64,000 nt of DNA from Bugula neritina. Taxonomy: Eukaryota > Animalia > Bryozoa. The stretch spans positions 2,429,680 to 2,493,679 of the forward strand of contig OZ037767.1 in assembly GCA_964035545.1 (NCBI GenBank), read 5' to 3'. The position numbers and the translations under genes are program-made. Each line of letters begins with the position of its first letter. Within the stretch, counting starts at the first letter, position 1. This document shows positions 1 through 64,000 of this stretch, one piece after another. A model generated the notes under the pieces. That model saw nothing but the letters and a program-made list of their open reading frames with translations, did not search any database and was not told the origin of the DNA.

Positions 1-189
1 CCACCAGCCAACTACTCTAACCCGGAGTCTCAACTTCACCCCTACCAGACAGACAGGAGCTGGAGTTACCTCGCAGCCAAGCTATAAACCCGCAACTGCA
101 CACCGACCCCGAGCTCACCCCAAGGCCATATTAAATATATTATTCGGTGAGTTTATAATACTCAAAATTAGTAAAACCCCACCACAACA
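1..189 (+). mobile_element. Possible 3' end of an LTR (truncated by the window edge)
   Basis: GC-richer than the flanks, with TATAAA at 83-88 and ATTAAA at about 130-135. It ends in ...CCACAACA (189), the TG...CA-type terminus typical of Gypsy LTRs. No internal domain or second LTR is visible. Confidence 0.3.
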
Positions 190-1273
190 ATGTTATACTA
201 TTAATATTTATTTTATATAAAAATATTGTGATATTCGCAATTAATATAAAAATATATTAATTTAAATCTGTACTCCCCACATTCAATCAGCAATAGACTA
301 GTCACAGTCACAATGGTCATCAGCTGCGAGTGTAAATATCATAATAATTATAAAATTAAATATTAAATAATCACGATGCGGATGCCAAGCTCAAAGTGAA
401 AGTGAAACTGAATTGGTGAGTGTGAAGGTCAAATGGTGAGGTGAGTTACGAGGTGAATGCTGAAATAGTCCACTTAAAATTATGCAATAAAAACTTTATT
501 GGGTATTTGCAATAGTAGATGTAATTTGCATTAAGAACAAGCGCTTTTCAACAAAATGAATACGTTGCAAGCAGTGAGATTAAAATATAGATAAATTAAA
601 TCTGCAGGCTGAGAAAAACATTGAAGGCGATACTGTATGATGTTTATTCTCGATCCCGATCAAGAACTTCGCCTCATGATCTCATTATTCATTGGCCAGT
701 CACATGGTGCAAAGGTCACAATGGCTTTTTTAGTGAAAGCATAATTCCAAAGTTACCAAACTAAATAATACATTATATAACCTTTAATTTGTTCGATGCT
801 AGGTTTATTTTAATTTAAGCATTTATATGTGTAGTATGATACAGAAAATAATATGTGTGCATATGGTGGACAGCATAAATTTCTGCATAGCCTCTCAATT
901 AGTTACATGATGTTACAAAAAATATAAATCGGTTGATATAAACATATAATACATTCTGTGAAATATTACCCATTGATAATAAAAAAGAAATTTATAATAA
1001 AAGGAATTCTCTTACAAATAGGCATACTCCGAAATAAAACTGTTCTTGCACAAAACATGAAGCAATGTATATAGTTTGAAAAATAAAAGTATTTACAATT
1101 TATAGTTATGATTACTTTGTCATATGCTATTTAGTTATATATAACTTACAAATATTGCATCTCCATTTCAAGCACCAATTTAAGTTGTGTACACCTAGTA
1201 CTACAACAAAATTTTTAAATGATCTGGAATCTACATAAGCGTGTACCTTTAATTATAAATAATAAAGAATACT

Positions 1274-4200
1274 TTAGTTTATGGCAGCATTGGTAGTATT
1301 GGGAAGTTTATACGATAAAACTCCACCAATCAAGAGGAGAGCAGCTATTAATAGAATTGGAATTGCGCAGTGAACTGACAGTAGTGCCCCCATCAACACT
1401 ATAGCCAATATAGAGGAGATCTGTTCAAATACTGCTTTTTGTAGACCCATAGCTGTTGATCTACAAAAAATTAGTAGACTTTTATTATTCTGCTAGACGT
1501 ACTAGTACACTTACTCAATCAAAATAAAAAAATATATTTCTGGCAATATAAACTTGTTGGTTGCATTTTGATTCACTTGATGCAAAGCAGTGCAATACCA
1601 TCATAGTGTACTGGGTTAGTGTGTCGCATTAATGTATTACATTCAGGCAATGCATCAATAAATATGCATCAATTATGCCTATAGTTTATATTGCACTATA
1701 AAAATTGAAATTCAAACTGCAGAAAAATAGTAATTTTTACCCTGATAATCTAAATCATTTATTAATTGATTATAAGCTGATTCATTACGAAAAATTTTGG
1801 TCTTCTTTAAAAAAACTATTTATAAAACTGATTACATTTACCTAATTTCAAGTCAGTATTTTGTAACCAAAATTCATAATTATTTTTCATTAAATAAACT
1901 TTCATTATTAAGAGTTATCTTAACAACATTTTGAATTTTGCTGATAACTTTACAACATTTCGACTATCACAAAGAAATGTCATTTTAGAATGAATGGGTA
2001 ACTTATTTCGAAATTGGGGCAAAACTTTGCCAAAATACAACATATACATATTAGTAATATGAAAAATTAGTAATACGAAGATATAGCAATTAAAAGTACT
2101 ACTCTTTGTTAACACGTTGCTTTACTTAATTTAACAATGATATTTTAATTTATGCTACCAGTATCTAAAAATTAATAACTTTATTTATTACCTGCGATAC
2201 AATCTAAATTATGGTTGCCTAATACCATGTCATATATATTTTAACCAATCATAGCAAACTCCATACCTGATTTTAGTAGGAAAAAGTTCAGCATTAACTA
2301 GATGTGCCACATCACCGGATATTCTACTTAATGCCGTGAAGACGCATGACATCACAATACTTCCTGTTGGACTCGACACAAACCATATGAAGAATACACT
2401 GACTGCATTCAGTATCATAGACACACCTAGAAATAAAATAATATAGCATAAAACTGCCACAGCAGCACCATTAATTATAGATAAACTATAAATTGTGGTG
2501 TTAATCAGATTTATACACATCATAGTGTAAATTATACATATTATATCAAATATTTGTAAGCAAATAAATATTTTGCTCAAACAAATGCAAGAGTGAAACT
2601 CAAAGTCACACATCAGGAAGTTAAAGTGTTTTTCTCAGCCAATAGAACCAATTTGTTTTTCAATCAAGTTGTAATTCATTATGCCATATGAATTGATATA
2701 AGCTTGCTATTAAGCAACTATAAGCCTGTAGACACCATATAAGCCTCGTGTGTTCTGGTAGATAGTATGAGAGCTAACAACATACACCACGTTCCTTTGC
2801 TGTAATAGTTGTTTAACAGAGAAACTCCCAAAATATGAAACATAGGCTCGAAAATACTCTTTCTCATATCAAATGCTATGAGTAGTACGGTTAATTACCT
2901 AGAAGTAACTTTCTTCCTACAGTATCTATCAGTAGCAGGTACACTAAATGACCAGGTATATTGGCTGCAGCTTGTATGAATGTGTCAATATACACTGGAG
3001 TTTGATCAGAGTTGTCACACTTCGTCTTATTGGACGGCGCTGTTGATGCTCCGCACACAGAAGTAGCGTTTGACTCATCCATTCGTTCAATCATTGTAGG
3101 AAACCACAGGGTCAGGCCAAAATTGCTAAAAAAATATAAACATAATTGTAAATTATATTAGTAAAACTATCTAATAAATAATTGAGTTAAATATATCTTT
3201 AAAAAATTATATTAATGGAAATGTAAAGGTAGACCAATCTTAAACAGATATAATTGTTTGAAAATATAGTATAGTGTAGTAGTTTAGATGTACATATCTA
3301 TACTGCTATTATTATTATTGTCAAGCTCAATATTATTAGCATTGTAGATACAAAGATTAGGTTTGTTGTTTTTGTAAAAAGTAGCCTCAAAATGCCATCA
3401 TTACTTAAACTCCAAAGCCAAGCTACTAAAATAGTTATATATAGAAGATAATTCTATATATAACTACTTCAGTAGATTGAACTTTGATTGTCTAAAAATA
3501 ACAGCACATTTCAAGTATGCAAATGATCTCCATGTAAAGTAATTTCAGCTCAGCATAAATTTAAAATTGTAAATAAAAACTGCAAAGTTTTGTTCACAAA
3601 CCTGAAAGCCAGACTGGACAGAATAATACTGCTTACAACAAATCTTTTTCTCATCTCCGGTGTGGTTATGATGCTTAAGATGTTTTTAGTAATATTGGAG
3701 AACTGAAATTAGAATAAATTTATATTAATAATATATAATTTACTATAATAATATATCACTGCTCGCTTATAAGGTATAAGTATACATATAAGTAACTTGC
3801 CATTATAAGCAAATTACATTATGATAAAACAGTGAAGTCATGAACTAAGCGTGTAAAATTATTAGACATAGTTGTAGAAAATTATATTTAGATTATTAGA
3901 GCTATAAAAAGAAAATGTTATATAATTGTATCTCTGCTTTTAGTCATGCAAAAATATTTTTTAATAGATATATGCAAATTGATATTGTTGAGGAAATAAC
4001 TCCGAATCTATATTAATTTTCAATAGCCTCCTGAATTAGTGTTTAGTTTGAGCAAGCATTAAAAACAAAAAGTGGAAACTGATGTTTGGAGATCTATTAG
4101 CTATGTTTAAACGTCACTCTTTATTCTATAATTAATTTCCTTAGTGCTATACAAATGTGCTATTCTAAATTCAATTTGTAACATATGATTACCATATACT

Positions 4201-7200
4201 ATAATATAATGTATAATGATATTATTTTATGCTATACTATAGTGTGTTATATTATAATATGACTGGTCACACATATTCACTGAAACAAACCTTTTTAAGT
4301 TCTCTCCTAGTTGAATTACTTGCAGCAACTCTCTGAAGAGTGAAATTGACCTAAAATATAAAATCATTTTAAATTTCACATATTCTATCAAAAATGTTAA
4401 GTATAACATTAGTTTTACACTACATATAGGTCTATACACCAGTCTTATTTTCAATGGTGTGCAATAAAATGCTTTATCACTTTATCACATGCAGTATAAT
4501 AGAATTCTATATAGAATGGTAATACTAAAAGTTTAATGTTTACAGAAGCAGTAAAGAATATACAGAATGATACAGGAGTATCTTCTACTAACCTGACTCA
4601 AAGGAATTTTCTTATTTTTTTCATAAACATATTTGAGAACGGTTTTGGCCTTTCGAATTTTATTTACCTGCAATAAAAGTTCAAACAATGTTATAATATT
4701 TATTCTGTCACAACTTTGTATATCATGTCTACTTTCTCAACTAGACAAATCGCACAAAGCAGTTTGCATTTTTATAGGTTACCGACTCCCCATAGTGGAA
4801 TTGTTAAAATTTTATATATAAAGTTCTAGTATATATATTACCTCATCAAATTGTAAGGCAATACATGGAATTAGTCAAATATGTCCAGTATAATATGATT
4901 AGGAATATATGTTATAAAATAAAAGTAAAACTAGAAAATTATAACAACCGTCAGAGCAAGCTAACCTTCACCTCATTAGTTTGCAATGAGTCATCAATGA
5001 TTTAACTGTTATATTGTAATATTACTCTGTCTTTAGACTTTTTCAACAAACATATCATCTGTACTGCGTAACTCAATATAGTGGGAATAAAGTAACCAGC
5101 TACAAAAATGCACATGATGTTTTGGGGAGCAACAGTGGGTTTAAATTCTGGCAGATGCCATTGGTGATATCAGGAAAGGTATTTGGACAGCAAAGCTCTC
5201 AAACCAAATAAGAAGTACAAGAAGGGCAGGGGGTGGTGACCCTCATTACTATGTGTTCCCTCAGAGATAAATACTTCAGGATTTAGGCAAAAGTACGGTC
5301 TATTTAAAGCACTTCTTAAACAATAAGTAGATGACATTGAACCTGGACAAGATAGCGTGGGCTCTCTGGTAGAGTCAGTAACAAGGGTACGGAGGCTATA
5401 GCAGGTACAGCCGTAACTAGAAGAAATAACCTCCAGCTATTGAATGTATATCCTTGTATGTACCAAGTCCATTCTTCATGTGGTATGATCAGCCAGGCTA
5501 AACCTGTGGGTAACAATCATACTACATTAAAATAGACATCAGTTAAAGCGGTTCATTCACTGCTAACGCTAGCCACATTCAAGTGGCTTTGTATGGTGCT
5601 ATAATCTCTATAAAATCAGTATTATGAAGAAAATACTGGTATAGGCTCAATCAGGAGAACACAACTCTGAGAAATATTAGCACAAACAATAAGCAATTTA
5701 TATGAATACACCCTACATATAAAAGGCGCAAACACATGTCGAAAAGCATTTCAAGTATATCAAGCAATTTTTTGCAATTTGGATTTTATGTGCCTGACTA
5801 AGTTAGTAACTCGCATCTACGTCCTTTGCAAACCAAAAGTAAAGAAACAGATAATACTGATCAGATTTCTGTTAGACAATATATGCCACTTTTCAAACCG
5901 AATGCTATTAATAATTTATTTAATGAAACAAGAATATGAAAAGAAGAAAACCTGTTGTGTTGTAGTAACGCAGTAAATAAGTTGATAAACTTCATGTATT
6001 TTTCCTGCAGGCTGCTGGAGTTACATTCCCGTAGTGTGTTTGAAACATATTTTAGCAAAATATTTTGTTGCACCACTTTGGCAAAAGTTCTTGAAACTCA
6101 AATATTTGTGTGTATGCTTATGTAATAAAAAAGACAAAGTTTTTCAGAAAAAAAATTTTTCAGACTATATAAATCAACGTCGTCTGCAACTTGAGATATA
6201 TTTAACAAGTAATTAGGCAGTTTAAACCAGTCGTCTAGTTCATAACTAAGTTTCAGAGAGACTTGAAAACATCATTTTGCTGACTCCAATAAATTATAGG
6301 GAAAACCAAAAAGGAGACATTTTTAAAATGCTGTCAGACAGCTAAAGCTCAACAGCAGCAGTTGTTTTCTATACAGTTGCCTCAGCAGAAAATTTTCCAA
6401 TATGCCAGTTGAAGCTATGCAGTTAGAAAAATGCAAGACCGGCAGGAGTTTGAACTATAGACTACTGCATGTGATGCTATGATAAATAAGTCCATTAGAT
6501 CAGGTTAAAGGTATATGGTATGACTAAAAATCTATAATTAGCTACTAATACACACAATAGCTACTAACTACCAGTTGCTACAAACAAACACCAGCTATAG
6601 AGTACTAAAACAAATACCAGGCTTGAAGCAGATGTGAAATTATGATTTTCAATAATGTTAATATTTGTAGCATAAGAAGTTGTCCCTCTTTCCGATGAAG
6701 CAATAAAAATTAAAGCAAATCATCAGTTAGCGGATTAAGCTGGACAAACTATTTAGAATAAAAGTTTTGAGGCTATATATTCCCCTTTTTATCAATATAG
6801 AAATATAATGGAACTCAGTCAACTGTTTATGGAGCACCCAGATAAGCCTCCACTGATAACAATACTTGGAAATCAGAGCAAAGATCCAAGCTCCGAAAAC
6901 TAAATAAGAGGCCTTAAAAACAAACATCAATCTGTCAAGATGCGATAACAGTGGTCTATTTTTATCTATTTTACCAATGTTTTAGCCATAGTTGTAACAT
7001 AACTCATAATAAATCACAGCATTTTTGTGAATTGTTAACATAATTTTAAGTTGAGATGTCATTTTGAATCATTATGAGTAAATAACGATTCTTGCTACCC
7101 TTATACATTCTACTAAAACACAAAAACTAGTATTTGGTGCTGCAACTGCCAATAAGAAAAGTATATTCTCAACAATGGCACCATATTATAGAACTAATAT

Positions 7201-10200
7201 TGCCACACAGCTTGTGTGAGCTATTGTTACATAGAAGCCTTTTGTTTATTAGTTTATTAGTTAGTAGTTTGCATATTATGTTTAGGTGATGGGAATGTTA
7301 AAGAACAATTTTTCACAAGCTGTGTGCCTATGTGTATTGAGCATAGATGCTTAAGTTACAGCTTCTAGGTTATTTCATCATTGTTTTTAGCCATACTTGA
7401 CTTAATGAGTAAGTCAATAATTATATTATTGTATTATATTATACTACCAACAAGAAACTATAAATACAACTACAAAAATCTATATTATTGCTATAAAATT
7501 AAGTACTATAAAAAATATTTATAATATGATATCATCATCATAAAGTTAAATATAACAACGATAATTTACTAGATTTTTGGTAGAGAAAATCTCACCTGCA
7601 ATGAGTAGTAATCCCACGGAGAAGCTGCCAGGTAAAGTCAGCATGTATCTACCTCTGTTTTTGATTGGCAGAAACTCAATAACGTAAGTACTGGTCACAC
7701 ATACACTTCCACCCAGACTAAAATAATATAGAATAAGACTTACCATACTTTTACATTATCATCTTTGGATAGAAGTTGCACGTATACATATTCAAAAAAA
7801 TATATTTAACCTTTTCTGAATTTCGTTTCAATACTAAAATTTTATTACAATATAGATTAATTTTATCAATTTTATTATCTTTATTGTATTTTGTAATTTA
7901 AGCTAGACTAGATTTTCAAGTTTTATATATTGTTAATAATAGTAATATGCTGATAAATATTCGGAATAAGTAATCAAGTTTTAGTAAATAACAAGAGTTT
8001 GAAAAACTCTCACTGATTTTTGTGAATCTCACGACATAGTTCAAGGTAAATCCAATAGCATTATGTTTCAAATCTAATAAACCGAATGCCATAGAGAGGT
8101 AAGAATTTGTAGAAATAAAACTGGAAAATAGGGAATTTAACTTACCCGACCCCCCAAAAGAATCTCATTACTGTAAGAAACCACAGGCTTTGACTAGTTG
8201 AAGCTCCAATAGCAAACAGAGTGTTGATAATTTCACAAAGTACCAGCACTGGAATCCTGCCTTTAATATCAGCAATAGACCCCCAAACAAATGATCCAAC
8301 TAAAATACCTGTCAAATATAGGTTACTCAGGCTTTGATTTATTAATATATGGCAATTAATGCTGCACTTGTAAAATAAAACATTAAAATACACTGTTATT
8401 TATATATCAAGTTCAGGGATAGGTGTATAGGAATGGAGAAATTAAAAAATCTTGTGTTTTAGATTATAAATATAGCAAAGAAGTCTCAAACCAAAGTTTT
8501 TAAAAAAAATTAAAGAACTTGGGCTAATAAAAGTTCTCCACTACTGCTCTGCTATTAAAAGACTCAAACAGTTAACTATATATGTACCTAAGCCGATGTT
8601 TAATTTAACAGAATATTAAGTTAGAACCAAAATATAATATAGTCATCTCCTCACAAGTTAAAACAAGGAGCTGCTTCTATCTGTTAACAGCTACAAGAAA
8701 CTCAACATACTCAGTTGAAATAAAGTGATGTCTACTGCCTACCAACGAGTCCAGTTGATGGAAATAGACTAAGTTCTAAGTCACTGGCCTCAAATTCACA
8801 AGAAACTTTTGGCATAATGAAGGAAGGGGCAAGATTACCGAGAGCATCAGCCAACCGGCACCACCCAAACACCATCAACATCCATATTTGGAACCTACCA
8901 AAGCCTGATAATTGAAAAGGCAGGAATGAGTGTCAACATGAGTTAAATGCAATTTGTAAAGCATTCACGTTTCTAAAATATATTGTATGTTAAGCTAAAA
9001 ATGGTAACGTGAGTTATGGAAGTAATGAAAGCAGTTTTTGAAAATCAGCTAGAACGTGATTTAAAATGTTTCATAGAACTTTATGATTTATCAACTCACA
9101 ATTTTTATATAAAAAAGAATAAAAAATTATTCAATAGAAATCCTAAACAAGTACCAAGTAACATTATTACTGCTGAGTTACCCATGTGGAACCAACCATT
9201 GCAGGATATTCAAATCAAAAAACAACAATAAAGTATGACCATCTCTTAGGGAGTAGAACCTACCTATCATTTCTACAGCTTGGTCTAAGGTCAAAGGTTC
9301 TCCATCTTTCTTATCATTATTGTTGGTACTCTGGTAGTCAGTCACATCTGAAACATAATATTATGATTATCTACATAAACTAGTGTAAGACCTCTCTCTA
9401 GAAGATAAGTACAGATCATCTAAATGGCTTCCGGGTACAACATTTTTACTTCCATTTTAAACAATTTATAAGAGCTAAAAAATTCATTCAATGTGAACAT
9501 TTTTAATTTCTAACTGATAATTTGTCCCGTTGAGCTAAAACTTTTTAGCAATTAGCAAAATAAATAGAAGTCGGGACAAAAAATGTTGTCATTTAAACTT
9601 TGTAAGTTGAAAGTATTAAGTTCTGATAGAACATTTTGAAAAAAAAAATTGAATTACACAAGCAGAATAAATAAAACTATATTATGTTTGCTTTATTTCT
9701 TATATTAGATTAAGTCTCTCAGTTTGGAATGTGAGTTTAATGTTCTAGAAATCTCCAAATGATGTGTTGGGATGGCACACAGCTAAAGTTGCCTTTGACT
9801 CTAGAAAACTAGCTCAGCTAGTAGTAATTATCATGTAAATATAAATCAATGGAGTAATATTGAACATAGCAGTTGAAAGCTATTTTCAAAATATAATCAC
9901 GAATTTGATCATCAATATTTATAACATACATGCAATGCGCACAGGAAAAACAGGGGTGGAAGTACTAGTACTCCAGGGGTATACCAGTACTCTAAGGGGA
10001 ATACTTTACAGAAATTTAAAGAAAACTTTGTCTATATTTGATTTGTTACCCAATTTATAAATATGTATTAGTGTATATTTTATCACTTCACTATACCATA
10101 GCTGTTAGACTACAAAGTATAGACATTATAGAGGGGGTACAATTAGGAATGCTGGTGAAATGGGTACCACTCTTACAATTTAGGAGAATACTTATAATAA

Positions 10201-10559
10201 GTTTCAATGTTGCAATATTCAGGAAAACATTATTTCTTACAGTTGCACTTTCATGCATTTTAAACATTTATTCATTTTACAAAAATTTGCTTTAAATATT
10301 GCAGCAAGTTAGCAAACCTAAATGGGAAAGATGCCAACTTTACTAGCCACTATATTCTTATTTTGCAAACAATATGGGGCCACAATTATTGATGGCCAAC
10401 TGCTCACGTACGCACATTCTAATTGGTTTATGCACGCTATATGCACAAAGGCGCTGGTAACTATTAATTACTATACTAACCGGCTGTGTCCGGTTGCAAC
10501 TTACTACAGGATGAAGGCACAATAAGAGCCTCGGTTTCATCTCCTCCAGTGCTTTCCAT
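1274..10559 (-). CDS. SV2/SVOP-like major facilitator superfamily transporter, about 518 aa, 12 coding exons
   Basis: Exons 10505-10559, 9264-9347, 8743-8904, 8146-8308, 7596-7717, 5343-5503, 4593-4667, 4291-4350, 3602-3702, 2899-3125, 2267-2426, 1274-1460. All are GT-AG and phase-consistent, and they sum to 1557 nt. Motifs: LDQAVEMIGFGRFQ (SV2/SVOP TM1 entry), WGSIADIKGR (MFS motif A), EFLPIKNRG, SWRLFL..LPESPRYL, GLTLWFP, LIDTVGRK, ELFPTKIRSTAMG. An acceptor at 10635 implies an upstream non-coding exon. Confidence 0.9.
5125..5245 (+). mobile_element. Degenerate copy of the SINE-like dispersed repeat
   Basis: B-box-like GGGTTTAAATTC followed by the family core CATTGGTGATATCAGGAAAGGTATTTGG. 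Confidence 0.4.
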
Positions 10560-13556
10560 CACCACCTTTTCAATGACTCTATTCAACAGATAACTTTGCT
10601 CTCACAACAAAATATCTTTCTAAATTTGAAGTAACCTGTAAAATAACAGGTTTTTTGTATGAACTGATATAACCATTGTAAATAATTATGCAGACGTATC
10701 GATCGCGCCTACGGTTGATGAATCACGTGATAGGTGGTTATTAAGATAATTATAGTAATAGGATGTTAGCACTCACTATGTAATTGGTGTATATATTTCT
10801 ACTAAAGCAACATTATTTTATGAAGTATCTCCGATAGTTCATTACCTGTTACTAGTATATGCACGGTTATGAAAGCTTCTGGGACTTAATTTAAATATCT
10901 GACCATTGCATTACAGCCCAAGCTATCTGCTACTTTTTATTAGAGGACATGGTGTATTGTAAAACCTAGAATTTTCAGTTATATACTGCATCTACTTCCA
11001 AATCTGCACCTAAAACCACGTCAATGTAAATTTGTTATTTGTTAATATTAATAGCTTAGCACTTTAATAAATACAGGAGGGTGGGGGGGTCTAAACCAGT
11101 CATCAATTTTCACAGACTGCGACAATCAAATTCATAATTATTTAGGCAAAATCTCCAAAAACAAGAAATAAGAAGTTGGTGAATCTTGTTCACTTGGCTT
11201 AGCAGATCATCAAATGATTTGTTGATATTTTACCTTAGGGGACCTTTAAAATATCCAAACAGAATATGCCCTCGTTCGGCTGTGCCAAAGATATGCCAAT
11301 TAAAATAAAATTCCATGCATCTTATCTATGGACTTAACTCGGATATACTGCATTGTGCATTTTAAAATTTATTCTCATATTTGGAAAAAGTTATTCAGTG
11401 TAGCTTTGTGACAGCTATGGTAGCATTAAATAAGCTACTATAGATGCGTGGGTGCAGCCATTAACAATGATAGGTGGAGCTTCAAATACGTTATTAATGA
11501 TATAAAAACACTTAATACAATATATAGGATATTATATTTATATTTCAATTAGTGTTACTTCCAATTTTAATGCATGAAATGCGGCAGACTTTGACAAAGC
11601 AGCACATTAAGGAATTCATCAGAGCTAAATGGTGTTTACTAATTTTGCTATCAAAAACTCTCTCTCCCAAAATTGCAACTATTCGGGTCTAATATATTTA
11701 AATTTTAGACAATTACAATTTAACATCTACTTGAAAGTGATGAAAAATTGTTGAGGTGGGTGAAGTAATGGAGAAATTAAGCCTGTGCTCTAAATCAGAA
11801 TTGCAGCAAAAAAAGTTATGTGGAAAATTTCAACCAAAATTTATCAGGAAAATTAAAGAACTTGGACTCATAAATTTTTCTTATTACTTCACCTTATAAA
11901 TAAATTCTATAGCTAAGGTTTATTATCAATATCAAACAAAATAAATAACATGTGAGATTATATTATAACAACAAATTAAATTTGCTTCCTTACAACCTGA
12001 ACTGGATATAAACACCTACTGATTAAAGTTTGTAAAATAACATAAAATCAATATGGTAATAACACTCACCCACATGATACTAATAACATAGATAAATTAA
12101 CTTACAAATGCAAAAATTCATTCAATATGTTCCCAGCTTATTGATTGAGAGGTCTACAGTGAATTAATAAGCTCTACAATGTCCTTTGTAGTAGACAATA
12201 GATTCCGGTCTGCACAGCTACAGCTAGCTAACAGTGAGCAAACAAGCTTGTCCAACATTCTGCCTGAAATCCAATTGGTTGTGCTACTAGTTAACTTTAA
12301 GAATGTACGTACACTGCACAGTTGTATGTAAACCAGGCGATTAGTCACGCTACCACCATGTTCTTTATTGATGGGTATTATGACAACCACTGACACAACG
12401 GTTAAGAAGTGAAAGGGGGGATCTTATTGTGGGAGGAGACAATTTCTCAATGGCTGGCTGAACAATATTGAGCCAAAAAATTAGAAAAGCCCGAGTTGTA
12501 GATACAGATTGTGGCACAAAGATTGTTTTCTCGGAAGATTTTCAATAATAATTAGAGAACTTAGGCTATGGGAATTTTACCTAACGGCATCTTTTATTTA
12601 CTATAAGGTGATAACTTCAGACAAGTTGCTAATTTAAGAAGACAACTCCTTAATTATTTTAGCTTTAGAAAATCATGTTACATTTCATTGAGTGGAGTAA
12701 AAAGTCAGTTCAAGACAATATATGAACCATAGGCTGGTTGCATGGTGCATAGGCTTTGGATTTTTAGTTACAACTTCTTTTTGAAAGATTCTAAAGCAAA
12801 TTCCTCACATAAGCTTGGGTTGAAAGCTTACAATAGCTATAGTATATTATTTAGCACTTAATATCCATGTTGATGGTACATATAATTCAGCAAACTTATG
12901 ATTATGTCAATAATTTGGTATGTAGATTTTTTCTGCAGATAAAGTTTGCAGCTATAAAATGCTACAGATATACCCTGTACTCCTAAGATATAATATAATA
13001 CCACACCTATTTCAATACTTATTTGATTTCGTGGTGAAATATGCTCACTTAGAGTTCTTGTTTAGTAACAAAGTAGCTGAACATTATTACATATAAAGAC
13101 TGACGTTGTGTGTGTTATATTTTCTTTTTTCAATTTTGTTTAGGTTTTATAGTTTATTTAATGCTTTATAAAGATGACAAGAATATAAATTTTACAAATA
13201 AAATAAATTGGAATGTCATATGAAGGGGTAATATACTTATTTCTTGATTATGCAAATTATGAATGTTTCATTTTTATTTGAAACCCTGTTAAGTTGTTCA
13301 CACGCATCCAAGTTGTGTAAATTTGTCAGTTTTCCCCACCATAAAATTATCTTAAAATAATACGAAAACTATAAAATATTGTATCATTAGTTGAAGACAC
13401 TTAATTATTAAAGCAGAATATATTATAATATGCTATAATATTTTAATTTTTATTCTTTTAAAAAATAAGGAAACTCTAGATTTTAGTAGTGAAAAAAATA
13501 CAATATAGTTATAGTTATAGAACTTACACCCAAAATGCTTAGAGCTTGAAAATTGC

Positions 13557-15490
13557 TCAATATATAGCAGTGTTGGTAGTATTGAGTAGTTTGTAGGTGA
13601 GAATCCCACCAAGCGCTAGAAAACCAGCTATTAACAGAATTGGAATTGCGCAATGAACTGACAGTAGTGCCCCCATCAACACTATAGCCAATATAGAGGA
13701 GATCTGTTCAAATACTGCTCTTTGTAAACCCATAGCTGTTGATCTACAAAAGTCCACACTTCTTTATTATGTGCTTTAAGGAAGATTTATTCAAAATTAA
13801 CTCTTGTATAGAAAGTGTTGTGTCAATTTGAACTCTCATGGAGTGAGTACTAACTGAGCAATTTATTGCCACACCAGAAAACAATGCAACACGTGAATAT
13901 ATTACTACATAAAATTGCTTTGAAATGCAAGGTGTTTAAAAACCAATGTTTACAAGTAAATGATGGATGTAGTGGTAATACCAAACGTTAATTGTAACAT
14001 GGAGTAGTTATGATATTATAACATCACAATACAAAATATCAACAATAAATAGATAAAGCAACTCCAAAAGTGTTTTTAGGGCTATTCTTTGTAAGCTAAT
14101 TGCCCAAATTAACAATTTTAATTCATGCCTGCAGAATATAATTATAAAAATGACAGTATAATTTATTACCTAGGATGTAATCAATGGCATTGAAATGGCA
14201 TGTTATATATGAACACATTGATATTTTGGATACCGCTATAATGTTATGGTTTATATGGCTTCATGGTGCTTTTTTTAATAGTTCCAATCATCCAAATTAA
14301 ATAATATGCCAAATATGAATGCCTAATACAATACTGTGTATTTGATATATATATATTAACAGCACTTTAACCAAAATAAACTACTACATTATAACCAATC
14401 ATAGCAAACTCCGTACCTGATTTTAGTAGGGAAAAGTTCAGCATTAACTAGATGTGCCACATACTCGGATGCTCTACTCAATGCTGTGAAGATGCATGAC
14501 ATCACAATATACTTCCTGTTGGACTGGACACAAACCATATAAAGAATACGCTAACTGCATTCAGTATCATAGATACACCTAGAAATAAATTTAATTACAA
14601 CAATCATAGCTTTAAAATATTTATGTATTACAGAGTTGTAGCAAAATGTTCATATATTGCAAAAGTCATGCATACAGAATAAAAAAATTCAAAAACAGAG
14701 TAAAAACTACTGTCACAAACCTGGTACTAACCAGTCTACAATGCATATTAAGGTAAACACTGTAAGAAACACATGTCACCGTGAATATCTACCTCATTAC
14801 CAAAAGAGTAGGAGAGTGCAACTCCAGAGAAATTTGTCAAGAAGTAAGGTTATTACTCAACAGGTTTTATAAACTAATAAAATACATCATATATCATCTT
14901 GTCATGTGATTCTTGACATGTGATGTTGTGATGTGATATGTGACAAGTGAGATGTTACTGGTGACATGTGTCATGTGATGTGTGTCATGTGACTAGTGAC
15001 TAGTGACATGTGATGTGTGAAATGTGTCATGTTACTAAAGACATGCGACTAGTACAAAAGCCACATTTGCTGAGCTACTAAAAGTATTTAAAGAAATATA
15101 TTCCAGTTTTGAGAGGCATGAGAAAGTAGCAATAACATGACATTCCAATATATTGTAACGACTAGCTAAAAGAGAATCCCCTAATAATATAAGCTATGAC
15201 ATACTATAAGGTATAAAGTGTCCTGGGTAATATGGGTGCATTGTAATATGGCGCTATTTACCAAGAAGTACTTTTCTCTTTAAAAGATCAACCAGTAGCA
15301 AGTATACCAGGTGACCAGGTATATTGGTTGTGACTTGTATGAATGTGTCAGTATAGACTGAGCTCTGATCAGAGGTGTCACACTGCGTCTTATTGGATAG
15401 TGGTAGTGATGCGCCACACATTGACGTAGCGTCAGACTCAACCATTTGGTCTATCATCGTAGGAAACCACAATATCAGACCAAAGTACTG
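13557..15490 (-). pseudogene. Truncated, frameshifted duplicate of the last three exons of the SV2/SVOP-like gene
   Basis: Exons 15262-15490, 14417-14578 and 13557-13743 align with 2899-3125, 2267-2426 and 1274-1460. The middle exon is 162 vs 160 nt (extra AT at about 14507-14510, a frameshift). The first is 229 (or 226) vs 227 nt. I found no homologues of the upstream nine exons before the TAT 3' end. Confidence 0.8.
14900..15045. repeat. Degenerate TGTCATGTGA/GTGACATG short-unit tandem repeat
   Basis: Repeated tgtcatgtga, gtgacatg and gtgacta motifs in the pseudogene intron. Confidence 0.7.
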
Positions 15491-15577
15491 CTAAAATAGC
15501 GTATTCAGCAGGATTTGTTTAGGAAATAACAAGATAGTTTAGTTAAGTGAGTAGACATTCAAAATATAGAAAGCCTA

Positions 15578-15650
15578 AATATATATATATATATGTGTGT
15601 GTGTGTGCGTGTGTGCGAGTGCGCGAGTGCGCGAGCGCATGTGTGTATAT
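15578..15650. repeat. Compound microsatellite (TA)n(TG)n with GC-rich variants
   Basis: Directly visible dinucleotide runs. Confidence 0.85.
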
Positions 15651-16768
15651 AGAATTGAATTCTTGAAAATAGGAGATGAGAGGATAGCTCAGTATTTTTA
15701 TTGCACTACAAGAGTTGTTTTCTCTTATTGAACAGACTGTCACTAAGCCTTATAATGCATAATATGATAGTAGTTCTACAAACCCAGGTTTCCGTATTGA
15801 GAACATACAGAACGTGTTAGCAGTTTTATGACCTCTTCCACAGTATTTGTAGTCACCATATCAGCTACTACAGTTATTATACACCTATACTGTGTATGTA
15901 TATGGTTAACAGAAGTGAAGCCACTGTATATTATAATAATGTACTATTAGTTAATCTTGCTCATGGCCTGGCAAGTGGAAGCAATGACTTAAAACTATGT
16001 AAATTTATATATTGCAATGGGTGAATGTACTTGCAGTAATGGAGAATTTAGGAGAAGCATGAGGTTTAAATAAAAAGTGCAGTAAGTTGTGCTCTTGTGA
16101 GACTTTTAGCCTGCAGCAAAATTTATAGAGGAAACTCAAGAACTAGGACTATCAATTTTTTTACCATTGCACTTATAGGGGCTTATTCCCATTTTCAGCA
16201 CCAACTTGGATAATGAACTGCTTTTGTTTATTATTGCGGTAATATTGATAAAATATTGAGACAAATATCAAAAAGACATTGATCACAAGAAACCAGGTTT
16301 ATTTTAGATACTATACTTAAAGCAGCATTTTTCTTCAAAACCATTATCAGTCCAAAATGTAGATAAGATAAAATACAACACCATTATACCTATAAAGTTT
16401 CACACCATTACCAACACCAATACTAAATAGTGTAATAAAAACCTAAACCAATTTAATTATTGTAAACAAATTAATTAGTAAATATAATACTTAGGACTAT
16501 ATAATAATATATTGTAGTATATAATAATGTATTGTAACATATGTATAATAATGTATTATAATATATTATAATGTATAATATATTGTGATGCACTATATCG
16601 CAATGCATGTACTGAAATACAAACCCTGCCAGTACTCACTATAATGAAGAGATTCTTACTCAATTAACTCATACAAAAATAAAAGTACAGTTGAATATAA
16701 AAATATGACCATACGAGGTATATTGAGGTGATACACAATTTTCTGATGTGACAATAACTAGCCACAAA

Positions 16769-17018
16769 TAGCTGCCAGAATGAATAATGCTGCCGTTGAT
16801 GAACGTGCCCAATAGGTACAATAGCTGCCAAAAAGGGCTTGTCCTGCTGCTGCAAGGCTTATAAGGGAAATAGCTGCCAGAAAGAGCTTACAACAACCGA
16901 GTAGAGCTGCCAATGAAGGGGCGGATAGCTGCCAATGAAGGGGAGGATAGCTGCCAGAAGGGCTCCCAAAAAGGGGCAAATATTGTTGTTAAACATAAGA
17001 ACTGCCAATATGGGCTGT
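16769..17018 (-). promoter_or_regulatory. Cluster of miR-22/miR-745/miR-980-family target sites in the TAT 3' UTR
   Basis: Six perfect GGCAGCT heptamers on the mRNA strand (plus-strand sites starting 16769, 16822, 16871, 16904, 16926, 16948). Five have the A1 anchor (GGCAGCTA), and most have a downstream block resembling the miRNA 3' part (TGAAGGG, AAGGGCT, AAGAGCT). Degenerate copies occur at 16788, 16845, 16962 and 17000. The array lies 175-420 nt after the TAT stop. Confidence 0.7.
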
Positions 17019-17191
17019 AGATTAAAACAATGAGATTGACTACTTTAATACATAATTAGGTGATGAGAAATTTAGAATGTCATTTTTTGACTTGAAAAAA
17101 CTTATCTAATAATAATTATAACAGAAAAAAAAATTTCAGTAAATATTAAAATTGGCACAGTTAGATGTGTTGGTAGTATTAGCAATATCTG

Positions 17192-20100
17192 CTATGGCAA
17201 TCTTTGGTTATTGGCAATTCTGGAGTTACCCTCCCCTGTCGGCACATTGTTGAGCAGGTAAACACTGGAAGTGATGCGGCTCAAGATAGCAACTTTCCCA
17301 GTTTTCTTGAAGCTGGTGGTGAGACGGCCGTCACACTGGTAGTGCCGTTGACAGAACAGTGCTATTCTCTCGCAGGCTTCAATGGCTTTGTCTTTCGGCA
17401 CGCAGAGAACAATCCGGAAAAAGCCCGGCATGGAGAAACACTGCAGCAGACAGAAAACCCACCAACTATCAATCAAGTAAATTCAATAAATTTAATTTAG
17501 CTCAAATTTTACATCTACGAAACTCATGTGGGTTACAGTTGCCAACCCTGTGAGAACACCTAATGGAAAGGGTTTTATAACTAAGCTAGGGACTTTTTTA
17601 CGATTCTGGCAAAGGAACAATTATAATTAAATGCCCTTCCAAACATTACTGGGAATCAAACCATCGACCTTGTGTTTACTAAGCCATTAAGCTAAATGCT
17701 TTTTAAATCTTACTTCTATACTTGAATTCATTTCAAATGTCAATGCAAAGCTTACTAATTATTTAGATCTGATTCAGTTATCAACTCACCGAGGCAGGCA
17801 AACAGAACACCGACTCTTCTGACATGAGTGACTCGGTAAACTCGATGTCAGACTTGAAGGTCGGGAAGTTGTCAAGGTCTATTTTCACCATCATGTACAG
17901 AGCACCGGCTGGTTCAATGGGTTTCAAACCTTTGGTGCCCGAGATGAGCTCATAGAACATTCTGGAATTGCTCTACAGAATGATGAAATAATTGAATACA
18001 TCAAACATAAGTTCTACACTGGTAATCTGCAGCAAATCCTAGAAACTATTTCTCACTAGAAACAAGACGCCATGTTCATGTAATCATCAGTTAACCGAAA
18101 GTCAGCAAAAGATAAAAGTCAGCAGAAACTGAGAACAAAATTGAAAATTGATCTTCATGAGTCAGTCACTGATCATTTGAGCAAAATTAAAGTTGTCCCA
18201 AAAACAGTAGTTTTCCTAGACATTCAAACAAATTTTAAACATGTTTTCCAACTAAAACTCATCAATGCTAGACAGGCAAACATTGGCTTGTGTTGTAATA
18301 TTAAACCAAGAAGTGAAAAAGATACCTGAACAAGTTGCGTGGTGAAGTCAAATGAAGACTGTGGCGTAGACTTGAGTATATCTGGCAGAGCTCCCTGTAT
18401 AATAGAGCACGGCCCAAGAGTTCTCTGGGTCAAGGATGTTAAGCACCGCCTCATATCACCGGTGATAGCCCCAGCTCTGTCGTGTACAATCACCCACCCC
18501 AACCTCCAGCCCGGAACTAGAAACCTCTTGGAGATTGAACTGACAGTGAATACAGGCACAGTCTCGGAGACAGATGCGAATGGATAATGCTCTTTGTCAT
18601 TGTACACCTAAAACCAGAACAACTATAAAAATATGCTGCAACTCTCAAAATAAAACTTACACAACAAGTTAGTTAATGCCATTAGAGCCCTACTACAATC
18701 CCAATGGAAAACACTTTACAATACTGAAGCTGGTATTCACTGCGTTTCCATGACTGCGCGAATGAATGCTTCGTACGGATTATTTGTGGTTTGTGGTTTG
18801 CATTAACTTATAGTTGCGGTTTCATTCGATGTAACTGTTCCCATTAGCCGAATGAAAAAATCCATTCGCATAATGCGATAATGGAAACGCAGTGATTAGC
18901 TCATCTAAACTATTACATAATATTGATTATGATGTAACAGGTTCAGCAACCACCAACAAATATTATTATAATCCTACGGAAAATTTCCATCCAATAGTTC
19001 ATCAACATAAGGAGCTAGTAACGATAAGTACTATTGATTGTTTAGTAAACTGACCACATGTTCATAAACCTCATCAGCAATAATGGGAACTCTGTACATG
19101 TCGCAGACGTCAATGATCTCTTGCACATGCTCTCTAGAGAAAACTCCGCCACACGGGTTAGATGGGCTGTTGGTGATAATGGCTGCTGTCCCTTCATCTA
19201 TCTGAGATATCATGTGGCCAATGTCCACCTTCCAGCCATTTTCTGGCTAAAAGTTTCAGTTGAACAAAAAACTTTACACTTTTTCAAATGACTTCAACAT
19301 CTAGATTCTAGAACTTTCTACTTTAGTAGATTTATAATAATCAAATCTGTGATATTAAAACTGCCAGAGAAAGTTAAGCTATAAACAAGTACACTGGAGA
19401 AATATATATAATATAATGAAAATATTATGCCTAATACATTACAATTAAAAATCATATTATAATAAAATTACCATGTACAGTTTAATATAATTAAAAAACC
19501 ATATATAATAAAATTACAATGCATGGTATAAAATAATTAAATTACCATACAAATTACTGAACTCTGTATTGTATAACTCCCTTTTTATTGAAATTTTTAA
19601 AGTAGACATGCATTTTATTGTACTTCAGCTTAAAGTTGCATTGAAATAGATAAATGAACAAAAATTAATTGCAACTCAGTTTATACAAATTTTTTGTAAA
19701 ATGTTGGAACACAATTTCTCAACTAGAAGCAGTAGAGGAGAAATTCAAATAGCCTAAGTTATTTAGTTTTATTATTAAATTTTGGTTTGGGACCATAGAG
19801 GGAGATGCTATACCTGGAGGTCATAGAACTTGGTCTCAATGCCCATACTATGGGCCAGGGTCTGGTACAGAGGGAAGCCAGGTCTTGGCACAAGAATGTT
19901 TTGTCCTGGATTTGCAAGCAGATTTATCACAAGCTCTAAGGCTTGGGAGCAACCACTGGTCAATACAACGTCCTGCAATAAATTCCAACAATAATATCCT
20001 GTGCAATGCTACTAAGGGCATTCAATGGTTTAATCCCCTATGAACTGGACAAATAGGGGCCACAATGCTGGTCATTTGACCTTGGAATTCTTTGGTGTAT

Positions 20101-22398
20101 TGTTATCAACTTCTATTCAAAAGTATTCAACAAAGCCTAGTATACATCTACATAGAATTAAATCTGTTTTGAGCTTGGCAACCGTTAGAATAACAATTCC
20201 TCACCTGCACTGAGGCAGGGGCACCCATGCTGGTTGAATAGTCAGCCACAGCTTGTCTGGCTTCCATTGACCCTAAAGAACAATGTGCTTCTATTATGTA
20301 AGTCTTGTATTCATGTAACAGCTCTATACAATTAGTCATTGGAGAAAAGTACAAGAAATATTAATCCAAATATAGCAGTGTTTACAATGGCACTATGCCA
20401 ATTTTTCTTGAGAAAAACAAGTTCAATATATAGTAAATATCTAGAATGTATCATTTCTGGGTGATTAATTGGTTGCTCTAATTTCTAGCTTAGGAAAAAA
20501 GTAACAAAAAAGCAAAATATGATATAAAAAATATGATATATAGCCAACTGCTATGCAAGTTAATTGTTTAAAAATACTTTTCTGTATTCTGTAAGCTTTC
20601 ATGCTGAGCTGAATTTTATTTCACAATTATAGTCTAGTTGAAAGAGCCTACCCAGGGAACTAGGGTAGCCATTGTGGTTGCCACTCCTGACTGCCCTTAC
20701 CACAGCATCCACACATTCTTCAGCTACATTGAGGTTGCCAAACACTGTGGGATCACCTGCAAGAGCAGCCATCAATCAACACGTATAAATAAACATCTGC
20801 GTATCCATGGATACGATACATACCAAAGCATGAAGAGAGTAGCAAGGTTTCGCTACATAACTACCTATCACATCCAATCCTTTCTCACGAGCCACCAATT
20901 GCCACCATTTACAATCTGCTATGTCTAAAGAAGCAGAGCCTATTCACTACTAGACTACTTGGTAAACTAATCAAATCACTTGGAAGCATGCATCTTGGGC
21001 AACAGGGTTTCGTTGCCGGCAAATACGGTAAAGCTGGAATTATGTTGAAGTAAGAGAAGTTAGTAGACAATAACCAGACTCAGTATTGCTTGGCAAGTTG
21101 CATTAAGTTAAAATAGAAGCGTGAGTGTTTGCACTTGCAGCTTACGTGATCACCAGTGTCGTTTGATACTTATTCTTGGGTGTACTTCTGTCCGCTTGAA
21201 AATGTTCAAAGTGTTGGTGCGGCTAAAATATAAAGTTTTCTAAGAACACACGCACACACTACATCAGTGAAATTAGTGTTCATAATAAAACATATACAAT
21301 ATACAAAATCATCTTAAAACAATGTTTTACGATATTGTCTAGTAAGAGAAGATTATATAAGATATCAGGAACTATTACAATAGGTACAGTAACATTTGTA
21401 AGAACTAAATAGAAGTAATTATTAGTGGTAGTATAGCAAGAAGTATAATGAAATAGTAGATTTCATAAATATTGTAATATTAAATTAACACACCTGAGCA
21501 AAAATAACCACACTTTAGAACTTTAGTTAAAATATTTATTAGTATAAGAGATGAATCAATGCAACTATCCAGAGTATATTTAACTGGTTATATTCAATGC
21601 CTTACACACTAGGTCCAAGTTGCTGGGTCCAAGTTCCCAGTATACTATAATAGCCACCTGAAATTTGTGAACTTCATAGCATTAAATAAAACATTCGTTT
21701 GATTGAAAATAAAGAAGAAACAGAATTTAGTTTTTATGTCTGAAATATAATTTTGTTTCCAAATACACATTATTTTCTATTAGTTTAGTGGTTTAAATAA
21801 CAACAATTTTTCAAGTTGTAATTTAAGTTTTTAAATTTTAGTTGAACATTGTTGAAAGATTGTAATAAAATTAGCAGCACAATAATTTATACAAACTAAT
21901 AAACATTTTTATTATTCAGAAATTTTTTTTAAAGAATAAATAGATTTCATTTGGACCTGTAAAATGTAAATTTACCTAAAAACATATGCTACAACTCACA
22001 ACTACAATGTTACTTCAACGATTAAGATGAATTCATTCTATTTAGTGAATAGTAAAAATATTCAAATAGGCAAGCATATGAAAGAAGACATTATGATCAA
22101 AATAGAATAATAAGAAATAGTAAATAACAATCACAATGATGTAAACAAACACAGAAAATAAGGAAATGTAGATATTGGACTGACATTGATTATCTGACTG
22201 ATGACTTAACTTACCAATTGTCAATTTGATGAGTTCTTTGGAGGGGTTAGGGGATATGGTCATGCCATCAACAATCTTTCTGATAGGGTTCAATACTCTT
22301 TGGGATAACTCACTGGGTTTCAGGTTCCAATTCATATCTCTCACAATCACACCCTCCTCACTGCCACTGCTGTTGTTGTTGTTATTGTTGCTATTCAT
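17192..22398 (-). CDS. TAT: Tyrosine aminotransferase (class I PLP-dependent), about 473 aa, 8 coding exons
   Basis: Exons 22215-22398, 20652-20756, 20205-20272, 19814-19972, 19055-19246, 18326-18607, 17790-17972, 17192-17440. They are phase-consistent and sum to 1422 nt. Motifs: [60 protein letters not shown]-lysine motif [34 protein letters not shown]. Confidence 0.96.
17528..17700 (-). mobile_element. tRNA-headed SINE-like element (TAT last intron)
   Basis: The reverse complement gives A-box-like TAGCTTAATGG, B-box-like GGTTTGATTCC, core GTAATGTTTGGAAGGGCATT and tail AAGTCCCTAGC..AAAACCCTTTCCATTAGG..CTCACAGGG, shared with the copies at 25075, 43383 and 50476. Confidence 0.6.
18737..18895. 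mobile_element. MITE (non-autonomous DNA transposon) in a TAT intron
   Basis: Perfect 15-bp terminal inverted repeats TCACTGCGTTTCCAT (18737-18751) and ATGGAAACGCAGTGA (18881-18895), with further internal inverted similarity (GCGAATG/CATTCGC). No ORF. A possible 3-bp ATT flanking duplication appears if the TIRs are taken as 14 bp. Confidence 0.7.
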
Positions 22399-22923
22399 TT
22401 TTTGAGAATTCCTACATAAATTGAAAAACTTGAAATTTGCCAAAATATTCATATTGACATTAAAACAGCTACTAAGGCAAATCATAAACTTTTACATAAA
22501 ATTAAAGATTAACAATAACAACAAAACTTTAAAGAATTTTTTCTTGACTCTCACTGACATTAGGCTCAGCTAATGTTTTAATTTTATAAATTGAAAGTCA
22601 AACATAAATAACCAGCTAATTGATAACATCAACTTCAAGTTCAACATTTTCTATTTAGTATTTAGTGCAGCCAAGATGGAGGTGACATAATTTAATTTTA
22701 AAATTTTTAATTTTTATCGTTGCTATAAGTATAAATTTTAATTATACTCAATCTTATACTGTATAACTTAAGAGTTAAGTATATTGAATTTGATATTTAC
22801 TACTATATTTAGTACTACTATTTATAATATAATTTTAAACAAAAGTAGTAAATGGATATAGACTAATAATAATATGAATAGCAATATGCAAGTAAATGGA
22901 AATAATTGGGCTGCATCGTTCAC

Positions 22924-23135
22924 CTGCGGAAGTAATCTAGTTCAAGAAATAGTTGGTTGGTGCGTCAGCTGGCTCGACTGTTTTTTCTCGGAGTGAAATG
23001 CGTAGACTGGCTGCCTTGTGACATTTGCATCTACTTAAATATTCCGTTATGGAGCCATCGCCTTCCGCGACTGCATTGGCTAATTATTAGGGCTGGGCGA
23101 AGGTGTGTCAAGAAATTAGCGATTTGATTGGCTGG
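22924..23135 (-). promoter_or_regulatory. TAT non-coding first exon and core promoter
   Basis: Donor CAG|GTGAAC at 22924/22923, with the matching acceptor at 22411 just upstream of the ATG. The region is GC-richer, with a TATA-like TATTTAAG (23034-23041), two AGCCAAT (NF-Y-type) boxes at about 23075 and 23127, and a GC-box-like GGGCGAAGG at about 23095. Confidence 0.55.
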
Positions 23136-25074
23136 CTGTACTGCGTGCTTCTCACCAAGTCACTCAGGCGTAAACAAACACTTCGTCGCTGCGTGGTTAT
23201 TCCATCCACTACTTTTCATTTTGGTCGCCTAGAATGTGATTTTATTTCCATCTCCACCCAATGGGTTCGGTTTTATGCAAATAGAAAACTCGTTCCAACT
23301 TCATAGTGCTATGCATATAATTTAATTAAAATTTATTATAACTATCAGCTACTAGATATGCAGTTGCACTGTGATTAGCTGCTACTATAGTATAGTTATG
23401 TAATGTCTACATGTGGTGAATTGGTAGCGAAAATAAATAATTTAAACCTTTACCTGTTTTTGCCAACTGTGTTTAGTTGTTAGCCAGTTAAGTGTCTGTA
23501 ATATGCATCCTAGAAGCGTTATACAGCAGTACCAGTATGTAATAATACTGGTAACTTCTTGAAATAGCTAGCACTGCATCTATAGGTTTTAAATAATTTC
23601 CTCCAAACATGCTACAATAATATTCTGAATCCTTTGTGATCACATATTGATCAGAGATAAAACATTCCATTGAAATTCAAAATATTTTTACACGATAATT
23701 ACAACCCATATGTTATTTTTAGAAATCCTGTTCAGAGATGGTGTGATTAATGAAGAATTGCAAAACAGTTACTATTTAGTATTTACTGTGTGAAAAGCTT
23801 CTAGAAAAATTTCAAAGCATTTCAAACTATAGCCATGAGCAGGATCTGCTCATTACTTAGTCTATACTCCCCTGGCAAGTTGCCAACAACTAATCAAATA
23901 AATGGCGAAATACTGCTGGCACTTTGCCAAAGCCACAAAACCTTTCTGTCTGAAAACTGCAATTGTTTTGAAAAATCGAGATATTATTAGTTGAGTTTAA
24001 TGGAATATTCCGAGAATTAAACTGCAAAAATGACAAGCAACACCTGGATGTCTTGACAGTTAAAAGTTTTAGTAAGGCTTCAGTAGCAAATAATTACAAT
24101 GGTGGAATGTCATGTATATCATATAGCATGTTAAGCTTTGAAATAGCATGCCACGTGATAATAAGAATGGTTTATTAATGAAGCTAGGCTATAAGCCTGA
24201 TCATTATATATGAATAGAATCATAAGCATTGGGTTCACAAATTAGGGTGACAATATAACCCTTCATGATCTATAAGTTATAGAGAGTAATAATTCTTATT
24301 CATGAAGTACCCAGCGAAACTTCACTCAAATATTTTACCCTCTGTCACTCTCTTGGAACTTTTGATGGCTAAAAAACATCTAAACTCCAAGATTTGCATA
24401 CAATTGGCTTGTTGTGTAGCATGATATAGCTGCTAGCCTGCTACTATATAAAATAAAGCTATTCTTTGGCTATTTACTGATTTTCCTAATACTGAGGCAG
24501 TGATGCAAACATTCTTGGAATAAAATCTCTCAGTAAACATCAGGTGATGTGTTGGTGAAGCTGATGCAATGCTTTCACTTATTTCATTGTTGTCAATTAT
24601 TCGTATGATGCATGAGGGAATAACTCTGAGTAATCATAATACTGGTGTTATAATACTACTTTAGTAAGAGCAAATTTATTGTTGTTAATTCTTGTAATTT
24701 TATTAAAATTTATGAACAATTTAAAAATTATCACAATATAGAGGAAGGTGCAGTAATGGAGCAAAAGAAGTTGTAGTTAATGTAGTAGTTGAAGTTTATT
24801 TAAAACGCAAAATATAGTTGAATGGGTTACAATGTAGGTACTGTAATTAGGCCATACATGTAGATCAGATAAATTTCTCATAGTAGCACCTGAATTAACT
24901 GACATTTTTTAATTAGACAAAAGCAGTGCTAAACACAACTTCAGATCAGACTAGATCTGGAAACATTAGCATATAAGATTATAGGCATAAATGCATTTTT
25001 ATTGATAATAAATCACAAAAATTAATAGCCTAACCTCAAGTTGCAGTTTTTGCATCAACTTTGAAATAAGTATA

Positions 25075-25285
25075 AAGCCTGGTGCTGGCCTGGAAAACAT
25101 GAGGTCAGCGGTTGAGGCCAAACACTAGTGGTGATGTTAAGAAGAGCATCTAGTCACAATTGTTTCTGTACCATATTAAAAAAAGTTCTCAACCTGTTTG
25201 AAAACCCCTTCCATCAGGGGGTTCTCACAAGGATAGCCATTAGGGGTTTCCACAGGGATAGCGACTATTAACTTGAGTGAGTTTT
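25075..25285 (+). mobile_element. SINE-like element, same family
   Basis: Core TGGTGATGTTAAGAAGAGCATCTAG and tail AAAACCCCTTCCATCAGGGGGTTCTCACAAGG match the other copies. Confidence 0.55.
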
Positions 25286-26331
25286 ATAAAGCCATTCTAT
25301 AACGTAAAATGCACCAAATTTCATGAAATCATTCATATGTTGAATATAATATGAATCTACTATTTTTAAAGCTTAAAAAATCAATGCCAAGGAAAAGCCT
25401 CACTCAACAGTTAAATATGCTTAAACTAAGACCTATTGGTGCAATTCACATAGAAGTAATTGTTCATGCTACAAATATCTAGCAGTCTGCTCTATCTCAA
25501 ATTGTACGATAAAAACTAAGCCATTGTGTCATCATTAACATATTGTTTGAAACAGAAATTCAGAAGAGTTTTGATTATATTCATATTGGTCTTAATAAAA
25601 TAAGAACATGCTACTTATGTGGTATATGGCTGAATATATAGATACTGTGACATTTAAAGTTAGAGATCATTATTAATTATTATTATAATATATGGAAATT
25701 AGGTTGGCTTATGCACATCACAGCCACAATCTTTTAGCCTGGGAGTAGATTATTTTTAGATTAATGAGATTTACAGTTAGCTACACTTACTAGGAATATA
25801 AACACAGGTTGACCTGAGGCTAAGTTGAAGCAAATGCTTATTTCTAGCCACATCATTAATTTAGATGTCAAATTTTAACTCATTCAAACTCATTCTTAGT
25901 CTTACTGCACTGTCATATAGCACACATAATGAAAGAGTTAAATCAAACTTGACTGTAATACAATTTACCAAATTCTCAGACTGATGCAATAAAAGTTTTG
26001 CTAGTTTATTCTTGTAAACAAATCCAAAAGTAGTAATAAAATTTTTGAGGGGGGGGAAAGTTTTAACATAAAAGTAAAGAACTATAAAAATAAAACCGAG
26101 GGACAGAATAATATTAAGTCAAAACTCAGCTCCTTAATGCACTGCAAAAACCTATCTTGAGAGGTTAGAATAAAATAATATATAATTAAGTAGAATTAAA
26201 ATCTTAAAAGTGTTGCATATAAAAAATTTCTTTTGCCGCAGTCAGTGACTCAGTGGAGCAAATATGGCACAAATTTGAAAGTAGAAACTAGTAAAAATTG
26301 AGTAAATATTAAAGCAGACTACATCATTCGA

Positions 26332-29300
26332 CTACTCATCAATTTGAAGTTCAGTTTCAGAAAATAAACAATCACAAAGACTACTGAAGAACTGAGCAAT
26401 ATCTTCTCTTGAGTCTGACGTTGGGTATATTGGGAGACAAAATGGATTTAGAGCTTCTGCTACTAAAGGTGGAAACCTTGACGCTATGTCTTCGAGGTTA
26501 TCTTGATTGGGCGATAGAATTGGTCGAATATTACACATCTGATGAAAATGAATAGCCAACTGCAACTCATACATTGAATCATCATGACTTGAGTATTCAT
26601 TGTCTGGCATAAGAAGCAGGACTGTGTCTGACTCACACATATATTTTGTCACCATGTCATTTGTGCATTCCCCGGGAAGAATGTCCCACCGCGATCTCAA
26701 CTGCATATCCTCGGGAAAGTTTTCACTCTGTGCGAAACTCCATATGGCAAACGCTATTGCTGATTGGACCTCACAACTCGTACAAAAACTCAAATATAAT
26801 TTATTTATAGAATAAGCATTTACTTGGCCCTGTTTCCCTATACAACAGATCATTCTCCGTAAACCAAATCTAATTCGCCATTGAAATCGGCGAAAGATAA
26901 AAAACCCAACGACAACGAAAAATATAAAAACAGCGCCTAGGCCAACTGCTAAGCCAATGACTAAAAATAAATCTGGATCAGGTTCTTTATCACAAGAATG
27001 TTGTGATGTACATTGACTCAAGTTACTACCACTCTCTTGACATTTCATGTCAAACAAGACAAACTTTGATTCTAGCAGCCATTCAACATATTGCCTCTCG
27101 CTAGAATTGCAGGCGCAGAGACAAGAAATGGGATTGCTACGGAGATCAATTATGAATTCTGATACTCTATTAGAATGACTGGTCAGAACTGCTTGCATTT
27201 CTCGTGATAAATGGCTTATTTGATTTTTAAAAAGACTGAGGTTTTGAAGGTTGAAAGGTAATGTTATATTCAAATATTTAACTTGGTTGTGGGCAGCAGA
27301 AAGTGAGTTTAAGTTTGGAAACATTCTATTCAGATCCAACGTCAAATTATCAGAGTGAAAAGTTACACTGAGTCTCTTCAAATTAAAATGCTCCACATCG
27401 TGAAACAAAACATTCTCAGCTTCAATCAGATTCAGTTCAACTAGTTGAGGAAACCAATTTAACAGATGGCCTAAATTGAAGCATTTGCTGCTATCACCAA
27501 ATTTTAAATCCTTTGCATTAATACTTCTAACTTGATAGAAACCTGAAATGTTGGAACAATCGCAATCTCCGGGCATATTATTTCCTGAAATATCCAGGCT
27601 AGTTAACCTATTGGTTGGGTGAATTTGACACACGTTTTCAATATTGAGGGGATATTTAGTGGCGCGTGACGTGAGATTCTCTAACCTCGGAGGTAACCGG
27701 AAACCATGATGTTTCTCGCCTGGTTCAATACCAGTAGTGTCTGTGTCAGGAAACAGATGTTTATCGGCCGATAGAAACCACGGATGATAAAGTGAGGAGG
27801 AGTGAGAACATGACAATGATGTTATTCCACGATCAAAATAAGAAATATCCAATGATTCCAAATACTTCAAACCCAAACTTGTGTAATTCAAAATTGTCTG
27901 AATAAAATTGAGACTGAATTTATTCTTTGATAAATCCAGCGCTCGTAAATATGGGAAAGTTAAGTTGTTGAAGGTAGGCATTTTATTTGTAGCCTCCCAA
28001 ACTAGAGTGTTACCAGATAGTGAAAGAGCAGTGAGATTATATACTGTGGGCGGCTTTGTGTTATCACACTGAAAGGTTCGATAATTGTTGGAGAATGAAG
28101 AATCTTGATCCATGATGGCCACTCTCAAAGTATCAGGAAATATACATCTCAAATTCACGAAATCTAAAAAATAAAAGTATGAAATAAAAATTTACAGAAA
28201 AATGGTACAGTCAATTCTATCATTTTAATTATATAAATGAGTCAAGTATGCACCAAGTAGATGCACAAGTATCTTACCAACTGCTAACAAACAAATCTAT
28301 GCAACTTGGGAGAAAAGAGATAAAATGAATAAGATTGTATTTGACTTTACAGATAATTTTATCACTTTTCCTTCCATATTTAGAGAAATACAAACATACA
28401 ATATGTTATAAATGTCTGGTGAGTTGAACTTATTTAATTTAGACAAATAAACTTTCATGTAAGTGTGAGTCATACTACATGTGTGAGTTATACTATATGT
28501 GTGAGTCATACCATATGTGAGTGAGTCATACTATATGTGAGAGTCATACCCTATGTGTGAGTCATACTATGTGTGAGTGAGGCATACTATATGTGTGAGT
28601 CATACTATGTGTGTGAGTTATACTATATGAGTGAGGCATACTATATGCGTGAGTCATACTATATGTGCGAGTCATACTATGTGTGTGTCATACTATATGT
28701 GTGTGAGTCATACGATGTGTGAATTATACCATATGTGAGTCATACTATATGTGTGTGAGTCATACCATATGTGTGAGTCATACTATATGTGTGAGTCATA
28801 CTATATGTGTGAGTCATACTATATATATGCTAGCCATACAATTTGCATGAGTCATACTTAAGTTGAAAGTGCAGGAGATATCCAAGTAGACAACAGAGTG
28901 GAGTAATTGTGAAAGGCCTGGCAGTAAGTAGTTCCCATTATCTAGTCCGCCACACTGCCTGAAGGACACCCTGGTGAGGTTAAGGGAAGACAGTGCTGCC
29001 AGATTACTACTCTCAGAGAGCTTACAGGAAGTGCCGCCTAGCAACACAATAACAAAACTTATATTAAAACTTGATATACAATATAGATATTACTAGTTTT
29101 TAAGCTTTGTCTTCCCTAAGTAGGATGAGGGCTCTTACAGCTGTAATAGATATTATAAGGAAAGGAGGCAAATCCCGACATGTTGCAACTGTGTTCAATA
29201 TATCAATGCATAATTAACATTTTAATACAAAACAGTATGTACTGATAGGCTAATACTAGAATTTTTAAACTCATGCATTCAACTATAGCCTCACTTCAAA

Positions 29301-31664
29301 TTATTTTTCACCATTAAAATTTTCCTGCACTATTATTAAGCAAAAAACCCACTGATGTTAATTACCACAGTGCAAGCATATATTTTAAAATGCAAAAAGA
29401 CAGATATATTAAAAAACATCATTTAACCTTACTCACCAAATAGTATAATATCCTTCTGGTGTGCACATTTCATATCAAATATTTATTAAACTTACTCTAA
29501 TGATACAATATAGTGCAAGACCTCTAAAGACTTAATATATATAAGATGCGATAACGAGCTTTAACAAAGTGTGCAGCTGGCATAACGTAGCCTATAAACC
29601 AACCGAGATTCAGTATAGAAAGTTTGGTGAGGTTAACCAGCCCGTCCATAACAACAGATCCTGTGACATGCAGCTCTTTCAGATTACGAGAGAGACTTCG
29701 AATGCTCTCTGGGCCAAGAGTCAGATTTCCTCTGCAATGTAACACAATGTGCATGCTAGAGGGGACATAACTTCCTCTACTACCAGGTGTGTAGGAAATG
29801 TTTATTGCTGGTAACAGCATTGCACAGACAATATGCCTACTGCTAGTAGGTAACAATAGTCAGTAAAATGTTTATACCTGTGATGTTCATTAATTTAATA
29901 AATACTAGCAACGGTGGTGTTTGTAAGCCAACATAACAGTAGCAATAGTATGATGCAATTATTATTTCAAATTATTTTCTATTTCATATCAGTTCAAATA
30001 TCGATTTACTGCTTTTGTAATTCTTCAGATTGGAAAATAATTTCCATGATCGCCAGAGTTGTTATAGCAACAGATTTGACACAACTAAAGTAATATACAG
30101 CCCATATGTAGGTATGAGACGTACTCAGTACAACTAAAGTAATATACAGCCAATATGTAGGTATGAGACATACTAAGTATAACTAAAGTAATACACAGCC
30201 CATATGTAGGTATGAGATGTACTCAGTACAACTAAAGCAATACACAGCCCATATGTAGGTATGAGACGTACCTAGTACATTTAGCAGCGTGTGGAGATTG
30301 AGATAGTGCTAATACTTCTAAATTATCCAATCCTTGAAAAGCTGTGGTAGAGAAAGTATGTGAACCATTGTAGCAGGGGAGATTGTCAGTCATATTCAGT
30401 AGCTTCAACTCCTGAAAAGCTTCTGAATTAAAAGTATCCTTGAATATACGTCTACAATAGTACAAGTCTGCAATTATTGCACACGAAATATAAGATCCAA
30501 CTCCCAATTACCTGCATTATCTAAACTATGCATAGTAAATATTTAATAACTCCAGTGATCAAAGGTCATTAGTGTTACTGAAAGTCCTCTGAAGGTCAAA
30601 GGTCAAAGTATGGAATAATCTAGTGTTTAAAGATTATACAGCCTAGTCAAGCTAAACTTTCTTCCTAGTAACTTATAAAAAGATTTCCATGCTGTATGAA
30701 CACATCTTATATTTGGACAGGAAGAGGACAAAGTTAGATCACATCTTCAAACATGAAAATAATGCATGAAAACAAAATTACTATTTACTAGAGCTTTTTA
30801 TGTTCATCATAGACTCAAATCGACAGCAACTAGTAACACCCTGAATAGAATAAGCCGAAGTTTACCAGTACTAGTAGTGCTCCAATTACACACTTTAGTG
30901 AGTTGATGAAATGACTCACACAGTCAGTGTTATCAGAGTGATTAAATTACGATTAGGCAAGAACTTGAATAATAGACTTACTGGATGTGGTTAGAACTTA
31001 AATCCAAACTTCGAAGATTCATAGAGCTGTTTCCAAACCAGGTCAAGTTCTCTGCAAAGTGTTGGAGCGAACGAATGTCACAGTTGCTAAGGTCAACATG
31101 AATGCCCCCTGTGTCATCACTAAATAGTCTAGACGAAGTGCATGAGCAACAGCAGCCATCCTCAGGAATACAAAGGCTCCCGACCCACAGTTCTTTCAGA
31201 GTATGTTTATTGCACTGAGGCTAGAAAAATTATACAATTTGATATCCTGATTTGATAATTGTACTTTTACTGATGAAAAATAAACAACACGCAATATACC
31301 ATGTTTCAGTATAATTATTATCTATAATTTGCAAAAGTGTTTACTGGCATTGATGTTGGCTGTATGTATCTTGTATAACATTATACTCCTCAGTTCTTAA
31401 AATAGGGAGTTGTCTGCCATAAATGGGCGATTTACTCAAATCAAATTTAAAGGCAAATTTATAGCTGTATCCAGTGTGGCAGGTCATAGATGTTTACCAT
31501 GCAGAAGCTATTTCATCCAAAATATAATATGACAATAATAACTATAATAAAATACATCAAGTTTTATTTAGACATTAAGGACTAAATACCTTGCATGGTG
31601 AATCTGTTGTGGTAGACAAAGAGTTTGAAAGACCAACGAATAAGATTAACAGCAGGTGAAGCAT
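26332..31664 (-). CDS. Toll-like receptor (signal peptide, LRRNT, LRRs, single LRRCT, TM, TIR), about 877 aa, 6 coding exons
   Basis: Exons 31590-31664 (signal peptide MLHLLLILFVGLSNSLS), 30982-31220, 30272-30451, 29604-29731, 28858-29037, 26332-28163. They are phase-consistent and sum to 2634 nt. LRRs include LRSLDLSSNHIQRI, LRALDLSKNKF, LTSLDISGNNM and LQNLSLFKNQISHL. LRRCT is DLRSNPISCLCAC..WL..C, TM is LFLVIGLAVGLGAVFIFFVVVGFFIF, and TIR boxes are LYLSF, RWDILPGE, MYELQLA and AQFF. Confidence 0.9.
28460..28857. repeat. Roughly 18-22-bp minisatellite (GTGTGAGTCATACTATAT) in TLR intron 5, rich in TGAGTCA
   Basis: About 20 degenerate units. About 13 carry the perfect TGAGTCA heptamer, and the array abuts and includes the donor A|GTATGACTCA at 28857. 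Confidence 0.9.
30082..30275. repeat. 49-bp tandem repeat x4 at the TLR exon 3 donor
   Basis: Units start at 30082, 30131, 30180 and 30229 (CAACTAAAGTAATATACAGCCCATATGTAGGTATGAGACGTACTCAGTA). The last unit runs into the real donor at 30271. Confidence 0.9.
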
Positions 31665-32805
31665 CTCACCAATCTTTATAAATATATCGCCATGGTTGAG
31701 AAAATCAGATCAGCAACAAGAAGATGACTCCCAATTAGCCCATAACTTCACTTCACCAAGCCAATCGATCTATAAAAGGCATGTTTGTGCTTTAACGAAA
31801 AATAAAATACAGCATAATTATTGATAATAATAATTGATAATACAATTTTATAATTATCAAGTGAATAAACTTAAATTATTGTAATAGATTACCTTATAGT
31901 GTTACTACTATAATTGAAAATTGTTAAGCTTAATCATAATGATAATCATAAATTTATCATATTGAGTTATTCATAGCGAACTATGAAGTGATAATGATAT
32001 TCATAATGATAATCAAAAGTTTATAAATATAACAACTGTACATCCCACCTATTCTAATAACGATTCTCTGTAGGCGTAGCAATAGAACTAGACGTAGTTC
32101 AATTTCAATTTGAATTTCGGTTTCTAATTAATTTTTATCCCATGCACCTGTAGCGTACAAAACATTTGAAACTGTAAATCAATTTTTCGTCATAGCTTCA
32201 GTTAACGTCATTGTTAAAGCTACAGTCACAGTGACAGAGTTCAAAACTAAATCTAATTCACTAATACTAATACTAATACTAATACAAATAGTAATAGTAA
32301 TAGTAATAGTAATTCATAATTGAGAGAGGAGAAATGGAATCAGAATGTATTGTTATACTTATAGTTATTATAACTGTTATTCCATACCAAATCAGTGAGA
32401 AGAATAGCGATAGAAACAGCACCGGGTGCATTGGTTCAGAAGTCTCAAGTTCAGAGTTGAGGGTTTCAACTATAACGTCAACTTTATATAAATACTGTAA
32501 TTAGTCACTCCTAACTTTCTGTTGTTTCTAGCGATATTCTAATATAAATATGAAATGCGGATTTGTGCATAGTTTGAGTTCTAGTAGATATAGGCAGAGG
32601 GGAGAGAGATGTTACCTGCTTGAAAAATATGGTAATTGCACTGCACATATTGACGAATCAAAATTTGTAAACCTAAGCTAAGCAAAAGAAGGAAGTTTAC
32701 GATAGAAGTGGAATAGACAGCAATAAAGCAAATTCGCTAGAATTATCGCTATTTCAATTCTTTAGTGAACATCTGTCTTTAAAATAAACTCGCTCATACA
32801 GCTAA

Positions 32806-32891
32806 GGCTCCGTGGCGCAATGGATAGCGCGTCGGACTTCTAATGGTTAGATGTTATTCGGAGGTTGTGGGTTCGAGTCCCACCGGAGTCG
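32806..32891 (+). tRNA. trnR-UCU: tRNA-Arg (anticodon TCT) with a 13-nt intron
   Basis: Acceptor stem GGCTCCG/CGGAGTC plus G discriminator, D arm GCGC-AATGGATA-GCGC, and anticodon stem TCGGA/TTCGG with TCT at 32839-32841. Intron ATGGTTAGATGTT (32843-32855) sits at the canonical 37/38 position. T arm is GTGGG-TTCGAGT-CCCAC. Confidence 0.95.
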
Positions 32892-32898
32892 AGCAACA

Positions 32899-32905
32899 TT
32901 TTTTT
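32899..32905 (+). terminator. RNA polymerase III oligo-T terminator of the tRNA-Arg gene
   Basis: T7 run 7 nt after the discriminator base. Confidence 0.85.
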
Positions 32906-33993
32906 GTGAAAATGTTTATCACAACCTTATTTTATCACGAGAAACGATATCTGAATTAGGGGAGCCGGCTTGAACAGAGGATACAAAGATCCTAAAAGTG
33001 CCCACTCATCAGAATCTGCTCTCAGCGTTGCTGACAAAATCCGGAAATGCAAGCCAATATTATAGTCAGAACTATCAGAACTACTAGAAGGCTACTTATG
33101 GCTCAAGTACCTGCCTAATTGAAAAAAGTTTAGGCTCCAAAAGTTTCTGATTTTCCTTAGGGGCGAACTTGCTAAATCAACAAGTATGGTAAATGTTTTA
33201 AATCAAAGGGTAAATTGTGTAATTATCTGTTGTCCACATATTCAATTCCTCAGAATGATAGACACAACCAGTTGGCAGTGGAATTCAGCTGGTTGTATCT
33301 AATAAGAACAGACTAGCGTTTGCCCATATTTCACATTTATATCCCCGACTTGTAAAGAATTACGCTATTCCTCTTCCTCAACCAATCACAGTGAACCAGT
33401 CTAAAAAACGACTGTCAAACTTGCACTATGTGTAAGTACAAAATTTAGCATTCTTCACATAACTGTGTACTGAAGCTTAAATATGCTGCCTCAACAACAG
33501 CAGCCTTGTGTACTCTTGAGGCTCATACAGAGAACAAGAATTATAAAAATAACTAGGTTAAATGACAGCACCAGAAAAAAATTTCCAAAGCCCAACTTCA
33601 ATATTACAGTGTACTTAAATCATAAGATACTTTATGCAACAATTTTATGATGTAAAATCTGAAAATTTGAATTGCGGCTAAGATTATTTGCATGTAAGGC
33701 CTTGCTTTAATAAAATACTGAAGTATAATTTATTGTAAAATGTTAGAAAGAAATATAAGAGGGACAAAACAAACAGGACTATTCAAAAAATATAACAAAA
33801 TTGCATATCTGGGTGACAGATACAGTATGACTGGTAGGTATTTTACATTGGCACAGTCACAACCAGTGAGCGGATATTTCTAATCAACCAATAGACACAG
33901 AATATTGCTACAAAATGTACGTATACTGCATACTACATGAAATGACACACAAATAGTACAGTTATGTTTTGATTGCTGCAGTTGGGAGATATG

Positions 33994-36900
33994 TTAGGCG
34001 GGGCGTTTGATGACGTGCATGTAGTAGGCGGGGTCTTTGGTCGAGTCATCCATAGGCTGAAAGTCAGCGTAGATGTGGTGTTCGGCATCAGCTCCAAACA
34101 CACTTCTGAGTAAACCATTGAACGTCTGCAGACGGTGAGGGTAATAGGAGAGGCGGAACTTCCAGCATCTGAGAGTAAGCAGCAATATTACTCAACTGTG
34201 TAATGATATATAATACAGTAATGATATCTAATATAACAGTAATATATAATATAGTAATGCTATATAATATAGTAATATATAATATAGCAATAATATATAA
34301 TATAGTAATGTTATGTAATATAGTAATGATATATAATATATTAAATATATATAATATAGCATATCCATAATACAGTAACATGATACATCTATAATATAGT
34401 AATATGGTATATATAATATATTAAAATAGCATATCTATAACATAGAAATATGCCTGTGATATCATATAGAAATAGTTTGGTATTAGTTCGTTATTTTAGT
34501 TTCACCTTGTTACATTGCATAGAAGCACTTTTATTTAAATAATATATTGTATGCGATACATACTAACATATTTCATATACAGTGATATATCCACAGCATA
34601 AATTGACTTGATGAGAAATAATATGGCATGAAAACTTAGGTATGAATACATTCAAAGCCTTGTAGCGTTAGACGTCAACGATGCTAGGAGGTGAAACATT
34701 GTGTATAAACTGCTTGGTACTAAAACTTGATTGAAAAGAGGGCGATATGACCCAATACTGACACTTGTTCAGCAGGGTCTATCCTCAACTTGGTCAGTAT
34801 GTCTGGTTCCACGTTGTGTATGTCCATCTCGTAGTCAAAGGTCGTCATCGTCGGCTTCCCATTTACTGTGAGATTGGAGCATTTTATGTCTTTTAAAAAT
34901 TTGCCCTTCAAAAAAACCACAAAACAGCTCATTGTTTGAGAAGTCGTGACAAAAACTTCTTGTTTTATATGACAAATCATGAACATATTGGTATGCTACA
35001 ATTATAATAACATGTGTATACACCTAGCAGGAGCAGACAACTTTTAAACAAAACAGATTAAAATAAATAGGCCACGCCTACAACCTTTACATGATAAGAT
35101 TTTCAACTGTCTGCAACTGGTAAGAGAAATAATGAATAAACAGAACATGACTGGTCATTGCTGCCTGCTTCCGCATCAATGGGTTGTCATGACAACACTG
35201 GGCAGTGCAAAAGGCAAGTTCTCACTTTTTACAACAATTAAAAGTAGAGTGAATCTTCATAACAATATTTATAATGCTGCACACTACATGCATTTAGCAA
35301 AACATGTCAATAACACTTTCTATTTGTTCTACATCATATAAGCACTAATACAAATATAAGCATACAAAGATGACAAATACTCTTAATTGGAAATCACTCC
35401 CTGAAAAGAAAGCAATTCTATTTGAATTACAACTTTTTCTACACAAACTTGCAGCTAGCCAGAGTATAGAATCAGTTCTATAGCGCAGGCTCTACTCAGC
35501 TCACCTGATAGTAAACATTGGGGCCCTGAGGCACGCACCCGTGGTCCAGGATGTAATCAAAGTTGCGGTGATCGATGAACAGTATTCCACCGGGTTTCAG
35601 CATCGAGTAGAACTGGGAGATGGCGACCTTGTGCTTCTCCAGATTACCTGGAATAGACAACACATGACTAATCACCAACAGACTATGAGCGGGACATCCT
35701 CGAACCCAACCTCTACACCATACCGAGGAGTGACCACATGTTCCCCAGTAACAGTATGCACCAAATTAACATTTGAAGTCAGCTCTTATAATATTTTCAT
35801 GGTCGCTGCTGCATAGAAAGGTTTCTGGCATTTTCTCTGGTTGGTTGCGTCACTCCAACACCAAGAACCAGCTTATAGCATATATCTATAGGCAAGCAAA
35901 TCCCTGGTTACATTATAATAGTCTGTAGCTGTAGGAGCTTGTGGAATATAACTGTCATTGCATAACTGTAGATTGTATTGGCACATGCCCCCTCCCCAGG
36001 AGCGAAATTTCATTGCTAAGGTTTCCCAGGCCAGTAGGTAGAAGCATTGTTGTGTGCAGATGCTACAAGAGGTTGAATTTGAAATTTCAATGCCTTTTCA
36101 ATAAATGACAAGAACTGGCCTAGTTCTGCATGCATCAATATGTGACAGGCTATTTGCATATAATAGATTGATAGCTGGATAAATATTAGGGAATATATCA
36201 TAACCTTGCTAAAGGTCATTCAAATGTTTACCAAAGCGCTGATAGAAGTAGTAGCAATCTACCACCAGTATCCTGTTACATGACATGCTCTAGTTATTGT
36301 AGCGTTCCAGTTGTTTACTCTTTCTATCCAGCACTCTCAACTAACCAATCAACATTTCATTTGTTGACCAGCAACTGGCATTAAATTGTTATAATTTAAA
36401 AATGTGTTTTAGTGTATTTATTCAGACCTTTATATTTTCAACACAAGTTAACCTGGAAACATGCCAATATTAATTTTAATATCAATATTTCAATACCAAT
36501 AAGTTCTGGTAAAGAGTAACTTTAAATTTTAAAAAGTAAATAACACTTACTATCAGTAAATAAATTATCTCCCCACAACAAATTAATTTGCGGTAAACTG
36601 GGGTTAAATAAATTTAATTTGCGCCAAACAACCTACAACTGATCAAAATTAATGCAGCAAACCATGTAACGTTACGTCTCCAGATTGTATTCCTACCAGC
36701 AGACAGTGGACAGGCGAATCCTACTAAACATTACGTTTCCACAACAACCCTAGTTGACCAAGTTACTATGTGTATCAGTTAATGACTTGTTTACATAACT
36801 GGGGCAAGTTTTGTTTACCAACTGGAAACGCTTTTAGCTGTCTGGCAGACTGCCAAATGCTCAGCAGTCACACTGGGAGCTCTTGCAGACGTTAGAAGAG

Positions 36901-38995
36901 GGCAAAGTCTAGGAGGTGGTAGAAACCAGTTTGAACAGATTACTTACTAACCGAACAATACTGTGCATGTGTAACACCAGCTGGTTCAAACCAGTCAACT
37001 ATCTCTGTTCACCAGTTTGATAGACAGGGAAACTGACAGTAGAGCGCAGGTGCTTCAACACACAACACAAGCTATTCTGAAAACTGCCATGTCATTATCC
37101 AGAACACCCCTTTCCCAATCTTCACCTTTTTGAGTATTTCAAGAACCCGTGACCTTTCTAGCAATGTCATATTGTATCAGTGGCTGTGCTGATCGCGTTA
37201 TATCCCCTGCACGATTTCATTTAGGAGCAATAGTGGAGAACTTGAGATATCCTGAGTTTTTTAATTTTGCTATTAAATTTTGGTTTGGGGGCGAGAATAT
37301 AACTTCTAATGCTACATTTCTATCTAGAACACAGGCTTTTCTCAATTTCTTCATTGCTGTACCTACCTACACTATTTCAGTGTTCAAAGCACTGCATCTT
37401 GTTATCAATACAAAATAATTTATGGCAAACAAAGCTGTGTGTCCATGGTGACAATTCTTTTGCCAGTTACATAAAATTCGTGTGCTTTCAGGGGCAATTT
37501 TTCCTGAACTGCTATGCATGTGCTGTGTTATGATATTTTCCTTCCATGTCCACATATTCATGTTACTAGGATAATTACCATGTCAATATGGCTATTCCGC
37601 AAACACTGACTACTTTATCACAGAATTATGGCCAGCATTATCATACCTTATTTGGTGCTTTGCTGTAACTAGTTATTTAGGCTATAAACTATTTCAAACA
37701 ATCTCAGGATTGGAAAAAGTCATCTATAGTATAGAAACCTAAGAATGGTTTAGCTGTTTGCATTAATCAAACAACTTCTCATGTTGAAAAGTTTGCAACA
37801 ATTTGTGACAATAAAAAATAGCAGTTCTAAGCCAACCTAAAATATATAGGTATTTGAGGTAGCGCCCTCTAGTATATTCGATGTTATACTATATTATATA
37901 ATAATATTGGGTAGCAATATATATAATAATAGCGATAGTAATATCATATCAATGTAAATATTATTCACTAGTTCACTATTTACCTTCAAAGTCAGGTAAA
38001 TGCGCGAAGGAATTTCCACAACAAATGACGGCATCAAACAGCTTGATAGGCACGTCACCGTCAGCATCCAGGTCTTCTTTCAACGTCAGCCAATTAGCCT
38101 CCTTTATTACTACAACACGCAGAAAGTATAAGGCACACCTACAGAGTATACTTTGTTGACGGAGGGGGGGGGGGGTAGAAACCGTTGTTAATAAAATACT
38201 AAACTGGTAACACCGTGTGGCCATGTTTACCCCATTTGTCGAATTTGGCCTCTTTCCTTCTCCTCCATCTCTCCTCCAGAGCAGATTTTAACATTTTGTC
38301 ACTAGCATCACAGCTGACTACCTCGAACCCTTCTTCTAGCAGCATAACCGAGTCGATACTACAAGAACATATGAAATAATGCTGCTGTAAAACATATGTG
38401 ATCATAAATCGTGCTTTATTTGAAATTACTGTATAAACACTTGAAATGTTTGAAATACATTGATTGTGTTTTTCACTCGACAAGTTTTATAAGTTGGTTT
38501 TACAGCATTGGAAGTTGTCTTTCTTTCCAAAGACAAATTTACAAGGCTATAGCAAAAACACAACACAGAACTTTTATAAATTCTATCAGTAAAATGTTTT
38601 ATCCTCAGCCAATTGCAGCTGGTGTAACATAATTTCAGGAAAAAGTTGCTGCATTGAAAAATTTTTCTTATATTTCCCTGGGACTATGATCTGATCTCTA
38701 TATAAAGAAAAACTCTGATCGGTTTCAGGGAATAAATTTATTAAAATATTTAAAGTTCAGTGAACTTTCACGCAGTTTTCTCCTACCCAGTTCCACAAGC
38801 AACATCAATAACAGTTTTCACTCCTCTGTCCTTGAAGGTCTGAACAAACCATTCCTTGTAGGCATCGGTTCTGCTGGTCTTACCTCCCATGTACAGCTCC
38901 CAGACCTTTGCTGCTCGTCCGTCAGCATACTGGTCTGGCAGACCCACTGTGGGCACACCAAGTGACCGAGTACGATATATGCCATCAATCGACAT
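33994..38995 (-). CDS. GNMT: Glycine N-methyltransferase, about 307 aa, 6 coding exons
   Basis: Exons 38787-38995, 38231-38358, 37984-38109, 35505-35647, 34763-34905, 33994-34168. They are phase-consistent and sum to 924 nt. Hallmarks: [26 protein letters not shown] motif [72 protein letters not shown]. Confidence 0.97.
34200..34445. repeat. AT-rich roughly 18-bp minisatellite (AATATAGTAATATATAT) next to the last GNMT acceptor
   Basis: Repeated aatatagtaat units; these explain the I/L/Y/T-rich spurious ORF 34088-34381. Confidence 0.85.
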
Positions 38996-41900
38996 TTTTT
39001 TCTCTAACCTGTAATTAGGCATTTAAACGGGTGAATCACTCAAAAATCGTCCTTTGTAACACACTTATCATATTTGAGGAAGTGTATTATTATTACTATT
39101 ATTACTATTATTATTATTACTTTGCCAGTTTTAAAAGTAACTTTTATTCAATAAACTAGCTGCATGTCAGTAAAAATCAATGGCTTACAACATGTGTTTA
39201 AGACAATTATTTAAAAAAACACTATTTGTAAAGAAAATTGAGTAAATTCTGCACACATACTGTAGCACTTTAATTTAAAAAGTGAACGGGACCAGAATTT
39301 TTTAAACTGTTCACAATACCTGAACCTACACATTACTATTAGATTTTAAACATGCTATGCATTTATATTATCCAGTTGACATTTTAGCACTTAATAAAAA
39401 CAGAACAAGTAAGGTCGTATAATAAACTAAAAACAGTGGCTCATAATATAATTTAAACTGTTGTCGCAACAGTGTATTATTAATCAACAAGGAGCAAAAC
39501 ACGTTTTTTATCTCTGAATAATTTAGTTATCTCACCGTTGAAAATTTCTTTACTACAAGACAAACCATTATGCCATTTTTATTATGATATTTTCATCAAC
39601 AAAGACTGCTACTAATCAGTTTTACTCATCAATACTGGTAGAAAACACTTGATAATAAAGTTTGTTAGTACAATACTATGAGATTACTGTGGCCATTACT
39701 ACTAGTTATAGAAAACATAACACTGTAAATAATAAAATATTGCATTTAAAATTAATACATAAGCCTAAGGAAATTTAGAACTAAAGTTATAACACTTTTA
39801 AATGTTGTAAGAGTGAGAAAGAGCCCAAGGTTAATAATAAACGGAGGAACAAATGATAATTATTCACAAGCTGAAGTTAAATTTTTACACTATTACTATT
39901 AGTAATACTGTAAGTGTAATGGTATTGCTTTTTTATTCCTTTTGGCTCTATCACTTCTACTTCTAGTTCCAATCATAATGATTATGAATTACTATTACTA
40001 AATATTAGTATTGTTAAATATTCTAATTTAAATATTAAATATATAAATTATGTCCAAATATATTCATTACTAACTTCCAGTTTCAAAGACTAAAAGTAAA
40101 AGTAAATAACCTTAAAGAATTATTTTGACTACCATAATGAATATCAATATGAATATGGTGATCATTATCATTTGTCATTTTGATACTCACACTGATAGCT
40201 ATCATCAATACAATTATTACTAATACAATACAATTAATTATCATTCAGTGATTCTGATTTTATTAATATTTATATTAATTTAGTAATTATTTTATTTCAA
40301 TAACTAATAACTCTAAGTATAAGTCATAAGTGTCAAACTCAGTGATCAACGTTAACGGTGAATGGTGTTCACATTAGCCATTAGGTGTAAAATTTAATGC
40401 TAATCAGTAATCAGTAATTGCAAATTGTGATTGTCATTGTGATTGAGATTCAGATAGTCATACTCATAGTCATAGTGTCACCCGGATCACAATCACAATG
40501 ACTATGAGTATGACAAATGTGAAATGAGTAATTGTTATTGTAAAACTAAATGCATGATAAATGACAATCACAATGTAAATGTCATTGATCTAAAAAGCAA
40601 TACGGATGTGAAACTGAAAGTCAATGTATGATATGCTAATGAGTAAAGTTTAAAAATATTTTTTGAAACTATGCATGTTTGAGAAATTGATTCACGTTTA
40701 CCACCACCAAATATACCGCAACTGTGGTTAGTTGCAGGCGTATTATGGCTTTTATAGGCTTGAACTTTACGCGATAAACCGCTACTTCAGACTCTACCAA
40801 TTGCAAGAGCCTATTTCACTGGCCACTCATTTGTTGCATTCTGTGTTTTAATTGGAGGTTCTATCTGATATTCATTGCGCAATAATCGCACTCTTGCAGC
40901 TGCGTAGATAAGAAGTTATAGTACACCGCGAATAACTACCTGCAGAGTTATCGTATATTTAGTTGCAAAATACTGGTAAAGACAACTTCGAAATTAAAAC
41001 AAGTAATATAATTATAATTAAATTAAGTTACAATTTTCAAAGTTATAATTATTTTACCTCAGTTTTACAGCCAGCTAAAACCAACATTTTACAAGCAAAA
41101 CAGACCGTTAGCACTTGCAAATGCTTCAGAAAAAATGATATCAGAGATTATTTACTTGTGTAAAGGAATACTCACAAAAATGTACTTTTCCACATCGAAA
41201 ATAAACACTTTTACAGCCCATGCATATCATACAGCTATATAAAATTAAAGTGCGAGTAAAAATAGAAACATGAAACATATTGCAGCGCATGCAGCAGGTA
41301 TTAAAGCAGTGAAGATGGTAGAAACTACAAAATGCATTATATGTAGAAGCATAATATTAAAAGTATTGTCGACAGTTGAACAAAAGTAATCTAGCCAACT
41401 AAAGTGATCATATGAACTAGCTTTCAACAATCAGTATTTATGGCCATGAGACTGGCTATTATCTTAACAGATCAGATAGAGATAGGTAGACCACCTGCCC
41501 TTAGAATGTCACATTGTCTACAGGTGGCCTCCTCAATATGGCTTTAGCCACACCACAACATTACCTGCATATATTATCCATCTCATAGAACAGTTCTTTG
41601 ATAGTCTGAGAATGGGCAGTAGTAAGAAAAGTGTGTGTTTAGAGATTAGACAATGCGTATAAATGCAGGTAAAGATTAGCCAACATCAGTATTCAGTGTT
41701 TTAGGGAAGATAACTCTTGAGATATGAGCTGCTAGTATATTAAATTATAGGAGCCATTTTTAAATAGCTTTGTGATTCTGGTAGAAAATATGAAAGAAAA
41801 GAACCATTTAAAAAATGTACAATATTTGCTCAAAAATTTGTGAGCAACTGGAAAAAAATTCTTGCACTTTGTCTTGGAGTAGACAGCTCTTCACTTCAAA

Positions 41901-42764
41901 GGGTACTCTCCTTTAAAATTCATAAACAATTATTTAATTTTGAAGTACAGTTTATTTTTAAACATATTTTTCATATCTTTAACTCCTCCAAACTAAAACA
42001 TAAATTATTTGTCATCAAGAATAACTCATAATATAATTTTAGCAAAATTAAAAATACAAACTACTAATTATATTCAGTGGAATGTATAACACTAATTCCA
42101 ATGACAATCACCACAAGAATACAAATAACATTCAAATTAAAATAAAATATACACAGCACCATAACCATAAGTGACATGTTCATCAAAAGCTTGTATATAC
42201 ACCAAATAAAATACTACAAAACAATTATATTAATTTGAATTAATTCCAGTGGCTAAATATTATAACTTTTCCTACCATAGAGACAGCTTAAATTAAAAAG
42301 AAGTTATTATAAAAGAAAACAGAAAATTAGTAAACAGCTACATTAACTCTTGACTTCATTGTTATTGTATCAATAATCGACCAGTATTGCTTCATCCTCC
42401 AATCAAGTTACAGGATACTTTGCAAACCAGTGGCTCCTCATTATATTCCATTCCAGGTAGTCAATGCACCACTACTCTTTGTTGAGGAAGGCTAGAAACC
42501 TCGAGCTGCCAAGTCTACAGTTAACTCACATACTAACTTGTGGCAGCAGTGCAAACAATAAATGTAACCTGCTGACTCATTTTACTGCTGACTACTAATA
42601 ATTTAAGTTTTAAAATAAATCTATAAATAGCAAATGTCCGAGTGACATTATCCGGTATATTTTAATTTTAGAAATAATGATATATTGCATGACTCATCAT
42701 ACATGTCTTAGTGTTAAGTGATCAAGAGGTTGATAAGTGCGGGACGCCATTTCAGACACCCAAA

Positions 42765-45700
42765 CTATGTGGTAAAGAGTGCTTCATAGAACTCGGACTC
42801 AGTACACTCGTAACGATACTTGTTTATTATGTCCTGCATCTTCTGCACTCGCCTGTTGTGGGGTATTAGACTCCTGAAATGTAAATAGCTCATAGCATCG
42901 AGTATTAAGTAGTGTCTCAAGTAATAATAAAAAAAATTATTAATAAAATAAAATATATTATATTACATTAATAAAATAAAATAATTGATACTAATTATTA
43001 TTAATTCAAAATCTTTTTTAAAACTTTACTGAAGTCATTCTATTTAGAGAGTAGAGAGCAACACTTACAATTCATTCAGCAAACGTTTACGAGCGGCCAT
43101 GTTGACAGCTGTCTGTCTGATCAAAACTCCTAAAGTCCTCTTCAGACACACCATTCCATCTACCAATGGCAAGGGAGTCCCACACCTTGAATATACGACA
43201 TTAAATGAAATCATACGACATTGATTATACTTGACATTAAAAAGAAAAGGAGATTCTAGTGGTGATAATGTTTTCTTTCCTAGTGGTAAACCAGTGCCTA
43301 TTAAACAGTGGGATAACACACATTCGTTGTATTCTCAGTGATACAAATTTTACCAATGCCATTTGTTAGCAAAGAAATAAAAGCAGCCGTGGTGAAAAGG
43401 TTAGAGCATGACAAGGTCATGAGTTTGACCCCCCCCCCCCCGTCATTGGTGCTGTCAGAAAGAGCATCCAATTATAACTGCTTCTATGCCACAGCAAAAC
43501 CCCTCAAACCATGTTGGCAGCATAGAAGGAGGCGCAGTCATAGGCCCGCTCTAGGATTTTTTTGTCACAAAATAGGACTTTAAACAGATGAGAGTACTTA
43601 ATAGTAAATAACAGTGCAAACATACAAAGGAAATCCTACACAACAAACAATTAAATGTGGGTTGGCCACTGAAATCCTGTTTTTCACAGGTGTAGTAAAA
43701 TGTAACTATACAAAGCCAATCCTATATGGCAAGTACCTCTCAGTGTGGGTAGTAACGTGTACCCTGACAAGGCCGCTGCTCAGAGCTGTCACGTATACTA
43801 TCATATACTCAGCCGGTGTACCGCTGTCGTTGGGTCCGTTTGTTGATGACAGCAGATCCTCTACAACACAGCATGGTGTGTCAAGTCATCAGAAGATAGA
43901 CAAGATACTGGACATCCGCCAGGAAATGTGATGTCTGGTCATTTATAAAACATATTTGGAGTTGTCACCCTTAGAACTGAACAATTTAGTGATATGGTGG
44001 TGTGAAATTGCTAGCAGTTAATAAAGTAAATAATTTTAGTTATTTTAAGCTACAAATAGTTATGTAACAGTAGCTCGTAGATGACATGAGACGAATGAGT
44101 TTCTTGTAAATTCTTAACTTGATAGTTATTATTGCCAGGCAAAGATCATCTGCTGCACTATCTTGCATTGTGAGAAAGATTTACTGAGTCTAACCAACTA
44201 AACCCATTGTAAAATTTAATGAGACAAAATGTTCAAAAAGCGTCAATAAAGTATTATTCATACTGCAGAATACAGTTGTACTATTATGTCAGGAGCAAGC
44301 AACTCTCAAGTTATGTAATTATACAAAAAGTGTTGGCTGGTGGAAGACATTTTTGTAACTCTGTATAGTGATGATGTCATAAAGGGTGTGGCTGCAGAAT
44401 ATCTTATGTCATATAAATTAGTTTAAGAAGTATTTCGAAAAACCGTTAACAGACTATTGAAAAGAAATGGTGAAAAATTTAATTTAAAAATGTGTTGAGA
44501 ATATAAGAGGTAACTTGGTAGTATAATTTCTCAACAGTTAAGCTGTGTGAGCATTAGTTGCCCATTGATGGAGTGGTTAATGGTGACGGCTTCACTGCAA
44601 AAATAGCATTTATGCTACGATTGGATGACGGAGTTTGACTCTCTGACTGACAGTTTGACTGTGTGACTAACAGTTCAACAGTATGACTGACAGTTTTACT
44701 TAGCGACTGAAAGTGAAGTAGATCAATACAACTGACATTGTCTAACAAATTCTGACTAACCCAGAGGCACTGTTTCTTGATCTTCCACTCGCTCACACCA
44801 AACAACCAAAGTTCTCACTTCCTGCAGACTTTTGGAAACTCTAGAAGATTCTTTACCAGAACCGCTGGACTTTCGGTCAGAAGACGCAGTCTCTGGTGAT
44901 GCTTGAGCGACCGGGATAGTTTTATTACCTAGATAGAGAACAGTAACTGTTAATCATTGCTTGTGTAGAAAAGATTAGCTCGTTGATTATATGGTACAAG
45001 ATATGGCGAGGCATTGATTTTCTAAGCTCTTTGTAAAATATGAAGTCATAATTATTAATAGTTTGTAAGATTTGAAAGATTCAAAAAGTTACTCAACTTT
45101 GTTTGTACATACAGACAGTTTTCTTGCAACAAAAATAAAAATTTTCTATTAGGTTTACAATACATAACAACAATATTTAGAAGAATAGAATTTTATGCTG
45201 TATCATCCGAAGAGTAAGCCAATCATCATCTGCTTGTTATCATGGAAATGATAACCCAGTGAATACGGAATATTTTATTCCAGACTATTTTTTTAAGCAA
45301 CTGAGAGTCATTCCACTCAAAACTATGGAATTCATTTACTAAAACTACTCTTACAATAATTACTACACAAAAAAGAGAAACACGGCATATAACTGTAGTA
45401 GCAACAAAATTTGAAAACAGAAAAAAAATATTTTAAGCACCTTAAAATATTTGAACAAACCAATTGTAATCTATTATTTTAGATATTTGACCAAAATAAA
45501 TTGATAACTATATAATAAAAATATATAAAACTGTAAAGAGTAACAATTGAGTTCAAATAACAATCAGATATAAAACTCATCTAGAAAGTAGTGTCATGTA
45601 AAATCTCAGCTTCTACAATGTGCAGTGAGATTAGCCTGTGACTAAAGGTAAGGTCAGCTAATGAGGTGCAACAAGCATAGTAGAAGGAGTGCAAGTGTGG

Positions 45701-48700
45701 ATTCACTGTGTTTAATTAATCATACATGACTGCATGCATAAGATAAATTTATAGAAAGTTACACTAATTGTAAAATATTATAACAGATATTTTAATTAGT
45801 AACTAGTAATTAGACACCAGTAGAGTTGCAAATCTTTTGTTTTAAATCAACAAAAAAGCAAATGTTTGTGAGTTCGAATCACTGATGGAATAAATACTGA
45901 GAGCTAACACCATGTAGACAGAGAAGTATAGTTGTAGGACATGCTCTTCAATCAGGTTATACCAACGATTTCTCCAGATTTCACTTCTGAAACACTTTTT
46001 CGACGAGAAAGTCGGTCATCTGCAATCCTGCTGATAATCTTTTTTATTCCTTTTCCAATACTTTTTGGTTTTTTCACACTTTCACCGTCCCCAGCAAAAC
46101 TTCCTCGTCGTTCAGCATCTGAAGCTTGAAATTCTGAATAACCCCAAACAGTAAGTTATGTTTAAAACTAAACTAAAAATAACTTTTTAAAAAAGTAAGT
46201 TATTTTTTTGCAATAGCCCACGTACAAGCTTACCAAGCTTAGAAATCTCTTTCTTTTCTTTTCCAGACTTTTCAGATTTTCTTAGTTTATGCTGATTAAT
46301 CAGATCATTGCGGTCGTCTATTGATATAACTCCCATGGCCAGGTCGTATGTTATACGTCGCACTGCTTGGCGTTGATTGACAGCAAAAGGTGGTGATTTT
46401 GATGTGAACTCATCACTTGGTGGCTCTGAAATGGTTCTATTTATTTTCTTTTTAAAATATTTAGCCCCAGATCTTCTCAAAGCATCTTCTGTATCTATTG
46501 CATCATCATCACCCAGGAAACTGCTCTCAGCACCCTGTGGAGTAACTTCACATACTTCAGGTTCAGAAGATAACAAATCTCCTTCATTTGATGTCTCCAT
46601 TAGCAAGCTAGTTGGCCCCGCACCTCTTTGGTGTTTCACTTCAAGCTCGTTCTCTAACTCACTGCTTTCTGTTACAAGACTTTCATTCAGACTTGCCAAA
46701 GCACCGGCTGATGATTCTTCACTGACAGCAACTCCACTTAAAACAGGTTTATCTTCTATGGGACTCAGTCTTTCCGCCACTTTTTCCAACCTATGCTGAT
46801 TGAACAGAGCAATTTGTCGCTCGGTTACTACATCCAGACTTGACCTTCGCTGAGTCGCACTTCTAAACTCGCTAGCCGACCGCCTTCTGCTTCCTAAACT
46901 GAACTTCCTGTTGGCGCTTTGCTTATTTACTTTTCTCACACCAGAAAACAACGAAAACAAAAAAAAGCTTATTCTGATGCATTTTTTTTCAACTCACAGC
47001 TGTTGATTATATCAACATTATAATACTACTAATCCATGTTTTAATGTACATAGCAGACAAACACACATAGATCACAAATTTGAAGTACACTTCAACCAAT
47101 TTCTGCTGACACAAATGAATTTATCGACTAATACTGTTTTTAAATCCCACAGCAGATATCACTTACCTTGAGACTGGTTGAGTTTAGACAGGTAAGTATT
47201 CCGCTCCTCTGTAGGTACAATAAACGCAACTTCCGTTCGGCTGTCACTCCAGTACAGCAGCCATCTTGTGCCGTCAAAGGCAGCCGGGCCACGCGAAGAC
47301 GGAATTTGATCTGAAATACACAACTTCAAATTAAGACGATGCTGAGAACAACTAATCCAGATGCACTACTGCCAGTTAACACTGCATAGCTTCTCTGATT
47401 AGTATACAGTTGAATATTACATTGTATTACAACCACCAATAGAAGTTGCTTTTACATCTGATTAAGTGACTAACACCATCAATAGTATACAGCTTCGTGA
47501 GAAATTCAATCCGTATATTAAACGCAATCTGATTGGACGACTACACTTCAGCTATTACCTGGTTCCTGGCTCGGGTAGGGAGAAGCCTTAGCTCCAGACT
47601 TAGTAGCACCCGTCCAGCCGGGGTGTGTGTGGATATTCACTGGCCACCCCATGGATAACAGCAAGTCTTTAAAGTCACTGTTTAAAGACTTGTAACTTTT
47701 CTACAAATTAATAAAAAAGTAAACTTTTACAGACCCAATAATATGTATTTTTTGTTTATTAATTTTTTCACTAGTTTGCTTTCAAATGTCAGTATTTGTA
47801 GCTATTACAATGAAATATATTACCATTGTATCAAATACAGATATATATTATCAGTAGTTGCTATGCAACACAACGTTATGTCCTCCATCATTCCCCATGT
47901 TACAGAATGTTTATATGTACCGTGTTGTCCAGAATATCCGATACTTTATTCTGCCCAGCCTTCACATAAAACACATAAACAGTATCTCTTGTTCTGTTTG
48001 CAATCTGGTCTAAATCTTTAAGAGACTCTATAAACGCGGCATCCCCTGAATCAAGTCGACACAGGTAAGGGGGCATACCCTGGCACTCCTGCAAAGTGTA
48101 AAAGTATTACTAAGAATTAAGTCTAAGCACATAAAATGACCATGGCATGGTCACTGACAGAATGAAAAACAACTTTCAGATTTGTAACTTCCATTAGCTG
48201 ATGGTCCAACGTCTGCTGTTATTGCGACGTCTGCTAGAAAATGTAGTCCAACTGCTGTTACCAGTAACAGATGCTGTAGTCTATTAAAAGCTGATTATTA
48301 ATAAAAATTAAAAAAGGTACAGATAAAAATTGTAAAAAATAGGAAAACAAGAAACTGTACGACTATTCAACCATGCTTTGAAAATTTACCAAAAAATATT
48401 TTTACTCTGTAATTGCGCGGTGATCTGCTGTGTAGATGATGAGCAGTTTATAAAGATAAAAATACTTTTTGCATTTAATTTAAATCCAATTAAATTCCTT
48501 GTCCAATAATTTAAACTGGTATAATAAAATATATATATAAAATCACACATAACAGATAAGCAGTGGTATAACCTGTAAAGACTGAGAACTAAGTAAGCCG
48601 AGCTGAGAGAGGAGAACTCTGGCACTCTGACTCTGGTTACGGGCTGGTAGTGGTTCACACTCGCTGGAGGCGGGTGACGCTGAATGAGCGAGTGAAGGGC

Positions 48701-51700
48701 CATTCTTCAGCTCCGATTCTATTTTTGCATTTATGATACTGGCGAACTTTGGGTCAAGGTCATCAAGGTCATCCAATCTGGGCAGAGTTTTGTCACTAGA
48801 AACAGAAAGTAGAAACTATCTGGTCTCAACAATCAACAACAAATAACAGGCCTGTTTGGGAAAAAGGGGAATCTATCAAAATATTTCCTTTCTTTATCAA
48901 CAAACACAGAAAAAAAATATATAAAAATACATCCTAGTTAAACCTTTACTACAAGCATAATGTAAGGATTTGTTGCCACCTAACCTAAATAGCGAACATG
49001 TGACTCATTGATAGCAACTAACTCCCTTTTTCCTGCGCAGTAAAATATATTATATTCTGAAGTTTCCATAAAAATACCATTGAGATGAACTCAACCAAAT
49101 GTATTCAACACATTTTCTTCCTTTTGCATTAAAGAATTTATGACTCTGATGCACCCATCTTTAATACATTACATGTATAAATTCACTAAACTTTGAATTT
49201 TTAATGAGATAAAAAAGTTCTGTTTGACATGAAATATACTGCAAATTTATTGAACTATTTCATAAAATTATCACCAAAAGGATATTATCTAGACTACATA
49301 TAAAGGGATGTTATCTACACTATATATGAAGAGATATTATCTACACTATATATAAAGGGATATTATCTACACTATATATAAAGGGATGTTATCTAGACTA
49401 TATATAAAGGGATGTTATCTAGACTATATATAAAGGGATGCTATCTAGACTATATATAAAGGGATGCTATCTAGACTACATATAAAGGGATGCTATCTAG
49501 ACTACATATAAAGGGATGTTATCTAGACTATATATAAAGGGATGCTATCTAGACTATATATAAAGAGATATTATCTAGACTACATATAAAGGGATGTTAT
49601 CTAGACTATATATAAAGGGATGTTATCTAGATTATATATAAAGGGATGTTATCTAGACTATATATAAAGGGATGCTATCTAGACTACATATAAAGGGATG
49701 CTATCTAGACTACATATAAAGGGATGCTATCTAGACTACATATAAAGGGATGCTATCTAGACTATATATAAAGGGATATTATCTAGACTACATATAAAGG
49801 GATGTTATCTACACTATACACAGCAGGATATGAACGTTAAACCTACGCCTTGACAAGAGGAATAGAGTCTACGGAAAAGGGCCACCACCGCTGCTCTATC
49901 CTAGGTCTCGCTGCCGCAGGTGCTGCCGGCTTAGGCCGGGCAGCCTTTACTGGTTTGGAGCTGCCAGTTTGCTCAGATTTGGGTTCAACAATCCAGATCT
50001 GTCTGCCAAACGGCCCTCTGATGACCACCTTGACAGTGTTGGGTTCCTGTGTACCTAGTATAGATGGGTATACATGTAGAACAGACAGAGGAATAGACAC
50101 ACAGACAGACACACACACAGACAGACACGCAGACAGACAAGCATACACACAGACAAACAGACAGACAAGCATACACACAGACAGACACACAGAGAGTGAT
50201 TTAAAATATAATTTGAAACTAAAACAGGTGAATACATAACTTAATATTTCTTACTTTGTAGAGATTTCTTGTTTTGCTCTAAGACGGCTAGTATAGTGAG
50301 GTTGTTCAGAGAAAAGTATTTGAAATTTGAGAAATCTTCAGAAAGATCTTTTTCTGACAAAGTTGAATAAAGACTCTCTGGTCCACACGGGGAGGGAAAC
50401 GAATCCTAAATACAGGAAATGTAAGTCAGCATCTAGAAGAGTCAGCGAATACTAAATATTTAGTATTTAGTACTAGGCAGCAATTGTGGCTTAGTGATTA
50501 GAGCAGTAGCGCAGTAAACAAAGTCAGAGGTTCTAAAAACAGTAAATACTATTGGTAATGTTAGGAAGAGCATTCAGTAATTATTGCTTCTTTTCCACAA
50601 TAATAAGCAAGTCCTTAGCCTGATTTTAGAACCCTTTCTATGCTCACAGCAACTCTAAAACCATATGAGTTATTTAGTACTGAGTACTAAATATTTGGTT
50701 AGTACTCAGTAGTTAGTCCTTAGTGTTTAGTATCTAGACTGTAGTTATAAGTACCAAGTAGTGAGTACTAGCAGTCTATGCAGTCACTATGTAAGTCAAA
50801 GTCCAAAACAATTGCTGAGAGCAGTCAGTATTTACATTCATACTCTGTGGTTTCTAGTAGAAAACTTTCAACATGCTGGGACAAACAACAAGGAGATATT
50901 ATATAATTAAATTAAAGTCAATCTTTTAGTAAAATATCAAGTTTTGGACAATAATTCTAAACTGTTTTCAAACTAAAACCATAATAAAAATTATGGAAAA
51001 ATTACATGAATATAATAGAATGAAAGAATTGTTTTGAAATTAAGAAAATAATAGATTATAGCCAAGTGGAGGCAAATCTTTCCTTACCACTTGATCTGTA
51101 ATACACATGAGCAGAGCCTCTGCTGCATCCTTCACCTTCAAAGACATGGGGAGGTGCTCTTTAGCCCCTTTCATTAGCACTTCTTGAGAATTAGGCTACA
51201 AATTAAAGTGATTCAGTCAGTCATTAGAGTTGTATTCTTGCATGAGTCATGCGTGACTTGACTTATCAAACTGATTCAGTTATAAACTGGATACTCAGTT
51301 TTACACTGCTAACTATGACTCAAAGCTAAAAGCGATTAAGAAATGTGTAATAATGATTAGAACTGGTCAGTTCCTTACACATTACTGGTTTATTATTCAT
51401 TCTGATAATATTGTCAATAGCTCCACATTTTGGAAGAACTTATGAGGTTAACTTATAAAAAAATAATACAAAATGTTTTCAAAAAACTAAATAAAAGTAA
51501 CAATGTGTATGACGCAATAATTTTTACATAATGGCACTAATTTTATATTTTATTCTTATTTTAATATTAGATTATATTTTTATCAACTAAATATTGTATT
51601 AATATGTATAAGCTAACATTAGTCACTGGGTAAAAATTATCCAATCCCATTGCATGTAATATGTAAGTTAATCAATAATGACCTGGCGTGATCTCTTGCC

Positions 51701-54700
51701 GGAAATTCCGAGTTCGACAACCTCTAACACAGTGTAAAGGCATTCCTTGTCTTGTAGAAGGGTGTGTTCCAGTAACCACTGAGATAGGCAGTGCAGAGCT
51801 GCTAGTATCATTGAATGTAAATTTCTACAAAAGACGTAAAATTCCAAAAGTTTAGTACATAAAATTATATACCTCACTATTATATTATATTATTATGTTA
51901 TTTTATGTAATGTTATTATCTTATATTGTTATATCATTTTGTATTATAACTTTATATTATATCATCTTGCATTAGTACATAATATAATATTGAATATTAC
52001 ATTGTATTATAAAGTAAATATTATAACACACAAGCATTAAAATTAAATGGAAAGCAAGAAATAAATAGTTTCAAAAAATAAATCATCAACAGATGGATTT
52101 TGGTTGCAAAAAGCTGTGAAGTTTTCTTTATAAATATTTAAAAAATATGAAAGCTTATCTTTGATATGTAATCAAGTGTTAATTGTCACTTTAACATTCT
52201 TCAGTAATTATATTATATTATACAATATATATTATATTATATTATATTATACAATATATATTATATTATATTATACAATATATATTATATTATATATATA
52301 TTACATCAAATTCACATTTGAAATCAAGAAATACTAAGACACTTGGAACTTATAAAGCAAGTACTGGGACCACAAATCCCTACATGGAAAGCATACAGCT
52401 GTATTTTAGGAAGTATCATCAACATTGGGCTAAAGTTCAAATTGACTTCGAAAGATAAACAAACAAATAATAAACAATCAGTACCTAGTTTGAGGTCTTA
52501 CCTAGTCTGATTCTGTGGGGGACGGCTGCAAAGAAACCCGATAAATTTACAGAGTTGACTGACAGTCTCTTTGCACATGGCTATGTTCACAATCAGCAGC
52601 TTCACTCTAGCGAAGGAGGCAAGAAGTTCGAGAGCTCCGATAGCGAGAGAATAGTCAGTCCACCAATCAGAGATCAGCGCAGAGCAGATCTGTTTAGTAG
52701 CAGTCAGCAGCACCCCGGTAGCGGAACCTAACCAGTTATATAACAGTAGAGTCAGCGACAGCAGCTAGAGTAACACTTATAAACACTAATTATCTTTCTG
52801 AACTCAGTTGCATCAACATAAGTCCAGATAGAAAAAGGCATATCAATATCCAATTTTGTTTAAACCTTTGTTTTAGCTTCTAAAACAATGTCTGGATCTT
52901 TATACAGTTGAAATTTCTAATAACTAAAAATACATTTACTATCAGAAATACCATTTTACAAAACATTCTAACTTTAAAGGATAAATTTCAAATTATATGA
53001 AATGAAAACACAATATATTAATTTAGTTTGTAACGAACTGCAGTCATCTGTGATACGGCTAGTAGGCCTTCTTAGTATGACATCTGGGGGAGGCATCGGA
53101 GGAGGTGGAATGTCGGGTTCAGCAAGGTTGTCACTGCTAGCATAGCTGAGTGAGTCAGGAGTAGAGAGGGTATACTGCTCTTGACTCGTGCATGATGTCA
53201 CTGAGCTGAGCTTCTCCTGCTCTCTCACTTCGTGGGTGGCCATGTCTTGCACAATAAGAGCAAGGGCACCTGTTGAGATAAATATAACTCCATATACCAT
53301 TAGTGATTAGAGTACTGTTGACAGGCTACCTGCTAAGAAATGACATTCAATGCATGCTGTTGACATGTTTTAACTAAATTAAGTTTTTTTTATTAAGAGA
53401 GCACCTGTTGACAAATGTCATCTTCCTTCTACTAAACTAAATATTAAGAGAGCACCTGTTGACAGGACACATCTTCTCTCTACTAGACTAGATATTAAGG
53501 GAGCACCTGTTGGCAGGTGACATCTTCTCTCTGCTAGACTAGATATTGAGAAAGCACCTGTTGGCAGGTGACATCTTCTCTCTACTAGACTAGCTATTGA
53601 GAGAGCACCTGCTGTATATAGTGAATAAGAAGGGTATTTACCAAGTAGCATGTTGGAGTTGCTACTATCCTTTTCAAAGGTGAGTGCGTTTAGAATCAGC
53701 TGAGCTAGTCTAGACTTCAGTGACATGTAAGTATAGAGCTTCTCTCCAGAGTAGAGATCTAGCAAAGAGTATATATGACACGTAATATATATTAAAATAT
53801 ACCAAAGAGCATATATTTTATATTATTTTCACATCTATGTCTACATTGTACTGATGAAGTTGCTTATATTCCACACCTTATACTAATACTTCTTTTATCA
53901 ATTTTATTTAAACCTTCATTTTTTGCCGATATGAGTTACACAGGAAATGCAGCAAAAATAATAGACTATTTATAGCCAGCTGTAAGAAGTGTCGTCCTAC
54001 CTTTGATCTCTACATTGTTGTAGTGAAATGGAAGAGACAGAATAGACAAGAGGATGTGAATGCAAGCCTTCCTCAGCTCCACCTCAGGTAGCCGATCATG
54101 AATACTACAAACAAAAATGTCATCATAGTATAATATTAGTGGCAGCAGAAATAAGGGCAGCAGCAGTAATAGCAGTAGTATCAGCAATGGTGACAGCAGT
54201 AGTATCAGTAATAGCAGTAAAGATCAAGACAGCAAAAGTTACCATAATAGTTAGAAAAATACAAGTAATAATAGAATGCAATAAAAACAGATATGGTAAT
54301 CTATAGCATCTCAACATGTCATATGCCAATATCTAATCGCAAGATTTACAATCGAGCAAATTATATATTGTGTTGCAATGAAGCCGTGAAATATTGTGAT
54401 TTTCACCTGAATGCTCATACTGTACTGCCAATGATAAACTTTTCTTTAAATAATTTAATTTCAAGCTTTATAACTATGTGCAAAACATCTTTATCTTTTT
54501 GTAGAAGTGATAGACATAACATATTATGTATACTAACTAGAGTTGGTTTGCACCAGTGGCTAACACACATTCGAGGGCCGGCAGTATTTTGGGTAGAAGT
54601 ATATTAACTCCCGGCAAATCCACTCGAAACATGTCTGCCATGTGAAACAGGGTCAGCGTCATTACGCTGCCATTAAACGGCTGCAAACAAACAAAAACAA

Positions 54701-57700
54701 GAATAAATATAAACATTCAATGAACAAGTCAGTAATTCAGATATAATTTGTACAGACGAGACATCAGATGATTGGTTTAAGGAGTTGTCTTTCTTGTGAC
54801 AAAAGACAACTCTTGGAAATGTCATTTTGATTTGAGTTCAATTTAGAAAGCACTAAGTAATTCAACGTAAAAGAAATAAGGAAAATTTTCACAGTAGCTA
54901 CAAACCCTAAAATCAAAAACATTATTTATCCCAATAAATTGTAGAGGCTTCAAATAAAAACTAGTAGAAACAGCAACTCCTGTAGCTAAATCTAGTTTTT
55001 ACTATAAAACCCAAATAAAATTTCTAAAATATAAACCCTGCCAAGGTCAACGTACCGCACTTAATGCGTCGTAAAGCGTCATGTAAGATCGAGCAATGTA
55101 AATGGGTTGAATAATCTCCCCTGCTTTCTTAGTACACATCAGTCTAGCAATAGCACCACAAGCCTCAGCTCTGCCACTATCAAAGTTAAGTTGGTCCGAG
55201 AGGTTTGTGTTACTGCTCGGACTAGCTATAGAACCTGCTCGCTGAGATATGCTCCCTGTAAAAGAGAGGACAACTCTACTGCACACAGCGTCTATTTTAA
55301 GAAGTGATACGTTCTCAGCCTATTGAAATTGAGCTCTGTTCTCAGACTACAACAACTAAAATCTCACATCAAGTCAGAGTAGAATGAGGTGTGTTCATAT
55401 ATTAGAGCATTCTACTTATTATTTCAAGTCATGATTTAGTTATTGTTATAGAATGTACAGACTGAAAATAATTTAATAGAAGAAATTTCAATAGCCCAAG
55501 TTCTTTGATTGCTTTTATGAACTTTTGGGTCGGGCTGATGATTGAGAATTCCATGAGAGCATAACTTCTTTTGCTATATTTCTATAATATATGTTTTTCT
55601 CAAGCTCTGCAGTACTGCAATCTTTTCAAAAAAATAAATTGCTCTTAAATAAAGAGGAAAAATAGATTAGAGTGTGTTCTTTATTTGTCAAAGTTTTCCC
55701 ATTTGATTTCCAAAACTTTATCGTTTAAAAAACAGTAAAAAAATTTCTGAGAGCTCAATAGACCTACAAACCTTCATTTATATGTAAGCCAGCATGTGGC
55801 TAGACCCCCTCCCCCTCCCACTAGCAAGTGTGCACAAAACACTAAACTGTGAGATTAATACATGGCACTTTTTACATTCGTCATGCAAAGCAACACTCAA
55901 CAAATAAAAAGCCGTGTAACAGCTAAGCTTGAGGGTTGTGTAGAAAGTGCCTGAGATCTAAGACTAATATATAGTGTTTAAGATCAGCACGTGTAACCCC
56001 CACCCGAAACTAAAAGATAGAATTGCATACAGTAATATACAATAAGCTTTCAGTGAATAAAAGAGTGCTGGACTGATTCACGCCAAACCGCAATAAAACC
56101 AAAGCGAATCACCTCTCAGGTATCTTTCTACAAAATGCAGTCTCTACGTATCAACAGGTTGGATAAACTTTGTTGAGTTTGTGTTGAGTGAGTGAGATGT
56201 ATTCTACACAAGACATTATGCAGCAAAGGAATGTAAAAAGTTTTTATTTTGTTTGAATAAATTCCTAGCGGAAGATGGCAACAGGGAACGTGAAATGTGG
56301 GGAGAAAACTCTCAGCTAGTTGATCTAAAATTCTGCAACTCTGAAAAAAATTGAGGAACGTTTCTTTGACTATTACTAAAATATTTTTAGGCTAATTAGC
56401 TATTTTACCTGCACTTTACGCATACTTTACCTGCACTTTACTCATACGTTACCTGCACTCTAGACTGGAATAGGTGAACATACCTGGGCGTTTTCTCTTG
56501 TTAACTGTATGGCACATGGCAGCTTCAAATAGCCACATCCCCAACACATTGAGAATGCTGTTGATGCTGGACCTATCAGGAGATGGTAGGGGGCGGGATG
56601 CATATTCTAGTGAGCCACCCGTAGTCTGATTAGATGCTTGCATAGAGGCTATAATAGATGGTATGACAGAGCTAGCACCGTGCTGTTTACTCGGAGAAGT
56701 CAACTTGTTGCTGTTACCTGAAATCCACAGAGCGCTAGTGTTTCAGTAAGGCACAGCAACAAAGTAATTTTTTATAGCATAATGTTTGAATACGAGAAGA
56801 TAACTCTGGACAAGTTGTACAAAAATAGGATAAAAAACACCTACATTTGTTATAGTGTTAAACTAGTTTTTTAAACAATCATTACATTAAAATGAAATGT
56901 GGGCGTAATGTCACAAAGCAATTTTATCTACTAAATACAGAGAGATAAGCTCATTTGATAGTCAAAAGATTTCGCCAGTCGTGTACTTCCTGCTTCAGCT
57001 AGGAAGACTCTCAGATTCAACTCATAACAAATAGTACTAAAACTCATTGTGTTACTTAAAAATATTTCCGCCAATTGGTGGAAGGCTGCCAGATACGCCC
57101 CGACATGTGGGTGACAATAGCCCGCAGTTTATTTTTAGCAGCGGGTAATCACTGACAGTCTATGCTGGTAGATCCACTGCCAGTTGCTTTAAAAACTGGT
57201 TAGAAAACGAAAACAGTGTACTACAAGTTGCTAGTAGAAAGCAATTGGAAACACGGGAAACTGAGAGTTACTGTGCGGAGGCATATAAGCTCTTTAAATA
57301 CACAATAACAGTAAATTATTATAAAAAAAATACTAGAAATTATTATAAGTGAAGAAACAGGGATGAAGGAGTGAATATGTGGTGCAGTGAAAAGGAAAAT
57401 CCCTGGAGCATTATGAAATTCTATTGGTTGATTCATGCAACTGTGAGATGTGAAAGGAGTTATCTTCACATGCAACAAGTATGGTATACCATTGCTGTCA
57501 GCAGCGGCAGCACTAGGCAGTACTGGCAGCTGAACTATAGAGGGGATAACTACCAAACCTGAATAGATATACATGTCTGAGTAAATACTGTAAATACATT
57601 TTTTTAGTAGGTGCTTATAATGCTGAGAAAAAATGCTGCAAGATGATATCAAAAGAATATGAGGTTAGCATGTGGCTGTATTGCATTGGCAAACCTATAG

Positions 57701-60526
57701 AATAGCCATGCTGATAAAAGGAAGGGTGGTAAAGCACTGTTCGCACACCAACAATCAACTAGAGAGTAGAAAATAAGTCTACAGAATTGATTCTGTGGAA
57801 CATAATGATTAAAAAGGCTACCAATCCGTCTACAAAGCCAATAAACTATTTAATATAAACATAGCGTGTTCATTTGTTCATACAACGACATTTCATAAAA
57901 GTACGAAGCTGTATATACATGAAGCTTTAAAAAGAGAATTTCACAGACAGACACACAGACAGACACACAGACAGACAAGTTTACGGATACATACTGGCCA
58001 CTACACTGGTGGATTTTAAGTGCCTGGAAAGTGGTGGTGTATGAGCAGTAGAAACAGAGGCACTGCTAGAAGTGGATGCTTTAGAACTACGAAGGGGGTT
58101 ATTGCTGCTGCTAAAATCTTTGTTTCTTTGCGGCTGACGAACCCCTACAAAGTAATGTCAGAAGAGCTGTGCTCGACAAGCATGCGGACAGAAAAAGCTC
58201 GTGCAACTCTCTTTCTTACAACTTGATGCCAAAATACTAACACAAATTCACTTTGAATGCCAAACAAACCGTCACAAAGCTGCAATACGGCTCAAATTAT
58301 AGGAGAATAATTTTAAATTTAATTCAAATCATTATTAGTATTGGCATTGTGGCACCTTGTGTAATCCATGCATTAAAGAACAATAGGTTATAGTGTGGGG
58401 TGGAGAGAGTAAAGCATCTATGTTCTAGAACATTCTACTGACTGGCCACTAGATGTCACTAGTAAGCTAAGCAAATCATCGCTGCAACAGCACTAACTAA
58501 ATTTCTACTTTTAGCTTTAATTTTTATGGTAGTTGTCTTCTTTTCAGAGACAATGTACGCAGCACTGGTTTACTGCACTAGAGTACTGCCGAATAACTAG
58601 CAGGTTATATAATATTAGTAATGCTCCAGTTTAATGCGTGTGTACATAGCAACAGGTGTCTCTGATACAATTAGCTAATAAAATACTATACACTAAATTA
58701 GCTGTAATTACTACAAATTAAACAGGTGCCTTAGCCAATCACTTGCTGGGTGTGTCACAGATTTGAAGTTGAACTGTTAGTAAATCACACAGAGAAAAAG
58801 TTGGTAAAGAGACAATCCATAACACAGTTGAGAAAAAATTTGTAACCTCTCATGTGATTGGTCACAGCAGTAGAAAGTGACCAAATAGAGTGGCTGTAAC
58901 ACATACCAAGAAAACCATCCATTAAGTTAGCAATGCCCTTCATTGCTTTGTAGAATATTGCAGGTAACTGCTGTAGACACTCGTGTTGAGTCGGTTCAAT
59001 TACCTGCAAAATAATCATCAGACTACTTCATGACAAAAACAATTTGATACACATTCTAGTAAGAAATTGAAACACAATATCTATAGAAGGGGTATACTTA
59101 TAGTTTTTATTAGCTGTAACATTACTGTATAATAGGAATCAAATTAGTTGAAAGTCGTTTTATAATTTTAATATAGAAAAGCAGCTATAACTGCTTTTAC
59201 AGTCGAATTTATAAAACATGACAATAGATTAATAGATACCTCTAAAGTTGCATAGATATTTACAAAAAATAAAATAGTATCAGTTGCTGCTATTAAATAA
59301 ATATCAGAGAGAATCTTACCTTCTCACTAGCGAGAGCATGATGTAAGAATTTTGGAGTTTCGCTGATGACTTCCACTCTACACAGATCTACGGGGTTGCT
59401 GAGGACGTGGAGGAATCTGAACCAACACTGGACGAGGCAGTCATCGTTCAGTTTGCTGACACAATCTTTGGTGAGGCTACTAACGACAGCTTTGTCAGCT
59501 AGACCTACCAACCAACAGCAACTATAATCTAATAACTCATAATAGTTGTCCCACCACGAGGAAACAACTACTAATAAGCAGATACGGGGAGAAGATACAC
59601 AAGAAATTTTCTATTTTGTAAATATAGTATAAAAATAACTTACCACTCAGTTAAATAGATTTAAAAATTTTGAAATGTATTTTCAATCGACTTCTTTAGA
59701 TCTAATATTCCACACTTCAAAGTTTCAACAACAAAAATTGTACAAATTTAACATTTTCAATATTGTTTCTAAAAATGAAGCATTTTCAAATAATAAAAAT
59801 AGATCCAAGTTATTTTAAATGTGACTTGGAATTTACAGTCAAAATTATCCAAACTAGATTATTCGTACTACCCAAGACTAAACTACAACTACTAAACACA
59901 GGTCTTGAAATCCGGTAAAAATACCAAAAAAGAGTGTTTTATAGTCATAATCGTAACTTAAAGAGACTGAACAGTTATGAAAAACTGCCTACGATGGCTT
60001 CATCAACTACTCTTATGAGATTTGACGGTTTTGCTACACAAACCTTGCGCAATCAATATTTACTGCAGACCATAAATAGCCCCGTAATGTGGACTAAGAG
60101 CATAAAAATGGCGCCCCTTCCATTTTAATATTCATTCTATCCTTATTATATATCCAACCAAACTACAAGTTGAGGCTATTTTAGGACTATTGGTACGTTA
60201 TTTTAGCAATACAGGCTGAATAAATAATAACTAAAACACATTTTATCACTAAAACTGAATTCATACCTATGACAATAGATGGATGGTCAGGGCCGTAGAG
60301 TTTGACTAGCAATGGGCCAATCAGAGCGTAGTTAACACGACACCACTGAGTGATGACGGCTTCATGATGTCTCCAGTTGGCACACATATCTCTAAACGTC
60401 CTCCACAGAGACGGAACAGGAAATGATGTCGAACAGGAGAGCAGCCACATCTCAAAGAGGACAGATACCATTCTCTCTGACAGCTCATCACTAATTCCGT
60501 CTGCAACACCACATGTGGATTTGAGA

Positions 60527-60594
<68 letters not shown>

Positions 60595-60612
60595 ATTATA
60601 TATATATATAAT

Positions 60613-60703
<91 letters not shown>

Positions 60704-63200
60704 TCTCAAATTCACTTTGCATATGTTTACCAAATGTATTGTATCATACATATCACAGGAAACGAAATAAAGCATAATATAAATACTAAATATTAGTATT
60801 AGACGTAATATAGCAATGCACAAGACATGTGGGGTAATGTCATGGTATACTTGGGTAACGAAATAGTACAGAATACTAAAGCAACAATATATATGATATA
60901 TATGAAAACAGTTGTGACAAACAATACAAATGACTTGATATCTATAAAACAAGTAGAAATTAAAGAAATGAATATGAAATAAATTGAAAAGTTAAAGCCG
61001 TATGCTAAGGCTAATTTTGGCACCAAGCTTCACAGTAGCGGCTGAGGCTAAGTAATTTTGCAGGAAAATTTCAAAAAAGAATTTACAAATTTATAGTTGA
61101 ATTTTATGAACTGTAAGCATTTGCCAGCTCTGAGCGCCAGAACAAGGTTATTACTTGCAGGCAATTAGTATGATATATCTCAACTAGTACCGCAATACGT
61201 CTACAGAAAGTTGTACTTACCGTCAGCAACTGGACATACAACAACAAAACATTTGTACAAACAATGTATAGCAACAGTTTTATATTCAAACAAAAACATT
61301 CTACAGCTAGAAAATAAAAGATATCAGGCAAATACTTTGGAGAATTCGACTAATATCAGTAACAGTTCATCATATACAATGGAGAATGGCTTAATAATTA
61401 GTCTATGATAACAAATATGTAATACATATAATATTATACACAGTATAACTATAATAAATGTTCTTAAACTACAACGTATATAGGAAATTATGGTGAAAGT
61501 TGTTAAAAAAGCATCTCATACAAAGAGATAAGTTTTATACAAAATACCACAAAATGTTTTTGGGTTTTATAAACACGATAGTCTGTATTTTTGTCCTTTC
61601 AACATATCAACTGTATTAACCTCTTTTGTAGAAAGACAGCTATTAAAATGCATCACAGTTTTGTTAAAAACAAGTTTGAAATTGTAGAGCCTAAAGTTTT
61701 TATTTATAAAACATGTTACCTTTTTCTCGAGGAGGTGCTAGCAGAGTGTCAGTGGTAGCAAGAAGGAACTTTAGTATAGCCTCCCACAGTTCTCTGTTTA
61801 ACAAGTTAGACTCCTTGGCTATAGTCTCTAACATCCGCAGAGCTCTGTGACACAACATAGCTTGTCTGTTCACTTGGTCGACACCTGCAGAGAGAGCAGA
61901 CGTTAGAGCAGAAGGTCCAACAGATACTGCAGCAGACAGTGCAGATGACACTGCAGCAGACAGTGCAGAAGGCAATGTAGAAAAAACCGCAGCAGACACT
62001 GCAGAAAACAGTGCAGCAGAGTATATATAAATTTCTCTGCAAGTCATTGTGACAATAAACATGGCTCTATTGAAACTAAAACAACTTTTTTAAACCAATT
62101 AAATGTTACATGTTGCCATTTTGAGAGTACAAAATTGCTATACAAAATTTATATTACCAATATGAGTTACTATATTCACCAGTGAGAAATTATTACTGCA
62201 TGAAACATAAACAAGAGACATAATAGATGAATAATCCAGTAACAGTTTTACGCAATTCCCGATTAGTGAAAGTGAAAGGTGGGTGTAGCCTAAGGACCTA
62301 CTCGACTTCTCTCTGGGTACGAAGAGGTTGTAGAGGTGTGACAGCATCTTAGTAGAGAAGGTGATTGGGGCCTCAACTACAGGTTTAGGAACGCACATTT
62401 TCTTCCTGATGAGGCAACCCGACATCCACTCACAGTATATGTTGACACACTCCTTCAGGATGTCGTGCTCTGTGAATGGCAGTGTCAGTCCCTGACAAAT
62501 CACCTGCAACACATGTCAGTCAGCGCTTTGCTAAAGTAGATGAGAGACAGCATTGACCTCTATTTTACTGCAATAAAATCTTACACTGACACATGGACCT
62601 CTCCTGTTAGAGCTCTCTAGACATCAAGGAATTGATTAGACAGAATTTTTCTAAGCTGTAGTGCATTTTTAAAAAAATTTTAACTTGGAATTTCTCCTAT
62701 TATATAACATTAAATAGATATTAAAACCCCATCTTTTACAAATCTATAGAATCTAATCATGAGATTCTCTTAGTAAAGTCATCCAGCAATTGGTGAGCAT
62801 CAGCTGCAATACTAAACAACAGCAAGAGTGGTTTTTAGATTTAGAGATCTCAAATTAACTTGCAATGCCAAACTTCAAAACTGATACAATCAAACTCAAA
62901 AGGAAATTTTTGAAACCAAATTAAAAAATACCTTCACAATATTTTGTAAACATAGCCTTATTTCTCATAGATGGAAAGCGGGGAGTGAGATGTACCCACC
63001 TCCATCGTCCAGTTGACCTCATCTATGGAATACAGTTTACTCGGCTGATCTACAGTGTTTATGCTGAGACCTTGTGATATGTTCTTCACAATAGGGATGA
63101 TGATTTCCTTGCTCACCGCTGCCGGGAACCTTTTCAGCACACTCGTGTGACTGCTGTCACTCTGAATAGCTGTCTGCAGGGATACCCACTCCGAGTACAT
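42765..63200 (-). CDS. RALGAPB: Ral GTPase-activating protein subunit beta, about 1,740 aa with all exons, about 29 coding exons
   Basis: Exons 63000-63200, 62302-62503, 61720-61884, 60267-60500, 59320-59504, 58907-59003, 57995-58144, 57490-57558, 56484-56717, 55056-55255, 54538-54680, 54001-54104, 53642-53758, 53039-53269, 52502-52727, 51683-51824, 51088-51195, 50255-50405, 49847-50054, 48573-48795, 47921-48088, 47559-47700, 47167-47310, 46234-46929/46941, 45963-46133, 44761-44928, 43737-43860, 43069-43185, 42765-42873. All are phase-consistent. Diagnostic motifs: N-terminus [107 protein letters not shown]. Confidence 0.94.
43383..43555 (+). mobile_element. tRNA-headed SINE-like element (RALGAPB intron)
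   Basis: A-box-like GTGGTGAAAAGGTTAGAGC, B-box-like GAGTTTGACCC, and core ATTGGTGCTGTCAGAAAGAGCATCCAATTATAACTGCTTCT. Confidence 0.6.
49277..49818. repeat. 26-bp minisatellite (AAGGGATGTTATCTAGACTATATATA), about 21 copies
   Basis: Highly homogeneous tandem array ending about 30 bp from the donor at 49846. Confidence 0.95.
50082..50192. repeat. (CA/CAGA)n microsatellite
   Basis: Direct; explains the spurious C/V/L-rich ORFs around 49985-50237. Confidence 0.9.
50476..50670 (+). mobile_element. tRNA-headed SINE-like element (RALGAPB intron)
   Basis: A-box GTGGCTTAGTGATTAGAGC, B-box-like GGTTCTAAA, core ATTGGTAATGTTAGGAAGAGCATTCAG, and tail AAGTCCTTAGCC..AGAACCCTTTC..CTCACAG. Confidence 0.6.
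53392..53612. repeat. 51-bp tandem repeat (about 4.3 units) in a RALGAPB intron
   Basis: GCACCTG core at 53401, 53452, 53503, 53554 and 53605. Confidence 0.9.
56405..56458. repeat. 22-bp tandem repeat carrying three CAG|GTAA donor-like motifs
   Basis: TTACCTGCAC at 56405, 56427 and 56449. Confidence 0.8.
60527..60702. repeat. Long (TA)n microsatellite
   Basis: About 175 bp of interrupted TA dinucleotide; source of the spurious Y/I ORFs. Confidence 0.97.
61888..62020. repeat. 12-bp-based repeat (GCAGCAGACAGT/GCAGA) upstream of a RALGAPB acceptor
   Basis: Repeated TCTGC/TCTGCAG motifs on the minus strand leading into the acceptor at 61884. Confidence 0.75.
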
Positions 63201-63212
63201 GCTGACATATGC

Positions 63213-63570
63213 TGTTTCCTAGCAACAGCAAGAACAAATGTCACACAGTGTCACTGTATCCTAGCAACAGCAAGAACACATGTCACACAGTGTCACTGTA
63301 TCCTAGCAACAGCAAGAACACATGTCACACAGTGTCACTGTTTCCTAGCAACAGCAAGAACAAATGTCACACAGTGTCACTGTATCCTAGCAACAGCAAG
63401 AACACATGTCACACAGTGTCACTGTATCCTAGCAACGATATTACATGTCACACAGTGTAACTATATCCTAGCAACAGCAAGATCACATGTCACACAGTGT
63501 CACTGTATCCTAGCAACGATATTACATGTCACACAGTGTCACTGTATCCTAGCAACGATATCACATGTCA
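63213..63570. repeat. 42/39-bp tandem repeat x9 containing the acceptor of the first coding exon of RALGAPB
   Basis: CTAG cores at 63219, 63261, 63303, 63345, 63387, 63429, 63468, 63510 and 63549. Confidence 0.95.
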
Positions 63571-64000
63571 TAAAACACTTAAAGTCTTAGAAATACGCAA
63601 AAAAATATCTTCCCAAAAAAGTAACAGGTGGTTCAAATTAAAATCATGTTCAATTTTGCTTTAAACCATGGGGATGAATACATCGGGACAACAAAAAGAT
63701 AGACAACCTGACTCACCTTTTAGCGGGTGAAGTCCAAGGTCAAGGTTGAGAGTGGTAATATCAATCTTATATATCAATTATAGCTACATTCAATAGATCT
63801 GCAATTACACAAAACTAGTTAACGAGAATAATACTAAAATTGCAACCTAACTTAATTCAAGATATGTGTACACAAAATTTATTATAAAATTAATTTATTT
63901 AGGCATTCAGCCCTCAAACAGTCTGTAGATGATAGCTAAGATAAATGTATATATTTGAATACCACATAAATGTAAAGTGTCAGAAATGTTTTAGATTGCA

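What the first reader, a model, noticed from the sequence alone, without database searches (positions are those of the whole stretch)
16769..17018. TAT 3' UTR carries a dense array of bulged miR-22/745/980-family sites: candidate natural miRNA sponge or TDMD trigger
Seen in sequence: within about 250 nt downstream of the TAT stop, the plus strand reads TAGCTGCCAGAATGAA (16769), TAGCTGCCAAAAAGGGCTTGTCC (16822), TAGCTGCCAGAAAGAGCTTA (16871), GAGCTGCCAATGAAGGGG (16904), TAGCTGCCAATGAAGGGG (16926) and TAGCTGCCAGAAGGGCT (16948). Degenerate copies are TGCTGCCGTTGATGAA (16788) and GAACTGCCAATATGGGCTGT (about 16999). Established knowledge (mature sequences recalled from memory, to be verified): the MIR-22 family has seed AGCUGCC. 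Members include human miR-22 AAGCUGCCAGUUGAAGAACUGU, Drosophila miR-980 UAGCUGCCUUGUGAAGGGCUUA, and spiralian miR-745a AGCUGCCUGAUGAAGAGCUGUC and miR-745b GAGCUGCCAAAUGAAGGGCUGU. Because the plus strand mimics the mature miRNA, the minus-strand TAT mRNA is complementary to it. That gives five 8mer sites and one 7mer-m8 site, with pairing to the 3' part of the miRNA (GAAGGGCU/AAGAGCU) across a variable central bulge. Seed and 3' block are kept while centres and spacers vary, which is not how a plain minisatellite decays. Units are too closely spaced (22 nt) to be pre-miRNA hairpins. Inference: this is extreme cooperative repression of tyrosine catabolism by miR-22/745, or the metabolic mRNA doubles as a sponge or ZSWIM8-type target-directed degradation trigger for this miRNA. 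I am not aware of this being described for TAT.
Basis: partly seen in the sequence, partly recalled or inferred. Interest (0 to 1): 0.9.

Follow-up and report, generated by a model that had tools for sequence, protein, structure and literature searches.

The report
Bryozoan enzyme mRNA traps ancient microRNA
The messenger RNA for a tyrosine-breakdown enzyme in the moss animal Bugula neritina carries eight packed docking sites for one ancient microRNA, and related species keep at least one such site in a form that, in flies and mammals, makes an mRNA destroy its microRNA.

Summary
Confirmed and extended. The window is Bugula neritina. The single-copy TAT gene has 8 MIR-22/miR-745b sites 174-423 nt after its stop: five 8mers, one 7mer-m8 and two seed-mismatched. 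All are on the mRNA strand and inside the spliced mRNA (RNA contigs of a sister lineage). The genome holds one matching MIR-22-family hairpin (C4, both arms align to Rfam mir-22, below the cut-off). Six sites pair 6-8 nt to the miRNA 3' half, far above shuffled controls. Two seed-plus-3' sites in tandem occur nowhere else in the genome. New here: all five other TAT lineages of the same clade whose 3' UTR could be read keep a site with 6-11 bp of 3' pairing. Three have only a weak seed, which is the layout of a TDMD trigger. Of 74 other TAT loci, only Owenia has such a site, 2.6 kb out. Best reading: an old clade-wide trigger-like site, expanded in Bugula into an array that both represses TAT and probably degrades miR-745b (about 0.5). 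Pure strong repression is about 0.33. Expression of the miRNA and its decay were not tested. My three look-ups in the scan's notes found no earlier report.

The parts
17192..17440 (-). TAT last coding exon, stop TAG at 17194-17192
   Evidence: splice joint 17440/17790 in RNA contigs
17790..17972 (-). TAT penultimate coding exon
   Evidence: joints; tree
18326..18605 (-). TAT coding exon
   Evidence: (match to solved TATs); single copy in genome
19053..19248 (-). TAT coding exon; further exons lie upstream to a probable ATG near 22398 (inferred, not mapped)
16550..17191 (-). TAT 3' UTR; 3' end somewhere between about 16550 and 16790, not mapped exactly
   Evidence: contig depth like the last exon to 16790 (X5, X14) and into the 16547-16667 bin (X9); none below 16547
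16999..17017 (-). site 1: seed with a G:U wobble at nt 2, pairs nt 16-21 (6 WC)
16948..16964 (-). site 2: 8mer, pairs nt 13-20 (8 WC, offset -3, 3' dG -14.8); the strongest site
16926..16942 (-). site 3: 8mer, pairs nt 12-18; one unit of the 22-nt duplication absent from L023/L024
16904..16920 (-). site 4: 7mer-m8, pairs nt 12-18
16871..16888 (-). site 5: 8mer, pairs nt 13-20 (6 WC + 2 G:U)
16822..16839 (-). site 6: 8mer, pairs nt 13-20 (7 WC + 1 G:U)
16787..16806 (-). site 7: seed mismatch at nt 2, interrupted 3' pairing (weak)
16769..16784 (-). site 8: 8mer with short 3' pairing
17044..17049 (-). ATTAAA upstream of the array: possible proximal poly(A) signal that would give a site-free isoform (use not shown)
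   Evidence: kept in L023/L024
17152..17158 (-). single 7mer-m8 match to the miR-96/263 seed family
   Evidence: seed as in the miRNA tables of PMC3972184 and PMC12261956

Best explanation
TAT mRNA in this clade (bryozoans, by tree and by the Bugula label) carries a conserved binding element for miR-745b, the MIR-22 family member. [quoted passage not shown] This is the layout through which trigger RNAs make ZSWIM8 destroy Argonaute and its miRNA. In Bugula the element has expanded to 7-8 sites with strong seeds and shorter 3' pairing, the last step being a 22-nt duplication. Most likely the mRNA is both a strongly repressed target and a trigger that lowers miR-745b where TAT is transcribed, which makes a double-negative switch between tyrosine catabolism and MIR-22 activity. 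Shown: sites, their place in the mRNA, a candidate miRNA gene, 3' pairing above chance, conservation. Inferred: Argonaute binding, repression, decay.
For: In spliced mRNA: an oligo-dT contig spans three spliced introns and runs to 16790. Hairpin at G000:C4:14348180-14348260(-): -32 kcal/mol, z -2.5; both arms align to Rfam mir-22; the mature arm differs from published miR-745b at about four positions; CNNC 16 nt downstream. 3' pairing score 51.5 against 31.1 +/- 3.7 for shuffled miRNA 3' halves, 0 of 3000. In four related species 53.0 against 36.4, p 0.001. A score of 7 or more occurs in 3.5% of 173 background seeds and in 5 of 8 window sites. Five of six seeds have A opposite nt 1 although the miRNA starts with G, the Argonaute t1A signature (established knowledge). 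Seeds 0 of 70 changed against 20 of 327 elsewhere between two lineages, p 0.03. In L076, L077 and L079 the seed and a 7-nt 3' block are invariant and aligned while the centre varies. L076 has 11 bp, L077 10 bp and L084 9 bp of 3' pairing with an m8 mismatch. The clade has support 100/98. 3' pairing energies of -9.9 to -14.8 for 7 of 8 sites overlap the -9.6 to -17.1 range of validated triggers (PMC10899785; methods may differ). A ZSWIM4-8 gene is in the genome. The array is less folded than shuffles, z +1.7.
Against: No small-RNA data: expression and ends of the miRNA are inferred, and the hairpin scores 21.8 bits against a cut-off of 48. Bugula sites pair through nt 9-10 and have negative offsets with 2-3 unpaired miRNA bases, whereas validated triggers usually have a 3-11 nt loop that breaks nt 9-10. 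The 3' blocks are no better conserved than the rest of the UTR between the two Bugula lineages (8 of 82), and site 2 falls from 8 to 6 bp in L024. Only about 45% of top predicted fly triggers validated. From memory, not checked because the paper was not held: de la Mata 2015 found that multiple sites favour target decay over TDMD. Whether the ZSWIM gene is the ZSWIM8 orthologue was not tested.
Confidence: 0.5

Rival explanations
1. Unusually strong conventional target. The sites only repress TAT. Eight closely spaced sites give cooperative silencing, and the 3' pairing raises affinity or makes up for weak seeds, with no decay of the miRNA.
For: Bugula seeds are 8mers and conserved while 3' blocks drift. 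Gain of copies is what selection for more repression would give. Relatives also hold plain seed-only sites. Pomacea TAT has two seed-only sites in 2.8 kb, p 0.003.
Against: Ordinary supplementary pairing is 3-5 bp. Relatives keep 9-11 bp reaching nt 19-21 while tolerating an m8 mismatch; a single change would give a better seed if repression were the only aim. TAT mRNA is well represented in these libraries (depth is a poor measure).
Confidence: 0.33
2. Sponge. The mRNA holds miR-745b complexes and de-represses other targets without destroying the miRNA.
For: 7-8 high-affinity sites per transcript in an unstructured stretch.
Against: A polyadenylated mRNA with 8mer sites is itself repressed. 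From established knowledge, titration needs site numbers near the whole target pool. Relatives have only 1-3 sites.
Confidence: 0.07
3. Slicing target. Near-continuous pairing lets Argonaute cut TAT mRNA.
For: Site 1 of L025 would pair nt 2-15 without a break to the mollusc-type miR-745b. Bugula sites pair through nt 10.
Against: Every Bugula site leaves nt 11 unpaired or bulged against the candidate miRNA. Centres vary in relatives.
Confidence: 0.04
4. Not a miRNA element: a decaying minisatellite, a DNA factor site (TGCCA-like half-sites) or a protein-binding motif that resembles the miRNA by chance.
For: The genome is full of minisatellites, and many hold AGCTGCC in tandem. One 22-nt duplication is present.
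Against: The listed seed arrays elsewhere are mostly homogeneous repeats without the 3' block; two sites in tandem with the block occur only here. The match is specific to the miRNA 3' half, strictly on the sense strand, and kept in five distant orthologous UTRs.
Confidence: 0.06

Closest known systems
mRNA 3' UTR TDMD triggers: Nrep (miR-29), Lpar4 and Atp6v1g1 (miR-335-3p), Plagl1, Lrrc58 (PMC13041716)
   Same: Conserved seed plus extended 3' pairing in a coding mRNA; Lpar4 has two sites that work together
   Different: 7-8 sites for one miRNA in 250 nt; negative offsets; a metabolic enzyme mRNA; a lophotrochozoan; not validated
Drosophila Kah trigger cluster and marge lncRNA (10.1101/2024.12.11.627053; PMC10899785)
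   Same: Clustered trigger sites in one transcript
   Different: Kah sites serve different miRNA families; here one family is targeted many times
HSUR1 (miR-27) and m169
   Same: Weak seed with 3' pairing, like the L076, L077 and L084 sites (HSUR1 has a 6mer seed)
   Different: Viral RNAs; here a host metabolic gene
Multi-site repressed mRNAs such as lin-14 (lin-4) and HMGA2 (let-7), and the sponge CDR1as (from memory)
   Same: About 7 or more sites for one miRNA in one RNA
   Different: Here the sites are denser than I recall for those mRNAs and most carry 6-8 bp of 3' pairing; CDR1as is circular and resists deadenylation
MIR-22 family: miR-22, miR-745b, miR-980 (Rfam RF00653, RF03278)
   Same: Seed AGCUGCC on the 3' arm; both arms align to mir-22
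   Different: miR-22-like centre with a miR-745b-like 3' end; below the gathering score; no 745a partner found

Membership tests
canonical miRNA target (MIR-22 family) | 7-8mer seed match on the mRNA strand, above chance | tested here: met
   6 against 0.06 expected, none antisense
canonical miRNA target (MIR-22 family) | sites inside the mature mRNA 3' UTR | tested here: met
   spliced contig to 16790, depth to about 16600; reads carry the sister-lineage alleles
canonical miRNA target (MIR-22 family) | preferential conservation of the seed | tested here: met
   (p 0.03)
canonical miRNA target (MIR-22 family) | cognate miRNA gene in the genome | tested here: met
   hairpin on C4; below Rfam cut-off, identified by two-arm homology
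canonical miRNA target (MIR-22 family) | miRNA expressed with TAT; Argonaute binding and repression | not testable with these tools
   no small-RNA or CLIP data reached
TDMD trigger (ZSWIM8 pathway) | at least 6 contiguous bp to the miRNA 3' region, often from nt 12-13 | tested here: met
   six window sites with 6-8 bp; relatives 6-11 bp (criterion)
TDMD trigger (ZSWIM8 pathway) | central loop of 3-11 nt that breaks pairing at nt 9-10 | tested here: inconclusive
   Bugula sites pair nt 9-10 and bulge nt 11-12; L076, L077, L084 and Owenia sites do break nt 8-10
TDMD trigger (ZSWIM8 pathway) | conserved 3' pairing | tested here: inconclusive
   met across the clade; not met site by site between two Bugula lineages
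TDMD trigger (ZSWIM8 pathway) | ZSWIM8 ligase present | tested here: inconclusive
   one PF21055 ZSWIM4-8 locus on C2; orthology not tested
TDMD trigger (ZSWIM8 pathway) | miRNA rises on loss of the site or of ZSWIM8 | not testable with these tools
   needs experiment
natural miRNA sponge | site abundance near miRNA abundance and resistance to repression | not testable with these tools
   contig depth cannot rank genes
minisatellite or dispersed repeat | homogeneous tandem units or copies elsewhere | tested here: not met
   only one 22-nt duplication; single copy; tandem seed plus 3' block unique
pre-miRNA cluster | hairpins with complementary arms | tested here: not met
   both strands fold worse than shuffles, z +1.7 and +1.8; no Rfam hit

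The most novel reading that the evidence does not exclude
TAT mRNA is a phylum-wide, ZSWIM8-dependent trigger for the ancient MIR-22 family. It would be, as far as my searches and memory reach, the first trigger in a lophotrochozoan and the first for this family. Bugula shows a natural series from one trigger site to eight, and relatives may carry a second trigger-like element in the same UTR, so a catabolic enzyme transcript would set miRNA half-life.
Probability: 0.4. Interest if true: 0.78.

Novelty: new variant of a known kind. Interest (0 to 1): 0.62.

Why it matters
The validated TDMD triggers in the papers I read are few and come from mammals, flies, nematodes and viruses. A trigger-like site kept across a whole clade, with natural variants from one weak-seed, long-3' site to an eight-site array, gives a ready series for an open question: when do more sites turn a trigger into a repressed target? 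The variants can be tested in fly or mammalian cells without bryozoan genetics. It also links MIR-22, known as a metabolic regulator in mammals, to tyrosine catabolism in an invertebrate. Searches of the paper library found no title or abstract that links TAT with miR-22, miR-745 or miR-980, and none on Bugula microRNAs; the library is incomplete.

Tried and rejected
The mollusc miR-745b pattern with 1 mismatch found nothing in the genome; a gapped pattern did. The 17-against-0 count is not used as evidence, because the reversed control contains CpGs and is biased low. The best Rfam mir-22 candidate L018 reads as coding sequence and lacks the seed; rejected. No 745a-type hairpin within about 10 kb of the 745b hairpin or among pattern hits; the 15 loci were not folded. 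Three other seed clusters (L064-L066) were looked at; L064 is a degenerate repeat and none showed the 3' block repeated. Chiton, Daphnia and eel TAT have no seed site downstream of the stop. The Mya look-up failed. No hairpin was found for the 18-nt element of L076, L077, L079 among three folded candidates; the exact complement is absent. De la Mata 2015 was not held.

Full report
Observation. Six exact AGCTGCC lie in 16770-16955, of 11 in the window. The gene is tyrosine aminotransferase on the minus strand, and database members of the same protein cluster are labelled Bugula neritina. It is single copy apart from a weak broken hit on a small contig. The stop is at 17194-17192, so the array lies 174-423 nt downstream. 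On the mRNA strand there are five 8mers and one 7mer-m8, none antisense, against 0.06 expected, plus two seed-mismatched sites.

Is it in the mRNA? An oligo-dT contig (X14, 1608 nt) crosses three spliced introns and continues to 16790. In X5 and X9 the depth over the array is like that of the last exon (5600-7900 against 5800-6600; 570-770 against 700), while introns sit near 10-40, and nothing lies below 16547. These runs share alleles with a second lineage, L023/L024, about 92% identical, so the RNA evidence is for the 7-site allele. An ATTAAA at 17044-17049 could give a short isoform without sites, but no drop in depth is seen; contig depth is a crude measure.

The miRNA. A gapped pattern and the Rfam mir-22 model meet at one hairpin, G000:C4:14348180-14348260(-). 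It folds at -32 kcal/mol, z -2.5. Both arms align to mir-22, at 21.8 bits against a cut-off of 48, and a CNNC lies 16 nt downstream. The inferred mature arm, GAGCUGCCAGUUGAAGGGCUGC, is close to miR-745b as printed for a clam and a snail (PMC3972184, PMC12261956). No 745a-type hairpin was found. Expression was not tested.

Pairing. Six of eight sites pair 6-8 contiguous nt to the 3' half, mostly from nt 12-13, at offsets -1 to -3. The summed score is 51.5 against 31.1 +/- 3.7 for shuffled 3' halves (0 of 3000). A score of 7 or more is reached by 5 of 8 sites and by 3.5% of 173 background seeds. The copies are not independent, since some arose by duplication, so the cross-species test below matters more. 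Five of six seeds have A opposite nt 1 although the miRNA begins with G; from established knowledge this reflects the Argonaute t1A pocket and argues against a mere copy of the miRNA gene. Both strands fold worse than shuffles, so the sites are open and are not hairpins.

Repeat or not. Triple seed clusters are common in this minisatellite-rich genome, and the listed ones are mostly homogeneous repeats. The array is single copy, and seed plus 3' block followed by another seed occurs only here. One 22-nt unit is present in the window and absent from L023/L024. Between the two lineages seeds show 0 changes in 70 positions against 20 in 327 elsewhere (p 0.03), but the 3' and central positions change at 8 in 82.

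Relatives. Searches by single exon gave TAT loci that group with Bugula at 100/98 support on one exon tree and 93/93 on a second. All five lineages with a readable UTR carry a site with long 3' pairing: L025 (two 8mers, 7 bp), L079 (three seed sites, one with 7 bp), L076 (6mer seed, 11 bp), L077/L078 (6mer seed, 10 bp) and the earliest branch L084 (7mer-A1, 9 bp). In L076, L077 and L079 the distal site is aligned, with seed and a 7-nt 3' block invariant and the centre variable. The score for four of these species is 53.0 against 36.4 +/- 4.4, p 0.001. Among 74 TAT loci outside the clade, many with short UTRs and some probably not bilaterian, only Owenia has such a site, 2635 nt after the stop and beyond an AATAAA. 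Pomacea has two seed-only sites; chiton, Daphnia and eel have none.

Mechanism. A review of validated triggers says ordinary supplementary pairing is 3-5 bp, that 12 of 13 triggers have at least 6 bp, with energies of -9.6 to -17.1 kcal/mol and a 3-11 nt loop at nt 9-10 (PMC10899785). The L076, L077 and L084 sites fit this closely, and their weak seeds are hard to explain if repression were the only role. The Bugula sites meet the length and energy marks (7 of 8 at -9.9 to -14.8) but not the loop, and their 3' blocks drift. Two sites on one mRNA can work together as triggers (Lpar4; PMC13041716). A ZSWIM4-8 gene is present. I therefore read it as an old trigger-like site that Bugula has multiplied into an array that also represses TAT strongly (0.5). 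Pure repression is 0.33, sponge 0.07, no miRNA role 0.06, slicing 0.04. That these are functional miR-745b sites is about 0.9. Binding, repression and decay are all inferred.

Novelty. It works like a known kind (multi-site targets, mRNA triggers) and is not filed as a TDMD trigger, because the defining test is experimental. New are the pairing of TAT with MIR-22, the clade-wide trigger-like site, and the natural one-to-eight series. No title or abstract on this was found, and three look-ups in the scan's notes returned nothing that bears on it.

Noticed in passing
L076 UTR +192, L077 UTR +242, L079 UTR +150 (alignment A5): An 18-nt element, AATGTGCTAGATGCCAAA, is identical in three otherwise poorly aligned TAT UTRs. 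Its complement resembles deuterostome miR-96 (from memory) with one extra base. Bugula has only a miR-96-family 7mer at 17152-17158. No matching hairpin was found in Bugula. It could be a second trigger-like site for an unknown miRNA.
   Followed up: partly
L067 (Owenia), 2635 nt after the TAT stop: One 8mer with 9 bp of 3' pairing to miR-745b; if transcribed, the element may be older than bryozoans.
   Followed up: partly
G000:C4:14348180-14348260 (-), L019: Candidate MIR-22/miR-745b gene of B. neritina; no 745a partner found within about 10 kb.
   Followed up: yes
window 26332-28158 (-): 608-aa uninterrupted ORF of a Toll-like receptor type (leucine-rich repeats, transmembrane, TIR) upstream of TAT; a cluster member is named TIR domain-containing protein.
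   Followed up: partly
window 16336-16422: Four or five copies of an ACACCA(T/A)T-like motif just beyond the RNA-covered 3' end; unexplained.
   Followed up: no
window 18737-18900: Intronic repeat that attracts many RNA contigs from other loci, probably a dispersed element.
   Followed up: no
G000:C1:32533758 (L004) and G000:C9:427070 (L017): Single 8mer sites with a target-side bulge and 3' pairing to miR-745b; possible further strong targets, gene context not checked.
   Followed up: no
window 32806-32891 (+): A tRNA gene, the only Rfam hit in the window.
   Followed up: no
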